Virus record (IMG/VR): IMGVR_UViG_3300015615_000629
Coordinates: 192,001-256,000 of that record
DNA from: a virus
Taxonomy: Duplodnaviria > Heunggongvirae > Uroviricota > Caudoviricetes
Reading direction: 5' to 3' (one strand)
Length of the DNA stretch: 64,000 nt
Below the pieces are notes generated by a model that ran no database searches, had not been told where the DNA came from, and worked only from the letters and a program-made list of their open reading frames with translations. Shown here one piece after another: positions 1 through 64,000 of the stretch. Position numbers and translations under genes: made by a program. How positions within the stretch are numbered: position 1 is the stretch's first letter; each line of letters begins with the position of its first letter.

Positions 1-60
1 ACAACTATAGCCGCTACCACAGCAGTAATCACAAACATCATGATATTCATCATTACTTTG

Positions 61-1032
61 TTATTCATCATTATCTCCCCATTTTAGTGGAATTTCATCT
101 GATTTGTTTTCGCCAGACCAACCAGCTCGTATCATAACAGAACTAGAAACCAATAATGTGGGAGCCAACATAATTAAGACATAAGGAGCGAAAACAGGGG
201 ATTCGTAACAAGACTTCGGATACTTTCCAGCAGCACTCATAGGAGTATAAGTTCTTGGGTTTAACATTACAGGAAAATTGTAGTAATCAACTTTACCAGA
301 CCTAACAGGCTTAGGACTTATGATGTAATCCACATCCCAGTCTAGGGGCAGGCCAACAGCTTCGGCATCAATTAAAACTTCATAATTTAATTTTGGCAGC
401 CGCTCCAAAATCATCCCGTCTATCTCCAAAGCAAGCGAATCTGCGTAAATTTCCTTCATGTAATCGAAATCTGCCTTATTGAAGAATTTAGTTTGATACA
501 TTAATGTTTTAGCACACACCGCCTCAGATTCACTAATCACCCCATCTTTCTTAGTAAAAATCAAACTAGCTGGTCCCAACATTGGCTGAACGGATATCAT
601 CCTTCTAAATTTTACCCTAAGCCAAACTTCCTTTGTAAGCCATAACATATTCTCTTTAGATACTTTGTTTTCGCAAAAACTAACATCCATTAATTCAGAA
701 CAGTTATTAAGCAATACAGAAAGACACCTTCTATCATCCAAGTTAATCGCATTTTCTAAATAACATGAATTTTTCCAATCATTTATAACTTTCTGTAAAG
801 GTGTTGAATCGTCAACCCATTGCTCAACCACCTTGGGCGGATTCTTGTCTAAATACCCTCTAACCTGTTCCAGTGTATATCTTCTATGTCCACCATCTGT
901 TCGTTCTGCCTTGAATTTACCTTGTACGTCCCAATCTCTTAACGTATTTTCACACACTTCCAGCAATTTCGCTGTCTCGCTAATACTTAACATTCGGTCA
1001 CACATTCTACTACTTCCTTTCTTTTTAGCCAT
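61..1032 (-). CDS. MerR-type HTH fused to a degenerate T4 gp23-like major capsid domain
   Basis: N-term LSISETAKLLEVCENTLRDWD..GGHRRY (MerR HTH); collinear gp23-like motifs ISVQPMLGPASLIF, EAVCAKT, LALEIDGMIL, FAPYV. Confidence 0.7.
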   Translation of the reverse strand: MAKKKGSSRMCDRMLSISETAKLLEVCENTLRDWDVQGKFKAERTDGGHRRYTLEQVRGYLDKNPPKVVEQWVDDSTPLQKVINDWKNSCYLENAINLDDRRCLSVLLNNCSELMDVSFCENKVSKENMLWLTKEVWLRVKFRRMISVQPMLGPASLIFTKKDGVISESEAVCAKTLMYQTKFFNKADFDYMKEIYADSLALEIDGMILERLPKLNYEVLIDAEAVGLPLDWDVDYIISPKPVRSGKVDYYNFPVMLNPRTYTPMSAAGKYPKSCYESPVFAPYVLIMLAPTLLVSSSVMIRAGWSGENKSDEIPLKWGDNDE

Positions 1033-1064
1033 AACTAGTAGATTCTCCTCTATAGTAGTAGAAT

Positions 1065-1859
1065 TTAATTAAAAATTGACAAAAATTCTTGATTTGCGGT
1101 TCTTTTTCTTTCGCCGGAAATGCCACCCTTGGCACGCCCAGAGCTAATCCGAACATAATCATTAGATAACACAACACCTTCAGACACGTAACATTTAGGT
1201 TTTAAACCTTTTACATATTCTTTTACATCAAAACTGTGTCCGTAGAACGTCGTTCCTGCATAAGGCGGATCAATGTATACATCCCCCTGTAAAGGCTCTA
1301 TATCGTTTATATCACAATAGTAGCCATGTATTCCATACATCTTCTCGCATATTAAATACATTCGCTCTAATAGCGTCTCAGGCATCGGCATCATGGGATT
1401 AACCGGCGACCGTCTATTAGAGGTCTCAGTAGGCAACCAATAGTTTCTAAAACTAGTGTTTTGCCACCGATTGTCCTTTATCCAGATTGCCTTACTACCG
1501 AAGCTAGCCGCTTGGAGAATCAAATAAACATAAGGTGTATCGATGTCAGCAGGTTGTTTGGATAAGCCTTCTGCATAAGATTTTATCTTAGAACGATCCT
1601 TGGGGATATCTTCAATTAGAGTCCTGAATCTGGCGATATCGAAAGTGCCTTCTCCAACCATTTTCCAGACAAGACCCCAAGGGCCTTTATCAAGCATATG
1701 AATCTGGTTTGTATTATGGCCGCGATTTAAGAGGGCAATAGAAACCGCACCGCAGCCACAACAAAGGTCGTAGAAATCGCCTTGTGGATTAATTATCCAA
1801 AGGATTTGATCAGCAATACGTTGTTTGCCACCTTGATAAGCCGTTGGGGGTTGAATCAT
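1065..1859 (-). CDS. Dam-like (D12 class) DNA adenine methyltransferase
   Basis: YQGGK N-term motif, DLCCGCGAV SAM-binding loop, DPPY. Confidence 0.8.
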   Translation of the reverse strand: MIQPPTAYQGGKQRIADQILWIINPQGDFYDLCCGCGAVSIALLNRGHNTNQIHMLDKGPWGLVWKMVGEGTFDIARFRTLIEDIPKDRSKIKSYAEGLSKQPADIDTPYVYLILQAASFGSKAIWIKDNRWQNTSFRNYWLPTETSNRRSPVNPMMPMPETLLERMYLICEKMYGIHGYYCDINDIEPLQGDVYIDPPYAGTTFYGHSFDVKEYVKGLKPKCYVSEGVVLSNDYVRISSGRAKGGISGERKRTANQEFLSIFN

Positions 1860-2164
1860 ATCGTTTTAACAAAGTTGGCTAAATGTCCACAAGTAAATTC
1901 AATAATCTTATCATGATCTTCCTGATCGTGAAATTCAAATGAACCGAAGGCACCTTCACCTTTTAAAACATTAGAGTAACTATCTAGTTCTAAGATTATT
2001 CTTGTTTTATAGTAAACTTTCAAATTGAAGGGACTCACCCCAAACTGAAACAACCCCTTATCGATTTCTACAACAACAGAAATTAGTTTCTTGCATAATT
2101 TATCAAAAGATATTCCCCTAGCAGTTCTTTTGCTAATCTCAAATTTAAGACTTTCAATACTCAT
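1856..2164 (-). CDS. hypothetical protein
   Basis: 102 aa ORF coupled to both neighbours. Confidence 0.6.
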   Translation of the reverse strand: MSIESLKFEISKRTARGISFDKLCKKLISVVVEIDKGLFQFGVSPFNLKVYYKTRIILELDSYSNVLKGEGAFGSFEFHDQEDHDKIIEFTCGHLANFVKTI

Positions 2165-2349
2165 TATTCCCTCTCCACAGAAATTACGTCTTTATCCGCT
2201 TTCAAATCCTTAATCTTCTCGATCTCTATCAATCCGAGAAGGCTTTTAATTCCAATACCTGTTACTTCCAAACCTAACGCCTCCATACGGTCAACATATG
2301 GGATAGTCGAGAAACATTTACTCTTTACGCAAACGGCAACTTTTTTCAT
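2164..2349 (-). CDS. small hypothetical protein
   Basis: 61 aa ORF with stop/start overlaps on both sides. Confidence 0.55.
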   Translation of the reverse strand: MKKVAVCVKSKCFSTIPYVDRMEALGLEVTGIGIKSLLGLIEIEKIKDLKADKDVISVERE

Positions 2350-3152
2350 CTAAACTCCGCTACAATTTCCTTAACACTCCCCCTTTTATCGCCATCGCCA
2401 CTTATACAACGTCTGCAATCCACGCTATACGTTTTGGCTCCATAACCAGAATACAATTCCCTAGAATACCAATTATAACAATTTGATATAAATACCGTGG
2501 CTCCCCTTTCCGCCGCCAGTTTAGCCTCCTCTGCTAATTTAATATGTTCCATTAACCCAAAACCGCCAGCGGAATAAGTGGTAAAACTTGAAGTTTCTGA
2601 CAAGGGGAAATAAGGAGGGTCACAATATACCAAATCCCCTTCTTTCACAAGAGCAAAAATTTCTTTAAAATCTAAATTATGGATTTCAAAGTTCTGTATT
2701 TTATCCAAAACCCCTAAAAGTTCGTTTCTAGGGAAATATGGAACTTTATACGCTCCAAATGACGTATTAAAGCCACCTTTGGAGTTATACCTACAAAGCC
2801 CATTGAAACAATGTCTATTCAAATAAATAAACATTATTGCTTTGTCGTCTGAGTCTACTGTCCTATTGAATTGTTTTTTAAATTCTAGAAAAGCCGGTTT
2901 GTTGTTATTTTCTGGGACAAAAAGACTTTCGCAAGCATTGATAAAGCCTTCTTTGTATGTCTTTAGGGCTTTCCAGACAGCGATTAGGTCGGAATTAACG
3001 TCATTAACGATAAATTCTGGATAATCTACATTTAAAGCGACAGCACCAGCACCCAAAAAGGGTTCGATGTATCTTTTAGCTTCTGGAAATTTAGATTTTA
3101 GGAAAGGAATAAGACGATATTTACCGCCTGCCCATTTGAGAAACGGTTTCAT
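2346..3152 (-). CDS. dam: DNA adenine methylase, Dam family
   Basis: PFLKWAGGK, EPFLGAGAV, YLNRHCFNGLCRYN, DPPY. Confidence 0.92.
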   Translation of the reverse strand: MKPFLKWAGGKYRLIPFLKSKFPEAKRYIEPFLGAGAVALNVDYPEFIVNDVNSDLIAVWKALKTYKEGFINACESLFVPENNNKPAFLEFKKQFNRTVDSDDKAIMFIYLNRHCFNGLCRYNSKGGFNTSFGAYKVPYFPRNELLGVLDKIQNFEIHNLDFKEIFALVKEGDLVYCDPPYFPLSETSSFTTYSAGGFGLMEHIKLAEEAKLAAERGATVFISNCYNWYSRELYSGYGAKTYSVDCRRCISGDGDKRGSVKEIVAEFR

Positions 3153-3672
3153 TTGGTAATTTATACGCCTGTACGTGAATTCTATTTCTTAATTCGTGCA
3201 ACTCGACTTCATCAAATTTACGGCGTCGATGAAGTTTAAGCATTAACATGTAATCTTTTCCATCTTCTAGATGTGGCCAACCAATACTCGTCACATAAGC
3301 AGGCTTACCAGCATCAATGGACGGCTGAATGATAACGGGTGGAACTTCTATTTCTGGGCTGTTCAAATCGGCCAATTGAATACCTAATACCTCCGCTACT
3401 CTCCAAGGTGCAACCACATCAACCCTAAAAGGTTGACTATAATTTCTCCCTAATTCGTTGGCAAAAATAGGAATAAGAGCAACTGCTCCTTCGTCCCCAG
3501 GATAAATATCGTGTTCTTTATACATTTCGTGCCAAACATAAGGTATTACACGATCTACCTGTAATTCAACCCAATGTTTTTCAACAGGAACCTCTATAGT
3601 GGTTTCCACCTTTGGCGGTTCAGAAGCAGAACAGCCAGCCAACAAACAAAGTAAAAACAGGTATTTTTTCAT
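3121..3672 (-). CDS. putative lipoprotein, paralog of 3674-4303
   Basis: MKK + hydrophobic core + LLAGC lipobox. Confidence 0.7.
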   Translation of the reverse strand: MKKYLFLLCLLAGCSASEPPKVETTIEVPVEKHWVELQVDRVIPYVWHEMYKEHDIYPGDEGAVALIPIFANELGRNYSQPFRVDVVAPWRVAEVLGIQLADLNSPEIEVPPVIIQPSIDAGKPAYVTSIGWPHLEDGKDYMLMLKLHRRRKFDEVELHELRNRIHVQAYKLPNETVSQMGRR

Positions 3673-3673
3673 T

Positions 3674-4303
3674 TTAATCCTCTTCTAGAACCCGATAGGC
3701 TTCGGCTAAATATTCATTTTCAAACTTGTATTTGCCATCGAATATCTTTTTTCTATCGTAATGTAATCTTAAAACTAAGGTGTAGCTTTTGCCAGCTTCT
3801 AAATGTAGCCAATAAACTTCGGCCGATTGGCCAGGATCGGATGCCATTACGGAAAAGAAAGCAGGATCACCTTCTGGCCCCCTTACAACATCAACAACTT
3901 GCCAATCTTCCAATGGTAAATTAATCTTAAATTTAACAATATCTAAATAACGAACATTTCCAAAATCTTCCCATTTGACAGGAATGTATAATAAACAACC
4001 TTTATCTCCTGCATGTACACCAGCACGTTCCGTAGTGTTCTTAAAGACATAAGGTTCAACTCTCTCTACTTTGAGTTTAATTTTCTCTAAAACTAAAGTT
4101 TTCTTAACAACGCCAATTTTAGGATGTCTTCTGTTGTAAATGGCTCTGACGACCAAAGCACCGCCAGCAGCGGATAAACTTGATACGACACTTACTAAAA
4201 CCAACAAAAGAACAACTTTAACCCAATAACTTTCTGTAATCTTCGCCACTGTATTCTCCAAATGTTTTATCTTCGTCCCCAAAACAATGATATACCAGTT
4301 CAT
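3674..4303 (-). CDS. membrane-anchored protein, paralog of 3121-3672 (true start probably downstream of 4303)
   Basis: hydrophobic segment VVLLLVLVSVVSSL; blocks shared with neighbour; track start overlaps SpoVR. Confidence 0.6.
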   Translation of the reverse strand: MNWYIIVLGTKIKHLENTVAKITESYWVKVVLLLVLVSVVSSLSAAGGALVVRAIYNRRHPKIGVVKKTLVLEKIKLKVERVEPYVFKNTTERAGVHAGDKGCLLYIPVKWEDFGNVRYLDIVKFKINLPLEDWQVVDVVRGPEGDPAFFSVMASDPGQSAEVYWLHLEAGKSYTLVLRLHYDRKKIFDGKYKFENEYLAEAYRVLEED

Positions 4304-5816
4304 CCCCGTTGGAATCCTTGGTAACTAAAAGTACATTTTTCTTCCAAATATGATTTATTGCTTGCATAACCGGCCTGACATAAGGAATATGTAAAGTTCT
4401 GCCATCGTATATGTGTTCAAGCATTAAGAATCCTTGCCCACGATGATTAGGATCCACTAGTCTGATTTCAGGTAAGCCGCCATTTAAATGTTTCTTTATA
4501 AGTTTAGCCTTAATCTTTTTGGGATCATCTTCTTCAATACGATACTCGCCATTAGGATATTTTTTCCACTCAAAGAATTCATTCTTTCTACAGAATTCCG
4601 GTGTAAAGTATTCCAAAAGCAAAGTGAAATCATTATTGTCCCGACATACTTCAAACACCTTATCCTTGCCTAATCCTAAATTGAGATTCCATTCTTCCTT
4701 AACCTTCATGTCTTTACATTCATCGTATTCTGGGCCGAATTTACCCTTGTTCCAACGATCTTCTATATCCGTTAACAAACTGAATCCCAAATTATAAGGA
4801 TTCATTGAATATTTTCCGCCCATAACTGCAACATGATTCATTGCATAATCAACAATTCCACAATCATCACTCGCTTGCCCCAAGCCACATAAACCCCGTT
4901 TACACATGATGTTAAAGTCTGTGTACGAGGCGAAACCTTCATTTATTGTCTTTGTCTGTCTTTGTGGAGCAAAATAGATAGATTCTTCCCAAATCATGGA
5001 AATAATATCTTGTTGCCACGGCTTCAAAGGTGCATGATCCCTTAAAAATCCTAAAACATCCTTAGTAGGTTCTTTAAATAAGCCTATTTCCTTCTCGACT
5101 TCCCTTTTGTAAATAGCCTTTTGTTGCTTTTTAGTCCATTCCTTTGGATTAATGTAATCATCCATGTAGTCGTGCCCCTCTCGAATCTTTAATCTAGAGG
5201 GATGTTCGACTTCCCTTTTATCAAAGATTTGATGAGGAACATATTTCTTTTCTTCCCAAGCTTTAGCCGGATCAATAAGAGTTTCCAATCTTAGGACATA
5301 ATCTAAAAATTGAGTTACACGTTCTTTTCCCCAACGGGACATGTATTTGCGAATTCTAGAGCCATGATTGGCAAATTCGTTTAACATGTTACGGTTTGTT
5401 TGAGAAAAGAATACATTATTCTTAAAGAAATGATTATGCCCTTGAGCGTGGACAATAACTGTAACGTGGTCAACGAGGGGGTTGGAATCGAGACAATATA
5501 TATGGGAAGGATTGGTATTCACAACCATTTCGAAGATTTTCCCGCCGCCATGCAAGAAGCGATGTTGCATCCCTTCGTATTCCATTCCCCACTTCCAATG
5601 CGGGTATCTTACGGGAAAGCCGTTATAAGAGGCAATTTCACTTATCTCATCATAAGTGAGCATGTGAATGCAAGTTGGAAAGAAATCCAACCCAAAGTCC
5701 GTACACTCCTTAAATATTCTCGGAATTATCTTCTTTAATTCCGGTGGTAACGGCAAACCTGGAGTAGTAGCATCGCCCATTAGAATGGGACTGCCATCAA
5801 TATAACGCTGACTCAT
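4218..5816 (-). CDS. spoVR: SpoVR/YcgB family protein
   Basis: PVRYPHWKWGMEY, IFEMVVN, HAQGHNHFFKNN, QTKTINEGFAS, NPYNLG. Confidence 0.93.
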   Translation of the reverse strand: MSQRYIDGSPILMGDATTPGLPLPPELKKIIPRIFKECTDFGLDFFPTCIHMLTYDEISEIASYNGFPVRYPHWKWGMEYEGMQHRFLHGGGKIFEMVVNTNPSHIYCLDSNPLVDHVTVIVHAQGHNHFFKNNVFFSQTNRNMLNEFANHGSRIRKYMSRWGKERVTQFLDYVLRLETLIDPAKAWEEKKYVPHQIFDKREVEHPSRLKIREGHDYMDDYINPKEWTKKQQKAIYKREVEKEIGLFKEPTKDVLGFLRDHAPLKPWQQDIISMIWEESIYFAPQRQTKTINEGFASYTDFNIMCKRGLCGLGQASDDCGIVDYAMNHVAVMGGKYSMNPYNLGFSLLTDIEDRWNKGKFGPEYDECKDMKVKEEWNLNLGLGKDKVFEVCRDNNDFTLLLEYFTPEFCRKNEFFEWKKYPNGEYRIEEDDPKKIKAKLIKKHLNGGLPEIRLVDPNHRGQGFLMLEHIYDGRTLHIPYVRPVMQAINHIWKKNVLLVTKDSNGDELVYHCFGDEDKTFGEYSGEDYRKLLG

Positions 5817-6988
5817 TTAGGCTGTTTTCCTAACAATTCCCTAATTGCTTTCTTAATCTGATTTCCACGTTCATCATCTGACAAACTTGGCGTATTAAAC
5901 CAACCCGTGTTAGTGCCAGTAATGGCAGTAGTCTTTAGGTTGGGCATTTTCAGATGGTTATCAATATACTCTTTAACCCCATCGTTAGAATAGCTCAAAA
6001 TCTGGCTAATTCCAACAAAATTAACCAACCTTGGAGCGAGGCTTTCCTTAATTGTTTCAACTAAAACTGGATTATCCGACTCCATGTTTTCACCATCCGT
6101 GAAATAAAACACATAAACATTCCATTTGTTTAAAGGAAATCTAGCCTCAAATTGATTGGAAATAAACTTAAATGCCGAAGAACATAAAGTACCGCCACCT
6201 GAACGGTATCGATAAAAAGTATGTTCATCTACTTCTTTTGCGACTACATCATGCCAAACATAACAACGTTCTACTCTGTCGTAAAACTGTCTAATCCAGA
6301 GGTCTATCCACCAGCACATATCACTAATAATATCACAACGATATTCATCAACTGAACCGGAGCCATCCCTTGCAAAGAAGATAACAGCATTGCTGGAGGG
6401 TAATTTTATCTCTTTATATTGCCTATATCGAAAATCTGAATTAATTGGAGAAACAAGTCGGACTTTTTCCTTCATCCCAGGAACTTTATGTAAAATATCA
6501 AATTCCTGGCTTGCTATTGTGCGTTTGTACGCCTGAAGCATGGTTCGCTTAGGATGAATTAGCGATCTGGGGCCGGTTAGAGAGATATTGTTATATTTGA
6601 TATCAATGTCCTCGAAAACTTCCTGTGGCTTCGGCTGAAGTGGAGGAAGTTCTAAATCTTCTCCAAGCAAATGAAGGATATCATCTAAATCAACACTGAT
6701 AAGGATTCCTTCGCCTTCGCCCTCACCGGCTTTATGTCCCTTGCCTTGACCTTGTTCATCTTTGCCGATTACATCGCCTTTTTTACCAGGGCCACGACCA
6801 ACACCAGAATTCCCAGAACCATGAACTAGGATGGGTTGGTCAATATTTGGAACAGATATGACAAGTTTCTTATCGCCACGCATTCCAAATATTTTGCCGT
6901 TATTGATGAGACTTTTGAGTTCTTTGCGGGTTTTGCCCGAATAAACATCCTTAAAGTCTTTGCGATCACTTTGAATCCGTTTAGTCAT
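5813..6988 (-). CDS. yeaH: YeaH/YhbH (DUF444) vWA-like protein
   Basis: Gly-rich linker, DLELPPLQPK, SNAVIFFARDGSGS (MIDAS), SGGGTLCSSA, FTDGEN. Confidence 0.9.
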   Translation of the reverse strand: MTKRIQSDRKDFKDVYSGKTRKELKSLINNGKIFGMRGDKKLVISVPNIDQPILVHGSGNSGVGRGPGKKGDVIGKDEQGQGKGHKAGEGEGEGILISVDLDDILHLLGEDLELPPLQPKPQEVFEDIDIKYNNISLTGPRSLIHPKRTMLQAYKRTIASQEFDILHKVPGMKEKVRLVSPINSDFRYRQYKEIKLPSSNAVIFFARDGSGSVDEYRCDIISDMCWWIDLWIRQFYDRVERCYVWHDVVAKEVDEHTFYRYRSGGGTLCSSAFKFISNQFEARFPLNKWNVYVFYFTDGENMESDNPVLVETIKESLAPRLVNFVGISQILSYSNDGVKEYIDNHLKMPNLKTTAITGTNTGWFNTPSLSDDERGNQIKKAIRELLGKQPK

Positions 6989-7407
6989 TCTTTATCCATA
7001 TTTTTAAAGTAAAGGAAAACTCCTTCGTTTTCATTGATTTCCAAACGGTTAATTCCAATATTTTTACCAATTTTAGACATTTGTTGGCAAATTAAATCAA
7101 CCATTTCCTCGAACCACTTTGGAGCGTTTTGTTTATGTCTAATTCCTAACATAAAACCTTTAACATCATCTGGTTCGTTGATATATGAAATATTGTTACT
7201 AAAGGCACCCAAAGTTACAAAAACCATCCTAGCCACCATTGTACAACGTAGTGGGTTATACTTCGAACAATAACTATTATCCAATACCCGTGCTAAATCA
7301 AGTTTGCTACAAGCCTCACTAAGCCACCCATTTTCACTCCAACGAGCGAGCAATTCCTCGTTGTCTAAATCATCTTCATTAACCCATCGGGTACTGTATA
7401 ATTTCAT
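6985..7407 (-). CDS. hypothetical protein, tandem paralog of 7404-7832
   Basis: shared DDLxNEE, KLDL, RCT, NISYI, GKNIGxNRLEINE. Confidence 0.7.
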   Translation of the reverse strand: MKLYSTRWVNEDDLDNEELLARWSENGWLSEACSKLDLARVLDNSYCSKYNPLRCTMVARMVFVTLGAFSNNISYINEPDDVKGFMLGIRHKQNAPKWFEEMVDLICQQMSKIGKNIGINRLEINENEGVFLYFKNMDKE

Positions 7408-7832
7408 TCTTGATCCAGGTTTTTATAATGCAAGATAATTGATTGGTGCTCGTTTATTTCTAACCGATTTAAACCAATGTTTTTACCCATATCGGTTATA
7501 TATTGGCAAATTGAATCAGACATTATGTCGAGCCAACTTCCGTAATCTTTACAGTTTAACAAACCACCAAAACTAACATATTCAGTGGCTGCCTCAATAT
7601 ATGAAATATTTAATTTAGATTGCAATCTTTTAAAGACCAATGCCGCCAAAACCGTACAGCGAACAGGGTCGTCATTCGAAGCAGCACATTTTTCCAAAAA
7701 CAAAGACAAATCAAGTTTATCAGACGCATTAAACATAGCCCAATAGGCCATTACTTCTTCGTTATATAAATCGTCTGAATCGGACCAATGGTTTTTAACT
7801 TTCTCATTTACTTTCTTATTTTTATACTGCAT
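7404..7832 (-). CDS. hypothetical protein, tandem paralog of 6985-7407
   Basis: same shared blocks; ATGA coupling. Confidence 0.7.
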   Translation of the reverse strand: MQYKNKKVNEKVKNHWSDSDDLYNEEVMAYWAMFNASDKLDLSLFLEKCAASNDDPVRCTVLAALVFKRLQSKLNISYIEAATEYVSFGGLLNCKDYGSWLDIMSDSICQYITDMGKNIGLNRLEINEHQSIILHYKNLDQE

Positions 7833-8160
7833 ACTTTTCCCTAAGTTTTTCCAACTGTTTGAGTTCCCTTTCCTTCTTTTTAGCAGCAGCGTTTTTGATC
7901 CGATTCTTTTCGCGTTCTTCGTACTTTTTCAATCTCTCTTCATCTTTTTTGGCTGTTTCACGACATTTTTGAAGGATTTCATTAAATTCTTCTTTTTCGA
8001 CTTTTTCAATTAAACGATAATTACGTGTGTCTAAATATCTTCGAAGAATTTGATAATCTTTTTCATCTACTTCGAAAAATCCAGTAATTGAATCTAGAAG
8101 AGAAGAACTATAATTATCGTCGCAGAATTCCCAAACTTTAACGATAGCCACACTTCTCAT
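7822..8160 (-). CDS. hypothetical coiled-coil protein
   Basis: 112 aa, K/E-rich C-terminus. Confidence 0.6.
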   Translation of the reverse strand: MRSVAIVKVWEFCDDNYSSSLLDSITGFFEVDEKDYQILRRYLDTRNYRLIEKVEKEEFNEILQKCRETAKKDEERLKKYEEREKNRIKNAAAKKKERELKQLEKLREKYAV

Positions 8161-8163
8161 GTT

Positions 8164-8352
8164 TTATTCCTCTTGATCCAGCCAATAATTATAATAATTA
8201 TGGAATGGCAAGCATCCAGATTTGCGACCTTCGTCGGCTTTTTTGTACAACGAACATTGCATCGCAATCCATTCCTGAGTCTGCCAAGGTTGCGGTCGCA
8301 ATCGAGCTACCGCTAACTTTAAATCTACCCATTTACTCCATTCGTCTTCCAT
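8164..8352 (-). CDS. small hypothetical protein
   Basis: 62 aa ORF filling the gap after prkA, SD-like GAGG upstream. Confidence 0.55.
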   Translation of the reverse strand: MEDEWSKWVDLKLAVARLRPQPWQTQEWIAMQCSLYKKADEGRKSGCLPFHNYYNYWLDQEE

Positions 8353-8355
8353 TCA

Positions 8356-10431
8356 TTATTCCTCTTCGTCACCCCGAGCAAAGATTCCACCAACATAATC
8401 CAATACGTCTGTGGCACTTTGTTCATTATAGCCATACTGACGGATTAAACGCTGTTTAATAGCATCAATTTTCTCTTGGATTTCAGGATCGACCACAGCA
8501 GCACCACTTACATTTAAAGCAGACAACTTAATGTGATCTTTTGTATCCTCGAACAATTTCTTCTCAAGAGCCGTGGCAAGTCGAATATTCGAATTATAAG
8601 TAAATTTCTTGCCAGAATGAGCCAAGGAACCCATAAAAGAAGCAATTGATTCGCGGAATTGACGAACACCTTGTTCGGGAACATCAATCTTTTCTTCAAT
8701 CGAACGCATAAATTTCTCGTCCGCCGATTGCAATTTTCCAGTAATCGGGTGAACAATCTTACGCTCTTCGATATAAGCCATCAAATTATCAATGTAGTTT
8801 GAACACAGACGAACAATGGCATTTTCATCGCTAACAAGGGCTTTACGAACTTCATTCTTGAGAATTTCATCCAATTCTCGAATTGCCAATTCGACACAGG
8901 TTTTGTATCTGGCAATATCTTCCTTGTTCGAGAACAACGGATGGTCTTCGAGTCCTTCCTTGATCTCATTCATTACCATGAACATGTTAACGTAATCGAA
9001 CTTCTTGCTCAAGCAATTTGAAATTTTATCTTGAACATAACGGCATGAAACTCCACCACTCATACCTTCATTCGGGTATTTGTCTTTGAGTTCTTTTACC
9101 CCATCTTCCGTCCAACCCGGCAAGGATCGTCCATCGTAAAGTTTAGCCTTTTCAATAAGGGTAATACGATTTTCTTTATCGTCTTGCAATCTAGTCAAAA
9201 CCGCCCACAAAGCAGCGATTTCAAGGGTGTGAGGAGCAATGTGTTGACGTACTTTCCCTGGGCCGTAGTAGTGTTCGAGAATCTTAAGTTCACCACTCCA
9301 ACGGGTCAAATACGGAACATCAATTTTAATGGTGCGATCACGCAAGGCTTCCATTGCCGGATTATTTCGCATCTTCTGAAATTCGTGTTCGTTCGTATGT
9401 GACAAAAGCACAGTATCAATAGAAATCTGTGGGAATTTCTTAGGCTTAATTTGTTGCTCTTGGGAGGCTCCCAGAAGGTCATAAAGAAATTCAGGCTCTA
9501 ATTTCAGCACTTCGATAAACTCGGTCATGCCTCTGTTGCCAGCACAGAATTCCCCGTCAAAATTAAATGCACGGGGATCACTATCACTACCAAAGTAGGC
9601 CAACTGACGATAATTAATATCGCCGGTCAATTCGGTAGCATCCTGATTCTTTTCATCTTTTGGCTGGAATGTACCAATACCAATTCGATCTGCTTCTGCG
9701 TAAACCTGTCGGACAACTCGAATATGTTTGTCAATCACCTCCTTCCAGTTGCCGTTATACCTCAAGAGCAATTCTCTCATGAATCGTTTGCAGCGTGGAT
9801 TTAATTCACCCTCGCAGCGTAATTTGTATAAGTTTTTACGACCTTCTTCTGAAGCCCCTTCGTGTAAAATTTCACTTAATTCTTGTAAAAAGACATTTCT
9901 AATGTCCTGTGGAATCAGCTTAAGAGGATCGTCCCGCATAGCACACATATCTTCAGCATGGGTGTAAATCCCATCATCACCAGTCGGTAGATCAACCCAT
10001 TTATACGTGTACCATGCTCCTTGATCTTCACGAGAATACTTTTCCATACCTCGCTTTAACGCCCTACACAGACTCGACTTAGAAGAACCTACCGGTCCTA
10101 AAAGCAATAGTACACGACGTTCTGTGCCGTAACCACCAGCACCACCCTTAAAGACTTTTACAAGTTCATTAAGCATTTCTTCATGGTCGAAGATTGGGCA
10201 TTCGGCGTCATCGAAAAAATTGTAATGAATATAAGTTTTACGGTATCTTTCAAAAGTTTCAGTTCCTTTGGAAAGAATCATGTCATACATTCGCTGCCAA
10301 GCATTTCTTGCTAGGCGAGGGTTTGCCCGAACACGCTCGATATATTCGGAAAAACTTAATTCTTCGTTAAGAGCAATAAATTCTTTTTGATTAAAAAGAC
10401 TAGAAAGGCGATCAAAGTCAGTATTTGACAT
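8356..10431 (-). CDS. prkA: PrkA/YeaG family AAA+ ATPase / serine kinase
   Basis: LLLLGPVGSSKS Walker A, GIGTFQPKDEKNQD, SDSDPRAFNFDGEFCAGNRG, EALRDR. Confidence 0.93.
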   Translation of the reverse strand: MSNTDFDRLSSLFNQKEFIALNEELSFSEYIERVRANPRLARNAWQRMYDMILSKGTETFERYRKTYIHYNFFDDAECPIFDHEEMLNELVKVFKGGAGGYGTERRVLLLLGPVGSSKSSLCRALKRGMEKYSREDQGAWYTYKWVDLPTGDDGIYTHAEDMCAMRDDPLKLIPQDIRNVFLQELSEILHEGASEEGRKNLYKLRCEGELNPRCKRFMRELLLRYNGNWKEVIDKHIRVVRQVYAEADRIGIGTFQPKDEKNQDATELTGDINYRQLAYFGSDSDPRAFNFDGEFCAGNRGMTEFIEVLKLEPEFLYDLLGASQEQQIKPKKFPQISIDTVLLSHTNEHEFQKMRNNPAMEALRDRTIKIDVPYLTRWSGELKILEHYYGPGKVRQHIAPHTLEIAALWAVLTRLQDDKENRITLIEKAKLYDGRSLPGWTEDGVKELKDKYPNEGMSGGVSCRYVQDKISNCLSKKFDYVNMFMVMNEIKEGLEDHPLFSNKEDIARYKTCVELAIRELDEILKNEVRKALVSDENAIVRLCSNYIDNLMAYIEERKIVHPITGKLQSADEKFMRSIEEKIDVPEQGVRQFRESIASFMGSLAHSGKKFTYNSNIRLATALEKKLFEDTKDHIKLSALNVSGAAVVDPEIQEKIDAIKQRLIRQYGYNEQSATDVLDYVGGIFARGDEEE

Positions 10432-10501
10432 ACTATTTCCTATGTTATTCCTTTGGGTGAGATAGTTTTTACGTTACTAGCGGAGAAAAAGCAAGTGGGA
10501 T

Positions 10502-10840
10502 TTACTTGACTTCTCCAAAATGTTTTCCGGAACTAATATCATCGATATCTGCATAGGGTTTGGTGCCCATATGAGACATTTTTTCAGCCATTTGACGTTG
10601 TTTGGCAACATTTGGCTTATTCCAGTTAAAGCGGTAATCATGGCCTTGATCAGTGCTATTCCAACGATCTGTGCCGATTGGATTAGTGAAATTAAAGGCA
10701 CAATTACTCACAATTTTCTCTTTTTTAAGAGAATTACAGGCAGGACATCGAACTGTCTTGTATTTGCCTGTTTTATCGTAGGGAACTAATTCTTCATACT
10801 CTAGAGAGCATTTTTTACATTGAAATTCGAAAATTGGCAC
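10502..10840 (-). CDS. FmdB-family zinc ribbon protein
   Basis: MPIFEFQCKKC...CPAC. Confidence 0.8.
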   Translation of the reverse strand: MPIFEFQCKKCSLEYEELVPYDKTGKYKTVRCPACNSLKKEKIVSNCAFNFTNPIGTDRWNSTDQGHDYRFNWNKPNVAKQRQMAEKMSHMGTKPYADIDDISSGKHFGEVK

Positions 10841-11154
10841 TATTTTTCCTCTTCGTGTTCTAGAACTCCCATTAGGAAGTTGTAGATTTCTTTTATTTTA
10901 TTTAACTTAGTTTCAATTTTTCTAAATTTCCAAAAAAATCCAGATTGGGCAATATGAATTGCTTGGGCAAGAAGTTTTTGATTTATGGCAGTATTGGCTA
11001 AATCAATTTGAGCAACCTCAATATAACTTGCGGTATCATCGTCAAAATCATCGTCAAACTCATCATCTTCAAAATCTTCGTCGTAATTCATTTTATCACC
11101 TAAAAAAAATTTGTCTACTTCTTCATTGTTGTTATCATAATTAAATCTTCTCAT
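10840..11154 (-). CDS. acidic hypothetical protein
   Basis: SD GAGG; D/E-rich tract. Confidence 0.6.
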   Translation of the reverse strand: MRRFNYDNNNEEVDKFFLGDKMNYDEDFEDDEFDDDFDDDTASYIEVAQIDLANTAINQKLLAQAIHIAQSGFFWKFRKIETKLNKIKEIYNFLMGVLEHEEEK

Positions 11155-11222
11155 AGGATTCCTCTTAGCTGTGCCTTAACCTATGGAATTTAGCCAAAAG
11201 TCAGCACTTTATTCCTTTTTAT

Positions 11223-11705
11223 TTAGCTCATAGCGTAAACGAATTCAAACTTCTCCCATGTCTTCAATACTTTCATTTCATTCAGGCTTACTTCTTCCGT
11301 TCTAAATCGTTTTACCGCATTGTTAAAAGGAAGCTCTAATCTATTTATCCACTTGCTCGCAATGTATTTGCCAACAATTGCCGAATCCACAAAACTGGAT
11401 ATATTCTTATCTTGTGCCTTAATTGGTTTGATCTCAGGATTGTCGCCAACTGCGATCACAAGTGGATACATTATCAAGAGTTGCTTGTCGAGCAAAAACT
11501 TAGATTCTCCAAGAAAATCTGTAAATGTGTACCTTAGCGGCACTTTAAAACGATAGCACCAATCAAAGAATTGATATTGTATCTCGGATCGGCGAACCAA
11601 AACAGAAACTTTCGAGTCTGGAAAGTGTTTGTGGATAGAATACCACGAGACAAAAGACATCCAGTTATCAAAATATGAATTTTTAGCTATTATTTGAAAC
11701 TCCAT
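11223..11705 (-). CDS. hypothetical protein
   Basis: 160 aa ORF on the dominant strand. Confidence 0.6.
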   Translation of the reverse strand: MEFQIIAKNSYFDNWMSFVSWYSIHKHFPDSKVSVLVRRSEIQYQFFDWCYRFKVPLRYTFTDFLGESKFLLDKQLLIMYPLVIAVGDNPEIKPIKAQDKNISSFVDSAIVGKYIASKWINRLELPFNNAVKRFRTEEVSLNEMKVLKTWEKFEFVYAMS

Positions 11706-11733
11706 AAATTAATGGAGTTAGTTGGCAATAAAA

Positions 11734-13287
11734 CTAGACTTTAAAGTCAGATAGCCCAGGCGGGACTAAATTCTTTGCTGACATAGCGGGAAAGCCCAAT
11801 TTGGCTTTAATGGTATAATATTCGACTAATTCTTTGGCATATTTGAGTCCATACTTCCTGTATTGGTCTCTCATTAGTTTTATCTTTTGAATTTTATTCA
11901 TATTTGTTGAATCGGCGAAATGATGCCAATCTTCTGGAAAAGGATCGACGAAGCCATGCGAGGCTACTAGATCGACGACGCTTTTACATTGTTGTTGTGT
12001 TAGATTTTCTGGTTCGTATAATTTGAAATTTTGCAACTGGTGAAAGACATCGTCTAATATCTTCGCATTTTTCATATCTAGATTATACTGCTGTAGTACC
12101 GATTTTTTACTACTAATGACTAGGTTAACCATTTCATGTTCTTTAGAATTAAGCATCAATCCTTTTAGAACCTTAATCATTTCATCAAAAGTTTTGTTGG
12201 CATCGTGGGCAGAGAACCAACTTAAAGCGATAGCGGCTCCGAAGAGGGGTCCGCCATAGGTGTTTTTCATAACATCTAGATATTTATCACCGGCCCATTG
12301 GGCATCACTATGCTTAGTTGCCGGAGTGGGTGCTTCTGAAGCGAATTTTCCTTGAAAGATTGGAACTTTTTTAGGATTTGCGGCAATATATTGTTCCCAA
12401 GACTGTCCAGTTTTGAGTTTAATGGCTCGGGCGGCCAATTTTTTCATTTGCGGAGAGATTTTATCAACAAGTTCAAAAGGGCTTTTAATATGGGCTTTTA
12501 GGTTGAGTGCTTTTTGCAGCCATTCGTAGGAGCTATCTTTGAGATAAGTTTCAACTTTATTAAGTACAGAGCCGGTATTGTGTTGCAAATCGTAGATATG
12601 GTCAATTTGCAAGAACATTTGGGGAAAGGATGTAGCTTTATAGAGGTCTAGCCAACCTTTGGCGATTTCGGTCCAAGATTTGCCACCATAGCCACCATGA
12701 AAGCGAGCGAAACTAAAAAGTTTCCCCATTAGGGCCATGAAGTCTTTTCGATTACCAGTTTTCTCGGCGGCTACAAAACTATCTCTTCTGGCTTTATCTT
12801 TTGAATTTTTTAAGTCTTGAGGCAATAGTTCTTGATTAACGTTTGGAACACGCATCAGGGGTTCTAACCCTCGATTTAATCCATGAAAGGTTTTGGCATA
12901 TATTTTGAAAAGGTTTAATTCTTCTTTGTTTAGATGATTAATCAGGGTACTTACATCATTCAGGTCGAAGATATGTCTAAATTCGCAAGCAGCAGAGAAG
13001 AACACAGCATCGAGAAGATTATCTTTCAAGGTTGGGAGCAACGCTTCTTTGACCTCATTGAGCATATAGTCAATTTTATCTTCATCGGAGTGTTCGCCTT
13101 CTGGAGAGAAGGTTTTCGTTCCGACATCGTATCCGTGGGCAGAAAAGGCTTTTTGCCGTTTCGAGTCTAGGGCTGAACGGCCGGTAAGATTATTCAGCAT
13201 ATAAAAATCAAATAATTGTTGTTCTTTATCTTTAGGAACAACATAATTAAAAGAGCCAAATATTTCAAAAAAATGTTTGAATTCCAC
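11734..13287 (-). CDS. putative virion-internal protein with CTS-like leader and C-terminal bL12-like motif
   Basis: GTG start with SD GAGGT; MEFKHFFE; IDHIYDLQHNTG; KIQKIKLMR...GLKYAKELVE. Confidence 0.65.
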   Translation of the reverse strand: MEFKHFFEIFGSFNYVVPKDKEQQLFDFYMLNNLTGRSALDSKRQKAFSAHGYDVGTKTFSPEGEHSDEDKIDYMLNEVKEALLPTLKDNLLDAVFFSAACEFRHIFDLNDVSTLINHLNKEELNLFKIYAKTFHGLNRGLEPLMRVPNVNQELLPQDLKNSKDKARRDSFVAAEKTGNRKDFMALMGKLFSFARFHGGYGGKSWTEIAKGWLDLYKATSFPQMFLQIDHIYDLQHNTGSVLNKVETYLKDSSYEWLQKALNLKAHIKSPFELVDKISPQMKKLAARAIKLKTGQSWEQYIAANPKKVPIFQGKFASEAPTPATKHSDAQWAGDKYLDVMKNTYGGPLFGAAIALSWFSAHDANKTFDEMIKVLKGLMLNSKEHEMVNLVISSKKSVLQQYNLDMKNAKILDDVFHQLQNFKLYEPENLTQQQCKSVVDLVASHGFVDPFPEDWHHFADSTNMNKIQKIKLMRDQYRKYGLKYAKELVEYYTIKAKLGFPAMSAKNLVPPGLSDFKV

Positions 13288-13288
13288 A

Positions 13289-13483
13289 CTACCTCTTTTT
13301 CATATAACGGGATTTTTTACCTCCGCTGGCAAAAGGAGAGGCAGGAATAGGATTCAGCGTTTTAGTTCCCATGTTGAACATACTGCCTGGAATCTGTCCT
13401 TGGCCCACAGGCGTAACCCCTTGAATTTGGGGCTTAACCACACTCATAGGGTTATTTATCTCTAAAAATTGCCTAAATGTCAT
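13289..13483 (-). CDS. small low-complexity protein with CTS-like leader
   Basis: MTFRQFLE; P/G/Q-rich; ATGA coupling. Confidence 0.65.
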   Translation of the reverse strand: MTFRQFLEINNPMSVVKPQIQGVTPVGQGQIPGSMFNMGTKTLNPIPASPFASGGKKSRYMKKR

Positions 13484-13725
13484 TGTTGAGCAACCCCATT
13501 TATTTGATCTGCCATCTTGGCTAAATCGGCAATTTGCTGGGGCGTCATATTTTTATTCGCCATTTTTTGCTGCAAAACCGTCTTTACCGCCGCTTGAGCA
13601 TTTCCTTTGCTTTGCATGGCTTTACTTAAAGCAGCCTGAATATCTTGCATGTTATTTTGCGGCTGCCCTACTTGCGGCTGAGTAGGTTGTTGCTGCATCT
13701 GTTGGACAAATTCTTTAAAATCCAT
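13480..13725 (-). CDS. Gln-rich protein with CTS-like leader
   Basis: MDFKEFVQ; TATATA 5 nt before ATG. Confidence 0.65.
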   Translation of the reverse strand: MDFKEFVQQMQQQPTQPQVGQPQNNMQDIQAALSKAMQSKGNAQAAVKTVLQQKMANKNMTPQQIADLAKMADQINGVAQQ

Positions 13726-13737
13726 AGAAGTATATAG

Positions 13738-13998
13738 TTACTTCCAAACTTCTTCCCCATTTTCATTGATAAAATGGACAACATCTCTACCAGAAGTACA
13801 AGGATGTTTACCTATAATTTGAATTTTACCAGCATGCACCTTACGATGACAGTTTGAACAGGCACAAATGGTGTTTTGATTGGTATATTTGCCTTTTTTT
13901 GAACCAGGAACTAAACGATGAATATCGAGAACTTCATAACAATCATTGCCACAAAGTTGACATTTTCCGGCTAATCGCTTTGCTAATTTTTTATTCAA
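13738..13998 (-). CDS. HNH endonuclease
   Basis: CQLCG...LDIHRL...N...CSNCHRKVH. Confidence 0.8.
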   Translation of the reverse strand: MNKKLAKRLAGKCQLCGNDCYEVLDIHRLVPGSKKGKYTNQNTICACSNCHRKVHAGKIQIIGKHPCTSGRDVVHFINENGEEVWK

Positions 13999-14041
13999 AT
14001 TGGTGATCTATATATTAATAACCTCTTTAAAGGAGAAGCAA

Positions 14042-14224
14042 ATGAAAAATTTCATGATTCTTTGTGTCATGGCTCTTGGTTGCCTTGTTGCAGTTGGTTG
14101 CCACAAGTGCGATCCTTGCCATCACGGAAAATGCTGCTGTTGCTGTGATTGCAAGTGCAAAGATTGCCATTGTGACAAAGGTTGCACGCACGAATGCAAG
14201 GGCGATCATTGCGAAGTCAAGTAA
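14042..14224 (+). CDS. Cys/His-rich metallothionein-like lipoprotein
   Basis: SD AAGGAG before ATG 14042; lipobox-like VAVG-C; 15 Cys + 6 His in 41 mature residues. Confidence 0.65.
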   Translation: MKNFMILCVMALGCLVAVGCHKCDPCHHGKCCCCCDCKCKDCHCDKGCTHECKGDHCEVK

Positions 14225-14242
14225 CTATGCTAGAATAGCCGA

Positions 14243-14905
14243 ATGGCATGTTTTCGCGGACAAAAATCGACTGGCAGAACCACTTGTTGGCATGCAAGCC
14301 CTAAAGCAGACATTACAAAGTTTGCGGGCCACGCTCTAAAACAAGAGAAAACCGGAAAAACCGGTTTATACGTGGCTCCGACTTACCTAGAATCCATTGC
14401 ATGGGCAGCAAGTTACGTCATGCACAAGAAAAAAGGTTGCGACACATATCGCAACCTTTCTTTTTATAAACTCTCAATTCCAAGAGAAATCTTAAACAAA
14501 GCTTGGAAAAATGATGGTTGGCAAAAAGAATTCTTTATTGAAGAAAAACATTTCTCAGAAATCCAAATTATTTCTCATAAAACTCTTTCTTGCAACGAAA
14601 TAACCAGCCTTTACGCTCGCCACGGCTCCATCCGTTGGGATCATCAACGAGGCCGTGTTTCTAAGGATTTCGAAAATAACGAAACAAATCTATCCATTAC
14701 AGAATATAAACGTCTAATCAAACAATATCATGAAGTCATCTATAATCTAGATAAAGCCGCAAAAACCAGAATAAATGAATTATTAAACTTCCTAAAACGA
14801 TATCACTACACCTACGTATACGAGATTAAAGAAACTCTAGATAAACGTGACGAAAAAGTAGTAAAAAGCATTATTCAAGACATAGAATCATTGCTTAAAT
14901 GCTAG
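14243..14905 (+). CDS. possible ADP-ribosyltransferase-fold protein
   Basis: WHAS...GLYVAP...KEFFI pattern resembles H-Y-E ART strands. Confidence 0.4.
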   Translation: MACFRGQKSTGRTTCWHASPKADITKFAGHALKQEKTGKTGLYVAPTYLESIAWAASYVMHKKKGCDTYRNLSFYKLSIPREILNKAWKNDGWQKEFFIEEKHFSEIQIISHKTLSCNEITSLYARHGSIRWDHQRGRVSKDFENNETNLSITEYKRLIKQYHEVIYNLDKAAKTRINELLNFLKRYHYTYVYEIKETLDKRDEKVVKSIIQDIESLLKC

Positions 14906-15210
14906 TTTATTTCTTCGACCCACATAACGAAGAAGAATGCGGCTGTAGTGAGCCGCTGCCAATATCTCTACAATGTCTAGCCAATCAATGGGCTGGAAAA
15001 ACTGGCAACCCCAGGGAATTAGCGGAGTTAATTTCCGAAATAGAACCAGATGCAACTATAAGCGTTTCCCCGCCTAAACTCTGTGAGTTAATGAATACTT
15101 GGCATTTTGGCATGATTTGTGTTGGTTTGGGAAGGGAAGTCGAAATCATCCAAGACTTAACCCTAAGAGAATTTAATTGGCGACTGCTAAAATTTAGGGA
15201 GATAAAATGA
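14899..15210 (+). CDS. hypothetical protein
   Basis: 103 aa, overlaps the previous stop. Confidence 0.55.
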   Translation: MLVYFFDPHNEEECGCSEPLPISLQCLANQWAGKTGNPRELAELISEIEPDATISVSPPKLCELMNTWHFGMICVGLGREVEIIQDLTLREFNWRLLKFREIK

Positions 15211-15306
15211 ACGCTCGTGAGGCTTAAAAGCCAACAATATAAAAGGAAACCCAAGAATTCCAGGGACAAATAAACCCAAAACTCCCAAAAACAAATAGAT
15301 TTTCAT
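15187..15306 (-). CDS. 39-aa membrane peptide (not in ORF track)
   Basis: MKIYLFLGVLGLFVPGILGFPFILLAFK...; ATGA overlap with 15303-15395. Confidence 0.45.
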   Translation of the reverse strand: MKIYLFLGVLGLFVPGILGFPFILLAFKPHERSFYLPKF

Positions 15307-15395
15307 TTGGTATCATCCGTATAGTTCAATGCCACATACAACACCACGGCAACAACCATAATAACCAGAAAATAGATTATTTTTATAGTAATCAT
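15303..15395 (-). CDS. 30-aa membrane peptide (not in ORF track)
   Basis: MITIKIIYFLVIMVVAVVLYVALNYTDDTK; ATGA overlaps at both ends. Confidence 0.5.
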   Translation of the reverse strand: MITIKIIYFLVIMVVAVVLYVALNYTDDTK

Positions 15396-15640
15396 ATCAA
15401 AACATCAAAATTGAATGGAGAAACGTGCAAGCCTTCATCGAAACGACTTATAAACCGCTCTAATGTTTCTTCTGTGTCTTTATCGACACAGAAATTCCTT
15501 GAACCACTAAAAATTCTACTAGGATAAACCGTTACTTTCTTCAAATCAAAAGTATCTTTAACCGCCAAGGCTATCGGACAGGAACCAGTCCCTCGCCGAC
15601 TCCCTTTCTTAATATGTGAATATGTTACATTAACCTTCAT
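15392..15640 (-). CDS. hypothetical phage protein
   Basis: MKVNVT..HIKKG...CPIALA; coupled to guaC. Confidence 0.6.
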   Translation of the reverse strand: MKVNVTYSHIKKGSRRGTGSCPIALAVKDTFDLKKVTVYPSRIFSGSRNFCVDKDTEETLERFISRFDEGLHVSPFNFDVLI

Positions 15641-16716
15641 TTTGTGACCCTTATAAAATTCCCATTGCCTATTAGTTTTTGTAATTTATTACAATTATTG
15701 TAAGTACAACAACTTGCCAGACTTCCCTTTATATCTTGAATTAAATTAACTACAGGGCCTTTATAGGGGATCATTAGTTCTTTCCCTTCGGAAGTCCTGT
15801 AATGCGACAGACCGCCATTATATTTATCATTGGCGGTTTTACTGGACATGCCATAAAACTTCATGGCTTTCTTAATCTGGCGTCCTGTATATTTAGTAAA
15901 ACCTTCTCCCCTTGCCGGATTCATGTTTCTAATTACTTCCGGCTCCATTTCCCATTCTGCATCGCATTCGTCGTGCCCTGCAAAAATAGTTCCAGCACAG
16001 ACCATGTGAGCACCGCCAGCAATTGCCTTGCAAAAATCCGCTGGCTGGTTGCATCCACCGTCGGAACAGATCAAAAAGCCATGCTCATCAGCGGCTTCAG
16101 CACACTTCGTTATCATTGAAAATTGTGGCCAATAAATACCAGCCTTGTTTTTAGTATTACAGGCTCCACCCCCAGCAATCCCACACCTTACAACATCTGC
16201 TCCAGCCGCCCATACGCTTAGAGCCCCCTCTGCCGTGCAAACATTACCAGCCATTATTACCTTATAAGGATAAAGCAACCTAACTTCATGCACAAATTTA
16301 AGAAAATCATACATGTAGCCATTGGCTACATCGATTAAAATATTATAAATTTCACAAGCATCGCTTATTTCTTTTAATTTATCTAAATCTGAATCGCCGA
16401 TACCAATGGAAATAAAGGTGCTTTTCGCTAAATCAGGATTAATCTTGTAAAAATTGATTATATCGTGGGCAGGATGGTACTTATGAAGTGCCGTCATCAT
16501 TCCATGTTCGGAAAGAGCAGTCGCCATAGGAAATGAGGCAATCGTATCCATATTGGTACAAATTACCGGACATAGTCTTAATTTCTGATTAGAAACAGGT
16601 GTAAGATACTCACAGGTCAAGTCTACATCGGCTCTGGAGCGAACTTGACTAATGCCAATAGGATAGAGGGCAACGTCATCAAAGCCTAATTGTGGCTTAG
16701 TTAAAATATTTACCAT
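15637..16716 (-). CDS. guaC: GMP reductase
   Basis: FDDV, NMDT, ALHKY, IDVANGY, MAGNV, SDGG, FAGHDE, FYGMSS, YRTSEGK. Confidence 0.9.
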   Translation of the reverse strand: MVNILTKPQLGFDDVALYPIGISQVRSRADVDLTCEYLTPVSNQKLRLCPVICTNMDTIASFPMATALSEHGMMTALHKYHPAHDIINFYKINPDLAKSTFISIGIGDSDLDKLKEISDACEIYNILIDVANGYMYDFLKFVHEVRLLYPYKVIMAGNVCTAEGALSVWAAGADVVRCGIAGGGACNTKNKAGIYWPQFSMITKCAEAADEHGFLICSDGGCNQPADFCKAIAGGAHMVCAGTIFAGHDECDAEWEMEPEVIRNMNPARGEGFTKYTGRQIKKAMKFYGMSSKTANDKYNGGLSHYRTSEGKELMIPYKGPVVNLIQDIKGSLASCCTYNNCNKLQKLIGNGNFIRVTK

Positions 16717-17039
16717 TTTAAAGGTGTCTTAAATTTTATATTTTCTTCGTCTACTTCAACAACTTTAATTATTTTAACGGTTTGAAGTATTTCACGCAAG
16801 CCGTCTAAAGAACTTATCTCAACATTTTCTGAAAATTGAATATCCGGCTCGCCAAAACAAAAAAGAACGCGAGCATTATCTTTGTAAAAAAGAGAGATTG
16901 GTGGTTGTCTAAGATCAACAAATTCTACAAAGTTTTCCCAGTTGTATAGAAAAAGAGCGAACCAACGACGTTTTACACACTCAAGGCATGGTTGGTAAGG
17001 AGTTACAGTAAATTTACATTCGTAGCAGATTTCATCCAT
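16710..17039 (-). CDS. hypothetical protein with two CxxC motifs
   Basis: CYEC...CLEC. Confidence 0.55.
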   Translation of the reverse strand: MDEICYECKFTVTPYQPCLECVKRRWFALFLYNWENFVEFVDLRQPPISLFYKDNARVLFCFGEPDIQFSENVEISSLDGLREILQTVKIIKVVEVDEENIKFKTPLKW

Positions 17040-17041
17040 TG

Positions 17042-17110
17042 AAAAAAATTACCTTGCCCCATACTGACCGCCTTCCATCTCGATTAAGGGACCAAGGCAT
17101 TACTCCATTA
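17042..17110 (-). ncRNA. candidate small late RNA or terminator-containing leader
   Basis: TAAATA at 17115-17120; hairpin 17050-17099 followed by a U-run. Confidence 0.35.
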
Positions 17111-17134
17111 CTACTATTTACTGGTAATAATCAA

Positions 17135-18661
17135 TTATCTGCTTACCCGAACGTAATATTTACCATCTTCATTTACCAACTCAAAATCATTCCCTAACGA
17201 CACCGTCTGTCCTCTTTTTGGCAATTCCCCGCCTCCATGTCTTTTTAACAATCCCCTGGCTTTTTGTGGTGATACGAGTCCTTCAACCCAATCTTTGCCC
17301 ATCTTCCGCATCAAATTTCGTTTTTTGTCCTTATAAGCATCTTCCGCCATTTCATGGTCATAAACTTTATTCAAATACTCTTCAATTTCTTCTGGCAACT
17401 CTAAATAACGTGCTAATTTTGCCAGCCTAAATAACCACCATGTATCCTGCCTATCAACTGTTCCGCTGAACATTTCGACTATTGTTTTAGTAGCAACAGA
17501 CTTAATACGCCTCACCGCTGCATCTAAACCAACCGATTTCCAAAATTCTTCATTTTCAAGGATATGACCAGCTGTTTCGGAAATGTATGTAATTTCCTTG
17601 GGGTCTTCTAAATTCTTCCAAAATTCAGAAGGCAACGGCTCCATGTGTTCGCTAGAGACACCCATATTAACATCTAGCAGAATTAAAGCCTGATGTGCCA
17701 ACCAACCAGCCGTATTCCGGTTAGGGTCACCTTTTTCAGTTAATACCCTCTCCAATAAATCAAAAATTTTACCATCTTGCTTTTCAGACGCATATACAAA
17801 CAAATGCAATACGCAATTGTTGGCATTATGGGCATAAACCTTTTTATACAAATCCCGAACCGGTATTCTATGATTCTTGGGTTGTAAATTGGGGATTTTC
17901 CAACGAGCCACATCACGCTTGATGTAATTGTTAGTATTCGGATACTTATCCGCCGACACCTCAGCCATAAATAGCATTTGCTCTAGATATTTTGTAAATG
18001 AAGAATGGTAGTCATCATGAGTTTCTTTGCCAGATTTACTGTAAACAATTTCTTCCCTACCGCCCGAACGATTTGAAACCTCATAAAATTCAATTATATC
18101 ATGATCGATTAATGGCTGAATAGCCTTTTTCATTATGTTAATGACGCTTCTCACAACACTTGGGGCATCATAGGCTTCAATTACCACTGTCCATGCCCCA
18201 GATTCCTTAGAGACACTAAAAGTGTTGGTTACTTTCGCCATATGAGAGGCTTTTTCTCTAGGATTAGGCGAAGTTTGGAAATCCGTAGGTTCTGTTCTTA
18301 AATCTTTTCCAGTCTCTTTATTGATCAAATCAACAAAATGAGATTCACCTTCTTTCCAAGGGACGAACTTAAAATTGCTGGCTCTCAACAATTTTATAAG
18401 ATTCTCAGTAAAGGCAATATCTGCCCCTGATTCCATTGTCTGAGTTTTTGTAATTACGACATAATTGCTTCTAGAACCTACGTTAGCCCAACCTACCAAA
18501 TTTCCTTTTCTAGGGATTACATTCCAGGTAGAATAAGATTTATCATCCTGATAGTTGAATTCTTTAAAATTAGGAACAGTATCTTCTGCCGAAACCAATT
18601 GGGCTTCCCCACGATTGGTTTGAATGACAATTCCTTCTGTGAGCCAAAGCTTAAAATCCAT
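17135..18661 (-). CDS. putative virion-internal protein with CTS-like leader
   Basis: MDFKLWLTE; TAAATA 4 nt before ATG. Confidence 0.65.
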   Translation of the reverse strand: MDFKLWLTEGIVIQTNRGEAQLVSAEDTVPNFKEFNYQDDKSYSTWNVIPRKGNLVGWANVGSRSNYVVITKTQTMESGADIAFTENLIKLLRASNFKFVPWKEGESHFVDLINKETGKDLRTEPTDFQTSPNPREKASHMAKVTNTFSVSKESGAWTVVIEAYDAPSVVRSVINIMKKAIQPLIDHDIIEFYEVSNRSGGREEIVYSKSGKETHDDYHSSFTKYLEQMLFMAEVSADKYPNTNNYIKRDVARWKIPNLQPKNHRIPVRDLYKKVYAHNANNCVLHLFVYASEKQDGKIFDLLERVLTEKGDPNRNTAGWLAHQALILLDVNMGVSSEHMEPLPSEFWKNLEDPKEITYISETAGHILENEEFWKSVGLDAAVRRIKSVATKTIVEMFSGTVDRQDTWWLFRLAKLARYLELPEEIEEYLNKVYDHEMAEDAYKDKKRNLMRKMGKDWVEGLVSPQKARGLLKRHGGGELPKRGQTVSLGNDFELVNEDGKYYVRVSR

Positions 18662-18664
18662 ACT

Positions 18665-19492
18665 TTATTTAGGAGATGGCTGGTAGATTTGACGGTTAAT
18701 AGGGCGTGTTTTCAACAAGCCCGCATCCAAGTCATTTATCCTTTTCCTGGCAATTTCACAATATTCAGGGTTATTATCCACCCCAATTCCTAATCGGTTG
18801 TTTTTTATAGCCGCTATTACAGCCGAACCAGAGCCACAAAAAGGGTCTAAAATGACATCTTTCTCGTTACTAGCAACCAAAATACAGCGTTCAGCTAATT
18901 CAACTGGAAATTGACAAGGATGAGCCGTTTTCTCAGGATGATTATGTTTAACATTCGGAATATGCCAGACTTCGTTCTCCCAATCCTTACAAACTATTTC
19001 CCATATATCGCCTGGATTCTTGCCTAAAGGATTGCAAGACAATTCCCCTTTTCTTGGGCCTTTAAAATATCTCTTATTTGGGTATTTGGATGGAATTCTT
19101 ACAGAATCTAAATTAAAAGTGAATTCATCTGATTTAGTGAAAAACAGAATAGTTTCATATCTTCCGCTAAAGCGTTTTTTAGCATGCAGTCCATGTTCGA
19201 AATGCCAAATAATTCGGTTTCTTAATTTAAAACCTAATTCCTTAAAAATTGGGTAATAAACAATGTCAAGCGGAACGATTTCCCCTTTGTTTATCCAGTT
19301 TCCAACTTGCCAGAAAACACTACCTGTGGATTTAAGAATACGTGGAAATTCCTTGACAACATCATGAAACGGTACAAGTTTCTTAGATTCGTATTCTTTG
19401 CCAATTCCATACGGTGGACTTGTAATTATGGTTTGAATAGAGTCGTTAGGAAGTTCCTTTAGAGACTCTAGTGAGTCAGAGCAAATAATCAT
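18665..19492 (-). CDS. beta-class DNA methyltransferase (SPPY, probably N4-cytosine)
   Basis: ITSPPY, HPCQFP, LDPFCGSGS; ATGA-coupled start at 19492. Confidence 0.88.
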   Translation of the reverse strand: MIICSDSLESLKELPNDSIQTIITSPPYGIGKEYESKKLVPFHDVVKEFPRILKSTGSVFWQVGNWINKGEIVPLDIVYYPIFKELGFKLRNRIIWHFEHGLHAKKRFSGRYETILFFTKSDEFTFNLDSVRIPSKYPNKRYFKGPRKGELSCNPLGKNPGDIWEIVCKDWENEVWHIPNVKHNHPEKTAHPCQFPVELAERCILVASNEKDVILDPFCGSGSAVIAAIKNNRLGIGVDNNPEYCEIARKRINDLDAGLLKTRPINRQIYQPSPK

Positions 19493-19797
19493 ATATCCCA
19501 ATAATCCCATTCTTCGGGCGGATAATTTGTAACAAAAAGATTGTATGCTTCCTCGCTATCAGCATAAACCTCGTGTTCAAAATCTCCCCAAACACGCCCA
19601 TATTTCGGATGAACGGCTTCAAATGCATTAACCCATACATAATAATCTTCATGGATATCGCCAGTTATAGTCCATCCATCCGAATGAGTACGACTACTAG
19701 ATTTCTTAGCCGATTCAATACGTTTGTCTTCACAAACATATGAAGCATGAAGCGTATTTGCGTAGTGGCTGTCATAATTAAATTTTTTTGTAAACAC
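19489..19797 (-). CDS. hypothetical protein
   Basis: 102 aa ORF inside the operon. Confidence 0.6.
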   Translation of the reverse strand: MFTKKFNYDSHYANTLHASYVCEDKRIESAKKSSSRTHSDGWTITGDIHEDYYVWVNAFEAVHPKYGRVWGDFEHEVYADSEEAYNLFVTNYPPEEWDYWDI

Positions 19798-19800
19798 ATT

Positions 19801-20754
19801 TCACCATAATTTAAGTTTTTCTGCCATTAATGCCAAATCATCTCTTTTACTAAGCCCCTTTATCTTATCAATAATTTTACTGGTGGATAGATCGGGATGT
19901 AATTTACATGTTTTAACATTTTCGACACCAACAATATCACTTCCCACTACATTCTTGGCCTCGTAGTCCTGTCCTTTAATTATAAAATCTGGTTTTATTT
20001 CTTTGATAAGATTCAAAGGCGTATCTTCATCGAATGATATCACATAATCCACATCCTGTAGAGCCGTAATTAGTGCTGTTCTTTGTTCTAAAGTGAAGAT
20101 AGGTCTATCGGCACCTTTGAGACGAGTAATGCTAGCATCTGAATTTAGGGCAACAACTACTTTACCAAATTGTTTAGCAAATTTAAATACTTCTACATGG
20201 CCAGCATGAAATAAATCGAAACAGCCATTGGCAAAAGCCAATTTAAAATTTCGGTTTTTTAAAAACCCAATATCCGCTAATTTGTTCTTAATCTTCTTGT
20301 ATTCCACAATATTGTATTCAGGACAGGATTCTACTAGTCTAGATGACCAATCTCCTAAGAGAACGGGAAATTTAGTATCTGTCTTGTAGGTTACGTTTAT
20401 TTCTGTGGCTAAAACAGTATCGATCAGGTCTTGTTCTAGAAACTGTGTATAAATTTGTTCTCCACCTATAACGTATGCTTTATCTGCTTTAATCAAAGAG
20501 ATGGCATCTTGAATAGAAGGAACAAAATGAACCTTGTCGTTCTCTCCTGACAAGGTTCTACTTATTACGATATTATGACGGTCTTTTAAGGGTTTTCTTG
20601 GTAACGAGTCCCAAGTTGCTCGCCCCATCAAGACAAAATTGTTAAGAGTTGTATTTCTGAAATTTTTTAAATCACCTGGAATTTTCCACGGAATTTTGCC
20701 TCCATTTCCAATCCCACGGTTCTTATCGTAAGCTACGATAGCGATAATTTCCAT
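19801..20754 (-). CDS. folA: dihydrofolate reductase fused to RfaE/HldC-like nucleotidyltransferase
   Basis: N-half GIGNGGKIPW..PGDLKNF, VLMGRATW, VIGGEQIY; C-half ANGCFDLFHAGH, LNSDASITRLKG.RP, FDEDTP, KGQDY, STSKII. Confidence 0.88.
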   Translation of the reverse strand: MEIIAIVAYDKNRGIGNGGKIPWKIPGDLKNFRNTTLNNFVLMGRATWDSLPRKPLKDRHNIVISRTLSGENDKVHFVPSIQDAISLIKADKAYVIGGEQIYTQFLEQDLIDTVLATEINVTYKTDTKFPVLLGDWSSRLVESCPEYNIVEYKKIKNKLADIGFLKNRNFKLAFANGCFDLFHAGHVEVFKFAKQFGKVVVALNSDASITRLKGADRPIFTLEQRTALITALQDVDYVISFDEDTPLNLIKEIKPDFIIKGQDYEAKNVVGSDIVGVENVKTCKLHPDLSTSKIIDKIKGLSKRDDLALMAEKLKLW

Positions 20755-20762
20755 ATTTGTAT

Positions 20763-21554
20763 TTAAACAGCAATCGGTGCCTTTATCGCCGGATGGCATT
20801 TATAACCTTCTAAAGAAATATCTTCATAAAGAAAGTCGTCAATATCTTTAACATTTGGAGACAATTTCAGCTTCGGAAGTGGATATGGTTCTCTAGAGAG
20901 TTGCAATTTGACTTGTTCTATATGGTTCTTGTAAATGTGGACATCGCCACCAAACCACACTAAGTCGCCAACTTCCAACCCTGTAACTTGTGCTATAAAA
21001 TGCGTCAAAAGAGCATAACCACAGAAATTAAAGGGTATTCCTAATAAGGTATCGCATGACCTTTGAAACCAAACACAAGACAATTTCCCATTTGTTACAT
21101 TAAACTGAAAATGTGTATGGCAAGGAGCCAAGGCCATTTTAGGGATATCAGATACATTCCAGGCCGATACAAGCAACCGTCTTGAATTGGGATTGTCTTT
21201 AATCTGTTGGATTACTTCTCTAATTTGATCGATTCCATTCCAATTACGCCACTGGACGCCGTAGACTGGTCCTAAATTGCCGTCTTTATCGACCCATTCG
21301 TCCCAAATTGACACGCCATTATCATTCAAAAATTTAATGTTATGATCGCCACTTAAAAACCAGAGTAATTCAAAAACAGCAGATTTAAAATGTACTTTTT
21401 TAGTGGTTACAATAGGGAAGCCAGCACTTAAATCGGCTCTGATGCTCCTACCGAATACGCTAAGAGTGCCTATGCCTGTCCTATCGTCCTTTTCGACACC
21501 ATTTTCAAGGATGTCCTTAAGAAGATCGAGATATTGAGTTTCAAAATTAACCAT
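20763..21554 (-). CDS. thyA: thymidylate synthase
   Basis: [40 protein letters not shown]. Confidence 0.96.
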
Positions 21555-22047
21555 ATACAGGTTGCCTCTCTGTTTTATAAACAATACCAGATTCAGTTCT
21601 AGTAAATTCAACAGTCATATCGCAATAAATATCACAATCCTCGCCACTCAGATATTTGAATATCTTTTTTCTAGTCTCTGCACTTAAGTCTTTGTTCAAA
21701 CTTTCAAGATAAACAGATATCTTATCACTTGTTGTAATTAAAGTGTTATTTTTATATTTGTTATTTTTGATTTTAAGCAACTTGTTCTTAATAGTCAAAA
21801 TGTTTTTTCTGGCGGTGTCGTCTAACGTTACAACCAAACCCAGCAATGGCTCCACATGTTCTGTAATGTGTAAACCAATTTCCTCTATTTCCTTCATTCC
21901 AGGGAGTTCACACCAATGTTCGCCATTGATTGACAAATCCTCCGAGTTTAAATAAAATTCATCTTTTGAACCGAACCAGAACATTAGACTTTTAAGTTCC
22001 GGCGTATTAGCAAAAAACTTCTCAATTTTGCTGACAAAACGTTTCAT
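21547..22047 (-). CDS. hypothetical protein
   Basis: 166 aa with AGGA SD. Confidence 0.6.
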
Positions 22048-22058
22048 ATATACATCCT

Positions 22059-22652
22059 ATGGATTTCCGAGTCTGGTTAGAACTAAATCAATCCGATATC
22101 GATCATTGGTCAAAATACACGATAAATCGAGTATTTAATACGGAACAAGAAGCCAGAGAATTCATTTTCCACACACTTCAACGTTATGATGCCTCATCAA
22201 GTGGCCAAGTCTTTGGCGTCCAAGGGCCAGATAAAAACAGAGAATTCGCCAACTCCATGCCAATTTATACCTTTCGAAACAAATTTAAAATAGGCCAAAA
22301 ACCGAAATATGTTCGCAAAAAACTCACTTGGGATGAGTTTACCATCAAGCGCCCAAATTGGGAATATATCATTCAAACCGCCCAAGCAAACTCCGAACAA
22401 GACTTTGAGGTAACAAAAATACAGTTTTTCCCATTATACAAAATACTGCCAAAAGCCGATTCCATGTATCAAAATAATAATGAACCGGCCAGGATTCAAC
22501 AATTAGCCGCCGATATGAAAGAAAACAAGTGGATTGAAGCTATTATCGTAGATGTAAATGACAACTACATTCTAGAAGGACAACATAGAGCCAGAGCGGC
22601 CAAGTTACTCAAAATGACTACCGTCCCTGGTATTGGTATCGTCTATTCCTAA
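22059..22652 (+). CDS. ParB/sulfiredoxin-like domain protein with CTS-like leader
   Basis: MDFRVWLE; AIIVD...ILEGQHRARAAKLL...VP. Confidence 0.75.
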   Translation: MDFRVWLELNQSDIDHWSKYTINRVFNTEQEAREFIFHTLQRYDASSSGQVFGVQGPDKNREFANSMPIYTFRNKFKIGQKPKYVRKKLTWDEFTIKRPNWEYIIQTAQANSEQDFEVTKIQFFPLYKILPKADSMYQNNNEPARIQQLAADMKENKWIEAIIVDVNDNYILEGQHRARAAKLLKMTTVPGIGIVYS

Positions 22653-23714
22653 TCTCTTTTTAGCAATCTCAAAATATTCCTTTTCCATTTCTATTCCAAT
22701 AAAATCTAAACCTAAATTTTGGGCGGCAACCCCTGTTGTCCCACTTCCCATAAAAGGGTCTAAAACAACACTTTTATTGGGCATCTTGACCAAATTACAT
22801 AAATATTCCATTAATTTCAATGGTTTAACCGTAGGATGGTTATTCTCTTTACCTTTTTCGCTCTTGGCGGCTTTTGCACAATAAAAGAACCTAGAAGCAC
22901 CACCAGAATCACCATATTCGATATTAGGAGTTCCTACAGGGCGGCTTTCAGTTCCATAAGCATTAGGACGATAACCAACGCTGGTTGACTTCTTAACCGC
23001 TCCCGTACCGCTTTTTAAAACACCTGTTTGTTCATCTAACAACTCAGCAGATTCTTCGTCTAGAATTAGATTGGTTGGCCAGCGTCCTTTATCCAAACGA
23101 CAAGCATCAATGTTTATTCCGGCTACATTATGCTTTTCTATGTTCTCAATATAAGTGCCTTCAAAAGGCTTCATTGCTAAGATAATAGGTTCCCAAGCTG
23201 GCTTAAGGGCTGTACCCCATCCATTCCACAATTTGGCAAGATCGGTGGATGGAGCAGTAATATCCCATTGTTCAGCGGAAGTATCAGAATCTAACGATTC
23301 AACATGAAAGGCTCTACTTTTCACATTTGCAGGATTTTTTAAGGTAGGATGAACACGACGGCCAACAACTTCACGGGTGGCTTTTTTAGATTTGTCAATA
23401 GATTTAGAAATATCTAATGATTTTGGAAAACCAGTGCCATAAAGCCACATCAGACAATCACGAATTTCCCAACCCGCATCTTCGATTGCACTCATAAGCC
23501 GATGGTGCGTTCTTGTTCCGCCAAATGCCAATAAAATTGCTCCTGGCTTAGCGACTCTTAGAATTTCTTTCCAGAAAATACTACCAGGAACACCGTAATC
23601 CCAATTCTTACCCATAAACGACAAACCATAAGGCGGGTCGGTTATAATAGAATCAATACTGTTTTCTGGCAGCTGCGGGAGAATTTTCAGACAATCTTCA
23701 TTTATAATCTGCAT
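22605..23714 (-). CDS. beta-class DNA N6-adenine methyltransferase
   Basis: ITDPPY, HPTVKP, LDPFMGSGTT. Confidence 0.9.
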   Translation of the reverse strand: MQIINEDCLKILPQLPENSIDSIITDPPYGLSFMGKNWDYGVPGSIFWKEILRVAKPGAILLAFGGTRTHHRLMSAIEDAGWEIRDCLMWLYGTGFPKSLDISKSIDKSKKATREVVGRRVHPTLKNPANVKSRAFHVESLDSDTSAEQWDITAPSTDLAKLWNGWGTALKPAWEPIILAMKPFEGTYIENIEKHNVAGINIDACRLDKGRWPTNLILDEESAELLDEQTGVLKSGTGAVKKSTSVGYRPNAYGTESRPVGTPNIEYGDSGGASRFFYCAKAAKSEKGKENNHPTVKPLKLMEYLCNLVKMPNKSVVLDPFMGSGTTGVAAQNLGLDFIGIEMEKEYFEIAKKRLGIDDTNTRDGSHFE

Positions 23715-23728
23715 TCTTCAAATGTAAA

Positions 23729-24157
23729 CTAAAACATAGAAATGTCAACTATTTCTCTGGTGTGCCCGTTCATGACCGTAACGATGCCATCGTAACCATC
23801 TGCCCTTATTGCTTGACTTAATCGCTTTCCAGTTTTCTTGTAATGTTGAGATAAATTACTTTTCCAACTGTTTTCATCGTAGGAAACGCTATTTTTAGAA
23901 TTGAATGGGATTACTAGTGGGTTTTTAAAAGTAATTTCTCCAACTTCCCATCTTGAACCGGTATCTCCAGGTTCTTCGTTATGGATTACATATTTTCCGG
24001 CTGGTTCTATATCTTGTTGATAAAGTGGGCCAAAATTGGGTGCTTTTTCTTTGCCCCTTAGATATTTGAATGTGACTGATTTTCCAGTGACAAATTGGAT
24101 GCCTTGTTCGTTGGCTGTGCCGAATTCAATGTTTTCTAGCCATAATTTGAATTTCAT
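23729..24157 (-). CDS. ART-PolyVal-like domain protein with CTS-like leader
   Basis: MKFKLWLE; FKNPLVI...AIRADGYDGIV. Confidence 0.55.
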   Translation of the reverse strand: MKFKLWLENIEFGTANEQGIQFVTGKSVTFKYLRGKEKAPNFGPLYQQDIEPAGKYVIHNEEPGDTGSRWEVGEITFKNPLVIPFNSKNSVSYDENSWKSNLSQHYKKTGKRLSQAIRADGYDGIVTVMNGHTREIVDISMF

Positions 24158-25671
24158 TACATCACGAATATTTTGCCAATCATGCTGTCAAGTAGCCAAT
24201 CACAATCATTCATTAGTTCTAATTCTAAATCTCTTAAGTCTTCTGAGCCATCACCTCTTTGAAATGGGCCTTGGGGTCGTCCCCAAGCATAAGAGTGAGG
24301 CACTTGTTTAGGAAAATCGTTAAATTTAATCTTTCCTGTAGTTATGTATTGTGCCAAAAGTTCGTGAGTAAATTCGCCCAATCTAAAAATATTACCTGTC
24401 CTGGCGGATTTCATGGTTCCTAAAGATTTTGCTAAATTTAGAAGTAACGTTTGAAATTGTCTATAATTTTTTTGCTCCCCATCTTTCCAAAAACCGTAAC
24501 TCCTCTGTGGTATATCACGGTTATAGTAAAATTGCAAAAATCTACTTAACGCATTTTTAATCTTATTGTCAAACTCTTGTGCTTCTGGTTCTCTGCGTAT
24601 AGCGTGTCCAAAACGATGTGCCATAGTCCATGCTGTCATTGGAACCCGTTCGGCACCAATATTATTGGTATAAATTACAGTTATATTATCTCTGTTAATG
24701 GGTGGAAGATTTATCTTCAATTCATCTCTAAGGAATTCATCATTTACTCTACCTATTTCAGTTTGTTTGTAAGCAATAGGAGACTTCAAAAAATATAAGT
24801 CAAAATCCTGTCTTACATTCTCCCATTTTCTTTTAATTTTCTCCACACCTTTTTCGGAAGTTAAAATGCCAACATCATCAGGTTGATAGCCGTATTTTCT
24901 TTTCTTATCATCCCAATTCCCCAATAACTCGAAATGGCTAATGGGAGTTTCTAGTAATTTCTTTTTTTTAGGGCTTCTCCTAACGGGCTGCATAATTGGA
25001 CGAGCAAAACCAGCCACACATGCCGTTGAAGTTCCCTCTTCATTCTTAAGCCATTCTTTGAAACTTAAACTCTCTGAATTTAATGCCCAATGTTTCTGAC
25101 CAGGAGTTAAATCCTTCCAAGGACTTACTTTAGGAGAAGCCCCTGCTCTTAAAAGAGCCTGTTTTTTCTCATCGCCTCTAAGTAAATGCATCTTATTAAT
25201 ATCTAGACTCGCATTTGGATTAACTTTTGAAAAACCAGTTTTTTTAAATTGCTCGTATGGTATAGGTTCTTCTGAAAATCTACTATAAATTAAAGAATCG
25301 TCGTCAATTAATCCTTCTCCTTGTAGTTTTTTCATACAACCAGGAAGCAATCTCATAAAAAGATTATATGGTTGTGTAGAAGGATTTTCCTCATCGTCTG
25401 AGTTCCAGAAAGAAACAACTTTAATGCCATCTTCTCGATCAAAAGCAACTCGTCCTACCAAAAAACGGTCAATAGGACGAGATTGTGGTTCGGTTCCAAA
25501 TCTTTTTTGGTAATAATCTTTGTAGCCATCATTATTGTCATGGCTAAGATTGGCGTGTGAAAATGCTTCTCTTGACTTAAAAAGTTTGCCATCGTCTGTA
25601 TAGATAAAAGCAATTGGTTTTTGATAACGCATCATGCGGGCCAGAATGGCATCTGGAGAAACGAAAGCCAT
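24157..25671 (-). CDS. multi-module protein with internal CTS-like motif
   Basis: internal SFKEWLKNEE and LLE; C-terminal WTMAHRFGHAI. Confidence 0.6.
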   Translation of the reverse strand: MAFVSPDAILARMMRYQKPIAFIYTDDGKLFKSREAFSHANLSHDNNDGYKDYYQKRFGTEPQSRPIDRFLVGRVAFDREDGIKVVSFWNSDDEENPSTQPYNLFMRLLPGCMKKLQGEGLIDDDSLIYSRFSEEPIPYEQFKKTGFSKVNPNASLDINKMHLLRGDEKKQALLRAGASPKVSPWKDLTPGQKHWALNSESLSFKEWLKNEEGTSTACVAGFARPIMQPVRRSPKKKKLLETPISHFELLGNWDDKKRKYGYQPDDVGILTSEKGVEKIKRKWENVRQDFDLYFLKSPIAYKQTEIGRVNDEFLRDELKINLPPINRDNITVIYTNNIGAERVPMTAWTMAHRFGHAIRREPEAQEFDNKIKNALSRFLQFYYNRDIPQRSYGFWKDGEQKNYRQFQTLLLNLAKSLGTMKSARTGNIFRLGEFTHELLAQYITTGKIKFNDFPKQVPHSYAWGRPQGPFQRGDGSEDLRDLELELMNDCDWLLDSMIGKIFVM

Positions 25672-26069
25672 TACATCCCTCCAGCGGCAGGCTGTTGAGC
25701 GAACGGCTGAGTTAGCATTGTATTCAACTTAGAAACAGGAATCAAATAAACCTTATTGTCCGGAGCAGTTCCCTTGGGAACCTTAACCATCTGTCCGTCA
25801 ACTGTTTTATAACGCCTTACCAACCTGTCAGATGGCCCAGCGTTCATTTGGACTTTAGCCATTGTCGGCTCGCCCCTGTCGTTATATTCATATCCAATTA
25901 TGCTAAAGGCTCCCAGATTATAAGTATCTCCTAACTTAAAGTTAGAAACGACCTGGGGAGACGCCTTAAGCACTTCTGGGTCTATCCCTAGCTCATCCTG
26001 AACAGCGGTTAAATAATCACTAGGTTTAGGGGCGGTTGTCTCAAAATATTGGCGAAACGTCAAATCCAT
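25671..26069 (-). CDS. hypothetical protein with CTS-like leader
   Basis: MDLTFRQYFE; TATATA 5 nt before ATG. Confidence 0.65.
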   Translation of the reverse strand: MDLTFRQYFETTAPKPSDYLTAVQDELGIDPEVLKASPQVVSNFKLGDTYNLGAFSIIGYEYNDRGEPTMAKVQMNAGPSDRLVRRYKTVDGQMVKVPKGTAPDNKVYLIPVSKLNTMLTQPFAQQPAAGGM

Positions 26070-26087
26070 AATCTTATATAGATTATG
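26067..26087. promoter_or_regulatory. palindromic bidirectional late-promoter candidate
   Basis: CATAATCT-TATAT-AGATTATG joins two divergent ATGs 15 bp apart. Confidence 0.6.
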
Positions 26088-26537
26088 ATCCTATCAGAAG
26101 AATTAAATAACTGGACTAATTTATGGGATGAAGCCGTAAAAAAGGAGAAAATCAATCAAATTAAATCCATTTTGGACGCAAATGACTTGAATTTCTTTTT
26201 TACAAAGGAAGGCGAGTTGTTTGCAGGCCCTGAAGAAAGCCGTGTAGTCTTCGCCAGAATGAAGAATCCAGACAAAGAAACCCCAAAAGGTTGGCTAACA
26301 ACAGCCGGTTTTGCTGCTATCAATCTCAACAAATCCCTAGAAAATGGCTTAACCCAAACCATGTTAAACCACAAAGACCTAGATTCTATCAAAGTTGTTG
26401 ATCAAGACACTATCTGCGACCTATTTGCCAAGAAAATAGGTAATAAATCCAACTGGCAATTTGTCCTTAAAAACACCTTCAAAAAGTCTACCACGAACGA
26501 CCCATCCAACATGACTCCAATTGGGGATGAACGGTAA
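26085..26537 (+). CDS. hypothetical protein
   Basis: 150 aa; TATATA 4 nt before ATG. Confidence 0.65.
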   Translation: MILSEELNNWTNLWDEAVKKEKINQIKSILDANDLNFFFTKEGELFAGPEESRVVFARMKNPDKETPKGWLTTAGFAAINLNKSLENGLTQTMLNHKDLDSIKVVDQDTICDLFAKKIGNKSNWQFVLKNTFKKSTTNDPSNMTPIGDER

Positions 26538-27181
26538 TGTTTGAAAAAGATACAAGTAGAAAATATCAATGTTTCGTGTGTAACGAAGTTTTTGAAGATT
26601 ACGATACCTTCAAAGAACACATTTTGGAAAACCACGAAGAAGGCACAGATTATGTCCTTTGCCCAATAGCACACTGCCAAGCACCCGTAAGGGACGTTGT
26701 GCAGCATCATAAAGCCAAACATCCTTGGGAAATACTACCGAAAAAAGGCATGCTAAAGGCTTCTATTTGGCGTGATTATCGCGGCAAGAGAAAAAAGAAG
26801 GTTAAATTCAAACAAGGACACTATTCTTCCATAAAAATGGATAAAAGTTTTTATTACAAGTCTGGATACGAATTAACTGTTCTGGAATGTCTTGATAATT
26901 GGAAGCAAATTATAGCTTTTGAAGTGGAGCCTTTCGAAATACCCTATATTCACAGGGGAAACGACCATAAATACCTTCCAGATTTCTTAGTGGTATTTGC
27001 AGATGGCAGAAAAGAAGTGTGGGAAATTAAGCCCGATAGCCAGACAACTTACAAGAAAAATATAGATAAATGGCGAACAGCTGAATTGTATTGCGAAGCC
27101 AGAGGATGGAAGTTCTATATTTTAACTGAAGAAGAAATTGAGAAGTTAAAGAGAGTTGTTATTAACGAAACCGCTCAATAA
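26537..27181 (+). CDS. TnsA-like / T4 gp4-like head completion endonuclease with two N-terminal C2H2 zinc fingers
   Basis: CFVC..HILENH; CPIAHC..HHKAKH; KSGYE, IPY..YLPDF, EIKP, KW..A..YC..RGWKF.ILTE. Confidence 0.8.
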   Translation: MFEKDTSRKYQCFVCNEVFEDYDTFKEHILENHEEGTDYVLCPIAHCQAPVRDVVQHHKAKHPWEILPKKGMLKASIWRDYRGKRKKKVKFKQGHYSSIKMDKSFYYKSGYELTVLECLDNWKQIIAFEVEPFEIPYIHRGNDHKYLPDFLVVFADGRKEVWEIKPDSQTTYKKNIDKWRTAELYCEARGWKFYILTEEEIEKLKRVVINETAQ

Positions 27182-27692
27182 CACGACTAACAACAAACAA
27201 TTCTTCAAAATCGGCAAGAGTGGGCGATCTGCTACCGTTGTCCGCAGAAACAGACATTCCTAGAAACGTAGCAGTTTCTTCCAAATCTCTAGGAACCGGC
27301 CCTTTTCCAACTACCCAACAAGGACAATAAAAATCAAATTTCCTTACGACTCTAACCCCTGGTTTGGTAGGAGTGAGATCCGGTCTGACATCTCCTAATT
27401 TTAACTTATCCCCCTTCATGATCACTCTAGTTTTAGGATAAGCCTGATATTGAAAAATAAAGACACATTCGCCAGACTCAACAACAGTCCTAATACTGTT
27501 CCCTGGAATGATTATATCTCTTTTTAAAACCAGGAAATCGCCTTTGGTTAAGAAATGCTTGGCAATTGGAGAGTCTGATTGTTCTTCTTTCCCAAAGTCA
27601 AACAAGGTGAAATTATTGTCTTTTTCTGTTGTCCAGAATAAAAAGCCGAACAACATGATAACAAATAGGATAAGAAGCAGTTTCTTTTTCAT
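27162..27692 (-). CDS. membrane-anchored hypothetical protein
   Basis: MKKK + hydrophobic helix. Confidence 0.65.
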   Translation of the reverse strand: MKKKLLLILFVIMLFGFLFWTTEKDNNFTLFDFGKEEQSDSPIAKHFLTKGDFLVLKRDIIIPGNSIRTVVESGECVFIFQYQAYPKTRVIMKGDKLKLGDVRPDLTPTKPGVRVVRKFDFYCPCWVVGKGPVPRDLEETATFLGMSVSADNGSRSPTLADFEELFVVSRVIERFR

Positions 27693-28687
27693 TTTAACCT
27701 CTCTCCTTTATTTAATACTCTGCCCACTAAAGCAGATGGAAAATTATATCTGTTTTTGGAGAAATCTAAGAGATAATCTAGATAATGGTTTAAGTTATCT
27801 TCTGCAGATAAGCCCGAGTTCTTCTGTCGCTCCTTCATGAAATCAATAAAATACTTCTCAATAATGTTGGTTAAAGGGACTCTGAAACGTTGTATTTGTT
27901 CAAAGTTTTTTAGATTTTTAATGTGAAGATGATAAGGAGAAAAACCTAATAACTTATCCCAAGGGCCTTCATATTTTTTGGGTTTAGATCGAACATCTAC
28001 AGCAACAGCGGTAGCTGAAGTGTCTTTAACAACAAATCTATCCCCAGGATGAGGCAAATCACCAACAATATAGCCATCCATAGTTAGTTCATAGATATTA
28101 TGCGGGTCAAATACAACTACTTGATCTCCATCAAGTAATGTTCTTAAACCTTTGCCTTTAAACCAAACAGCATCATATTTGGATTTAAGAACATTGGTCA
28201 TGTTGAACGTTGCTTCAAGTCTTTTTTGTTGGTAACTTGTATCTCTAGGACTAGATGGCTGCATATTGTAGCCATTTTGAATCCACCAACGCATCATGGT
28301 ATTCGGAGAACCAAAATTGATAGTTTCTAGTCTCGGAACATGTAAATAATATTGTTTTAGACCCTTAGTAGTTCCTAAGTTATATGTCTTTGCTATGTTT
28401 TTAACAGTTGTAAAATAGACGCCATACCCTAAATGATGAATTGGAGCTGGTAAACCAGCAGAATACTCCATGTCTCCTTCATAGCCATGTGTGGTTTGTC
28501 CTTGGCGAGCATGTCCCACTTCGTAACGAAATCCTGTATCTGCGATATTTTGATGATTTTCCTGGCTGGTTCCGTGGTAAACTGGCCCGAATAGACCTAA
28601 CTTCTTAACATCATCGGGTGTTACCTTTGGCACCCGCATGAAATCAAAAAATCTTTGTCTATCTTCTAGCCAGACCCTAAAATCCAT
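27689..28687 (-). CDS. ADP-ribosyltransferase (ART-PolyVal-like) domain protein with CTS-like leader
   Basis: MDFRVWLE; VYHGT, LGYGVYFT, YDAV, QVVVFDP.NI. Confidence 0.75.
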   Translation of the reverse strand: MDFRVWLEDRQRFFDFMRVPKVTPDDVKKLGLFGPVYHGTSQENHQNIADTGFRYEVGHARQGQTTHGYEGDMEYSAGLPAPIHHLGYGVYFTTVKNIAKTYNLGTTKGLKQYYLHVPRLETINFGSPNTMMRWWIQNGYNMQPSSPRDTSYQQKRLEATFNMTNVLKSKYDAVWFKGKGLRTLLDGDQVVVFDPHNIYELTMDGYIVGDLPHPGDRFVVKDTSATAVAVDVRSKPKKYEGPWDKLLGFSPYHLHIKNLKNFEQIQRFRVPLTNIIEKYFIDFMKERQKNSGLSAEDNLNHYLDYLLDFSKNRYNFPSALVGRVLNKGERLK

Positions 28688-28694
28688 TCAATAT

Positions 28695-29243
28695 CTAATC
28701 CCAAACATCACCATTCTGTTCAATTTTTTCATCTTCATAAACAGAAGTCTTTCTTCGATAAGTCTCATCAATAACATCGGTTAAAACCGCTTTAGCCATT
28801 AGATAATACCGATTATACCCATAATAAGGCTTCAAAGAGGCAATTATCTCCTGCAAACAGCCCTTTAAGAACACCCTTACTCCATAACGGGCGGACGAGC
28901 GATTTGGAGCATCGCCTAAAATTCCCCAAGTTAACCTGGAAAATACATAGTTTAACTCTCCGGACTGTTGAATCATATTTCGGCTTAAAGTAATCTCTGC
29001 TGCCAAGCATTCAGCAACAGTAATGATTTCTTCCTTGCGTTTGGATTCAAAGTAATTGCAATTAAACATATTTTCGTTGCCAACAATGTCATAAATTCCA
29101 ATGAATTTACCCAATATCTGGCTAATTGCGTAGCCAGTATGTTCACAAATCACTATGTCATCTGCATCTGTTGGAATAATTTCCAACAGTTTGTCAACAA
29201 GAACATCAAACTTAGGTCTGTCTTCTTTTTTAATATATGGCAT
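28695..29243 (-). CDS. DUF6899-like phage protein
   Basis: MPYIK..DR, GELNY, YRR...YEDEKI..NGDV. Confidence 0.65.
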   Translation of the reverse strand: MPYIKKEDRPKFDVLVDKLLEIIPTDADDIVICEHTGYAISQILGKFIGIYDIVGNENMFNCNYFESKRKEEIITVAECLAAEITLSRNMIQQSGELNYVFSRLTWGILGDAPNRSSARYGVRVFLKGCLQEIIASLKPYYGYNRYYLMAKAVLTDVIDETYRRKTSVYEDEKIEQNGDVWD

Positions 29244-29244
29244 T

Positions 29245-30159
29245 TTATCTCCTTAGAATCTCGTAATCACACGATATCTTATGTGCTGCTGGAGGCTGAT
29301 TCCAATGAAACAACAAATGTCCAGCAGCAACATTTTCTGTTATTTTTACCACGCGAGTTGTTGGCGATCCGATATCTTTAATTTCTGCTCCACAAAAGTG
29401 TTGAATCAACTCATCTCCACGATAAATGGCTCCAGTAGCGGTGCCAGGAACATAATGGAAATTAAGAGAATATTCCGTACAATCGCACCAACCTTGGAAA
29501 GACCTCAATTTATCAGAAACTAAATTAGTTCCGTAAAAATTCGCTTCTTGCTCAACGGTAAAAATTCTATCCTGTTCTATAAACCTATCAAGTTTCCTAT
29601 ACAAATCTTCCAAAGTCCCGTCGTTTCTTATGAAATAATCCACATATTTAACGGCAGGATGTGGTGGTTCAATAGCTTTCTCAAGAACCTCATCTACAGA
29701 GCCTTCAACACCTGTATTTAAAAACCATTCAACAAGTGGCCTTAACTCCGCTTCTGAAGGGTTAGGATCGTAATTTAAATATCCATCCCTGCTCAACAAG
29801 ACAACTTTTCCACCCAAATCACTGATTTTCTTCATTTCATTGAAATAACGGCAATCTGGAATAAATCTAGGGTCGGTGCCTCTAAGTGCCAAATCTATCC
29901 AAATAGATGATTTAATCTTCCTGAATTCGTCGCCAATTAACTGAAGAGACTGCCGAACTGGCAGTTCTAACCCAGGAGGGGCTTCTTTTTTAGGTTTCCA
30001 TTCTTCGATAAATTCAAGGTCTTTCTCAAAAGTATCACAAAATATCTTTTTCAGGGCTGTGGCGAATGATACTTTTTTCCAACCAAGTTTACTTTGTAAA
30101 TAATCAGCAGATGAGTCTTTACCAACTCGCATTTGGGCAGCAAAACCAATAATTTCCAT
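29245..30159 (-). CDS. deoxynucleoside monophosphate kinase with extra C-terminal domain
   Basis: IIGFAAQMRVGKD, SFATALK, RQSLQLIG, DCRYFNE, IRNDGTLEDL. Confidence 0.8.
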   Translation of the reverse strand: MEIIGFAAQMRVGKDSSADYLQSKLGWKKVSFATALKKIFCDTFEKDLEFIEEWKPKKEAPPGLELPVRQSLQLIGDEFRKIKSSIWIDLALRGTDPRFIPDCRYFNEMKKISDLGGKVVLLSRDGYLNYDPNPSEAELRPLVEWFLNTGVEGSVDEVLEKAIEPPHPAVKYVDYFIRNDGTLEDLYRKLDRFIEQDRIFTVEQEANFYGTNLVSDKLRSFQGWCDCTEYSLNFHYVPGTATGAIYRGDELIQHFCGAEIKDIGSPTTRVVKITENVAAGHLLFHWNQPPAAHKISCDYEILRR

Positions 30160-30205
30160 ATTCGTCTCCTTTTGCCTACTATATTAAAGTGAAGGAATTA
30201 AAACA

Positions 30206-30517
30206 ATGGCAAAGAAAAAGAAAATAGAACCAATTTGTAAGAATTGTCTAGCTTACGATAAATATCGAGGACAATGTAAAGTTGTGATAATGCATGATGG
30301 AGAGCGTTTTAATCTTCCAATGGAACCTGAAGATAGGTGTTTTTTCTTAGAAGAAACTAGTTATACGAATGAATCTGGAGGGGAAGAGAAGTTCACGGTT
30401 GACGTAGAGCAAGTAGCTTTTTGGTGTGAAGATCCGACAACGGGGGAAAGGGCGGACAAAGGGATAGTTAAGATAGAATATCCGGAAGGATTCTTCGGAA
30501 AAGAAGTTAATGAGTAG
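30206..30517 (+). CDS. hypothetical Cys-containing protein
   Basis: SD AAGGA; CKNC...C...C. Confidence 0.65.
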   Translation: MAKKKKIEPICKNCLAYDKYRGQCKVVIMHDGERFNLPMEPEDRCFFLEETSYTNESGGEEKFTVDVEQVAFWCEDPTTGERADKGIVKIEYPEGFFGKEVNE

Positions 30518-31127
30518 GAAGTTAATTATAAGCCGAGAAACCATTCGACGTAAATTAATAACAAAAATAAACCGTCAAATGGGAAGACGATTAAGTTTTG
30601 GTCCGTCTGCGACTTCTGGTTGCGATTGTTGTAATTGTTGCGACAGTGATCCTTGTAGTTGTTGTTCGGGCAATACTCCAAGAACAATTACTGTGACAAT
30701 AACAGGCGTAACTGCAACAGATGGGTGTGCAGATTGTGCTAGTTTTAATACAACATATACATTATTTCAAACAGAACCAGACGACATAGATGAAGGCATT
30801 CCTTGCCGTAAAGGTTATAATGCATGTTTTTATGTTGGAGACACAGGCATAAGTACCGACTGTCCTGGGGGCTTAATCTTTGACTTCGAAGCAACAAGAA
30901 CATTCTTGGAAATAACATGTATCGGAGATGTTGTGACGGTTAATTTTTACATTTGTGGAGAATTACCGCAAATTACAAGTCCAGTAACTATACAATACAG
31001 CAATTCTACAACTACGCCATTTGATTGTTGCAGTCCTTTTTCAGGACTAACTACATCGTTCACCACAGGCAGCCTAATCGGATGCGATTTTGCACCAAGC
31101 TCGGCAACAGTAAATTTCTCCTGTTAA
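30510..31127 (+). CDS. Cys/Thr-rich protein, possibly virion-associated
   Basis: basic N-terminus, then CDCCNCCDSDPCSCC. Confidence 0.6.
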   Translation: MSRKLIISRETIRRKLITKINRQMGRRLSFGPSATSGCDCCNCCDSDPCSCCSGNTPRTITVTITGVTATDGCADCASFNTTYTLFQTEPDDIDEGIPCRKGYNACFYVGDTGISTDCPGGLIFDFEATRTFLEITCIGDVVTVNFYICGELPQITSPVTIQYSNSTTTPFDCCSPFSGLTTSFTTGSLIGCDFAPSSATVNFSC

Positions 31128-33157
31128 AACATTTCCATTAACTTCGCCGAATTAACTATTTCCTCCACCCTTTCAGGTTTCATATTCAAAGCCTTCAAAA
31201 CCCTGTCGTAATTGTTCGCCACATCCTTGGGTGTTCTTAATCCAGCTGCCCAAAGCCTTTCCGCCCTTACCTTGCCAATATTTTGAATCTCACACAGAGG
31301 AACCATCTCAGCCTTAACCCCATAAGTCATTCTCAATTGAACCTTCCTGAGAAATTCTTTTTTATTCCATTTCCCAGCCATAGAATCAATTACACCTAAA
31401 ACGGCATTTAATCTTGGAAAATCCGCTTGTAGGTTTCTCATCAAGGGAGCCAAAACGCTAGCATTAAGTCCATTTAAAGCCAGAAAATAGCAATATGCTG
31501 TTTTTGTAGCGGCATCTGAGACAGATGTACCGTATATTCTAGATATCTTTTCGGCAAAACTACCCATTGCTTCTCTATCCGCTCGACTCACAATTCCAAT
31601 TTTAAATGAATCAATGTTGGCCAAGGCAACGGAAAGGATAAGATCATTATCTTGTTGATTTGAATCAAACAAAGCGGCGAAATTGCGTTTTAGGTCTGCT
31701 ACATCGAAAGGACTGTAATAGAACATACTGGCGATTTTGCCGATAGTTGTCGCCTCATATTCGTCGTTTTCATTTAACCTAACTGCTCCGCACTTAACCA
31801 ATAAGTCAATCGTTGAATCGACGATTTCATCATCTAGGTCTTGGGCTTGAAAATGGGCGAAACTCTTTTTATACCATTGGTGTAGGTCATCTTTTGTGAG
31901 AATTTCTCCATGATGAATTTCACTAACAATATGAAAGGCCAGCACTTTGTAGTGGCGTTTATATTCGTTACCTACGTAATCCAATAACCTAGATTGGATT
32001 TTGGGCTGATTTTGGATGCGATTTACATGATATTCTGTTTCTTCATCGGGAACTAGAATATAAGCATCACCTCTAGGATCATATCCAGGGCGTCCAGAAC
32101 GTCCAATTTCTTGAAGAATATCGTAAGTTTCGACTTCGGCTAAGCCTCGATGAACGCCAACAATAATTACACGGCGGGCAGGGAGGTTACAGCCCCATGC
32201 CACGGTACTAGTAGCCACCAAAACATCTAATTCTCTTGTCCTGAAAGCGTTTTCAATACGATGCCTGTCTGTTTTGTCCAAATCCGCACTATGAAACTCT
32301 ACTTTCTTACCTAATGCTTTAATTCTATGTAAGATAATCTCACCAGTGCGTTTGGTGTGAACAAACACCAAAAATCTATCTTCGGGATATCTCTTAAGCA
32401 CTTCTAACGCAGTAAGAACCTTTTCCTCTTCGTTGTCATCGTAATTTCTTTGGTGTTCATAGGTTTCAAAATGAACACTTAAAGGACAGGGCCGCCAGTT
32501 GGACTGGAGAAGATACGTGTTTTTACCATTAAGAACATAACTCGCCCATTCGGCCATTTCATTAGAGTTTGGAATCGTGGCAGACAGCAAACAAAGCCTA
32601 CAAGTAGGATTCATTTTGCAGAATTTCATTAACGATATTTCAACATGATCGCCACGTGAAGGAGCACCACAAATATGGAATTCATCCTCTATTAAGACAC
32701 CCACATCTAGCAAAAATTTATTGTTTTCTGATTTGAAGTTACGGACTCTAGAACTTAACATTTCTGGAGTCATTACGATAATATCTGCTTCCTCCAATTC
32801 CTTCTTTCTGGTAGCAGTTAGTTGATAGTCGCCGGTGCAAATAGAGATTTTTAAATCGCCAAAGTGATGGTTTTCATCCGCCCAATCGTCCAATTTCTCC
32901 TTTGCCAGAGCCTTCATTGGAGCGATATAAATGGCTTTACGTTTGTTTTTACGAATTTCATGAGCCGCCAACATCTCGGCAATTACTGTTTTGCCAGTGG
33001 AAGTGCTCGCGGCGACAACAAGGTTGCAATCTTCGGAATAAACCTCAAAAGCCCTGCTTTGAACTTGATTAAAGTTCTCAAAGGGAAACTTCCCCAAAGG
33101 GAAATTCTTTGTAGGTACTAATTCTTTCTGGTCAGTTATTTTAATAATCGGTGGCAT
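31124..33157 (-). CDS. Ski2/Hel308-like SF2 helicase
   Basis: ASTSTGKT, DEFH, LSAT, VATSTVAWGCNLPA, QEIGRSGRPG, C-terminal HhH. Confidence 0.9.
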   Translation of the reverse strand: MPPIIKITDQKELVPTKNFPLGKFPFENFNQVQSRAFEVYSEDCNLVVAASTSTGKTVIAEMLAAHEIRKNKRKAIYIAPMKALAKEKLDDWADENHHFGDLKISICTGDYQLTATRKKELEEADIIVMTPEMLSSRVRNFKSENNKFLLDVGVLIEDEFHICGAPSRGDHVEISLMKFCKMNPTCRLCLLSATIPNSNEMAEWASYVLNGKNTYLLQSNWRPCPLSVHFETYEHQRNYDDNEEEKVLTALEVLKRYPEDRFLVFVHTKRTGEIILHRIKALGKKVEFHSADLDKTDRHRIENAFRTRELDVLVATSTVAWGCNLPARRVIIVGVHRGLAEVETYDILQEIGRSGRPGYDPRGDAYILVPDEETEYHVNRIQNQPKIQSRLLDYVGNEYKRHYKVLAFHIVSEIHHGEILTKDDLHQWYKKSFAHFQAQDLDDEIVDSTIDLLVKCGAVRLNENDEYEATTIGKIASMFYYSPFDVADLKRNFAALFDSNQQDNDLILSVALANIDSFKIGIVSRADREAMGSFAEKISRIYGTSVSDAATKTAYCYFLALNGLNASVLAPLMRNLQADFPRLNAVLGVIDSMAGKWNKKEFLRKVQLRMTYGVKAEMVPLCEIQNIGKVRAERLWAAGLRTPKDVANNYDRVLKALNMKPERVEEIVNSAKLMEMF

Positions 33158-33167
33158 TATATAGGTT

Positions 33168-33560
33168 ATGACTCCAAAACCAATCTATACTTTGGTTGCA
33201 CTTCTCTCAATAGCAATTCTTTATATTTACAACCAGAAACATAATAAACCGAATTTTTCACCTGTTTCAGCGGAAACGCAAGCTCCAAGACTCGTAATTA
33301 ACGACCAAGGAGAAATTACCAATGCGGGCGATTTACTTGAAGATATAGAATGGGACAAAGGCAAAAAATCCATTATTGTATTTAGTCCAGAGCCTTTCTT
33401 GGTAGTTTCACCCTATCCAAGAATGTATAAAGGCGAATGCCTCCTAGAAGCAACGCTCCTAAGAGGCACTGAGCCCGCGTACAAAGAAAGGGTTATCTAT
33501 AATATCAAACCAACCGAGGAATCGGAATGGCTATCAATTAGAGGCAGAGTAGAACGCTAA
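33168..33560 (+). CDS. membrane-anchored hypothetical protein
   Basis: N-terminal TM; TATATA 4 nt before ATG. Confidence 0.6.
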   Translation: MTPKPIYTLVALLSIAILYIYNQKHNKPNFSPVSAETQAPRLVINDQGEITNAGDLLEDIEWDKGKKSIIVFSPEPFLVVSPYPRMYKGECLLEATLLRGTEPAYKERVIYNIKPTEESEWLSIRGRVER

Positions 33561-33811
33561 ACTTCTACACCGAATCTGGCATCATGCTCTTTAAAGACAA
33601 AATTGCCGACATATTCGAGCATATCAAACCATTCATCTGGCGAAACGGCTGATTGCAGCCATTTGTCGATGTTTTTCTCGACAGCCAAGCGGTCGGAAAT
33701 TTCTGGGCGGTCTCCGCAAAGATTCTGTTTGTAACGAACGTAAAGATAGATCAAATCATCATCTGAAATACGGCGTACAAACTCTCTTAACATAGCATCG
33801 GACTTCTTCAT
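33557..33811 (-). CDS. hypothetical protein
   Basis: 84 aa. Confidence 0.6.
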   Translation of the reverse strand: MKKSDAMLREFVRRISDDDLIYLYVRYKQNLCGDRPEISDRLAVEKNIDKWLQSAVSPDEWFDMLEYVGNFVFKEHDARFGVEV

Positions 33812-34030
33812 ATGAATAACCTCATAAACAAAGAAAAACTTGAAAATTTACTTGTCGCACACTGGACAGAATTTATAAACATTCAAGAACTACTCAAATA
33901 TTTGGGACATCCCAATAAAAAGGTACAAAAACTCACCATTTCCCGTTTTGAGCGAACAAATACGGGATTTATAGTATGGCTTGAATTTCTTCTAGACGGA
34001 ATAGAAACTACCAGGGAGATATTGCTTTAA
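33812..34030 (+). CDS. hypothetical protein
   Basis: 72 aa, fills the gap exactly. Confidence 0.5.
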   Translation: MNNLINKEKLENLLVAHWTEFINIQELLKYLGHPNKKVQKLTISRFERTNTGFIVWLEFLLDGIETTREILL

Positions 34031-34329
34031 ACAATATCAAACACTTTAATTTCATGTCCTGAATTATCTAAAATACTATCTTCGAAAACTATTCTACTAT
34101 CTTGTTTCATGAACCGCAAGCCCAAATTATAGGAGTCAATAGACACCGTTCTATCATCTTGGGTGGCAATTACCCATGAGTAATTATCACACTTTTCAAG
34201 GTCTCCAGAACGTCCTTCTTTGGTAACTCCAACTTCAAGAATAATGCCATCCGGAAGCACCAATTCTATGTGACCTTCTTCTCTAAGGTGGGTAATGAGA
34301 AGGTGTTGGATCTTGTCCTTTTTGGTCAT
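34027..34329 (-). CDS. hypothetical protein
   Basis: SD AGGAGG; TAAATA at 34352-34357. Confidence 0.7.
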   Translation of the reverse strand: MTKKDKIQHLLITHLREEGHIELVLPDGIILEVGVTKEGRSGDLEKCDNYSWVIATQDDRTVSIDSYNLGLRFMKQDSRIVFEDSILDNSGHEIKVFDIV

Positions 34330-34360
34330 ATTAACCTCCTAAATATACAAATATTTAGTG

Positions 34361-34804
34361 TTAATACAATGTGACCTTATCAGGAGAAATGTAAGTATAT
34401 CTAAAACCTTCGTGGTTGCAGCGTTCCCCTGGAATGTTGTGCGGTCTAGGCTTGCCAGCCTTATCCAAGCAAATCGTCCAAATATAGATTTTTCTACCTT
34501 CTTTGAACACTTCAATCAGCGATAGTTCATGTCCGCCAAGAGCTTTTCTAGCAAGTTTTACAAGAAAATGGAATGGCAAAAAAGGTTGATTTAATCCATA
34601 CACCTGGAAGGTTTCGAGCATGTATTTTTCATATTCGGCTTTGCTATAGCGAATGCAAATATTGTATCCATCAACTGTAGTTTCGATGCTCTTAAGTGCT
34701 TCTACATCTTGCTCTTCCGTCGCCGAAGCCTTTGGGAAGTTATAAGAGATCAGATGCTCGCCCAAGGCTCTGAGTTCTTCTATGGTTTCATCGAAACTCT
34801 TCAT
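34361..34804 (-). CDS. hypothetical protein, weak CTS-like leader
   Basis: MKSFDETIEE; TAGATA 5 nt before ATG. Confidence 0.65.
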   Translation of the reverse strand: MKSFDETIEELRALGEHLISYNFPKASATEEQDVEALKSIETTVDGYNICIRYSKAEYEKYMLETFQVYGLNQPFLPFHFLVKLARKALGGHELSLIEVFKEGRKIYIWTICLDKAGKPRPHNIPGERCNHEGFRYTYISPDKVTLY

Positions 34805-34812
34805 ATGATTAT

Positions 34813-35637
34813 CTACTTATATGATTTGTAATTTTCCGACCAAATGCCGTCAAGTGCTTTATTGTCCTTAATTCTTTTCAAAAACCAGTTTTTCAAATCT
34901 TGTTCTAATGGTATTTTATTAAAAAAGTCACTTCTTTCCAGCCACAGAAGAGAACTCCACTTATCCCCAGACTTATACTTTTTAGGGGTTGGAAAGTCTT
35001 TTACTGTCTCTACAAAATTAAGGAGTAAAAGAGTCCAGTTTTTCACCAAAAGAGGATCGAGTTTCGATTCCGCTAGTCTAAATTCTATAGTACAGCGGCT
35101 ACCGTTTACCATATGGATAGTATTAATTGAGAAATACTTATTAACCCCCAATTTATGGATGAGTTTATCGGGGCGAATGTCCATATTATGGGAAAACCAA
35201 GGATGCAAGCCTATACAACGGCAATAACGGTTATGTTTTCTATATGGTGGTACAGAATCGAAGAAAATTGGCTCGAATTTAATCCAATAAGCAAGAATCT
35301 TGGCTATTTGTCTTTGAGGCATATCCCCGACATTGATATGGACATGCAAAGCACAGCGATTATCGGTTTGAATTCCTGCTTCTCTTAAAGAATCGACTAT
35401 TTTAGCAGTTTCATGAATTTCTCGATAGGAATTCATGACAGGTGAACAAATCTCGAAACCACAACTATTATCTGGCTTTATTATCCAAATATCATTATTG
35501 TGGGTTTGTTCATGTAATCTAACTTGGGCTGGATGTCCTAAGAGTTTAATGGTTTGGCAGGCATTCATTTGAGGCTTTATGTCTTTACCATTAGCCTCGA
35601 TTTCTATACCGAAACTCCTATTGTACAGATTTTGCAT
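34813..35637 (-). CDS. putative amidoligase (COOH-NH2 ligase type 2)
   Basis: SFGIEIE, D.SC.FEICSP, CALHVHI, TIEFR. Confidence 0.85.
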   Translation of the reverse strand: MQNLYNRSFGIEIEANGKDIKPQMNACQTIKLLGHPAQVRLHEQTHNNDIWIIKPDNSCGFEICSPVMNSYREIHETAKIVDSLREAGIQTDNRCALHVHINVGDMPQRQIAKILAYWIKFEPIFFDSVPPYRKHNRYCRCIGLHPWFSHNMDIRPDKLIHKLGVNKYFSINTIHMVNGSRCTIEFRLAESKLDPLLVKNWTLLLLNFVETVKDFPTPKKYKSGDKWSSLLWLERSDFFNKIPLEQDLKNWFLKRIKDNKALDGIWSENYKSYK

Positions 35638-35648
35638 TTTGGTACAAT

Positions 35649-35858
35649 TTGGAAATGATTAAAAACAATTGTGTATGCACTATGGTTCGCTTACCAAACG
35701 AACAAACCTTCTTTACATTCAGAAGGAACTACAGAAAGTTAATCGAATTCGCCAACTTATTCAATGCCGAATTGTCCATTGTTAAGGTAAAAGAAGCAGA
35801 AGTTCTTACTCTTCAAGAATTATCATCTGTGATAAGCGAAAACAAATTGTGTAGTTAA
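35649..35858 (+). CDS. possible small protein
   Basis: 69 aa ORF filling an otherwise empty gap. Confidence 0.35.
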   Translation: MEMIKNNCVCTMVRLPNEQTFFTFRRNYRKLIEFANLFNAELSIVKVKEAEVLTLQELSSVISENKLCS

Positions 35859-35894
35859 GTTCGAATTCACTTTTTGTAGCGTTATTCCAGTCCA

Positions 35895-37529
35895 TTATGT
35901 TAATTGGTATTTACTAGAAGAACCTTTACCACTTTCTATGCTGTCTATTACGTAGTTGAGACGTTCTTTTTGGATTGGATGCTCTGCGGCTTCTAACTTT
36001 TGCTTTAGAAAAGGTAAGAATTCTCTACCATTAATCCCGAGTTTAGACAATCCATAGTAGAAACCCCAGCCATTCATGAAGTCGAAAGCACTCATTATCA
36101 TCCTATAAAAACCGATTACTGTGGGGGTATCGGTTCCTGTGCTACCGAATAAATTGGCAACATTTTCATATACATGATGCGGACTTACTCCAAGTGCTTT
36201 ATGAAGTCTAGCAACTTCAGATACTATCTTTTGAGTAATCGGCTCTGGAATTGGCTTGTATATCTGTAGGCGGTCAAAGATATCATTGATGGACCCTACG
36301 TTACGCCAATACTCTGCTGGGTCTTTTATTATCAAATCTATTTTTTGACTAAGATCATTAGTAATTTGATTTTGAGCCAAATTTTTCAATACCGGATTAA
36401 ATTTATCAAATTTGTTGGCCACCCTAGTTTGTATATGACTAGATAATTTTTCAAATATTTCCGGTGAGATTACATCGGCCAAGGCTTCGAAATTGGTGTA
36501 CTCGATTAAATCCGGACGTTCAATAATAAGATTTCGAATTGCTTCTAACACTTCAGGCGACCATTTCTTATGTGGCCTGCTTAAAAACATGGCCAATGCT
36601 CGCTCTCCCATTTGTAATCCAACTGGACTCAAAACTTTTGTCTTCTCCAACATTTTCAAAATGTTGTAGTCGGTTGGGGCCGGAGTAACAAAGTGATCGC
36701 TGCCAAAGGTGTCTGAATAAGGGCCACCTTTTTTAATGTATCTTCCTGGTTTTATCTTGCCCTGCTTCGATTCAATCCACTTCTTTACCGTTTCCATAAA
36801 ACCTGGAACTGGGTCGCCATAAATAGACTCTTCAGGGATTGCTATAGACTTTCCAGATTTGCTTGAAAACCTTCTGATTAATATTCTTGCTTTTGCATCT
36901 TTAATACGAGTCCACTCTGGAGATTCTTTTGATCTTAATTCCTTGGCATAAGGGTCAAGAACGGCAGGAAGCAAATAGGCAACAAATCCACCATTTTTAA
37001 TTTCACAATAAACGGTCTTTCTGTTCTCTCCATCATCTAAATTCATACAAGAAGTCCAGTTTTGATCTGTAGACATTCGAGCGATATCGTGGATATTAGA
37101 TGAAATTACTACTTCATATTTCGCTTGTCCTTTACCAATCCGTGCTGGAGAATTTTCGAAGTCGTTCAGCAAATCCTTGTAATAATTATTAGCCATCCTT
37201 TGCTCATCTCTGAACTTACGTTCAGAATACTCGTCTTTTTTGGCTTCAATCTCTCTTAAATCCTTTTTCCATGCGGCATTAATTAATTTTCCAATTTTGA
37301 AAATGTTTTTGCCTTTTTGAGCCAATCCGGCAGAATAATCGGTTATTTCATAACCAGCGTCTTTGAGAAAATCAACCACAGATTTATCTGTTTTGTTTCG
37401 ACGGTATAATGGAAGATATATCCGTTCAGTTGGAAACCAGTCTTTAAAGGCAAAACTTCTATTTGAGGCAGCAGAAATTACCTTATCGACATGTTGAGAA
37501 TAATCTTCGAGCCAAAGCCTGAAATCCAC
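35895..37529 (-). CDS. putative virion-internal protein with CTS-like leader
   Basis: GTG start with SD GAGGAG; MDFRLWLE; DIARMS..NWTSCM. Confidence 0.7.
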   Translation of the reverse strand: MDFRLWLEDYSQHVDKVISAASNRSFAFKDWFPTERIYLPLYRRNKTDKSVVDFLKDAGYEITDYSAGLAQKGKNIFKIGKLINAAWKKDLREIEAKKDEYSERKFRDEQRMANNYYKDLLNDFENSPARIGKGQAKYEVVISSNIHDIARMSTDQNWTSCMNLDDGENRKTVYCEIKNGGFVAYLLPAVLDPYAKELRSKESPEWTRIKDAKARILIRRFSSKSGKSIAIPEESIYGDPVPGFMETVKKWIESKQGKIKPGRYIKKGGPYSDTFGSDHFVTPAPTDYNILKMLEKTKVLSPVGLQMGERALAMFLSRPHKKWSPEVLEAIRNLIIERPDLIEYTNFEALADVISPEIFEKLSSHIQTRVANKFDKFNPVLKNLAQNQITNDLSQKIDLIIKDPAEYWRNVGSINDIFDRLQIYKPIPEPITQKIVSEVARLHKALGVSPHHVYENVANLFGSTGTDTPTVIGFYRMIMSAFDFMNGWGFYYGLSKLGINGREFLPFLKQKLEAAEHPIQKERLNYVIDSIESGKGSSSKYQLT

Positions 37530-37540
37530 ATTATTCTCCT

Positions 37541-38017
37541 CTATCGTTTTTTATAATCTCTAAACGATTTCAATCCAGTTCTTTGCTCAACAGGCTTATC
37601 TTTCTGCTCAACAATGGGTTCTTCTTCAGTTTTCTGAACTATTCTATTGAGTTGAATCTTAGTTTGAACGGGTTCTGTTTCTTCGTTCTTTTTAGAAAAA
37701 CTAATTTCTACAGAATTCTTAAGGTTTACTTGAGCTTCATACAATTTGAAATAGGTGGAATCGGCAATTGCCTCAACCACCAATCTGCCTTCTTTATTAT
37801 CAAATTCCTTGAGTTTGGGAATGTGTATTTCGCAGGTGCCGTCTTCTTTTATATTTCCGTAAAAGAACAAGTTTTTATTGTCTTCAAATTCTAAACATAA
37901 TCTTATTTCTACCGAATCCTTGGAGGCTCCATCGATAGCGATGTTACAATTAAAGGTTTCTCCTTTATTTTTGTAAATCGTTAGGCTGTCTACCTTTGGG
38001 TTATTTTCGTTTTGCAT
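37541..38017 (-). CDS. hypothetical protein (structural-gene neighbourhood)
   Basis: ATG at 38017 overlaps previous gene end; C-terminal KSFRDY. Confidence 0.65.
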   Translation of the reverse strand: MQNENNPKVDSLTIYKNKGETFNCNIAIDGASKDSVEIRLCLEFEDNKNLFFYGNIKEDGTCEIHIPKLKEFDNKEGRLVVEAIADSTYFKLYEAQVNLKNSVEISFSKKNEETEPVQTKIQLNRIVQKTEEEPIVEQKDKPVEQRTGLKSFRDYKKR

Positions 38018-39716
38018 ATTTTTGTCCAATATTCGATAAAATCAGCTTAGGCATTTGGGGATTATACCCTACTAAAGTCACGTTATCCGCAGACAATGCC
38101 ACGCTTTCTTTAACTTCTCTAATATGTTCGTATATATTGTTTTTATACTTAAATTTAATAGTTATTATTCGACCAACAGACCTGTTAGAACCAATAAACG
38201 CACCAACAACAGAACCGCGACCCAAGTCGTATCGGTACGGATTGGAACCTGGCTTTGCGGGAGCGGGGATGATGGTTGCTTCGGCAAATAGATTAGATTC
38301 ACAGTTAAAAGGAACAGATGTGTCAATTCTTGATACAGTTCCGTCTGCATTTAACTGTGAATCGACCGATAAATTAGCCGAACCACTATAATCCACAAAA
38401 GCATTAGCGGCTAAAGAGGATGCACCTTCGATAAAGGAAATAGCAGATATTGCAAGTTCCGCAATGGGATCGCAGCTTGAATCTCCACTAAGATTACATT
38501 GACCACCCTTGAAAAGGTGGGCGGAAGCCGTTATTGACGAATTTCCTTCAATGCTCGTCGAAGCATTATGTAAAACACTACCAGAACAGACTATTGAAGA
38601 TTCGCCGTTTAAACTGACAGTTGCAGTATGGGCAACCGTTGCCGTAGCAGTTAAACTACTATCTCCGCTTAATATCGCACTACTAGACGAATTTTGAACC
38701 GTCCCAGCAGCAAAGAGTGAAGAATCACATTCCAAACTCACTTCAGCAAGATGTAAAACTTCGGAATTAACAGTTAAACTAGAATCTGCATCTAAAGAAC
38801 AATTACCAACAAAATCACATATAGCAACCGAACTTAATGTTGAAGTGCCATCAAGTGTTACGGCCGCCGCATAGACTACTGCAGAATTAACAGTTAAACT
38901 AGAATCTGCATCTAAAGAACAATTACCAACAAAATCACATATAGCAACCGAACTTAATGTTGTATTGACTGCTAAATTAACGGATGCAGTATGTGCTACA
39001 CTTGAATCTACGCTGAATGTTGCGGTATTTTCAAATGTACAACCACCTTCAAATAACAAGCCAGCCGCAGATGATAAAGTTGAATTTACAGACAATGCAG
39101 ATGTAGCAGTATGTGCCACAAACGCATTTACACTTAATGTTGCAGTGCTGTCAAGCGTTACAGCAGCCACGTAAGAAACTTCGGAATTAACAGTTAAACT
39201 AGAATCTGCATCTAAAGAACAATCGCCGACAAAATCGCATACAGCAACCGAACTTAACGTTGAAGTGCTATCAAGAGTAGATGTGGCAGTATGTGCTACA
39301 AATGAATCGACACTTAACGTTGAAGTGCTATCAAGAGTAGATGTAGTAGTATGTAAAACTTCGGAATTAACACTTAAACTAGAATCTGCATCTAAAGAAC
39401 AATCACCAACAAAATCACATACAGCAACAGAGCCTAATGTTGCAGTGACTGCCAAATTGACAGTTGCACCATGTTGTACGTTTGAATCGACACTTAAAGT
39501 TGCAGTGCTATCAAGAGTAGATGTGGCGGTATGAGCCACAAATGAATCGGCACTTAATGTTGAAGTTGCATCTAAACTGGCACTACCGTTATGAGTAGTG
39601 CCAGATGACACCTCTTGAGGGATAAAAGGCCGACGTTTTCTTCTATAAACTACCCGTAAGAAATTCCTGGGAAAGGAATTTCCAGAATTATAATATTCTG
39701 ACGGGTCTAGAGGCAT
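38001..39716 (-). CDS. Ser/Thr/Ala-rich 20-aa-repeat protein, probable tail/fibre-associated
   Basis: repeats such as CDFVGDCSLDADSSLTVNSEV; TAGATA 5 nt before ATG. Confidence 0.7.
   Translation of the reverse strand: MPLDPSEYYNSGNSFPRNFLRVVYRRKRRPFIPQEVSSGTTHNGSASLDATSTLSADSFVAHTATSTLDSTATLSVDSNVQHGATVNLAVTATLGSVAVCDFVGDCSLDADSSLSVNSEVLHTTTSTLDSTSTLSVDSFVAHTATSTLDSTSTLSSVAVCDFVGDCSLDADSSLTVNSEVSYVAAVTLDSTATLSVNAFVAHTATSALSVNSTLSSAAGLLFEGGCTFENTATFSVDSSVAHTASVNLAVNTTLSSVAICDFVGNCSLDADSSLTVNSAVVYAAAVTLDGTSTLSSVAICDFVGNCSLDADSSLTVNSEVLHLAEVSLECDSSLFAAGTVQNSSSSAILSGDSSLTATATVAHTATVSLNGESSIVCSGSVLHNASTSIEGNSSITASAHLFKGGQCNLSGDSSCDPIAELAISAISFIEGASSLAANAFVDYSGSANLSVDSQLNADGTVSRIDTSVPFNCESNLFAEATIIPAPAKPGSNPYRYDLGRGSVVGAFIGSNRSVGRIITIKFKYKNNIYEHIREVKESVALSADNVTLVGYNPQMPKLILSNIGQKYAKRK
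38750..39570. repeat. 60-bp-period intragenic repeats
   Basis: GAATTAACAGTTAAACTAGAATCTGCATCTAAAGAACAAT-type copies near 38764, 38884, 39184, 39364 (offsets are multiples of 60). Confidence 0.85.
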
Positions 39717-39733
39717 TCTATTATCTAGTTAGA

Positions 39734-40165
39734 TTATGCCAATGTAACATCTAAATCATTCGTAGAAAAAGTAAATGTATCTCCGCTAGTAACTGTCTTA
39801 GAAACAGACAAAGTGCCATAAAACAATAAATTTCCGGCATCATAAGTAGCACTATCTGTGATAGCCACAGCCACTATCGTGCCCCAGCTGCCAGATGCAG
39901 TTGGAAACGTAATATCTGAAAGATTAGAGGTTGCTCCGGAAGAAATTGCCGCCCAATTAGCATCATCTGGGTCTAAGGTTTGCCTTGCATAACTACCAGA
40001 ATTGGGAACTTCATTGCCGGTACTAGTGGAAAATTCGCCAGTATCATTTGCATCGGCTGCTGTTGTCAATAAAGCAATAGCAAGTGTTGTCGGCTTGCTA
40101 AAAGTCCCATCCCTAAATATATGAGTTAATACTTGTCCACGCAAATAATCAGACATTGCTGCCAT
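39734..40165 (-). CDS. phage tail-fibre/baseplate-associated protein
   Basis: MAAMSDYL..., EV..GSYARQ, ITFPTA..SWGTI, GNLLFYG.L..SKTV..GDTF. Confidence 0.75.
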   Translation of the reverse strand: MAAMSDYLRGQVLTHIFRDGTFSKPTTLAIALLTTAADANDTGEFSTSTGNEVPNSGSYARQTLDPDDANWAAISSGATSNLSDITFPTASGSWGTIVAVAITDSATYDAGNLLFYGTLSVSKTVTSGDTFTFSTNDLDVTLA

Positions 40166-40198
40166 AGTTTAAATCTCCTGTATCTATATTAGTGTGTT

Positions 40199-40666
40199 TT
40201 ATCCGATTTCTCTAAAAGTAATCTGAACGGTACAATCAAAAGAAGCCGATGGATTAGCCGTTAATTTAAGCCCGACTGTAGCGGATGGAGGTATAATCGA
40301 TCTTTCTTCTGGCAATGGATCATACCTATAACCGGCTAAATTATTAAATCCTTGCTTATCTATTGCGTTTGCGGCATAAGTTGGCTCACTCGCTGTAACA
40401 TTATAAGCAACAGTGGCACTTGTATTTGCACTACCAACTTCCGTTTTAGTCACGGCAGAAGCAGCTAAATCAGACTTAGTTGGCGTTCCAAGGCTAGTTA
40501 CACGAGCCAAAGCCGCCTCCATCTGGGAGGAAGTGCTGTTAGTTCGATTTGTGACAGTAGCTTCTAATATTTCTATACACATTGTCGAAGGGGCTGTAAT
40601 ATACATTAATGTTTTAGCCGCACTTACGCTGCTGATATCTACGCTGGCGATGTATACGTCTCTCAT
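40199..40666 (-). CDS. putative virion structural protein
   Basis: beta-rich S/T/A composition, inside tail cluster. Confidence 0.6.
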   Translation of the reverse strand: MRDVYIASVDISSVSAAKTLMYITAPSTMCIEILEATVTNRTNSTSSQMEAALARVTSLGTPTKSDLAASAVTKTEVGSANTSATVAYNVTASEPTYAANAIDKQGFNNLAGYRYDPLPEERSIIPPSATVGLKLTANPSASFDCTVQITFREIG

Positions 40667-42099
40667 CTAACTCTCCTTACCTTTTGCACTACTGTATTTG
40701 CTATGCTTTGATATGCTCCAACACTTGGATACGACGTAAAAGTCTTAGAATATCCACTTAATTGGAGAAAATTCCCACGCCCCATATTTATGGATTCCCC
40801 GTTAATTATTCTAAAGTCACCATTGGCGGCATCTGCATATGGATTATAAGAATAATCAATAGCACCAGAAATAACATAATTTGTTGCAGCACGAGGAGTA
40901 CCATTTCCATAAAAACCACAATTTATTATAAGTCCGGATGTTAAATTAGGATTTGAATTTACAACTGAAACGCCATTTCCGGTATTGTTTACAAAGTTGC
41001 AATTTTCAATATAAACAGTTCCACGAGCACTTCCACCAGATGATGTGGTATCTCTAAAACCATCAACTGCATTTCCGTAAGAATCGCAATTTACTAAACA
41101 TACAGGAGCGGTTCCGCCAGTGTTAAGAACAAACCCAGAACCTCCATTTGTGTCAGCAATGCAGCCAATTAAAGAACAACCCACAGCACCACTTGAATTT
41201 ATCATATATCCTGGTCTGGCTGTATTGCCTGTGCTATCATGTGACACGCATCTTACTAAACATCCACTTGTCACAAGAAAATTACCAGAAGCAGTGTTAT
41301 TTACAGTATTGCAAACATAAGCTTCGCATTCTACAAGCAAGCCCCCTTGGATAGTACACCCCGCACCCCATGCATTACGAAATGCACAATTATAAATTGT
41401 CGAGTTGTTCGTACCACCAGCACCCGTGCTAAACATAGCAACATGCCCGCCAGAGGTGCCATTAGAATCAAGAATCATATTTTTGATAAAAATTCCACTA
41501 GCGGTGGTTCCAAATAGTTGTATGGCCGTCCCGCTTGTTGGACCTTTGATGAGAAAACGGCCACCATCTCCAACCGAACTGGTATAACCTTCTATGGTAA
41601 TTGGACCATTATTGGCCATGTTCCCGCCAGCACCCGTCAACGTATAATCTGTTGTAGTGTTATCTCCGGTTCCTTTCACGTTCACTCTAACTGGATTAGA
41701 ACTGGTATTAACTGCTGCATTGGTAATAAAACTAAGTGGAAAAATGCTGGCCGCGTTAGGGCCAGCCCAAGCTCCGCCAATTTTACAAGTCCTACCCGTC
41801 GCACCAGTAGTAGTGGTGCCCGATCTAGCCGTTGTACTTATGTCGATGCTTGCTCCACCACCATTAATGGCTGTAACTCGGCCTATTAATGTGGTGACAG
41901 TGGCGGCGTCTAGATAAATGCTGGCAAATTCACCAACAGAAACGCCAGAAAATGGAGTACCAGAAGCCGCTGTGAAACGATTAGCAGCGGCGTTACCCCA
42001 ATCGCCATTTGCACTAGTGACAGATGCACTATCGGCTGTAGTAGAGCCGGCATTTAGATTACTGCCGGTAGATTGGACATAAAACTCGGTAAAAGCCAT
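40663..42099 (-). CDS. pectin-lyase-like beta-helix protein (tailspike/receptor-binding candidate)
   Basis: G/S/T/N-rich; recurring I.NC.F.N turns; TATATA 5 nt before ATG. Confidence 0.7.
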   Translation of the reverse strand: MAFTEFYVQSTGSNLNAGSTTADSASVTSANGDWGNAAANRFTAASGTPFSGVSVGEFASIYLDAATVTTLIGRVTAINGGGASIDISTTARSGTTTTGATGRTCKIGGAWAGPNAASIFPLSFITNAAVNTSSNPVRVNVKGTGDNTTTDYTLTGAGGNMANNGPITIEGYTSSVGDGGRFLIKGPTSGTAIQLFGTTASGIFIKNMILDSNGTSGGHVAMFSTGAGGTNNSTIYNCAFRNAWGAGCTIQGGLLVECEAYVCNTVNNTASGNFLVTSGCLVRCVSHDSTGNTARPGYMINSSGAVGCSLIGCIADTNGGSGFVLNTGGTAPVCLVNCDSYGNAVDGFRDTTSSGGSARGTVYIENCNFVNNTGNGVSVVNSNPNLTSGLIINCGFYGNGTPRAATNYVISGAIDYSYNPYADAANGDFRIINGESINMGRGNFLQLSGYSKTFTSYPSVGAYQSIANTVVQKVRRVR

Positions 42100-42120
42100 T
42101 TACCTATATATGAGTAACAA

Positions 42121-42426
42121 CTATTCATTAAATCCAACCAATCTCTGAATTGGACTGCCCAATAATTTAGTGCGTGCCTCTGCCCTCTTGTCGAATTCCT
42201 GCTTGACGGCGATTGCCTTAGCCAATCTAACTTCGGCCATACCGTCATCATCTGGAAAATACCAGCCTTCAGGGTCATCGTCTGTAACAACATCGAAATA
42301 ACCCGTGCCATCGTCATTTCGGGTCGCTCTAAGACATAAACCTAACGGATGAAAGAACTTACGGTTTGCTTCTTGAAGAAAACCGCCATCGCAAAATTCT
42401 TTGACATTCATAATCTTATCGGTCAT
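42121..42426 (-). CDS. hypothetical phage protein
   Basis: GFLQEANRKFFHPLGL, DPEG. Confidence 0.65.
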   Translation of the reverse strand: MTDKIMNVKEFCDGGFLQEANRKFFHPLGLCLRATRNDDGTGYFDVVTDDDPEGWYFPDDDGMAEVRLAKAIAVKQEFDKRAEARTKLLGSPIQRLVGFNE

Positions 42427-42860
42427 TTTATCCCAAGTTCTTTCTTAATCTTCTTGCGTTCTTCTGCCAGTCTGGTTTCTAGCATCTTCTTTTTTTCTCG
42501 ATAACTCTTGGTCTTTTCTTTTTTTGCTGCTTCCTTTTTCTCGACCTCTTCAATAATCTCTCTCGTTCTGGCTACAATTTGGTCGTTGTCCATGAAAAGA
42601 AGTTCTTTTTCAAAACCATCAGGATAAGCCAAGTATAATTTGCCAGAGAATGCCCCAGCACTTACTAAATCGTATCGCAAAACCTGAGACAGACTGAACT
42701 CTTGTTCATCGTAATCGCACCACTCAAAATGGCACTTAAATGCCTTACAGAGCAAGTCTATAACTTCGTTTATCCTGTTTTCAATTTTTCCGCTAAGTTC
42801 GTCCGTTTTTTCCTGCTGGACAAAATATTCAGTAATATCATTTTCTGTTAACTTGTCCAT
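42423..42860 (-). CDS. hypothetical protein
   Basis: coupled ORF, coiled-coil tail. Confidence 0.6.
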   Translation of the reverse strand: MDKLTENDITEYFVQQEKTDELSGKIENRINEVIDLLCKAFKCHFEWCDYDEQEFSLSQVLRYDLVSAGAFSGKLYLAYPDGFEKELLFMDNDQIVARTREIIEEVEKKEAAKKEKTKSYREKKKMLETRLAEERKKIKKELGIK

Positions 42861-43261
42861 ATCATTCCTACCTTTCCATACAATTTTTCTACTTCGTCTC
42901 TATTATTGTGTTCATCACATAGTTGGAACATTTTTGTATCGACGATTGCCAATAATGTTGTCCATTCTCCACAAACTTGACATTTTCTCTGCGTATTTTT
43001 GTCCTCTGTTTTTAATCGAAGTTGGAAATCTAAAATATATTGCTTATAACATTCTTCTGCTTCTTCTTGCGTTTCATGACCACATTCGTGGAATTTATCA
43101 GAATTCTCTGTAATGCATTTAACATCTTCAGGGAACAAATTATAGACTTCATTAGTAACATCTGGCAGATGGCAATAACCAACAGGGTATATAAAATTAT
43201 CGTTCTGACACGTGTAGTCCCATTTGCCATCTTTACGTTGTTTGGCTGAGTAATAATTCAC
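42848..43261 (-). CDS. hypothetical zinc-binding protein
   Basis: GYCH, H.CGH, CQVC, LCDEH. Confidence 0.6.
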   Translation of the reverse strand: MNYYSAKQRKDGKWDYTCQNDNFIYPVGYCHLPDVTNEVYNLFPEDVKCITENSDKFHECGHETQEEAEECYKQYILDFQLRLKTEDKNTQRKCQVCGEWTTLLAIVDTKMFQLCDEHNNRDEVEKLYGKVGMIWTS

Positions 43262-43710
43262 TTTACTTCCTCGGGAACAACATAAATAGTTCCATCGCCT
43301 GATGGATAGAATTGCAATTCTATTTCTTTCTGTTTTTCACCTTCACGTATTACGCGGGAAGGTTGACGACTACAGCCAATAAAGAAGAAACACAATAACA
43401 TTAGTCCTAGTCCTAAAAGCGGATGTTTCTTGTAAGTTTCGGCAGCGGCGTCGAAAGCACCTTTTGCTATTTTCATTTCCTTAATTATTTCTTCATCAAT
43501 TTTGATAATGTTCACAGGAATTATATCGCCATTAATGGCTCCCCAGAAACCGTCCATTAGAAAAGTCGCTTCAATTACATCGGCTTTTGTACCTTCTAAA
43601 TAAGCCAATTTCTTCCCTTTACAAGACATAATGGCAAAAACGCCATTATCTGGCAATCTATGAAAAAACTTTTCTCTTAATTGATCAATATCCGATGGAT
43701 TACTGTTCAT
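43258..43710 (-). CDS. hypothetical membrane protein
   Basis: internal TM LLGLGLMLLCFFFIGC; start uncertain. Confidence 0.55.
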   Translation of the reverse strand: MNSNPSDIDQLREKFFHRLPDNGVFAIMSCKGKKLAYLEGTKADVIEATFLMDGFWGAINGDIIPVNIIKIDEEIIKEMKIAKGAFDAAAETYKKHPLLGLGLMLLCFFFIGCSRQPSRVIREGEKQKEIELQFYPSGDGTIYVVPEEVK

Positions 43711-43939
43711 CTTTTTTACTCGAATGAGCGAACATTTTCGATAAACGACTAGTGGCACTTCTGTTTGGGTCTGACAAGCCGTTATCTAGACGATTTCGAT
43801 TTGTCGTATAAAGTCCAAATTCATCCTTAAGGACTACTTTGGTTTCATCACCCAACTTTTCAGTTTCTGCCTTGTCAATCATAGAGGCGTGACTGCCGAA
43901 TACACTTGGATATGCGTAACTACTTTTCTTTTCTGCCAT
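43700..43939 (-). CDS. hypothetical protein
   Basis: 79 aa with SD AGGA. Confidence 0.6.
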   Translation of the reverse strand: MAEKKSSYAYPSVFGSHASMIDKAETEKLGDETKVVLKDEFGLYTTNRNRLDNGLSDPNRSATSRLSKMFAHSSKKDEQ

Positions 43940-43948
43940 TGTTATTTC

Positions 43949-44233
43949 CTATCTTAAATCACTTGATTGTTTTGGTTCGTTTATACAGCATCTGGGCTTA
44001 TCGGCCTTTGCTGACATCAACTTAAAGCCATGCTCTTTAGCTGCTTCGACGCATTTGTTTAAACTATCAATTAAAGATTCAACTTCTTCCTTGCCTAAAA
44101 CACATTCAAATCTAGTGTCGTTTTTGTCGGATTTCACAGTAAGTAAAACTTTACACTCTTTAGTTCTCATTACTTTGAGTAGGTTGTTGTCTACTCCTAT
44201 TTCGTCGGGGTATAACGCTGTTCTAACTTGCAT
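43949..44233 (-). CDS. hypothetical protein
   Basis: 94 aa in operon. Confidence 0.55.
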   Translation of the reverse strand: MQVRTALYPDEIGVDNNLLKVMRTKECKVLLTVKSDKNDTRFECVLGKEEVESLIDSLNKCVEAAKEHGFKLMSAKADKPRCCINEPKQSSDLR

Positions 44234-44234
44234 T

Positions 44235-44927
44235 TTAATGCTCCAAAAATACTAAATCTAATTTTCCAGGTTTAAAGCAGAATTGGCAAGACTGGCAATC
44301 TGGAGAATTTCCTGTCTGTTCGGGACATACGATTGCTTTCTTTCCAGTAACCGTTTTATACCTTTTATCAGAAAGTTTTTCAAGGCGAACGTCTGTACTT
44401 AGCCAAGCGGTTCGCCAACCATCAGGAACAGATTCATTAATTGTCTTATCCATACTTGCCCAAAGATGAACATTCGGCAATAACCTAAGTTCATTAAGAG
44501 CGACAAGCATCTCAGGAATCCGCCAAGAACGAGTATAACCAAAGAAAATTACTTCTGGATGCTGCTTAACAATTTTCGTCCAAGCATTTACATATTCAAC
44601 AGTTCCGAAGTCTCCGGAAATATGCCATCTCAAGCAACGAACCCCTTTGGGCAAGGGAGGAATATCGCTACCTCTTTTAGTGTTCGCTGTCAACATTTCC
44701 CAAACAGGATTATTTTGCACCAATCTTTTAGCATAACAAATTGCTTCACATTCATCTGATGAGCCAACACAAGTATAGATGTTTCCAGGCAACGAAGAAT
44801 ACGTGAAAATATCTTTACCAATTTTTGAATTTCCCTTACCGTATGGTGAGATAAAAGATCTTCTATCTTCAATAAGATGCACAGCCAAATCATCAGAATC
44901 AACTTTATACCTGGATGCTTCTGTCAT
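44235..44927 (-). CDS. GP88-family protein
   Basis: GNSKIG, C...C..ICYA, RWHISGDF, YTRSW, CP...C..C..C. Confidence 0.75.
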   Translation of the reverse strand: MTEASRYKVDSDDLAVHLIEDRRSFISPYGKGNSKIGKDIFTYSSLPGNIYTCVGSSDECEAICYAKRLVQNNPVWEMLTANTKRGSDIPPLPKGVRCLRWHISGDFGTVEYVNAWTKIVKQHPEVIFFGYTRSWRIPEMLVALNELRLLPNVHLWASMDKTINESVPDGWRTAWLSTDVRLEKLSDKRYKTVTGKKAIVCPEQTGNSPDCQSCQFCFKPGKLDLVFLEH

Positions 44928-46180
44928 TATAATTCTCCACTTTCGTACATTCTTCTAAAATGTCTGTAACCGCCATAAGTTGAAATGGCTCTCGCCAATT
45001 TCTTCAAGCCCATCTTTTGTAGGTTTGATTCGGTGGGAAAATGTCCAAGGTCATAAATAATTTTCTTTAAACCCATCACTGTTTCTTCCAATCCCCTTCT
45101 AGCCTTGGGTGTAAAGACAGAATAATCTACATCTGGAAAATTTAGATAACAGTTATTTCCGAATTCTTTTTTCATGTAATAATCATGATGTTGTGCTGCA
45201 TCGATTTGACTTTTAAAACTTTGAAAATATGTTTTTCCATTGCCTAGATTCGCAAAAGCACGCCAGCCGTTCGTATCTTTTGATACACCCTTGTAAACAG
45301 ATGCTCTCCCCGCCACGGCACTGCGGTGCCTATTAGACTTGGCCACCTTTGCATACACTTCACTTGAGTCCACAGTTTTAAACGAATCAATCCAATCTTG
45401 TGTCATCTCCAACATTGAAAAATTTGGGATTGTGTTATTGTAATTGCTTATTTTGTTACACAAGATTACAAAATAGTCAAGATCAAAATCCCATTTCATT
45501 TCATTAATATGTTTATGAGTCCAATGTATATTGTTTTTATTATAGCCTAATTTTGAATTTATCCTGTCGAGGGAGGCCGTACACTCATTTTTTCCCTTTT
45601 GCTTTAATATCTCCCCGTTAAAGTTGAAATAAATTGGAATCCCACTCAATATACATCGTCCATTTTGCTCAACATACTTTTCCCAAGCCTCCTCAATAGT
45701 TAAATCGAATTTGATATTTCGATTTCTAGCGTGTATAATATATTTTCCAAATTTAGATTTACTTAATCGCCCAACCCCTTTGAATTTAGCGAAATTTACA
45801 ACGTCTGGTATCTTAAGATTAGGTAAATCATCTTTTTTATTTGCAATCAGATAACACAGATTCAAAAAATATTCTTGCGAATATTCAAGTTTCATTACAT
45901 TTACTTCTTTATGAACCCACTGTAAATTTCCTTTGATATATCCTATTTTAGAATCAATGCGATCAAGAGACATTGTAGCGGTTGTAAGAGTATCTCCAGA
46001 TAATTTACAAATCTTTTTTTGTTTTTTGAACAAATATTCAACGTATTTTAAATCTACACCAAACTCCAACGAACGATCTAATGCTTTCTTACGAGTATCT
46101 GTCCATTTTCGGCCTGAAATAAACTCGCCACCTTGCCAATATGGGCTCTTTTTGCCCGGCTTTGTCTTGTTATAATTCAT
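44927..46180 (-). CDS. free-standing homing-endonuclease-like protein (two HNH-like domains + AP2)
   Basis: two SLDRI.S..GY...N..W.HK..N.MK units; AP2-like SVYKGVS...WRA...AAQHHD. Confidence 0.75.
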   Translation of the reverse strand: MNYNKTKPGKKSPYWQGGEFISGRKWTDTRKKALDRSLEFGVDLKYVEYLFKKQKKICKLSGDTLTTATMSLDRIDSKIGYIKGNLQWVHKEVNVMKLEYSQEYFLNLCYLIANKKDDLPNLKIPDVVNFAKFKGVGRLSKSKFGKYIIHARNRNIKFDLTIEEAWEKYVEQNGRCILSGIPIYFNFNGEILKQKGKNECTASLDRINSKLGYNKNNIHWTHKHINEMKWDFDLDYFVILCNKISNYNNTIPNFSMLEMTQDWIDSFKTVDSSEVYAKVAKSNRHRSAVAGRASVYKGVSKDTNGWRAFANLGNGKTYFQSFKSQIDAAQHHDYYMKKEFGNNCYLNFPDVDYSVFTPKARRGLEETVMGLKKIIYDLGHFPTESNLQKMGLKKLARAISTYGGYRHFRRMYESGEL

Positions 46181-46181
46181 T

Positions 46182-46211
46182 GTTCCTTAATTTTGGAGAA
46201 TTAAGACGAAC
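46182..46211 (-). promoter_or_regulatory. hairpin sequestering the endonuclease SD
   Basis: GTTC(GT)CTTAATT-ctccaa-AATTAAGGAAC directly before A-ATG. Confidence 0.55.
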
Positions 46212-46234
46212 GAGATTAGTGACTTCTTCCTCGC

Positions 46235-46537
46235 TCATATCTCGATTGACCCGATAATAAATCTTTCAACTTCTAATGTAGAAGGACTAGGACTATACAT
46301 GTTTTTATTCAAATATTCAACTGCTATAACGGCTGCTTCTCGCGTTGGATAAACAGTTGCCTCAGAAATACTCCCCCAACCGCCACACTCATGAACGTCC
46401 TCAATATAATATCGAACGCTGACAGGGCATTTTCCCATTTTAATACTGACGCAGTAATTTCCTTTAACAGAACTTTTCCCAAAAATATTTTTTGTTTTTA
46501 CAAACAACCAAAAAAAACCATTCATATGCTCTTTCAA
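46235..46537 (-). CDS. hypothetical protein
   Basis: 100 aa, coupled to the MTase. Confidence 0.5.
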   Translation of the reverse strand: MKEHMNGFFWLFVKTKNIFGKSSVKGNYCVSIKMGKCPVSVRYYIEDVHECGGWGSISEATVYPTREAAVIAVEYLNKNMYSPSPSTLEVERFIIGSIEI

Positions 46538-47280
46538 AGAAACCTTCCAAATGGATGATCAATTCCTTTTAAAGCATCCTCAATTTCTTTTTGTATTCTT
46601 TCAGGAATATCGAAAGTTTCAACTTCTAAAACAGGACGTTTCTTCTCCACTTCTTCGCAAGCTATTTTATAATAATTTTCGTCTTTTTCAATCCCAATAT
46701 ATCTGCGGTTCAGTTTCTTAGCCGCGACCAAAGTTGTTCCCGCTCCCGCACAAGGGTCTAAGACAATATCGCCTTCGTTAGAACTGGTTTTAATTAGATA
46801 TTCCATCAACTTCAACGGTTTCTGAGTAGGATGAAGTTTATTGCGGCTACACGGGTAATTCCAGACAGAACTTTTACAACGTTCATTAAACGTTGCCTTT
46901 GGAAACTTTCCGTAAACGCAACACTCAACCGAGTTTAACCAAAGATGTTGACCATTAGCTGGCGATGGATTTGTTTTATGTAAAATGCACAATCTTGTTG
47001 ACATTTTATTGTCAACAAATTTTTTCCTAATTTCAGAAACTTGTTCTGTACCACAAAAAATGTAAATACTGCCTTTTGTAACTCGAATGCATTCTGTAAG
47101 AAATGCATCTAGTTCAAATGTGGTTGTATCGGCAGCCCCTTTATCAAAATTTCTGAGTCCGTTGGAAGGGCGATTAACCTCGCCGTATGGAATATCGGTC
47201 AAAAGCAATTGAATTGTCTTAGATTCAATCTCCGGTAGAATTGTCATACAATCGGCATGAATTATCTGGTTTGTTTCCAT
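46534..47280 (-). CDS. beta-class DNA methyltransferase
   Basis: LTDIPY, HPTQKP, LDPCAGAGTT. Confidence 0.85.
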   Translation of the reverse strand: METNQIIHADCMTILPEIESKTIQLLLTDIPYGEVNRPSNGLRNFDKGAADTTTFELDAFLTECIRVTKGSIYIFCGTEQVSEIRKKFVDNKMSTRLCILHKTNPSPANGQHLWLNSVECCVYGKFPKATFNERCKSSVWNYPCSRNKLHPTQKPLKLMEYLIKTSSNEGDIVLDPCAGAGTTLVAAKKLNRRYIGIEKDENYYKIACEEVEKKRPVLEVETFDIPERIQKEIEDALKGIDHPFGRFL

Positions 47281-47471
47281 ACTTTGTTATTTTCAATAAA
47301 AGTTTCTTCAGAAGAACATTCTAGTCCTTTAAATTCCAATGATGATAAATAGCAATTTTCAAACACATGCTTTTGATGATTAACATCTATAAAGTAAAAA
47401 TTACTGCCCTCCCACCAGCATTGGAACTCGCCATCAACAACCAGAATTTTAATTTCTACTTTATCGCTCAT
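47262..47471 (-). CDS. hypothetical protein
   Basis: 69 aa, coupled. Confidence 0.5.
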   Translation of the reverse strand: MSDKVEIKILVVDGEFQCWWEGSNFYFIDVNHQKHVFENCYLSSLEFKGLECSSEETFIENNKVWKQTR

Positions 47472-47725
47472 TCTCTATGAATTGCTCCATGATCTTCCAT
47501 ACAATGGACGGCAATTCCAGCAATCTTTCGCATAACATCAAGTGCTTGTTGGTCGCCAGAATTTAAAGCCCATGCTTCTTGTAATTTCGAATGATAGTAG
47601 CCCAACATAGTAATGTAGTTACCTACGGTATGAGGTTGTCCATCTGTGCGGGTTGGTGGTAATTTATCTTGATAGTCTCGCTCGCCATCAATTACTAAAT
47701 AAACTTCATTTCTTGTGCTTTTCAT
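47468..47725 (-). CDS. MazG-like all-alpha NTP-pyrophosphatase-fold protein
   Basis: IDGERDYQD...RKIAGIAVHCME. Confidence 0.5.
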   Translation of the reverse strand: MKSTRNEVYLVIDGERDYQDKLPPTRTDGQPHTVGNYITMLGYYHSKLQEAWALNSGDQQALDVMRKIAGIAVHCMEDHGAIHRE

Positions 47726-47733
47726 TTCTTTCC

Positions 47734-49074
47734 TTAAGGTAATCGACTTGAATCTTCACACATATAAAGCCATTCCAAAGAATGATTGGCCCACTTTTCT
47801 AAAAGTTCTTCCCAAGTATCAGAAGTAATATCAATGTTAAACATATAGTAAGGAACATTGTCGCAACCACTAAATAAAGGCATCAAAATAGTTCGATCCC
47901 AGTTTTCACGATTATAAATCTGACCGAAGTTTAAATCTTTTCCTTCAGCAGAAACAACATCTTCAATTTCTCCATTTTCGATATTAATCGAATACTTTTC
48001 ATCTTTGTAACAATAGTTTTCCTTGTTTAAAAGAAAACACTTGGCCCACGCAGGTACGATATCGTGCCTACATTTTCCACATACATCTTCGGAGGAACCA
48101 GATTTGATCGAATAGACCCCATCGGCGTAAGATATTGTAAGTTTTCTACAACCTCTAGTAATTGCTTCACTCAGATTAAATAATTCCCACAAGAACATAT
48201 CTTCCGGTTCGAGTAGACAAACAAGGTCGTCTTTATCCCAAATAACATACTTGTCTCCATAGCTTTCTTTTTCAAATAAACATAGAGCAAGTTCTTTATT
48301 TACCAAAGTACGAAAAATCTCAACTTCTATTTTCTGATTTGGGAATTCATCCTTCATCCGATGAAAACTAAAGAATTTCTTAAATTTTCCCTTAACATCA
48401 ATGTTTGCTTTTAAATTTTCAATTAAATTCAAATAACGTTCGACACCCATCAAATCTATTAGAAGATGTTTAGAACTGTTGTTTTGCTTACTAATGTCAT
48501 CTAAAGTCAGGCTGTTGTGGTCTTTAATATGTTTTTCTTCAACCAAAACACCATTATAACAAAATATTTTTGACCCATCTTCAAACAAGACAGCATAATC
48601 ATCGGGATGATGGAATCCTAAGTCATTGTGATATACCTCCACAGGTCTTTCAAAGATATAGCAATGCTTTACTCCATAAACAACCGCATAACTATTGTCC
48701 CACAGTCTGTGCAATATTTCTTCTAATTCACTGTGCAATGGAAATCTATAAATATGGGAAATTGGAAGCGATACAGAAAAATCTGCCTTACCAATCATCT
48801 TCCTGTTTATTACTTCGCGTAAAACATTTTTAAAACGAGAACTTTTTCCGTAACTCCTATTCGTAACAAAATACGCAATGTCACCAGTTGTATCTGGGTC
48901 TAACCATTCTACCCCTCTACTAAAACAAGTGTCGAAAAAATCTTTTGTTCCCCTAACAAAAATTACTTCTGGTTCTTTTATCTTCCAATGACGATATAAA
49001 TCACGAATTGCCTTGGCACATTCGTCTCTATCAATCGGCTCGGTTTTCAGAAATAACTCTGTGAATTCGTTCAT
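47734..49074 (-). CDS. DUF6745-like domain protein
   Basis: PIDRDEC..AI..LY, ERP..V, HHPD..AV.F.DG...YNGV. Confidence 0.55.
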   Translation of the reverse strand: MNEFTELFLKTEPIDRDECAKAIRDLYRHWKIKEPEVIFVRGTKDFFDTCFSRGVEWLDPDTTGDIAYFVTNRSYGKSSRFKNVLREVINRKMIGKADFSVSLPISHIYRFPLHSELEEILHRLWDNSYAVVYGVKHCYIFERPVEVYHNDLGFHHPDDYAVLFEDGSKIFCYNGVLVEEKHIKDHNSLTLDDISKQNNSSKHLLIDLMGVERYLNLIENLKANIDVKGKFKKFFSFHRMKDEFPNQKIEVEIFRTLVNKELALCLFEKESYGDKYVIWDKDDLVCLLEPEDMFLWELFNLSEAITRGCRKLTISYADGVYSIKSGSSEDVCGKCRHDIVPAWAKCFLLNKENYCYKDEKYSINIENGEIEDVVSAEGKDLNFGQIYNRENWDRTILMPLFSGCDNVPYYMFNIDITSDTWEELLEKWANHSLEWLYMCEDSSRLP

Positions 49075-49080
49075 TAGAAA

Positions 49081-50274
49081 TTATTCTCTCCCGCCAATAC
49101 CTAACAATTCATTCAATTCTTCGTCATCCTCGTCGGCTGTCGATTCTTCGACCAAATCACCACTTTGAACCAAATCGAAAGCAGCACGATATTCAGATAC
49201 ATATTCCTCTACTTCATCGGCAGAATTAGCATCCACTAAAGCAGGACATTTAAGCAAGACTTCCAAAGGAACTGAATTCTGCTCCTTAGTTGCCTTGAAT
49301 TTCACTTCCATTCCATTACTATAAGGTTCTAATACTGAATAGTTCCCGGCCTTACCAGTAATTCGCTCAGCCAAAAGTAGGCTAGAAAGCAATCCACCTG
49401 TCGGATTAATTCCAGAATTAAAAAACAACTGAACTTCATCTACTTCTAAACCAGGAGTGAAACTTCTGTTCTTTTTATTTGCAAACTTAAGGCCAACTCC
49501 AATTGGAAAACCCAATTTATTTGTAAAATGCTTTTTAGCAGAAGTTCTTAATCGAAGACTGGCGTAAAAAGGTAACGCTTTTCCACCGCCGCCAGTCACC
49601 TCGGGATTTCCATAACCGCCAATGGCCGAACGAACCTGATTGATAATCACCATTGTGGCATCGTTGTCGCTTAAGAACGGATTCAAACGTCTTAAACAAT
49701 CACCAGCGGCTCTAGCACGCTCGCCGGGCTTCTCGTTAGAACCTACAATCTTTTTGAAATCAGCTTGCGTGTAATTATCCGGAAGATCGGCGTATTTAGA
49801 CTCTCTGCCACACATAACGGTCGAGATTGAATCCCACAAGAAAGCAATCGGCTTATCAACACCAAAATGTTGCCTAATTTTCTTTGTAACGGAAATTACC
49901 TTACGCTCAATCTGGTCGAATTCCATCAATTCGTAAACCAATAGTTTATCCGTATCAACATGTGCAGCAGCCCTCATGAAATCAGCATTTGATGAACGTT
50001 CGCAATCCAAATAAACTGCAATTCCGCCCATCTTTTGGCAACCACGTAAAACACAATTACCAAGCAAAGATTTAGCAGAGGCTTGTGGTCCATAAAGTTC
50101 ACTCAAACGACCCCCTGGAAAACCACCACCGAGGAATCGCCCGCTACACATCCAATTGATGCTTAAATTTCCGCTATCAATGTAATATTTACTTTTTCCT
50201 ACATCTGACAGCAATTGACCTCCTGTTTCAGAGGCCAATGCCGCAAATGCGTCTTCTTTTTGTTTTTTAGCCAT
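49081..50274 (-). CDS. uvsX: RecA/UvsX-like recombinase
   Basis: GGFPGGRLSELYG..ASAKS, YLDCE, WDSI, INQVR, GGKALPFYASLR. Confidence 0.88.
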   Translation of the reverse strand: MAKKQKEDAFAALASETGGQLLSDVGKSKYYIDSGNLSINWMCSGRFLGGGFPGGRLSELYGPQASAKSLLGNCVLRGCQKMGGIAVYLDCERSSNADFMRAAAHVDTDKLLVYELMEFDQIERKVISVTKKIRQHFGVDKPIAFLWDSISTVMCGRESKYADLPDNYTQADFKKIVGSNEKPGERARAAGDCLRRLNPFLSDNDATMVIINQVRSAIGGYGNPEVTGGGGKALPFYASLRLRTSAKKHFTNKLGFPIGVGLKFANKKNRSFTPGLEVDEVQLFFNSGINPTGGLLSSLLLAERITGKAGNYSVLEPYSNGMEVKFKATKEQNSVPLEVLLKCPALVDANSADEVEEYVSEYRAAFDLVQSGDLVEESTADEDDEELNELLGIGGRE

Positions 50275-50285
50275 AATTTCCTTCG

Positions 50286-50654
50286 TTAATTATTTTTGTC
50301 TTTAACCTTCTCAAACGCACAGGCAAGAGACGAATAAAAATGATATCTACCATTTGCAAAATAACTGATGTTTATTTTCTGCCCATCGACCTTCGTTACA
50401 GTTGCAACAAAATGTCCATCAACAGCGAATTGAGTAGTTTGTTCAGCTTTAAAATAAACCAAATCACCTACATTAAACGATTCTCCACAAGTGGAAGATG
50501 CTTTTTGTAACAATCGCAAAGACAAGTCATTAAATAAGTTATAACGAAATTTATAGTCACTAAGCCATGTGCAAACAATCGCACTATTAATGCCAGTGAC
50601 TACCATTGTCGGGCCACCAGACTTTAATTGAACAAGATCACCTAACTGAAACAT
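50286..50654 (-). CDS. YodC/DUF2158 protein (two repeats)
   Basis: FQLGDLVQLKSGGPTMVV; second FNVGDLVYFK. Confidence 0.7.
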   Translation of the reverse strand: MFQLGDLVQLKSGGPTMVVTGINSAIVCTWLSDYKFRYNLFNDLSLRLLQKASSTCGESFNVGDLVYFKAEQTTQFAVDGHFVATVTKVDGQKINISYFANGRYHFYSSLACAFEKVKDKNN

Positions 50655-50671
50655 GCTTTATTCCTTGTGTG

Positions 50672-50738
50672 TAAAAGAAAAGTGGCGGGGCTGGCTCTAA
50701 CAAAACGGAAAATCTCGGAACCTAGCCAGCCCCGCCAC
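50672..50738 (-). terminator. intrinsic terminator after the SSB gene
   Basis: 15-bp perfect inverted repeat 50682-50696/50724-50738 then TTTTCTTTT on minus. Confidence 0.8.
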
Positions 50739-50742
50739 AAAT

Positions 50743-51750
50743 TTAAGCCTTTTCCATTTCCTTGAAGAATTCATCTTCGGTCATGGTAGGGTCAATATTC
50801 AAACTCTCCATAGAAGGAGTCATCGAATGCCCAGCTGTTCCGCCCAATTTAACGCCACCAGTTGCTTCTACAGCGTAATTTGCCTGTCCATCCGAGGAGG
50901 TTGTTACCGTTACCTTGGGAGCAGCGGCAACCTCTGTTTGGAATTCACTCGGATCGTAAGACCCATTATTCGGTGAATCGTTAGGAATCAATCCCAAATG
51001 AATCTTAAGTTGATGCTTAAGTTCTTCAACTGGACGGACAACTCGCAACGACACCAAATCATGCAAATGATCCATATAATAAGCGATTTCATCCGGTGTT
51101 CCCAATGCCGATGATTCATCGTCAAAGTGTGACTGACCGTAATCCGGATACGAATTGCCATCATGCCCAGAAATCATCTGCTTTGTGATAATCAAATCAC
51201 GGCCACGCTCTGGGTCGGCAACGTTTCCTAAACCCTTAATCTTAAGGGCTTTATTACCAAACATTTTATTGATGATAACCTTGTGAAGTTTCTCACCAAT
51301 CGAAAGAATCTTCGGATCAGGACGTTCGCCGTTTTCAGGGCGAACAATGCAGTTATAGTAATATCTTGGACGCGGTTTCAAACTACGTGCCAAGTTCTGC
51401 ATTCGCTCTTGCTCGTCTCTGCCCTTCTTCTCCGATTCCTGCCAGAGCCAAGTGTAATGAGAACAAATTGGACAATCACCTAGCCATTTGTCGCCATTTA
51501 ATTCACGTGGGCAATGAAAACTGCGTTCGTTAATTCTGTGAATTCTAGTAGCCATAAAGAAAGGGCTACGATCACGCTCAAACTTACCCGAAAGAGCCGG
51601 TCCTAAAAGACGGACTACAATAGCTCCTGTTTCGGGGAAAGCAACGAAATTCTTAAGAAAGTCGTCATTACCGCCGCCTTTCTTAGTATTCTTGTCTTGA
51701 GAAAGCCTTTCGTGCTCGACAAGAAGATCGTTCATAAAATCGTTAGACAT
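50743..51750 (-). CDS. T4 gp32-like single-stranded DNA-binding protein
   Basis: VRLL.P, H..HCP...CPIC, RYYYN, GRD..I.K, YPDY..S.F; acidic tail. Confidence 0.85.
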   Translation of the reverse strand: MSNDFMNDLLVEHERLSQDKNTKKGGGNDDFLKNFVAFPETGAIVVRLLGPALSGKFERDRSPFFMATRIHRINERSFHCPRELNGDKWLGDCPICSHYTWLWQESEKKGRDEQERMQNLARSLKPRPRYYYNCIVRPENGERPDPKILSIGEKLHKVIINKMFGNKALKIKGLGNVADPERGRDLIITKQMISGHDGNSYPDYGQSHFDDESSALGTPDEIAYYMDHLHDLVSLRVVRPVEELKHQLKIHLGLIPNDSPNNGSYDPSEFQTEVAAAPKVTVTTSSDGQANYAVEATGGVKLGGTAGHSMTPSMESLNIDPTMTEDEFFKEMEKA

Positions 51751-51829
51751 AAGTTACTCCAAAAGTTAAAAAATAAGTAATTTTCTTCAATCTCAATAAC
51801 CAAACTATGATTACCGTCGTTGAAATAAA

Positions 51830-51858
51830 GTTATACAAGTAGTATCGTGTGGTTGCAA
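51830..51858 (-). promoter_or_regulatory. sigma70-type promoter for the SSB gene
   Basis: TTGCAA-17 bp-TATAAC on minus. Confidence 0.6.
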
Positions 51859-51872
51859 TAGAAATTTTTAAT

Positions 51873-52244
51873 TTATTCTAAAATTTCTTTAGTTTTTTCT
51901 TCTAAGTAATCCATTTTTTCTTTAAGTGTATGACAGCCTTCATCTTCCAGCTTCTCATTTATTTTCTTGCGATCTTCCAATTCTCGTTTATGTTCCTGTT
52001 CTAGTGCCTCGATTAACTTGATGTTGTGTTGAACCTTAGACTCAAACTCTCTGAATTTGGCAACCTTCTCAGGGTCTTTAGGGTTGACAATAGGGTCTAA
52101 CCTTATTTCCCCTACTCTTGCCGCTTTTTCAAGAGACTCATCGTACTTACGCTTCTTTCTGATAGCTTCTCGACGACGTAAAACTGTCTGCTTAGCAGCA
52201 CGTTCTCTATTTTTCTTCTTTCTATCTTGCATTTTTTTAGACAT
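51873..52244 (-). CDS. basic coiled-coil protein
   Basis: K/R-rich N-terminus; SD GGAG. Confidence 0.65.
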   Translation of the reverse strand: MSKKMQDRKKKNRERAAKQTVLRRREAIRKKRKYDESLEKAARVGEIRLDPIVNPKDPEKVAKFREFESKVQHNIKLIEALEQEHKRELEDRKKINEKLEDEGCHTLKEKMDYLEEKTKEILE

Positions 52245-52933
52245 TAACCTCTCCTTAAAACAGGCATGCCAGAGTCATAATTGTCACTAAAACTAAGTTT
52301 GGGGCCGGCAGAAGGCGTTTTGCCCGATGCATCGAAGCCACCTATTAATGTTTTCGGAACATCCGGAAGAAAATGTTTATCCAACATTTTACGGGTTGTA
52401 CCACCATCGTCTGTAGTCGTGTATTGCACGCCCATCGGTCTGATTTCTTCTTTGTAAATTGGGTATCTTTTTCCAATGGTAAATTTATACCCTCTTCTTT
52501 TGTCCTCATGCACCAGAGCAGGTTCAATAGGATCATATATTTCATACCGAAGTGGAGAACCGCCATTCTGAGCTGGAGCCGCTGGGGTTGGTGTTGGGAT
52601 GGACGAAGGCAAGGCTGCCGCAACTGGAGGGGCGACTTCGGCTGGTGCGTCAACTACCGCTCCGTCGTCAAATCTAAATTTCTTATTCTTAATTACCAAG
52701 CCGTCTGCGGCTTCTTTATAACTCAATTTCTTTTTGGTAAATTCGTAGATTTCAACTTCCATCACCAAAATATTACGTCTGGCTAGTTGGGCCATAATCT
52801 TCCCTGCCACTACCGATAACTCGATATCATCCTCGGCAGAACCAACTTTAACCTTCTTGGTCTTAAGTTCCTCCTTGTTATATTCGCCCTTTTCGATTTC
52901 TTCATGATACTTAAAAATTATTTCAAAACCCAT
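52244..52933 (-). CDS. hypothetical two-domain protein with Pro/Ala linker
   Basis: 229 aa. Confidence 0.65.
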   Translation of the reverse strand: MGFEIIFKYHEEIEKGEYNKEELKTKKVKVGSAEDDIELSVVAGKIMAQLARRNILVMEVEIYEFTKKKLSYKEAADGLVIKNKKFRFDDGAVVDAPAEVAPPVAAALPSSIPTPTPAAPAQNGGSPLRYEIYDPIEPALVHEDKRRGYKFTIGKRYPIYKEEIRPMGVQYTTTDDGGTTRKMLDKHFLPDVPKTLIGGFDASGKTPSAGPKLSFSDNYDSGMPVLRRG

Positions 52934-52939
52934 ATTTCC

Positions 52940-53548
52940 TCATTTCTTGACAATTCCAGTGCCATACCTAGTAGGAACTATAACTACATCTCTGCTTTTA
53001 GTTTTACAGAAATCCGTAAATATCTGATTTCCCACAGACGACTTAACATGGTTAATTACAATATAACCATCCTCGGCAATATATTGCCAGATCAAATCTA
53101 GTCTCTGCCTTTCCTTGTCATATTTGTCTCCTAAGTTATTAAATAGACACAAATCCCACTTTTTCTCGCCCAAAATGGAATTAAATTGAGCATCCAAGTA
53201 ACCGCCAACATACAAATCAAACTTCTCTTTATAGACGGTTTTAATGTTTTTTCTGCCAAATATGTCTGGATAGTTCTCTTGCATCTCTTGAAATGCTAAG
53301 AAATTCTTGACACTTTTACATTGTTTCAGGAAACATGTGCTCAATAATCCCAAGTCAAAACCAATTTCCAATAGATTTGTAGGAGTTAAGTATTTCCCAA
53401 GATGAAAATAGAAAGGTGCATGGCGATTGTCTTTGTATTCAAGACTAGCCCTGCTATCGGGATTAGGTATGTTAAGATTGTCTAATAACATCCCAGATTT
53501 GATGAATTCGTTGGAAATATCTTTTTTTAAATTGTCTAGGAAATACAT
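52940..53548 (-). CDS. class I SAM methyltransferase (Methyltransf_24-like, divergent)
   Basis: LLEIGFDLGLLS, DGYIVI, YGTGIV. Confidence 0.6.
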   Translation of the reverse strand: MYFLDNLKKDISNEFIKSGMLLDNLNIPNPDSRASLEYKDNRHAPFYFHLGKYLTPTNLLEIGFDLGLLSTCFLKQCKSVKNFLAFQEMQENYPDIFGRKNIKTVYKEKFDLYVGGYLDAQFNSILGEKKWDLCLFNNLGDKYDKERQRLDLIWQYIAEDGYIVINHVKSSVGNQIFTDFCKTKSRDVVIVPTRYGTGIVKK

Positions 53549-53563
53549 ATTTTTTGAAGATAT

Positions 53564-53606
53564 AAAATAAAAAAGGAGGTTTAAAACACCAAGTTTTAAC
53601 CTCCTT
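53564..53606 (-). terminator. intrinsic terminator closing the ncRNA
   Basis: AAGGAGGTTAAAAC-ttggt-GTTTTAAACCTCCTT then T-run on minus. Confidence 0.8.
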
Positions 53607-53760
53607 GTCTCAGACTCGGCAATCTGCCATTTACATTGAATTGTGGCTCAAACCATCCAATTCCCATATTTGCAATTTCTTGCGGATAAATGATGCCTTC
53701 TTATATGGACTTCCGGCAACACTTCAACACCACAAGTCGAAGAACAATGGCGTCCAAGAC
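53607..53760 (-). ncRNA. rod-shaped structured ncRNA, 6S-like
   Basis: nested helices GUCUUGGAC/GUCUGAGAC, GCCAUU/AAUGGC, UUGUGGU/GCCACAA, CCGG/UUGG, UCCAUAU/AUAUGGG, GCAA-GAAA-UUGC; upstream TAAATA; downstream terminator. Confidence 0.7.
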
Positions 53761-53764
53761 ACTA

Positions 53765-54250
53765 CTATTTAGTGTCTAATTCGTCAATATTTAAATCTTC
53801 TCTATTGTGATATAACTCAATATTAAACTTCTCCATTTCCTTTCTTAACGTATAAGAACGTGAAATGGCATTCTGATAACCTTTATCCCAAGCCCTCATG
53901 TGATTCTTTACTTTATTTACCAACTTGTCCAACTCCAACATTTTGCCTCTTGCCTGTTGAACCGCTGGATCAACTCTGGCTCGTGATTCCGCAAACTTAT
54001 CAGAACCACCTTCTTCCTTAGATGAAATAAACTTTGAATCAAATGTGTCTTTATACGCAAACTCGGCTTCTTTGTAAGCGTGCTCTAAATCAGCCAGTAA
54101 AGCACCAAAATAGTCATACCACAGATGCATCTCTTGTTGAAATCTGCCTAACGTAGCCTCATCAAAAAAGATACGATTGCGGTCTAAAACTACTTCTCTG
54201 CCGTCTATTGTAAAACTTTCCTTAGAAAGGATTTCGTCTATATCACTCAT
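53765..54250 (-). CDS. uvsY: UvsY-like recombination mediator
   Basis: helical protein, GGSDKFAESRARVDP, next to the helicase. Confidence 0.6.
   Translation of the reverse strand: MSDIDEILSKESFTIDGREVVLDRNRIFFDEATLGRFQQEMHLWYDYFGALLADLEHAYKEAEFAYKDTFDSKFISSKEEGGSDKFAESRARVDPAVQQARGKMLELDKLVNKVKNHMRAWDKGYQNAISRSYTLRKEMEKFNIELYHNREDLNIDELDTK
53766..53771 (-). promoter_or_regulatory. late-type promoter TAAATA for the ncRNA
   Basis: 5 nt before the closing stem, same spacing as at leaderless genes. Confidence 0.6.
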
Positions 54251-55790
54251 TATCTTCCTTTGCTGCATCTAATAACTTTTTTCTGTCTTTCTCTTTAATC
54301 TTGTCTAGACTTCCTTCCATAAGGAGTTTAGCTGTGTCTGTAGTAGCTCGTTCTTTCTTATAATGTAAATACTTGGTTAATCTAGTAGAATATTCCTCCT
54401 CTGAAATTTCCATAAATTTCAACTTCCTATAATCAACAGATGCAAAAAATAGAAATCTACTTTTTCCAGCACGATGTTTAATTACAAATATTCTTGCTAA
54501 TCCACATGCTTTTTCATTATCATTCTGGTTAATCGACCAACAGCCATCTAAGGGTTTAATCTGCCCATAAGCATCACCTAGATTCTGATCATCTATAACT
54601 CCAATTTCCTGAGCATTTCTACCAGAACGATTAGGTTGTAAAGCACTTAAGCCACAAAATTGCTCTTCTACTGCCAGCCCTCTTAAGTCTCTTAAAATAC
54701 GGAATCGAGACTCCCAAACAGCAATATCAGGAGCATCTAACATTTCTCCTACGTAGTCAATAATAACCAAATCCGGTTTGAATCCACGCAAGGTTAATTG
54801 CGAATAATAGGCACGAAACATATTAATGTCCATCGTGCCGCCAGGAAATTGCTTAATTACCAACAATCTCTTATCTTCAAACTCAGAAACATAATCATTA
54901 ATTGCTTGTTCTACGACGAATTGGTTGTCCAACAACATAGAAGGCTCAATGTTGTATTGATTGGTAGGATCAACCAATTCAGCATCAAAACGCTCGGCAA
55001 GAGAATCTTGGTCTAATTCCAAGGTAACATATAATACCTTCTTGCCACGGTTTAAATTGGCAATAGCGGCACATTTGAGCATCAAAGACTTACCAGTTCC
55101 AGATAAACCTATCCAACAGCCAATTTCGCCTCTGGTTAAACCGCCCATTTGGAGTGAGTTATTGACAGATGGGAACACCATCGTAAAGATGTCGCCCGTC
55201 TCCATTAAGGCTTTTCTTCGCTCGTATCGCTCAGAAACATCCTGAAAATATTCTAAACCTATATCGAAATTGCGATCAACACGCATTGCCTGCTGTAACC
55301 GATCATTCACCTTCGCCCAAACAGCATCATCTGTAGAACCATTTATTAATCTGGCACATTCGAGAAAAGCCGTTCGTAACTCTTGCTTCTTGGCAAAGGT
55401 AGTTATTTTATCGAGCAAATAATCCCTGGTGCCTACCCCAGGAACATAATACTCATAACAAGCACTTATTTCAGTAAAATACCTAAGCCTTTCTTCAAGA
55501 CTCTTGCTAGATAACTTTTCCTGAATTTCCTGCTTTAGTTGAACCTTATCAGGTAAATTCCCGTACTTTTCAAAGAACTTGAAAAGTATTTCAGATGTTA
55601 ATTTATGAATTTCATTTTTGAAATATTTCGGTTTTATAAGTCCATCACTTTGAATGATAAACATCCTGTCTCTCATTAACAAACCTATTATTTCCCTCTG
55701 TAGGTCTGTTTCAAACTCATAAAACTTATCAGTCTCGTCACTTGGTTGTAACGAATTCAAAATATCTTGTTCATCTTTGCTTAGAGTCAT
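54243..55790 (-). CDS. DnaB/gp41-like replicative helicase
   Basis: GLSGTGKS, VLYVTLE, IKQFP, PDLVIIDY, LRGLAVE, K.R.G. Confidence 0.9.
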   Translation of the reverse strand: MTLSKDEQDILNSLQPSDETDKFYEFETDLQREIIGLLMRDRMFIIQSDGLIKPKYFKNEIHKLTSEILFKFFEKYGNLPDKVQLKQEIQEKLSSKSLEERLRYFTEISACYEYYVPGVGTRDYLLDKITTFAKKQELRTAFLECARLINGSTDDAVWAKVNDRLQQAMRVDRNFDIGLEYFQDVSERYERRKALMETGDIFTMVFPSVNNSLQMGGLTRGEIGCWIGLSGTGKSLMLKCAAIANLNRGKKVLYVTLELDQDSLAERFDAELVDPTNQYNIEPSMLLDNQFVVEQAINDYVSEFEDKRLLVIKQFPGGTMDINMFRAYYSQLTLRGFKPDLVIIDYVGEMLDAPDIAVWESRFRILRDLRGLAVEEQFCGLSALQPNRSGRNAQEIGVIDDQNLGDAYGQIKPLDGCWSINQNDNEKACGLARIFVIKHRAGKSRFLFFASVDYRKLKFMEISEEEYSTRLTKYLHYKKERATTDTAKLLMEGSLDKIKEKDRKKLLDAAKEDNE

Positions 55791-55999
55791 GAATTATCCG
55801 AATCTCTTTCAAATTGCTCCCGAACGAATTTTAAACATTCTTGCACTCTTTTCTGGCGTTCTCGAAGCATTATTCTTTGTGCCTCTGCTTCAGGCTCAGC
55901 ATACCAGAATAATAATCCTTGTTTACCAAAATCTACAATGTCTCCAGGCTGTATAACTATGTCGTTGTCATTGTCATCAAACTTTATTCTTATTTTCAT
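55787..55999 (-). CDS. hypothetical protein
   Basis: 70 aa, ATGA overlaps on both sides. Confidence 0.6.
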   Translation of the reverse strand: MKIRIKFDDNDNDIVIQPGDIVDFGKQGLLFWYAEPEAEAQRIMLRERQKRVQECLKFVREQFERDSDNS

Positions 56000-56553
56000 A
56001 ATTCCGCCAAATAATCGTATTCAGAAAGGCTTACCATGCCGTGTCTTACAGACTTTTCCCTGGTTACTTTCTTTCCAAGGGCTTTTTGAGCATTCCAAAC
56101 TATTGTTTTACAATAAGTGTTGAATTTATTATCAATCTTTAACTTGGCGTCCTTCTCAGGTCTGTTTTCTTTAGGAATAAACCGCTTGGTTAATCTTTCC
56201 AGCAAATTCTCTTGATGCACGCCAAATTTCTGCTTGTTTGCTCCATGCCTTGTCTTGTTTGCCCAAAGCTCTTTCAAATCTTTTAAAAGCATCAAGCAAA
56301 ACTTATCTTTGATGTGTTTTCCACATAAATGCAAACACCTTTCAAGATAAACTTGTCTCTTATGATAAGAACATGCTCTCATTAACGCAATGCGTAAATC
56401 TTGAGTAATATCCTCTTCTTCTAACATGCTGTTGTTATTGTTGTTACGTTTAATCAACTGCCACGAAGAGAAGTGACACAAATTACCATATTTTTTCTCT
56501 AAAATCACGAATTCCTCTGTAGAAACAGGGAAATCTTTAAAAACATCTTGCAT
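55996..56553 (-). CDS. truncated sigma70-family factor (region 2 only; gp55-like late sigma candidate)
   Basis: KYGNLCHFSSWQL, EEDITQDLRIALMRA, KFNTYCKTIVWN, MVSL; no region 4 HTH. Confidence 0.65.
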   Translation of the reverse strand: MQDVFKDFPVSTEEFVILEKKYGNLCHFSSWQLIKRNNNNNSMLEEEDITQDLRIALMRACSYHKRQVYLERCLHLCGKHIKDKFCLMLLKDLKELWANKTRHGANKQKFGVHQENLLERLTKRFIPKENRPEKDAKLKIDNKFNTYCKTIVWNAQKALGKKVTREKSVRHGMVSLSEYDYLAEL

Positions 56554-56562
56554 TATATCCTT

Positions 56563-57453
56563 TCAGCCATAGTAAAGCCTTTGCCTCGCTACATTACAAA
56601 ATTCCTCGGATTTTTCGATACAAATAAAGTTACGATTAATTCTTTTACAGGCTACACCAGTAGTCCCACTACCAGCAAAACCATCCAATACCAAGCCTTC
56701 CTCTGGACACAGACACGAAACAACGTGTTCCAATACAGATAAAGGCTTTTGCGAAGGATGAACCATTACTTCATTTTTATCACTCACAACATAAGTGTCG
56801 TGCTTGTATTCATAATCTTTTCTGTTTGAGTCCTTTGCGGGCTCTCTAGTAAGCAATATGTCAAAGGTGTCGTCTAATTTCAAAATTTCTTTCAACGGCT
56901 TGTAAAATCTCGGCGTTGGCAAGCACCAAGCAGGATCACCAACTCTTGTCCATTTCATGACGAGTCTTGAATCGCAATTTAATTTCTTGGCTAATTCGCT
57001 TTTTGACAAACCAGATTTAATTAAATATTCACTTAAATAAGCGACTAATTCCGAATGAAATTCAGTAGGTTGTTTAGGTAGGTATTTTTGTCCGATAACT
57101 ATGGCTTGAGTTCTGGGAAGCCAGCCTAAGTATGGACGGGCATTGCCTTTAGGTAGGTACATCGATAAAGTTCGACGATACATGAATCCATTAGAACGTA
57201 AAGTATCTATACATACATCTAAGTTTCTCATCGTCCAAAAAATAGCAATATGGCCATTTCTTTTAATTTTAGGCTCAATCAGACGAAGAAAATTAACCAA
57301 AAGAGACTCGGCTTCATAAATATTACCGTCCCCATCATAACACATTCCCTCCCCATATGGCGGGTCAATAACAACGGCATCTAAACCTTCATCTGGTATT
57401 TCTTTAACTATTTCTAAACAATCACCTTGGGTAATTTCATTTATCATTATCAT
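56563..57453 (-). CDS. beta-class DNA adenine methyltransferase with inserted XRE-type HTH
   Basis: IDPPY, HPSQKP, LDGFAGSGTT; insert GLSKSELAKKLNCDSRLVMKW. Confidence 0.85.
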   Translation of the reverse strand: MIMINEITQGDCLEIVKEIPDEGLDAVVIDPPYGEGMCYDGDGNIYEAESLLVNFLRLIEPKIKRNGHIAIFWTMRNLDVCIDTLRSNGFMYRRTLSMYLPKGNARPYLGWLPRTQAIVIGQKYLPKQPTEFHSELVAYLSEYLIKSGLSKSELAKKLNCDSRLVMKWTRVGDPAWCLPTPRFYKPLKEILKLDDTFDILLTREPAKDSNRKDYEYKHDTYVVSDKNEVMVHPSQKPLSVLEHVVSCLCPEEGLVLDGFAGSGTTGVACKRINRNFICIEKSEEFCNVARQRLYYG

Positions 57454-60230
57454 TTCCCAAAGTTATCGGCCCATATTGTATAATCTAAACCATCTACGAC
57501 TCCATCGCCGTTGAAATCTCCACTTAAATTTTTCTTTAAAGTGGTCTTCCCAAAATTATCGGCCCATATTGTATAATCTAAACCATCTATAATTCCGTCT
57601 AAGTTGGCATCCCCTTTTGGAGTTCCCATGTTTGAAAAATTACCCCAAATTAAAAATGAAGTCTTATACGTCTGTCCGCCGAAAGTGTAATTTCTCGTAA
57701 AGATATTTAATCCAGGCACCAACTTAACATTTTCCGTCCAAGTAGATATCACACCCGGCTCATAATATGTAAGTTTAGCACGATAAGTCAAAGTATAATT
57801 AGAAACAGTGCTAATCATCGAACCCATGTTCCAGGCGGTAGGTAATTGAGACGAAATAGGAGCTACAGAACCAATAATACCCGTCATTTTTGTTGTGACA
57901 GGAGGTAAAATGTTACCAAAAGAAACTCCATATTTGTCATAAGCGACCTGATTTGTAATTCCAAGAATAGGTATTATAAAATTGGCATTTTGAGAGTCAT
58001 AATATATTTGAAAATCCTGACCTGTTTTATTGTAGTCGTAAACTCTTACATCTGTTTTATTTCTAAAATATCTGATCAATCCAATCATATCATTAGTGTT
58101 TATCAACTGTGCTAAATGATTTGGAGATTGAGTTAAAAAATCTTGCAAATATATGTTTTGATGAGGAACATTAACACTACTCAAGGTTCCAAACTTAGTG
58201 CTAACTATATTTACCTGAACACCAGGAACAGGAGCCGTAGGAATGTAAATATCTCTAAAATTATTCAAAGTGCTGTCTATAACATCAGCCCCACCCGAGC
58301 CAAGAAAAACTCCTACATCAAATCCTCGAATTTCTGTATTTACCACCCTGATAACTCCGGTAGCACCACCAGGATTCCCATCCACACCTAAACTTCTTGT
58401 ATAATTAGGCTCACTTTGTCTTTTGGGAAGTTTGTTAACACTTACGCCCAAATCATACGGACCAATTATTGTAGAATTTGACAATGTTTGATTAAGATTT
58501 CTTTCAACTAACAACGGAGAAGAATAATAAAACAAAAATCCTACGTCTTGCAATCCTCTAATTTTTACATTAAATCGATCCGCAGACCAGTTGCCCGCAT
58601 TGCTGTAATAACTAATGAACCCAGTACCTAAACTAACATCTGCAAAATTATCATGAAAACTGACAATCCGCTGGCTTGAAGGATTAAATGGTAAGTAATT
58701 TAAAACATTAGATTGAACGCCAGTTATGTAAGATAAATCTTGACCATTTACTTCGTGTAATTTCAAGCCTTCTTTGCCAAAAAGCCAATAACTAAACCCT
58801 TCACGCCTATATGAACCCGCTGCTACGTTTCCATATACATTCAACAAAGGAGATGCAAACCAATATCCAAAACCGCCATGTCCAAAACTATTGTTTAATC
58901 TCTCTTGTGGCAATGCATTTACGATAGTTACATCATTTACTCCAGAACCACCATTTGTGCCTATTACCAAATTATAAGATATTATGCCAGTTTCTGTCCC
59001 ATCTTCCGATGCTATTCCAGAACCACCAACAGACGCCACAACATTTTTTGTTATTGTGCCATATGTCTGGTGTAAAGCGATTCCCCATTTTAAATTATTG
59101 CCCTTGATGCCGCCATCTATGGCATTCCCTTCAAATATAAATGCATTTTCTAAATGATGTGCATGTAAAGCATATCGACCACGTTGATTAGTTCCTATGC
59201 TAATTAAATTTCCTGCTAAATCAAACTTAGTATCATTAACTGCTTTAGCCTCTGTTCTGCCCATATTAACGAAAGCAGCATATTTAACAGAAACTTCCGC
59301 ACTACCAGCAAACAAAGCATGTCCTTGAGAACCGGCTGCGGAACTAAATGTAACATTTCTAGTTAAATTACCAATATATCCTTCTTTATCATGTTCATAA
59401 GTTAATGGGGAATTTAACGTTACCGTATTATCATTTATTTCAGTTATAAATCGTCTCTCATCTTGTCTTTTATATGTCTGAGTAGTAGAGCCGACCTGAG
59501 TATCGGCAAAAAATAATTCATCTCCAACTGCCCAGTTTGTAATATCTTTGACGGATATTGTATTAACACCAACAACGGCTTTAGAATTTAAATAACTAAA
59601 TGTTGATGCTAATTCCGCTCCTTCTATATGAACATGCCCACCAATAGCCACCAATCCTATAGAACTTTGCGATGGATCTTCCGTTAAATTAAGCACACCA
59701 TCAAAAACAACATTAGTTTTAACATTTCTATTGTGATTTTCTATTTTTAAATGACCACCATCATAAACCATGATAGTGCCTAAATGAAGTTCTGTATTTT
59801 TGGTTGAATCAAATTCTAGCTCGCCCTTAACTCCTATTGTCTTTACAAAACTATAATCACTATCGTAAATTACCGTAGAGCCAACAGGGATCAAAACAAC
59901 ACTATTTTGGTCTAATTGATTCTCCCAATCAGACCAATTTGAAATTCCAAGCGGAGCAACAAAAGTAGGATTAGCTGCCGCGTCCGTGATCCAATCAGTC
60001 CCTGTGTCGGCGGGATGTTGCACGCCAAATCGAGGAAGTTGTCCAGTAGAAGAATCAGGAACAAAATAAATAAAATCAGAATGATCATGTTGAACTGTTA
60101 ATTGATCGTGTTGTGCCGTTGTAAACAAAACCGCATCTGGATTTTGAAGTGGAGCAACCATTGCAGATGCAGACATACATATCTTTTTTTCTAATCTCTC
60201 TATGGACAAGTTTTTTATATTTTTTCTCAT
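57450..60230 (-). CDS. G8-domain beta-helix protein with Planctomycete-type N-terminal motif and dockerin-like C-terminus
   Basis: LSIERLEKKICMSA; G8-like region, NLTRNV, MGR, GRYALHAHH; two GD.N.DG..DGLDYTIWADNFGK units. Confidence 0.8.
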   Translation of the reverse strand: MRKNIKNLSIERLEKKICMSASAMVAPLQNPDAVLFTTAQHDQLTVQHDHSDFIYFVPDSSTGQLPRFGVQHPADTGTDWITDAAANPTFVAPLGISNWSDWENQLDQNSVVLIPVGSTVIYDSDYSFVKTIGVKGELEFDSTKNTELHLGTIMVYDGGHLKIENHNRNVKTNVVFDGVLNLTEDPSQSSIGLVAIGGHVHIEGAELASTFSYLNSKAVVGVNTISVKDITNWAVGDELFFADTQVGSTTQTYKRQDERRFITEINDNTVTLNSPLTYEHDKEGYIGNLTRNVTFSSAAGSQGHALFAGSAEVSVKYAAFVNMGRTEAKAVNDTKFDLAGNLISIGTNQRGRYALHAHHLENAFIFEGNAIDGGIKGNNLKWGIALHQTYGTITKNVVASVGGSGIASEDGTETGIISYNLVIGTNGGSGVNDVTIVNALPQERLNNSFGHGGFGYWFASPLLNVYGNVAAGSYRREGFSYWLFGKEGLKLHEVNGQDLSYITGVQSNVLNYLPFNPSSQRIVSFHDNFADVSLGTGFISYYSNAGNWSADRFNVKIRGLQDVGFLFYYSSPLLVERNLNQTLSNSTIIGPYDLGVSVNKLPKRQSEPNYTRSLGVDGNPGGATGVIRVVNTEIRGFDVGVFLGSGGADVIDSTLNNFRDIYIPTAPVPGVQVNIVSTKFGTLSSVNVPHQNIYLQDFLTQSPNHLAQLINTNDMIGLIRYFRNKTDVRVYDYNKTGQDFQIYYDSQNANFIIPILGITNQVAYDKYGVSFGNILPPVTTKMTGIIGSVAPISSQLPTAWNMGSMISTVSNYTLTYRAKLTYYEPGVISTWTENVKLVPGLNIFTRNYTFGGQTYKTSFLIWGNFSNMGTPKGDANLDGIIDGLDYTIWADNFGKTTLKKNLSGDFNGDGVVDGLDYTIWADNFGK
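57454..57589. repeat. 43-bp direct repeat pair encoding the dockerin-like repeats
   Basis: 57454-57496 and 57547-57589 differ at one base. Confidence 0.85.
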
Positions 60231-60237
60231 TTTATCC

Positions 60238-61443
60238 TCAATAATTAATAAACAACTTTAAACCGTCATGAAACTCTTCATTACATTCCAATATCTTCTG
60301 GATACTTCTCTTAACGTGTCTTTCCCTGGAGTCTACCCCCAGAAGATATCCATCGTGGATGTGACCAACAATGTCACAACCCTTGGGGAGATTATCGTAT
60401 AATTTAATTAATTTGTAAAGACATATTATCGCCGCTGGAGCCTGAATTACAAAATTTCTACTTTTATACTCTTTTCCATCCTCAAACTGCCTAACCCTCC
60501 CAAAATAATCCGTATTTCCAGAATTCTTCACAAAATCAAATGCAGCAGGAAATAACTTCTTTATATTGTTCGATAACCTAGTAGCTGACTCTACAGAGAC
60601 ATTTAATCGCTCTGCAACCGACTTAATCCCCTGCCCATACACCATCGGTAAAAAGATGGACTTACACTTCTCTCTATGAACAGCTGTCGGCTCAACCCCT
60701 GTCGAATACTTCCATATACTCGAAAATACGTCCTGTCCGGAATCTAGAATTTTCCCAAGATTCTTGTCACCCGACAGCCATTGTAATACACAAACTTCAT
60801 GGCTTTTGTAGTCAAATAAACAAAACTCTCGCTCATAAGAGGCTGGCCCTAAAGCCGCTTTATCTTCTGAGGAAAGTGTATGCGGATTAAAAGAATACTT
60901 AAAAGACTTATGGCACTTCAATCGCCCATTCGTCTGCCCTTCTATATCATAACAAGAATAAACCTGTTTTTTAAGGACTTGATTGGTGACTCCCAACGTT
61001 TCAATAGTGGGAATGACCCTTGTTATCAAGGGAAGATGAACCTCCTGATATATTTTGTTTGCCTTTCCAAGGGCTTTAAGACGCTCAAATGCCTCTCTAT
61101 AATTACTCGGACGTACTTTGCTGATTCCGGAAAAACCTTCTAAGACTTTGATGTCAAACAGTTTATTGGGAGAATTAGGAAGGATTCCAGTCCTAGATTT
61201 GATAAAAGACAGGAGAGATTTGAAATTCCAAGAGAGAACAGGTCTGTCTAAAGAAAATAGACAATCTAATGCCCCGATTAGATTGTCTATTGGACCTGTT
61301 AATGGAAATTCTACCTTAACATCCCTGTCTTCTAATACTAAGACAGCAGGCTTGCTAAGATCAGTGAAATCAGGGACTTCCGGCTCACAATACACATACA
61401 AATTCTTGTCATAAAGACAAGTTAGAGCCGCAAAAAAGTCCAT
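60238..61443 (-). CDS. compact family A DNA polymerase
   Basis: TNGRL, motif A FDYKSHEV, motif B REKCK...MVYG, motif C IHDG. Confidence 0.8.
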   Translation of the reverse strand: MDFFAALTCLYDKNLYVYCEPEVPDFTDLSKPAVLVLEDRDVKVEFPLTGPIDNLIGALDCLFSLDRPVLSWNFKSLLSFIKSRTGILPNSPNKLFDIKVLEGFSGISKVRPSNYREAFERLKALGKANKIYQEVHLPLITRVIPTIETLGVTNQVLKKQVYSCYDIEGQTNGRLKCHKSFKYSFNPHTLSSEDKAALGPASYEREFCLFDYKSHEVCVLQWLSGDKNLGKILDSGQDVFSSIWKYSTGVEPTAVHREKCKSIFLPMVYGQGIKSVAERLNVSVESATRLSNNIKKLFPAAFDFVKNSGNTDYFGRVRQFEDGKEYKSRNFVIQAPAAIICLYKLIKLYDNLPKGCDIVGHIHDGYLLGVDSRERHVKRSIQKILECNEEFHDGLKLFINY

Positions 61444-61464
61444 TGTTAGAATATAGACTAAACG

Positions 61465-61929
61465 CTATCGAATTGGAATAGTGACCGAAAAATTATGTGA
61501 ATCTAGTTTCCAATTCGGCCCAGGATCGTTTATCTTCCAGCCTTTTACGCCAGACAACATCAAAGGAATAATCACCTTCAAATTTGGCTGCAAGTTGGGC
61601 GAATCTTTTATATCGATAAACCATTCCCAAAAAACAGGCTCAGTTGTATCTAAATTCTTCAACGGCAAGTAGAATTCAACATGTGATCTAATGCAATGAA
61701 CCTGCCCCCAATCCCCGTAAATTAACCCCATTTCCTCTTCGTAACAAGAAGTTAAACCGGTTTCTTCCTTTATCTCCCTAATAGCTGCGGGAATTGGTTC
61801 TTCTCCAGGTTCAATATGTCCGCCAATTAAATTAATCTTTCCCTTTTGAAATTCCGGTCTATCCTTGACAATAAAGATCATCTTGTCGCTATTGAACGGC
61901 GTCACTAGACACAACACATACTTCTTCAT
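61465..61929 (-). CDS. Nudix hydrolase
   Basis: GGHIEPGEEPIPAAIREIKEETGL. Confidence 0.9.
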   Translation of the reverse strand: MKKYVLCLVTPFNSDKMIFIVKDRPEFQKGKINLIGGHIEPGEEPIPAAIREIKEETGLTSCYEEEMGLIYGDWGQVHCIRSHVEFYLPLKNLDTTEPVFWEWFIDIKDSPNLQPNLKVIIPLMLSGVKGWKINDPGPNWKLDSHNFSVTIPIR

Positions 61930-62536
61930 TTATTTCCTTTTCAGCTAAAATAATGCAATAACCGTTCCACCAGCCATTGGTGTTTTTCCAGTCATTCAAA
62001 TCTATCTTCAAGTGAATTTTATAGTTTAACTCGGCTAAAGCGTCTTTTGTCCCGTTAAATGGCTCATCCCAGGTGTAATCATCTACTAACAAAACAAATT
62101 TATCTGCTAATACAGAATCAAATTCTACAATTCCACGTTTTTGGGAATCATAGGAGTGATCTCCATCGTAAAAATAGACATTAACCTTTTCAATAGAAGT
62201 TTTATCAAACTCCCAACAATCTGACTCAACCATCTTTACATTCGATGCAGCATGAAGAGATAAGTTCCTATAACATATCTCACGAATTCCACGCCTGCGA
62301 CTAAAGTTGTCCACCCCTGTAAAAAAACCAGTATTCCCATAAGCAGCCGAAAGTAATGACGCTCCCATATAAGAACCAACTTCTAAATAATTACACTCTT
62401 CAAAATTACATAAATTATTCAGAAAATGCCTTATCTTTGGTGTCGCAAATCCTTCTACAGCAAGGATTTCCGAACTTAATCCAGAAGATAATTGCTCGGC
62501 TTTGTAAAGGGCTTCAAAAATATGGAAAGTATTCAT
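61889..62536 (-). CDS. class I SAM methyltransferase (Methyltransf_24)
   Basis: YLEVGSYMGAS, FYDGDHSY, VDDY. Confidence 0.8.
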   Translation of the reverse strand: MNTFHIFEALYKAEQLSSGLSSEILAVEGFATPKIRHFLNNLCNFEECNYLEVGSYMGASLLSAAYGNTGFFTGVDNFSRRRGIREICYRNLSLHAASNVKMVESDCWEFDKTSIEKVNVYFYDGDHSYDSQKRGIVEFDSVLADKFVLLVDDYTWDEPFNGTKDALAELNYKIHLKIDLNDWKNTNGWWNGYCIILAEKEINEEVCVVSSDAVQ

Positions 62537-62685
62537 TTAATTTCCAAGGCTTTGTTTATTTTGGCATTAACTTCTGTTAATATTGTTCTTAAGCTATTGA
62601 TTGTTTTAGCCTGAGCGGTGGTCTGTTTAACTAATTCGTCAATTACCTTTTGCGGCTCTGCGAGGCGGCGTTCTTCGAATTCCAT
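62533..62685 (-). CDS. 50-aa coiled-coil peptide (not in ORF track)
   Basis: MEFEERRLAEPQKVIDELVKQ...; SD AAGG; ATGA overlap. Confidence 0.55.
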   Translation of the reverse strand: MEFEERRLAEPQKVIDELVKQTTAQAKTINSLRTILTEVNAKINKALEIK

Positions 62686-62693
62686 GTTTTCCC

Positions 62694-63518
62694 TTAATAA
62701 TTGGTTATAATTAGTTCCTTACCAGTCTTCTTCACTTTTTGGGAACTTCCACAATATGCCCATTCTTCCTCGTGAAAATTGAAATCCTTATAAAGTTCCC
62801 TTATAAATGGGTCATCATTATAACTTAAACAAATCTTATGATTAGATAATCTTATATTATTTCTTAGTTCGACATGATCATCTTCGTCGAAACAAAACTG
62901 GTACAACTTGTCGGTCTTAATCGTGTTGCTTTTGATGTAATAAGGCGGATCACAATAAATTAGAACATCTTCACCATAGGCTAGCAGCAAAGTATTGTAA
63001 TCACCGTGAGTAATTGTTACATCTTTAACCAACTCGGCTGCTTCTTCTAAAACTCCAGAAGTCGTTATGTTCCAACCACTTGGATTGGAATAGTACAATC
63101 TACTTGGGACTGAATAATTAACCCTGCCCGCCCAAACGGTTCGATTAATAAAGTAATACGATAAAGCCGAATCGTTTCTATTTAAAACCAGTTTATCAAA
63201 TTCGCCTTTTAACCTAGCATTATAGAGTTCTTTACCTCTTACAGTTTTAGCCTTCGGTTCATCGTCTTTTTCTGGCTCTATAGCTCGGCATTTGGTTATG
63301 AAGTCATTTGGACGGTATTTTAATGCTCTGTAAACTGATATTAGGTCTTGATTTACGTCATTTATCCAACGTGATTTCTCTTTGGAAATGTCGAAGAAGA
63401 TGCCGCCGCCACCAACAAAAGGCTCACGATATTCTTTAAAATCTGGAAATTTAGAAAGTATCTTTTGTTTGACGTTTTTTTTAGTTTTGCCACCAGGATA
63501 TCTAAAAATACTTTTAAT
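62694..63518 (-). CDS. Dam-family DNA adenine methyltransferase, apparent ATT start
   Basis: frame open from ATT 63518: (I/M)KSIFRYPGGK...EPFVGGG...IND...INR...DPPY...ELIITNY; track reports only the last 134 aa. Confidence 0.8.
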   Translation of the reverse strand: MKSIFRYPGGKTKKNVKQKILSKFPDFKEYREPFVGGGGIFFDISKEKSRWINDVNQDLISVYRALKYRPNDFITKCRAIEPEKDDEPKAKTVRGKELYNARLKGEFDKLVLNRNDSALSYYFINRTVWAGRVNYSVPSRLYYSNPSGWNITTSGVLEEAAELVKDVTITHGDYNTLLLAYGEDVLIYCDPPYYIKSNTIKTDKLYQFCFDEDDHVELRNNIRLSNHKICLSYNDDPFIRELYKDFNFHEEEWAYCGSSQKVKKTGKELIITNY

Positions 63519-64000
63519 TTTTAAAATTCTCCGGAAACATATCGAATACTTTAAATAACCTTAAAATTTGAGTTGAGTTCAAACTGTAAGTCTCTTTGTT
63601 ACCAAATCTGATATCTGAATGGATCTTTTCCCCTTCGGCCCTGATCTTCTTTACATCCGCCGATGTAACGAAAAACCACTTACTCCAAGGATTCGGAACC
63701 GTTTGAGTCCTAGTTTTGGAAAGACCTGTCTGGTATGACGTTATAAAGATAATTTCTGGATTTTCTTCTAGACGCTTTAAGTCCACCTCCTTCCAACCTG
63801 CCTTCCAGGCCCAACTGTTTTTAACGTCAATAATAGTTAAATCACTAAACCCCACCGACTTAAACAAATCCGCTCCATCCATGTTTCGCCAGCCTTGTAC
63901 CATTTTTATGATATAATCTGGATTCCATGTAAAGTTTGGATCCATATCAACTTCCCCATCGTTGTGCTTAGAGGCATTTAAAACAGATTCCCAAAGCGGT
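63514..64000 (-). CDS. hypothetical protein, probably truncated by the window edge
   Basis: frame stays open from 63945 to the window end. Confidence 0.55.
   Translation of the reverse strand, partial: PLWESVLNASKHNDGEVDMDPNFTWNPDYIIKMVQGWRNMDGADLFKSVGFSDLTIIDVKNSWAWKAGWKEVDLKRLEENPEIIFITSYQTGLSKTRTQTVPNPWSKWFFVTSADVKKIRAEGEKIHSDIRFGNKETYSLNSTQILRLFKVFDMFPENFKN

What the first reader, a model, noticed from the sequence alone, without database searches (positions are those of the whole stretch)
61..1032. MerR-type DNA-binding HTH fused to a shrunken major-capsid-like domain
Seen: after a clear MerR-type HTH come collinear motifs (W...YLE...LSVLLNN, ISVQPMLGPASLIF, EAVCAKT, LALEIDGMIL, YIISP, FAPYV). 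Known: these resemble conserved T4 gp23 blocks (VQPM.GP.GLIF, V.AK.R.LK, EI.REI, F.CPYV). Inference: a capsid paralog carrying a DNA-binding head might tether DNA in the shell, couple assembly to transcription, or act as a decoy for capsid-sensing defences.
Basis: partly seen in the sequence, partly recalled or inferred. Interest (0 to 1): 0.72.

Follow-up and report, generated by a model that had tools for sequence, protein, structure and literature searches.

The report
Phage capsid fold turned DNA-binding autoregulator
Giant bacteriophages have fused a DNA-binding head to a cut-down copy of their own shell protein, and conserved repeats over the gene's promoter suggest that it controls its own production rather than building the virus shell.

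Summary
Confirmed. The minus-strand ORF (323 aa) of a complete 572-kb phage joins a BldC/IS607-type winged HTH (not a true MerR) to a miniaturised gp23-derived HK97 fold. Profile match to the major-capsid family: 98.6%, collinear. Model: TM 0.74 to gp23, Z 10.7 to T4 gp24. It is no artefact: the family has 83 clusters at E<=1e-30, several on 477-622 kb contigs. The capsid part has lost the I-domain, most of the E-loop and P-loop, half the A-domain and the maturation site.

New here: a 12-bp direct repeat, about 21 bp apart, lies over the gene's own promoter. It ranks first in 12 of 13 homologous loci (leave-one-out). In this genome the two best-scoring promoters, of 817, belong to this gene and a second HTH-gp23 fusion. 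There is no late promoter or conserved neighbour, and two complete related phages lack the gene.

Best reading: a dispensable, self-repressing protein whose capsid fold is a non-structural interaction module, probably dosed against a partner. Binding and partner are inferred. The fusion probably arose more than once. No description found in the literature; the scan noted only this locus and a gp23 fragment elsewhere.

The parts
61..1032 (-). ORF, 323 aa from Met1; probably 314 aa from Met10 (start codon 1003-1005)
   Evidence: homologues start at the Met10 column; the operator sits at -60/-40 from Met10, against about -61/-41 in the family
835..999 (-). Winged HTH, residues 12-66, BldC/Xis/IS607-TnpA type; no MerR coiled coil
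   Evidence: Pfam; NCBIfam HTH_BldC E 4.5e-8, below cut-off; BldC 6AMK Z 8.0, rmsd 1.3, 52 aligned, 35% identity; 68% mean identity to P0001 across the family
682..801 (-). Retained N-terminal prodomain-like helices of gp23 (residues 78-117); maturation-site motif not conserved
   Evidence: best-conserved block against the own MCP (97.4%, 85 columns); aligns with the T4 gp23 N-terminus; an NE or [LI]xE site in only 9 of 91 rows
115..681 (-). Miniaturised HK97 core (residues 118-306): short E-loop hairpin, P-domain strands, spine helix, reduced A-domain; lacks the I-domain, part of the P-loop, the long A-domain helix and the last strand
   Evidence: 35% mean identity to P0001 across the family
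1054..1065 (-). Operator-like repeat, copy 1; overlaps a sigma70 -10-like hexamer at 1052-1057
   Evidence: PWM trained without this genome, 14.4 bits; this pair ranks first genome-wide
1034..1045 (-). Operator-like repeat, copy 2, 20 bp downstream of copy 1
   Evidence: 12.0 bits
1003..1014 (+). Inverted copy of the repeat over the Met10 start and its ribosome-binding site; 11-bp perfect complement of copy 1
   Evidence: partly a Shine-Dalgarno look-alike, so weaker evidence
1077..1082 (-). -35-like hexamer (5 of 6), 19 bp before the -10-like box; seen in this genome only
   Evidence: not conserved in homologues

Best explanation
A dispensable accessory protein of 500-600 kb gp23-type phages. 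It was made by fusing a BldC/IS607-type winged HTH to an I-domain-less copy of the major capsid gene. The HTH binds helically phased direct repeats over the gene's own sigma70-type promoter and represses it. The capsid-derived part no longer builds the shell. It serves as a protein-interaction module: it oligomerises the HTH heads on sites two turns apart, and/or binds a partner that normally recognises capsid precursor (own MCP, scaffold, chaperonin or a host capsid sensor). The feedback loop keeps the protein's amount matched to that partner. SHOWN: domain identity and fold, the lost elements, family conservation, the conserved phased repeat confined to these promoters, absence of the late box, patchy distribution. 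INFERRED: DNA binding, repression rather than activation, oligomerisation, and any partner.
For: (1) The repeat pair is spaced 20-22 bp in 10 of 12 training loci (10 and 42 in the others). In leave-one-out scans, with close kin also left out, it is the top pair of the locus and lies 51-130 bp upstream of the gene in 12 of 13 loci; the miss has spacing 19. (2) In G000, with this genome excluded from training, the top two of 817 upstream regions are this gene (35.7 bits) and the second HTH-gp23 fusion (30.6); the next scores 20.8. 0 of 100 column-permuted matrices reach the top score. (3) Fusions with a different recognition helix carry different repeats at the same place (L254, L272, L273, L274). 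The one HTH-less member examined has none (L257). (4) The HTH is twice as conserved as the capsid part, 68% against 35%. (5) The closest heads are IS607 TnpA domains (99 of 231 HTH-only loci). These, like BldC, bind phased direct repeats (PMC6188088, PMC5859096). (6) The phage's late box is missing upstream here and in 12 of 13 homologues; a -10-like hexamer is present in 12 of 13. (7) The I-domain and its linkers, which lock T4 capsomers (PMC9546572), are deleted. (8) The family is absent from LR756511 (595 kb, MCP 70% identical) and from G002 (527 kb). (9) No conserved neighbours; often monocistronic.
Against: No binding, expression or partner data. The repeat core resembles an anti-Shine-Dalgarno sequence and can pair with the RBS, so part of its conservation may be RNA structure (folding z -3.2 to +0.4). 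The second-ranked promoter score includes such a look-alike and (30.6) lies within the null range (maximum 32.9). The 13 loci are about 10 independent lineages. Most homologues lack a -35 consensus, so activation cannot be excluded. T=1 encapsulins assemble with equally short E-loops, so the loss of these elements does not prove loss of assembly. A regulator whose only target is itself needs a second function, and that is not identified.
Confidence: 0.6

Rival explanations
1. Self-dosed capsid decoy or sponge: the capsid part soaks up or blocks a host defence sensor or factor that recognises gp23 (Lit/EF-Tu- or CapRel-like), and the HTH merely limits its own expression. This is one specific version of the best explanation.
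For: G000 holds at least four more gp23-derived ORFs outside the head module, including N-terminus-only and A-domain-containing pieces; one has a sigma70-like promoter. Patchy presence suits an arms-race gene. The block most like the MCP ends in the region that is the T4 Gol peptide (own knowledge; alignment).
Against: The domain is only about 22% identical to the own MCP, yet keeps family-specific invariant residues that the MCP lacks (F189, K193, Y196, W131, W137); that is not what tracking an MCP epitope would give. A faithful mimic would tend to trigger rather than block such sensors. The host is unknown.
Confidence: 0.2
2. Minor head protein (vertex-like, or a DNA tether): it co-assembles into the prohead with the HTH inside and grips a genome site during packaging or ejection.
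For: The best solved-structure match is the vertex protein gp24. The HTH sits in front of the prodomain, which probably faces the scaffold (PMC9546572). Terminase-small-subunit HTH profiles ring weakly (phrog_57, E 0.015). One homologue lies 1.7 kb behind the MCP gene (L084).
Against: No late box. It lies 277 kb from the MCP in G000 and has other neighbours in every lineage. The I-domain is lost and the E-loop cut short. Two complete relatives lack it. Its only conserved DNA site is its own promoter.
Confidence: 0.1
3. The upstream repeats are an RNA element: a hairpin hides the RBS on read-through transcripts, as in T4 late genes with an internal promoter (own knowledge). The HTH then binds elsewhere or without sequence preference.
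For: Perfect 9-12 bp complements between a repeat and the RBS region in the window, L088 and L255, with changes on both sides between L088 and L255.
Against: It does not explain two direct copies held at integer helical turns, nor repeats that change with the recognition helix. The pairing partner differs between loci and folding z-scores are mostly weak. There is no late box inside the stem.
Confidence: 0.07
4. Dominant-negative assembly poison aimed at co-infecting related phages, kept in check by autorepression.
For: It keeps the prodomain and spine helix but lacks the I-domain contacts, as a chain terminator would; tight self-limitation would be expected.
Against: Strong divergence from any MCP; no direct evidence.
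Confidence: 0.05

Closest known systems
BldC-family winged HTH regulators (Streptomyces BldC, PDB 6AMK/6AMA; PMC5859096)
   Same: Same fold without the MerR dimer helix (Z 8.0, rmsd 1.3, 35% identity); BldC binds AT-led direct repeats in helical phase.
   Different: BldC is a 68-residue stand-alone protein with a large regulon. Here the head is fused to an HK97 fold, the repeats are mostly two turns apart, and only own-gene promoters carry them.
IS607-family TnpA serine transposase, N-terminal DNA-binding domain (PMC6188088)
   Same: Closest sequence relatives of the head (99 of 231 HTH-only loci); an N-terminal wHTH on a short linker; phased direct motifs plus an imperfect inverted repeat near its own gene.
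   Different: There is no serine-recombinase domain here; it is replaced by a capsid-derived domain. No adjacent tnpB was noted in the annotated loci.
T4 gp23 major capsid protein / gp24 vertex protein
   Same: HK97 fold, collinear homology, prodomain-like N-terminus; gp24 is a precedent for a diverged gp23 paralogue.
   Different: About 240 residues against 427-521; no I-domain; no conserved maturation site; outside the head gene module; no late promoter; dispensable; carries an HTH.
Encapsulins (T=1 and Pyrococcus; 2E0Z, 9I8E, 7K5W)
   Same: A compact HK97 fold with a short E-loop (Z 8.1-8.6); an HK97 fold put to non-virion use.
   Different: Sequence ancestry is gp23; phage-encoded; no cargo gene alongside; DNA-binding head; shell formation not shown.
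Classical MerR regulators
   Same: Related wHTH; in this genome alone, a 19-bp spacer between -35-like and -10-like boxes.
   Different: No antiparallel coiled coil; direct rather than palindromic sites; the 19-bp geometry is not conserved in homologues.

Membership tests
Classical MerR regulator | N-terminal MerR-type wHTH | tested here: met
   PF13411, PF00376; structures
Classical MerR regulator | Long dimerisation coiled-coil helix after the wHTH | tested here: not met
   the model shows a loop after helix 54-63, then capsid helices; NCBIfam MerR equivalogs far below cut-off
Classical MerR regulator | Palindromic operator inside a 19-bp -35/-10 spacer | tested here: not met
   the conserved element is a direct repeat; the 19-bp spacer appears in the window only
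BldC family | wHTH without coiled coil, structurally like BldC | tested here: met
   6AMK Z 8.0, rmsd 1.3, 52 aligned
BldC family | Reaches the NF033787 cut-off; small stand-alone protein | tested here: not met
   32.8 bits against a cut-off of 77; 323 aa, two domains
BldC family | Head-to-tail cooperative binding to direct repeats | not testable with these tools
   phased repeats are present; binding needs an experiment
IS607 TnpA | Serine-recombinase catalytic domain after the wHTH | tested here: not met
   NF033518 matches residues 19-67 only, 23 bits against 110; the C-terminus is an HK97 fold
gp23-type major capsid protein | HK97 fold homologous to gp23 | tested here: met
gp23-type major capsid protein | I-domain on long linkers; full A-domain | tested here: not met
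   about 150 MCP residues are replaced by a short turn; the A-domain helix and last strand are lost
gp23-type major capsid protein | Gene in the portal-protease-scaffold module and expressed late | tested here: not met
   the real MCP gene lies at C1:469152-470594, 277 kb away; no late box
gp24-type vertex protein | Essential paralogue present in all phages of the clade | tested here: not met
   absent from complete LR756511 and G002, which share the MCP clade; a search miss of a very diverged copy cannot be excluded
gp24-type vertex protein | Pentamers at virion vertices | not testable with these tools
   needs virion proteomics or cryo-EM
Encapsulin | Self-assembly into a closed shell with cargo | not testable with these tools
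   fold similarity only, Z about 8; no cargo gene among neighbours

The most novel reading that the evidence does not exclude
The HK97 capsid fold has been recruited, more than once in huge phages, as the sensing or oligomerising domain of a DNA-binding regulator. It co-assembles with, or is titrated by, capsid precursor or a capsid-recognising host factor, and so converts head-assembly or immune status into a transcriptional output. This would be a capsid-fold transcription factor with no described precedent.
Probability: 0.35. Interest if true: 0.87.

Novelty: new variant of a known kind. Interest (0 to 1): 0.7.

Why it matters
To my knowledge the HK97 fold is known only as a shell builder (virions, gene-transfer agents, encapsulins, satellite capsids). 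This is a conserved family, probably evolved repeatedly, in which the fold is stripped of shell contacts and wired to an operator-binding head. It would be a case of a capsid protein turned into a regulatory or counter-defence part. The operator is predicted to the base, so the central claim can be tested with one gel shift and one reporter. Finding the partner could reveal a feedback on head assembly or a defence against capsid-sensing immunity. It also draws attention to a large unannotated pool of shrunken gp23 paralogues in huge phages (443 hits at E<=0.001).

Tried and rejected
- Single-sequence searches of the C-domain against Pfam, PHROGs and PDB sequences found no capsid hit. The ESM Atlas look-up was uninformative, its own model having pLDDT 0.33.
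- Homo-tetramer prediction of residues 70-308 gave no verdict (score 0.35, mark 0.42) and is not used as evidence.
- Sequencing runs: no RNA holder listed. The two DNA runs did not cover the gene, so read-level confirmation and habitat are not available.
- No longer fused forms were found (a weak test). No match among the 50,697 GenBank phage records. No full-length match among GTDB genomes; the 80 best hits were HTH only (pattern-limited).
- A wider regulon was sought and not found: no other upstream region exceeds the permuted-matrix range.
- The idea that the upstream motif is a general phage promoter was rejected: the phage's own enriched motifs are different.
- The MerR-like 19-bp promoter was rejected as a family feature.
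- The careful tree did not finish; only quick trees were used, with long branches.
- Nine paper searches found no description of this architecture (among them). The library lacks most subscription papers.
- The host could not be determined.
- Searches were input slips or time-outs.

Full report
**Observation.** The finding is an intact 323-codon ORF on the minus strand at window 61-1032. The window belongs to a 572,167-base virus record with direct terminal repeats, rated complete. Its true head module (portal-sized gene, protease, scaffold, 480-aa gp23-type MCP; PF07068 E 9e-85) lies about 277 kb away. Homologues begin at the column of Met10, so the protein is probably 314 aa.

**The head.** Residues 12-66 hit MerR_1, HTH_17 and MerR. 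The model shows no coiled coil after them. The best structural relatives are BldC (6AMK, Z 8.0, rmsd 1.3 A, 35% identity) and excisionases. NCBIfam ranks HTH_BldC first, but below its cut-off. Among 231 loci that matched by the head alone, 99 continue into the serine-recombinase motif of IS607 TnpA. So the head is of the BldC/Xis/IS607 type, whose members bind helically phased direct repeats (PMC5859096, PMC6188088). It is not a classical MerR.

**The body.** The single sequence has no capsid hit, but the family does. 9 of 27 members ring Pfam Gp23 and 11 of 27 the PHROG major head protein. The profile finds the phage's own MCP at E 9e-12. Profile-profile alignment to MCPs is collinear over 231 columns (98.6%, E 9e-16), and to HTH-less 270-340-aa intermediates at 99.9%. 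AlphaFold2 folds the domain confidently (pLDDT 88.8, pTM 0.87). The top solved match is T4 gp24 (Z 10.7, rmsd 3.5, 183 residues), followed by encapsulins and a full list of HK97 capsids. Predicted gp23 models match at TM 0.74 over 237 residues. Retained are the N-terminal prodomain-like helices, a short E-loop hairpin, the P-domain strands, the spine helix and a reduced A-domain. Lost are about 150 residues of I-domain and linkers, part of the P-loop, the long A-domain helix and the last strand. In T4 the I-domain and its linkers lock subunits within and between capsomers, and the N-terminal region probably contacts the scaffold and is cut off (PMC9546572). The position matching the T4 cleavage site (after E65; own knowledge) keeps a suitable motif in only 9 of 91 family rows.

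**The family.** There are 37 further full-length homologues at 34-47% identity. A profile search finds 83 clusters at E<=1e-30 and 443 at E<=0.001. 76 of 91 aligned members carry the head. Several lie on contigs of 477, 585 and 622 kb. None was found in GTDB genomes or GenBank phage records. Neighbours differ between lineages, and the gene is often followed by a convergent gene. Two complete phages with the same MCP clade lack it: LR756511 (595 kb, MCP 70% identical) and G002 (527 kb, which has an HTH-less shrunken paralogue). It is therefore accessory.

**Repeated origin.** The family of this gene is one clade (SH-aLRT 99), with HTH-less members inside it; some of these may be truncated calls. 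Other HTH-gp23 fusions fall elsewhere. An AU test rejects one clade for all fusions (p 0.007; quick tree, no mixture model, long branches, so provisional). P0144 is a head fused to an I-domain-less gp23 still 42-44% identical to this phage's MCP. P0040 is a head fused to the A-domain alone. G000 itself has a second HTH-gp23 fusion 6 kb from the MCP, and at least four HTH-less gp23 pieces. Several fusions, or replacement of the capsid part, are likely.

All 13 homologous loci and the window carry a 12-bp direct repeat, consensus AAAYCTACYAMT, at about -61 and -41 from the start. The spacing is 20-22 bp in 10 of 12 training loci, and 10 and 42 bp in the others. With each locus and its close kin left out of training, the best pair in the whole locus is this upstream pair in 12 of 13 cases; the miss has spacing 19. 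A matrix trained without G000 ranks the pair at window 1034-1065 first in 572 kb on both strands (26.4 bits). The promoter of the second fusion ranks second (23.3) and the next scores 15.7. Column-permuted matrices never reach the top score (0 of 100 in two tests). The second promoter alone stays within the null range, and its score includes a Shine-Dalgarno look-alike. Fusions with other recognition helices have other repeats at the same place (L254, L272, L273, L274); in L274 they overlap a canonical -35/17/-10 promoter and the start codon. The one HTH-less member examined has no repeat (L257). The downstream repeat overlaps a -10-like hexamer in most loci. The phage's late box (TA-A/T/G-ATA, lead from earlier notes) is absent here and in 12 of 13 homologues. 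The head is twice as conserved as the body (68% against 35%), as expected if it reads a fixed site.

**Caveat.** The repeat core resembles an anti-Shine-Dalgarno sequence. An inverted copy often covers the ribosome-binding site, with perfect 9-12 bp complements in three loci. An RBS-hiding hairpin may therefore contribute. Folding z-scores are mostly weak, however, and a hairpin would not need two direct copies in helical phase. The 13 loci represent about 10 independent lineages.

**Mechanism.** The simplest account is negative autoregulation: the heads bind the phased repeats over the gene's own promoter (inferred). No other promoter in the genome carries the element convincingly, so the output of the loop is the protein itself. 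Its useful activity must then lie in the capsid-derived part, which is conserved and has its own invariant residues. That part most likely binds something that binds capsid precursor, or itself. Titration by that partner would relieve repression and match dose to demand (inferred, weaker). Whether the partner is the phage's own head machinery or a host sensor is open.

**Comparison and verdict.** It works like a BldC/IS607-type self-binding regulator and is built from a gp23 paralogue, but it fails a defining feature of each known family tested (MerR, BldC, IS607 TnpA, gp23, gp24). Paper searches found no description of the architecture. The scan had noted only this locus and unrelated gp23 fragments. 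I class it as a new variant of a known kind (a one-component wHTH autoregulator with an unprecedented capsid-fold body), interest 0.70. If the capsid fold proves to be the sensor, it would be categorically new.

Noticed in passing
G000:C1:191019-191687 (-), about 370 bp downstream of the gene's stop, just outside the window (L258): 222-aa HTH-less shrunken gp23-like ORF behind a sigma70-like promoter with a perfect -35 box, so probably early rather than structural.
   Followed up: partly
G000:C1:462350-463345 (-) (L259:4351-5346): Second HTH-gp23 fusion (331 aa), 6 kb from the MCP gene, with a different recognition helix; its promoter ranks second for the operator matrix, mostly in the opposite orientation.
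   Followed up: partly
G000:C1:296072-296662 (-), 476469-476933 (-), 466213-466442 (-): Further gp23 pieces: an A-domain-containing ORF closely resembling the own MCP behind a twin-arginine-like leader; an N-terminus-only ORF of 154 aa; a weak spine-helix-like ORF (E 0.018).
   Followed up: partly
G000:C1:1-68400 and 555000-572167: The motif CTGTACC lies upstream of 61 genes, nearly all listed ones in the two terminal regions, very often exactly 16 nt before an ATG that lacks a Shine-Dalgarno sequence. Candidate phage-specific early promoter for leaderless mRNAs, or a cassette boundary.
   Followed up: partly
window 4218-10431 (-): Three large genes that look like a PrkA / YhbH / SpoVR cluster (691, 391 and 532 aa), recognised from the translations only; not scanned.
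   Followed up: no
window 1065-3152 (-): Two D12-class adenine methyltransferase genes just upstream of the finding, one intact-looking (E 2e-60) and one divergent.
   Followed up: no
genome-wide, e.g. window 13483, 18661, 22059, 24157, 26069, 28687: About 30 ORFs begin with a short leader resembling T4 capsid-targeting sequences, many directly behind the late box (already noted by earlier readers).
   Followed up: partly
L084:9532-10152 (-) (P0040): 206-aa protein: HTH fused to the gp23 A-domain alone, 5 kb from the MCP of a 477-kb phage that also carries the full fusion.
   Followed up: partly
L272:873-2843 (+): Two HTH-gp23 fusions in tandem, each preceded by a long perfect inverted repeat that contains the motif core.
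   Followed up: partly
P0001 residue 27 (window 952-954): A cysteine in the turn before the recognition helix is kept in 64 of 76 heads; a possible redox or metal input, untested.
   Followed up: no
G000:C1:335917-336690 (-) (L261): A third protein with a related HTH, followed by an unrelated helical body, directly behind a late box.
   Followed up: no
window 1-60 (-): A possible 24-codon hydrophobic mini-ORF starts just after the stop codon and runs off the window edge.
   Followed up: no

What the first reader, a model, noticed from the sequence alone, without database searches (positions are those of the whole stretch)
53564..53777. Late-promoter-driven, terminator-bounded rod-shaped ncRNA: candidate phage 6S-like sigma70 decoy
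Seen: the largest non-coding gap (216 bp) folds on the minus strand into one ~155-nt rod of six nested helices, with two large internal bubbles (10x9 and 12x9 nt) and a GAAA-capped hairpin. Several pairs are G-U on minus but C-A mismatches on plus, which fixes the strand. TAAATA lies 5 nt before the stem and an intrinsic terminator follows at once. Known: 6S RNAs are ~150-200-nt rods with a central bubble that mimic an open promoter and sequester sigma70 holoenzyme. Inference: a 6S mimic made late would shut off host and early sigma70 transcription and favour the phage region-2-only sigma encoded 2.2 kb away. An alternative GGCA-GAU-UGCC hairpin in the 3' strand suggests a conformational switch.
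Basis: partly seen in the sequence, partly recalled or inferred. Interest (0 to 1): 0.9.

Follow-up and report, generated by a model that had tools for sequence, protein, structure and literature searches.

The report
New pseudoknotted RNA of megaphages
The gene-free gap in this giant phage holds a real gene for a compactly knotted RNA of about 160 bases, shared by dozens of related giant phages and matching no catalogued RNA family; it is not the rod-shaped 6S mimic first proposed, and its job is unknown.

Summary
The ncRNA is real; the 6S reading is not supported. The window lies in a complete 572-kb T4-like phage. A covariance model found about 57 distinct homologues (mean identity 43%), one per genome, between the uvsY-like and O-methyltransferase genes of one uncultured megaphage clade. 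51 of 57 have a TANATA late-type promoter just upstream (mostly 2-5 nt); most have a terminator directly behind. The conserved fold is not a rod but a four-way junction (P1-P4) with a 6-bp pseudoknot between the P2 apical loop and a bulge in P3. All six pairs covary although the model did not contain them. No Rfam match; the probable host order (Pirellulales) has ordinary rod-shaped 6S RNAs that the new model does not hit. There is no antiterminator, the downstream gene varies, the RNA has been lost repeatedly, and no phage gene co-occurs with it. Best guess: a late, dispensable, shape-based trans-acting decoy or ligand for a (host) protein. No transcript data were available. The scan's index showed no look-alike on other DNA.

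The parts
53766..53771 (-). Late-type promoter hexamer TAAATA (family consensus TA[A/T/G]ATA)
   Evidence: 51 of 57 homologues have TANATA within 30 nt upstream, mostly 2-5 nt before P1; motif precedes 47% of gapped genes in the structural region vs 17% elsewhere, p=1.7e-8, including the major capsid gene
53606..53761 (-). Structured core of the ncRNA (156 nt), four-way junction with pseudoknot
   Evidence: Models R1/R2, single copy in the genome; covariation
53752..53761 (-). P1 5' strand (pairs with 53615-53606)
   Evidence: 90% of cells paired, 8 of 9 pairs with two-sided changes
53739..53751 (-). J1/2 linker ending in the conserved (R)UCUUC motif (53743-53739)
   Evidence: U 96%, C 92%, U 85% conserved; no consistent pairing partner found
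53679..53736 (-). P2 arm: variable basal helix P2a, asymmetric internal loop, P2b, apical loop L2
   Evidence: P2b pairs among the top covarying pairs; P2a shorter or missing in some homologues
53703..53708 (-). Pseudoknot strand in loop L2 (CCAUAU)
   Evidence: Pairs with 53669-53664; 95% of cells paired, all 6 pairs change on both sides
53664..53669 (-). Pseudoknot strand: 5' bulge of P3 (AUAUGG)
   Evidence: 32 distinct bulge sequences; 79% full 6/6 in held-out homologues vs 16% for crossed pairs
53631..53675 (-). P3 arm: P3a, pseudoknot bulge, P3b with GA bulge (53657-53656) and apical U-A, G-C, N-N, U.G stem
   Evidence: 94.5% paired, strongest covariation; A and U of GAU and the partner A 92-96% conserved; U.G in 42 of 52
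53618..53628 (-).
   Evidence: A short hairpin at this place in most homologues, variable in length and sequence; not column-aligned, so covariation untested
53606..53615 (-). P1 3' strand
53564..53605 (-). Intrinsic terminator (13-bp stem, U tract)
   Evidence: Median -16.3 kcal/mol in 45 homologues; no competing antiterminator
53765..54268 (-). Upstream UvsY-like gene (context)
   Evidence: TM 0.67 to a UvsY cluster; no Pfam hit
52940..53548 (-). Downstream O-methyltransferase-fold gene (context; next gene in about half of the loci)
   Evidence: Foldseek to TrmR and class I O-methyltransferases, E 1e-9
55996..56553 (-). Sigma region-2-only protein (gp55-like; presumed reader of the promoter)
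   Evidence: Best structural matches are sigma domain 2, Z 7.4-7.7, rmsd 2.4-3.7 over 71-80 residues; middling Z

Best explanation
A stand-alone late RNA gene of an undescribed family. Shown by comparison: the phage late-type promoter starts a transcript at the first base of P1 and an intrinsic terminator ends it (about 190-195 nt); the 156-nt core folds into a four-way junction in which the P2 apical loop pairs over 6 bp with a bulge in P3. Inferred: P2 bends back at its internal loop so that the RNA becomes a compact, rigid object that displays the few conserved bases (the UCUUC linker and the GA-bulge/U.G hairpin) as a protein-recognition surface. It works in trans by shape, as a decoy or ligand that titrates a nucleic-acid-binding protein, most likely a host one (a defence nuclease or a transcription/translation factor), late in infection. 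It is an accessory, not an essential part.
For: Fold: top 24 APC-corrected column pairs are all proposed pairs, 21 exceed the tree-based null, none unproposed does; 4 of 6 pseudoknot pairs exceed it though unmodelled. Own promoter and terminator; promoter class enriched before structural genes. Trans rather than cis: next gene is the methyltransferase in only 29 of 57, sometimes an opposite-strand gene, often with a second promoter; no antiterminator. Shape over sequence: 43% mean identity, no column above 96%. Accessory: at least 15 forced changes on the helicase tree, clean loss between sister phages L218/L198, absent from a complete 511-kb genome. No phage gene tracks it convincingly.
Against: No transcript, structure probing or binding data. 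The partner is unknown; the co-occurrence test had only three positive and two informative negative genomes. Whether the kiss is within one molecule or between copies cannot be told from covariation. No host counterpart that it could mimic was found in 141 Planctomycetota genomes sampled, a search without a positive control.
Confidence: 0.45

Rival explanations
1. RNA polymerase decoy. The RNA binds host sigma70 holoenzyme (or core) late in infection and shifts transcription to the phage sigma, but by a non-6S structure.
For: Late promoter, size near that of 6S, region-2-only sigma nearby; non-6S polymerase-binding RNAs exist (Ms1, PMC9130861).
Against: No rod, no central bubble; MFE is a simple rod in 1 of 57; no RF00013 match while the probable host order has 215-224-nt 6S RNAs, 4 of 6 folding as simple rods, that R2 does not hit; the sigma gene is kept in phages that lost the RNA.
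Confidence: 0.1
2. Self-associating structural RNA. The loop-bulge pairing is between copies, as in phi29 prohead RNA, and the multimer serves packaging or another assembly step.
For: Late expression; two complementary loops that change together on a junction scaffold with little sequence conservation, the pattern of pRNA (PMC4201828).
Against: Lost repeatedly and absent from a complete genome that keeps portal and capsid genes; sits in the replication module, far from head genes (469-480 kb); four-way rather than three-way junction; no Rfam Phage_pRNA match; T4-type motors need no RNA (own knowledge).
Confidence: 0.15
3. Riboswitch-like cis element or metabolite-binding aptamer controlling read-through into the SAM-dependent methyltransferase gene.
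For: Junction plus pseudoknot closed by P1 and followed by a terminator; next gene is a methyltransferase fold in half of the loci.
Against: No antiterminator: median gain -0.8 kcal/mol vs -1.0 for shuffles, none within 3 kcal of the terminator; downstream gene varies or is on the other strand; few invariant bases; no Rfam riboswitch match.
Confidence: 0.1
4. Ribozyme, or primer/origin RNA of the replication module.
For: Compact tertiary fold; fixed position among helicase, UvsY, gp32 and UvsX genes; T4 origins are promoter-primed (own knowledge).
Against: Promoter and terminator already define both ends; no known ribozyme core; a late promoter and repeated loss fit an origin poorly.
Confidence: 0.08

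Closest known systems
6S RNA (RF00013)
   Same: Size class, stand-alone gene, closing stem from 5' and 3' ends, conserved by structure rather than sequence
   Different: Four-way junction with a pseudoknot instead of a rod with a central bubble; no model match; the probable host's 6S RNAs are longer rods unrelated by model
phi29-family prohead RNA (RF00044)
   Same: Phage-encoded, similar length, two complementary covarying loops on a junction scaffold
   Different: Four-way junction, 6-bp loop-to-bulge pairing, T4-like megaphage host genome, dispensable, not linked to head genes
SAM-I and lysine riboswitch aptamers
   Same: Multi-way junction closed by P1, long P2 whose loop makes a pseudoknot or kiss, terminator behind
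   Different: Partner is a bulge in P3; few invariant bases; no expression platform; variable downstream gene; no Rfam match
Structured ncRNAs of unknown function carried by phages (GOLLD, ROOL; unnamed candidates of PMC10690425)
   Same: Phage-borne, intricately folded, function unknown
   Different: Much smaller; no Rfam match; overlap with the 10,006 unnamed viral candidates could not be checked

Membership tests
6S RNA | Rod: closing stem and internal stem flanking one central bubble (PMC8876501) | tested here: not met
   Covariation supports a four-way junction with pseudoknot; rod helices unsupported
6S RNA | Match to covariance model RF00013 | tested here: not met
   No match at E<=10 in the genome or in homologues; model detects 6S in 11 of 41 genomes of the probable host order
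6S RNA | Binds housekeeping holoenzyme and templates pRNA | not testable with these tools
   Needs biochemistry
Prohead RNA | Complementary loops on a junction scaffold | tested here: met
   6-bp loop-bulge complementarity with covariation
Prohead RNA | Three-way junction and Rfam model match | tested here: not met
   Four-way junction; no Rfam hit
Prohead RNA | Essential part of the packaging motor, present in all members | tested here: not met
   Absent from a complete genome and repeatedly lost
Prohead RNA | Intermolecular ring formation | not testable with these tools
   Needs native gels or cryo-EM
Transcriptional riboswitch | Antiterminator competing with the terminator | tested here: not met
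Transcriptional riboswitch | Consistent downstream gene class | tested here: inconclusive
   Methyltransferase in 29 of 57, other or opposite-strand genes in the rest
Transcriptional riboswitch | Ligand binding | not testable with these tools
   Needs in-line probing
Y RNA / YrlA | Ro60 (TROVE) partner gene and tRNA-like domain | tested here: not met
   No TROVE gene in the complete genome; no ARAGORN or Rfam call at the locus

The most novel reading that the evidence does not exclude
A new class of phage trans-acting RNA: a pseudoknot-locked (or multimer-forming) shape mimic that megaphages make late to disable a host machine such as RNA polymerase, the ribosome or a defence nuclease, by a mechanism unrelated to 6S, pRNA or riboswitches.
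Probability: 0.25. Interest if true: 0.85.

Novelty: new variant of a known kind. Interest (0 to 1): 0.62.

Why it matters
It adds a well-supported, uncatalogued RNA fold to the few known phage non-coding RNAs, kept across a deep megaphage clade at 43% identity. The family is small, has defined ends and natural minimal variants, so structure and partner can be tested in vitro without culturing the phage. An RNA decoy of host machinery or defence would be a new phage counter-measure; an intermolecular kiss would be a rare natural self-assembling RNA.

Tried and rejected
Rfam at gathering and E-value thresholds on the window and 27 homologous loci: nothing meaningful. Direct protein scans with single queries found almost no relatives; alignments were needed. 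blastn against cultured phages: terminator-sized chance hits only; LR756511 has the helicase but no RNA hit. Sequencing runs: no RNA holder listed, no evidence either way. R2 in 141 Planctomycetota genomes: not found in those searched, without positive control. G021 was first counted as a negative genome, then dropped because it lacks the methyltransferase-gp32-UvsX block and is probably incomplete there. Gene co-occurrence: 31 genes fit loosely against 13 for the reverse pattern, none convincing. The inverted repeat across the promoter is real in the window (-9.0 kcal/mol) but not clearly conserved (own -3.4 vs crossed -2.9 kcal/mol, p about 0.05). A 2-bp contact between the UC of the linker and the GA bulge of P3b was considered; no covariation. 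Foldseek alone missed the sigma fold. Literature searches found no phage 6S mimic and no description of this motif; the supplement of PMC10690425 is not held. The built-in terminator scan missed this terminator.

Full report
Setting. The window is positions 192001-256000 of a complete 572-kb virus record with terminal repeats, T4-like by its capsid and sheath genes, with 40 tRNA calls. The gap lies in the replication module: sigma-like gene, helicase, UvsY-like gene, gap, methyltransferase, two unknown genes, gp32, UvsX. One neighbouring gene has its best named relatives in Pirellulales, a hint, not proof, that the host is a planctomycete.

Checking the observation. The rod is not: the predicted fold is branched, the rod costs about 5 kcal/mol more, and three of its helices pair at chance level in homologues. 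Without the terminator the folding z-score is only about -2, so single-sequence folding could not settle the matter.

Finding relatives. Helicase, UvsY-like and methyltransferase alignments retrieved more than 300 syntenic loci. Many had a gap bounded by TANATA and a terminator about 200 nt apart. A 23-sequence alignment made from sequence alone gave model R1, which found 29 more sequences; R2 raised the set to about 57 distinct homologues. All lie on the strand of the module, nearly always in the interval between the UvsY-like and methyltransferase genes, one per genome. Mean pairwise identity is 43%; the window RNA is at most 50% identical to any of them.

Structure. The family folds as P1 (closing stem), a linker ending in UCUUC, a long P2 arm, a P3 arm with an asymmetric bulge and a GA-bulged hairpin, and a short variable P4. 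The P2 apical loop is complementary to the P3 bulge over six bases. On the sequence-only alignment 92% of these cells pair and all six pairs change on both sides; on the 52-sequence alignment 95%. The pseudoknot was in neither model, so the alignment could not be fitted to it. In 29 held-out homologues 79% show 6 of 6 pairs against 16% for crossed loop-bulge pairs. With sequence weighting, APC correction and a null simulated on a tree, the 24 best column pairs are all proposed pairs, 21 pass the 95% maximum of the null, four of them in the pseudoknot, and no unproposed pair passes; nested pairs lean towards the model, the pseudoknot does not. Even a 130-nt variant lacking the GA hairpin keeps the loop-bulge match. 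P2a, P3a and P4 are less well aligned and less well supported.

Expression signals. TANATA lies within 30 nt upstream in 51 of 57 homologues, mostly 2-5 nt before P1, and a terminator follows in at least 45. In the phage's own genome the hexamer precedes 47% of gapped genes in the structural region against 17% elsewhere (p=1.7e-8), including the capsid gene. The 185-aa protein folds like sigma region 2 (middling Z). So a late, stand-alone transcript of about 190-195 nt is inferred; no RNA run was available.

Cis or trans. The next gene is the O-methyltransferase-fold gene in 29 of 57 loci; elsewhere other genes follow, sometimes on the opposite strand, and many loci have a second promoter. The terminator's 5' arm gains nothing from pairing upstream. 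This argues against a riboswitch and for a trans-acting RNA.

Distribution. The RNA is scattered over the whole helicase tree with at least 15 forced changes. Sister loci L218 and L198 differ by a clean loss of the whole gap. A complete 511-kb relative has no hit and no gap of 120 nt in the interval. The RNA is therefore probably ancestral and dispensable, though diverged copies such as L016 escape the model. No phage gene tracked it convincingly in six large genome records.

6S. By the definition in PMC8876501 a 6S RNA is a rod with a central bubble. This family is not, RF00013 does not match it, and the probable host order has ordinary 6S RNAs of 215-224 nt that RF00013 finds and R2 does not. 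Membership fails; polymerase binding by another route is untested.

Mechanism. Shown: gene boundaries by conservation, secondary structure, pseudoknot. Inferred: a compact fold-back shape presenting a few conserved bases to a protein; a late, accessory decoy or ligand, more likely for a host than a phage protein (0.45). Rivals: self-associating structural RNA like prohead RNA (0.15; PMC4201828), polymerase decoy (0.10), aptamer or cis element (0.10), ribozyme or origin RNA (0.08).

Novelty. No Rfam family and no paper found describes it; overlap with unnamed viral candidates could not be checked. The scan's index lists other new jumbo-phage RNAs of different size and context, and no look-alike of this stretch. 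I rate it a new family within the known kind of structured phage ncRNAs of unknown function.

Noticed in passing
L018:2778-2845, L024:3531-3590, L033:9306-9365, L039:10170-10230, L098:2898-2960 and about 12 more loci: A second conserved hairpin directly upstream of the methyltransferase start in relatives: covarying outer stem, internal CAAGU ... GCG(A/U)UAG motif, often a U tract and its own TATATA promoter. Probably a separate cis-regulatory RNA motif; absent at this place in the window.
   Followed up: partly
window 53757-53777: Perfect 8-bp inverted repeat around the promoter hexamer (-9.0 kcal/mol); similar hairpins in L060, L102, L141, but not conserved beyond chance overall.
   Followed up: yes
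window 57450-60230 (-): 926-aa G8-domain protein with a planctomycete-style N-terminus and dockerin-like C-terminal repeats; best named relatives 44% identical in Pirellulales. Host hint.
   Followed up: partly
window 60238-61443 (-): Short (401-aa) family A DNA polymerase in a T4-like phage, conserved next to the sigma-like gene across the clade.
   Followed up: no
L004:10415-11524; G000 476469-476933: A second, Gp23-like gene follows the methyltransferase in many relatives; the own genome has a short Gp23-like ORF beside the portal gene.
   Followed up: no
G000 30802-30894 and 286239-286310: ARAGORN calls tRNAs with CUA and UCA anticodons (possible suppressor tRNAs) among 40 tRNAs.
   Followed up: no
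G000 331505-331660, 143866-143988, 287965-288042: Three ORFs with sigma70 region 4 matches over the cut-off, besides the region-2-only sigma.
   Followed up: no
L027:10504-10790, L028:5400-5593; L188:9802-9942: Different promoter- and terminator-bounded non-coding elements occupy the same slot before the methyltransferase gene in phages without a model hit.
   Followed up: no
L352-L357: 6S RNAs of 215-224 nt in Pirellulales genomes, mostly below the Rfam gathering score, sharing an internal GUGUAUAGCC ... GGAUCACAC motif.
   Followed up: partly
window 35638-35894 and 63099-63513: Two gaps larger than the one studied; not examined.
   Followed up: no
L321, L322, L324, L325, L327: Contigs of this phage clade are binned into unrelated bacterial and archaeal MAGs; two carry the RNA.
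   Followed up: partly
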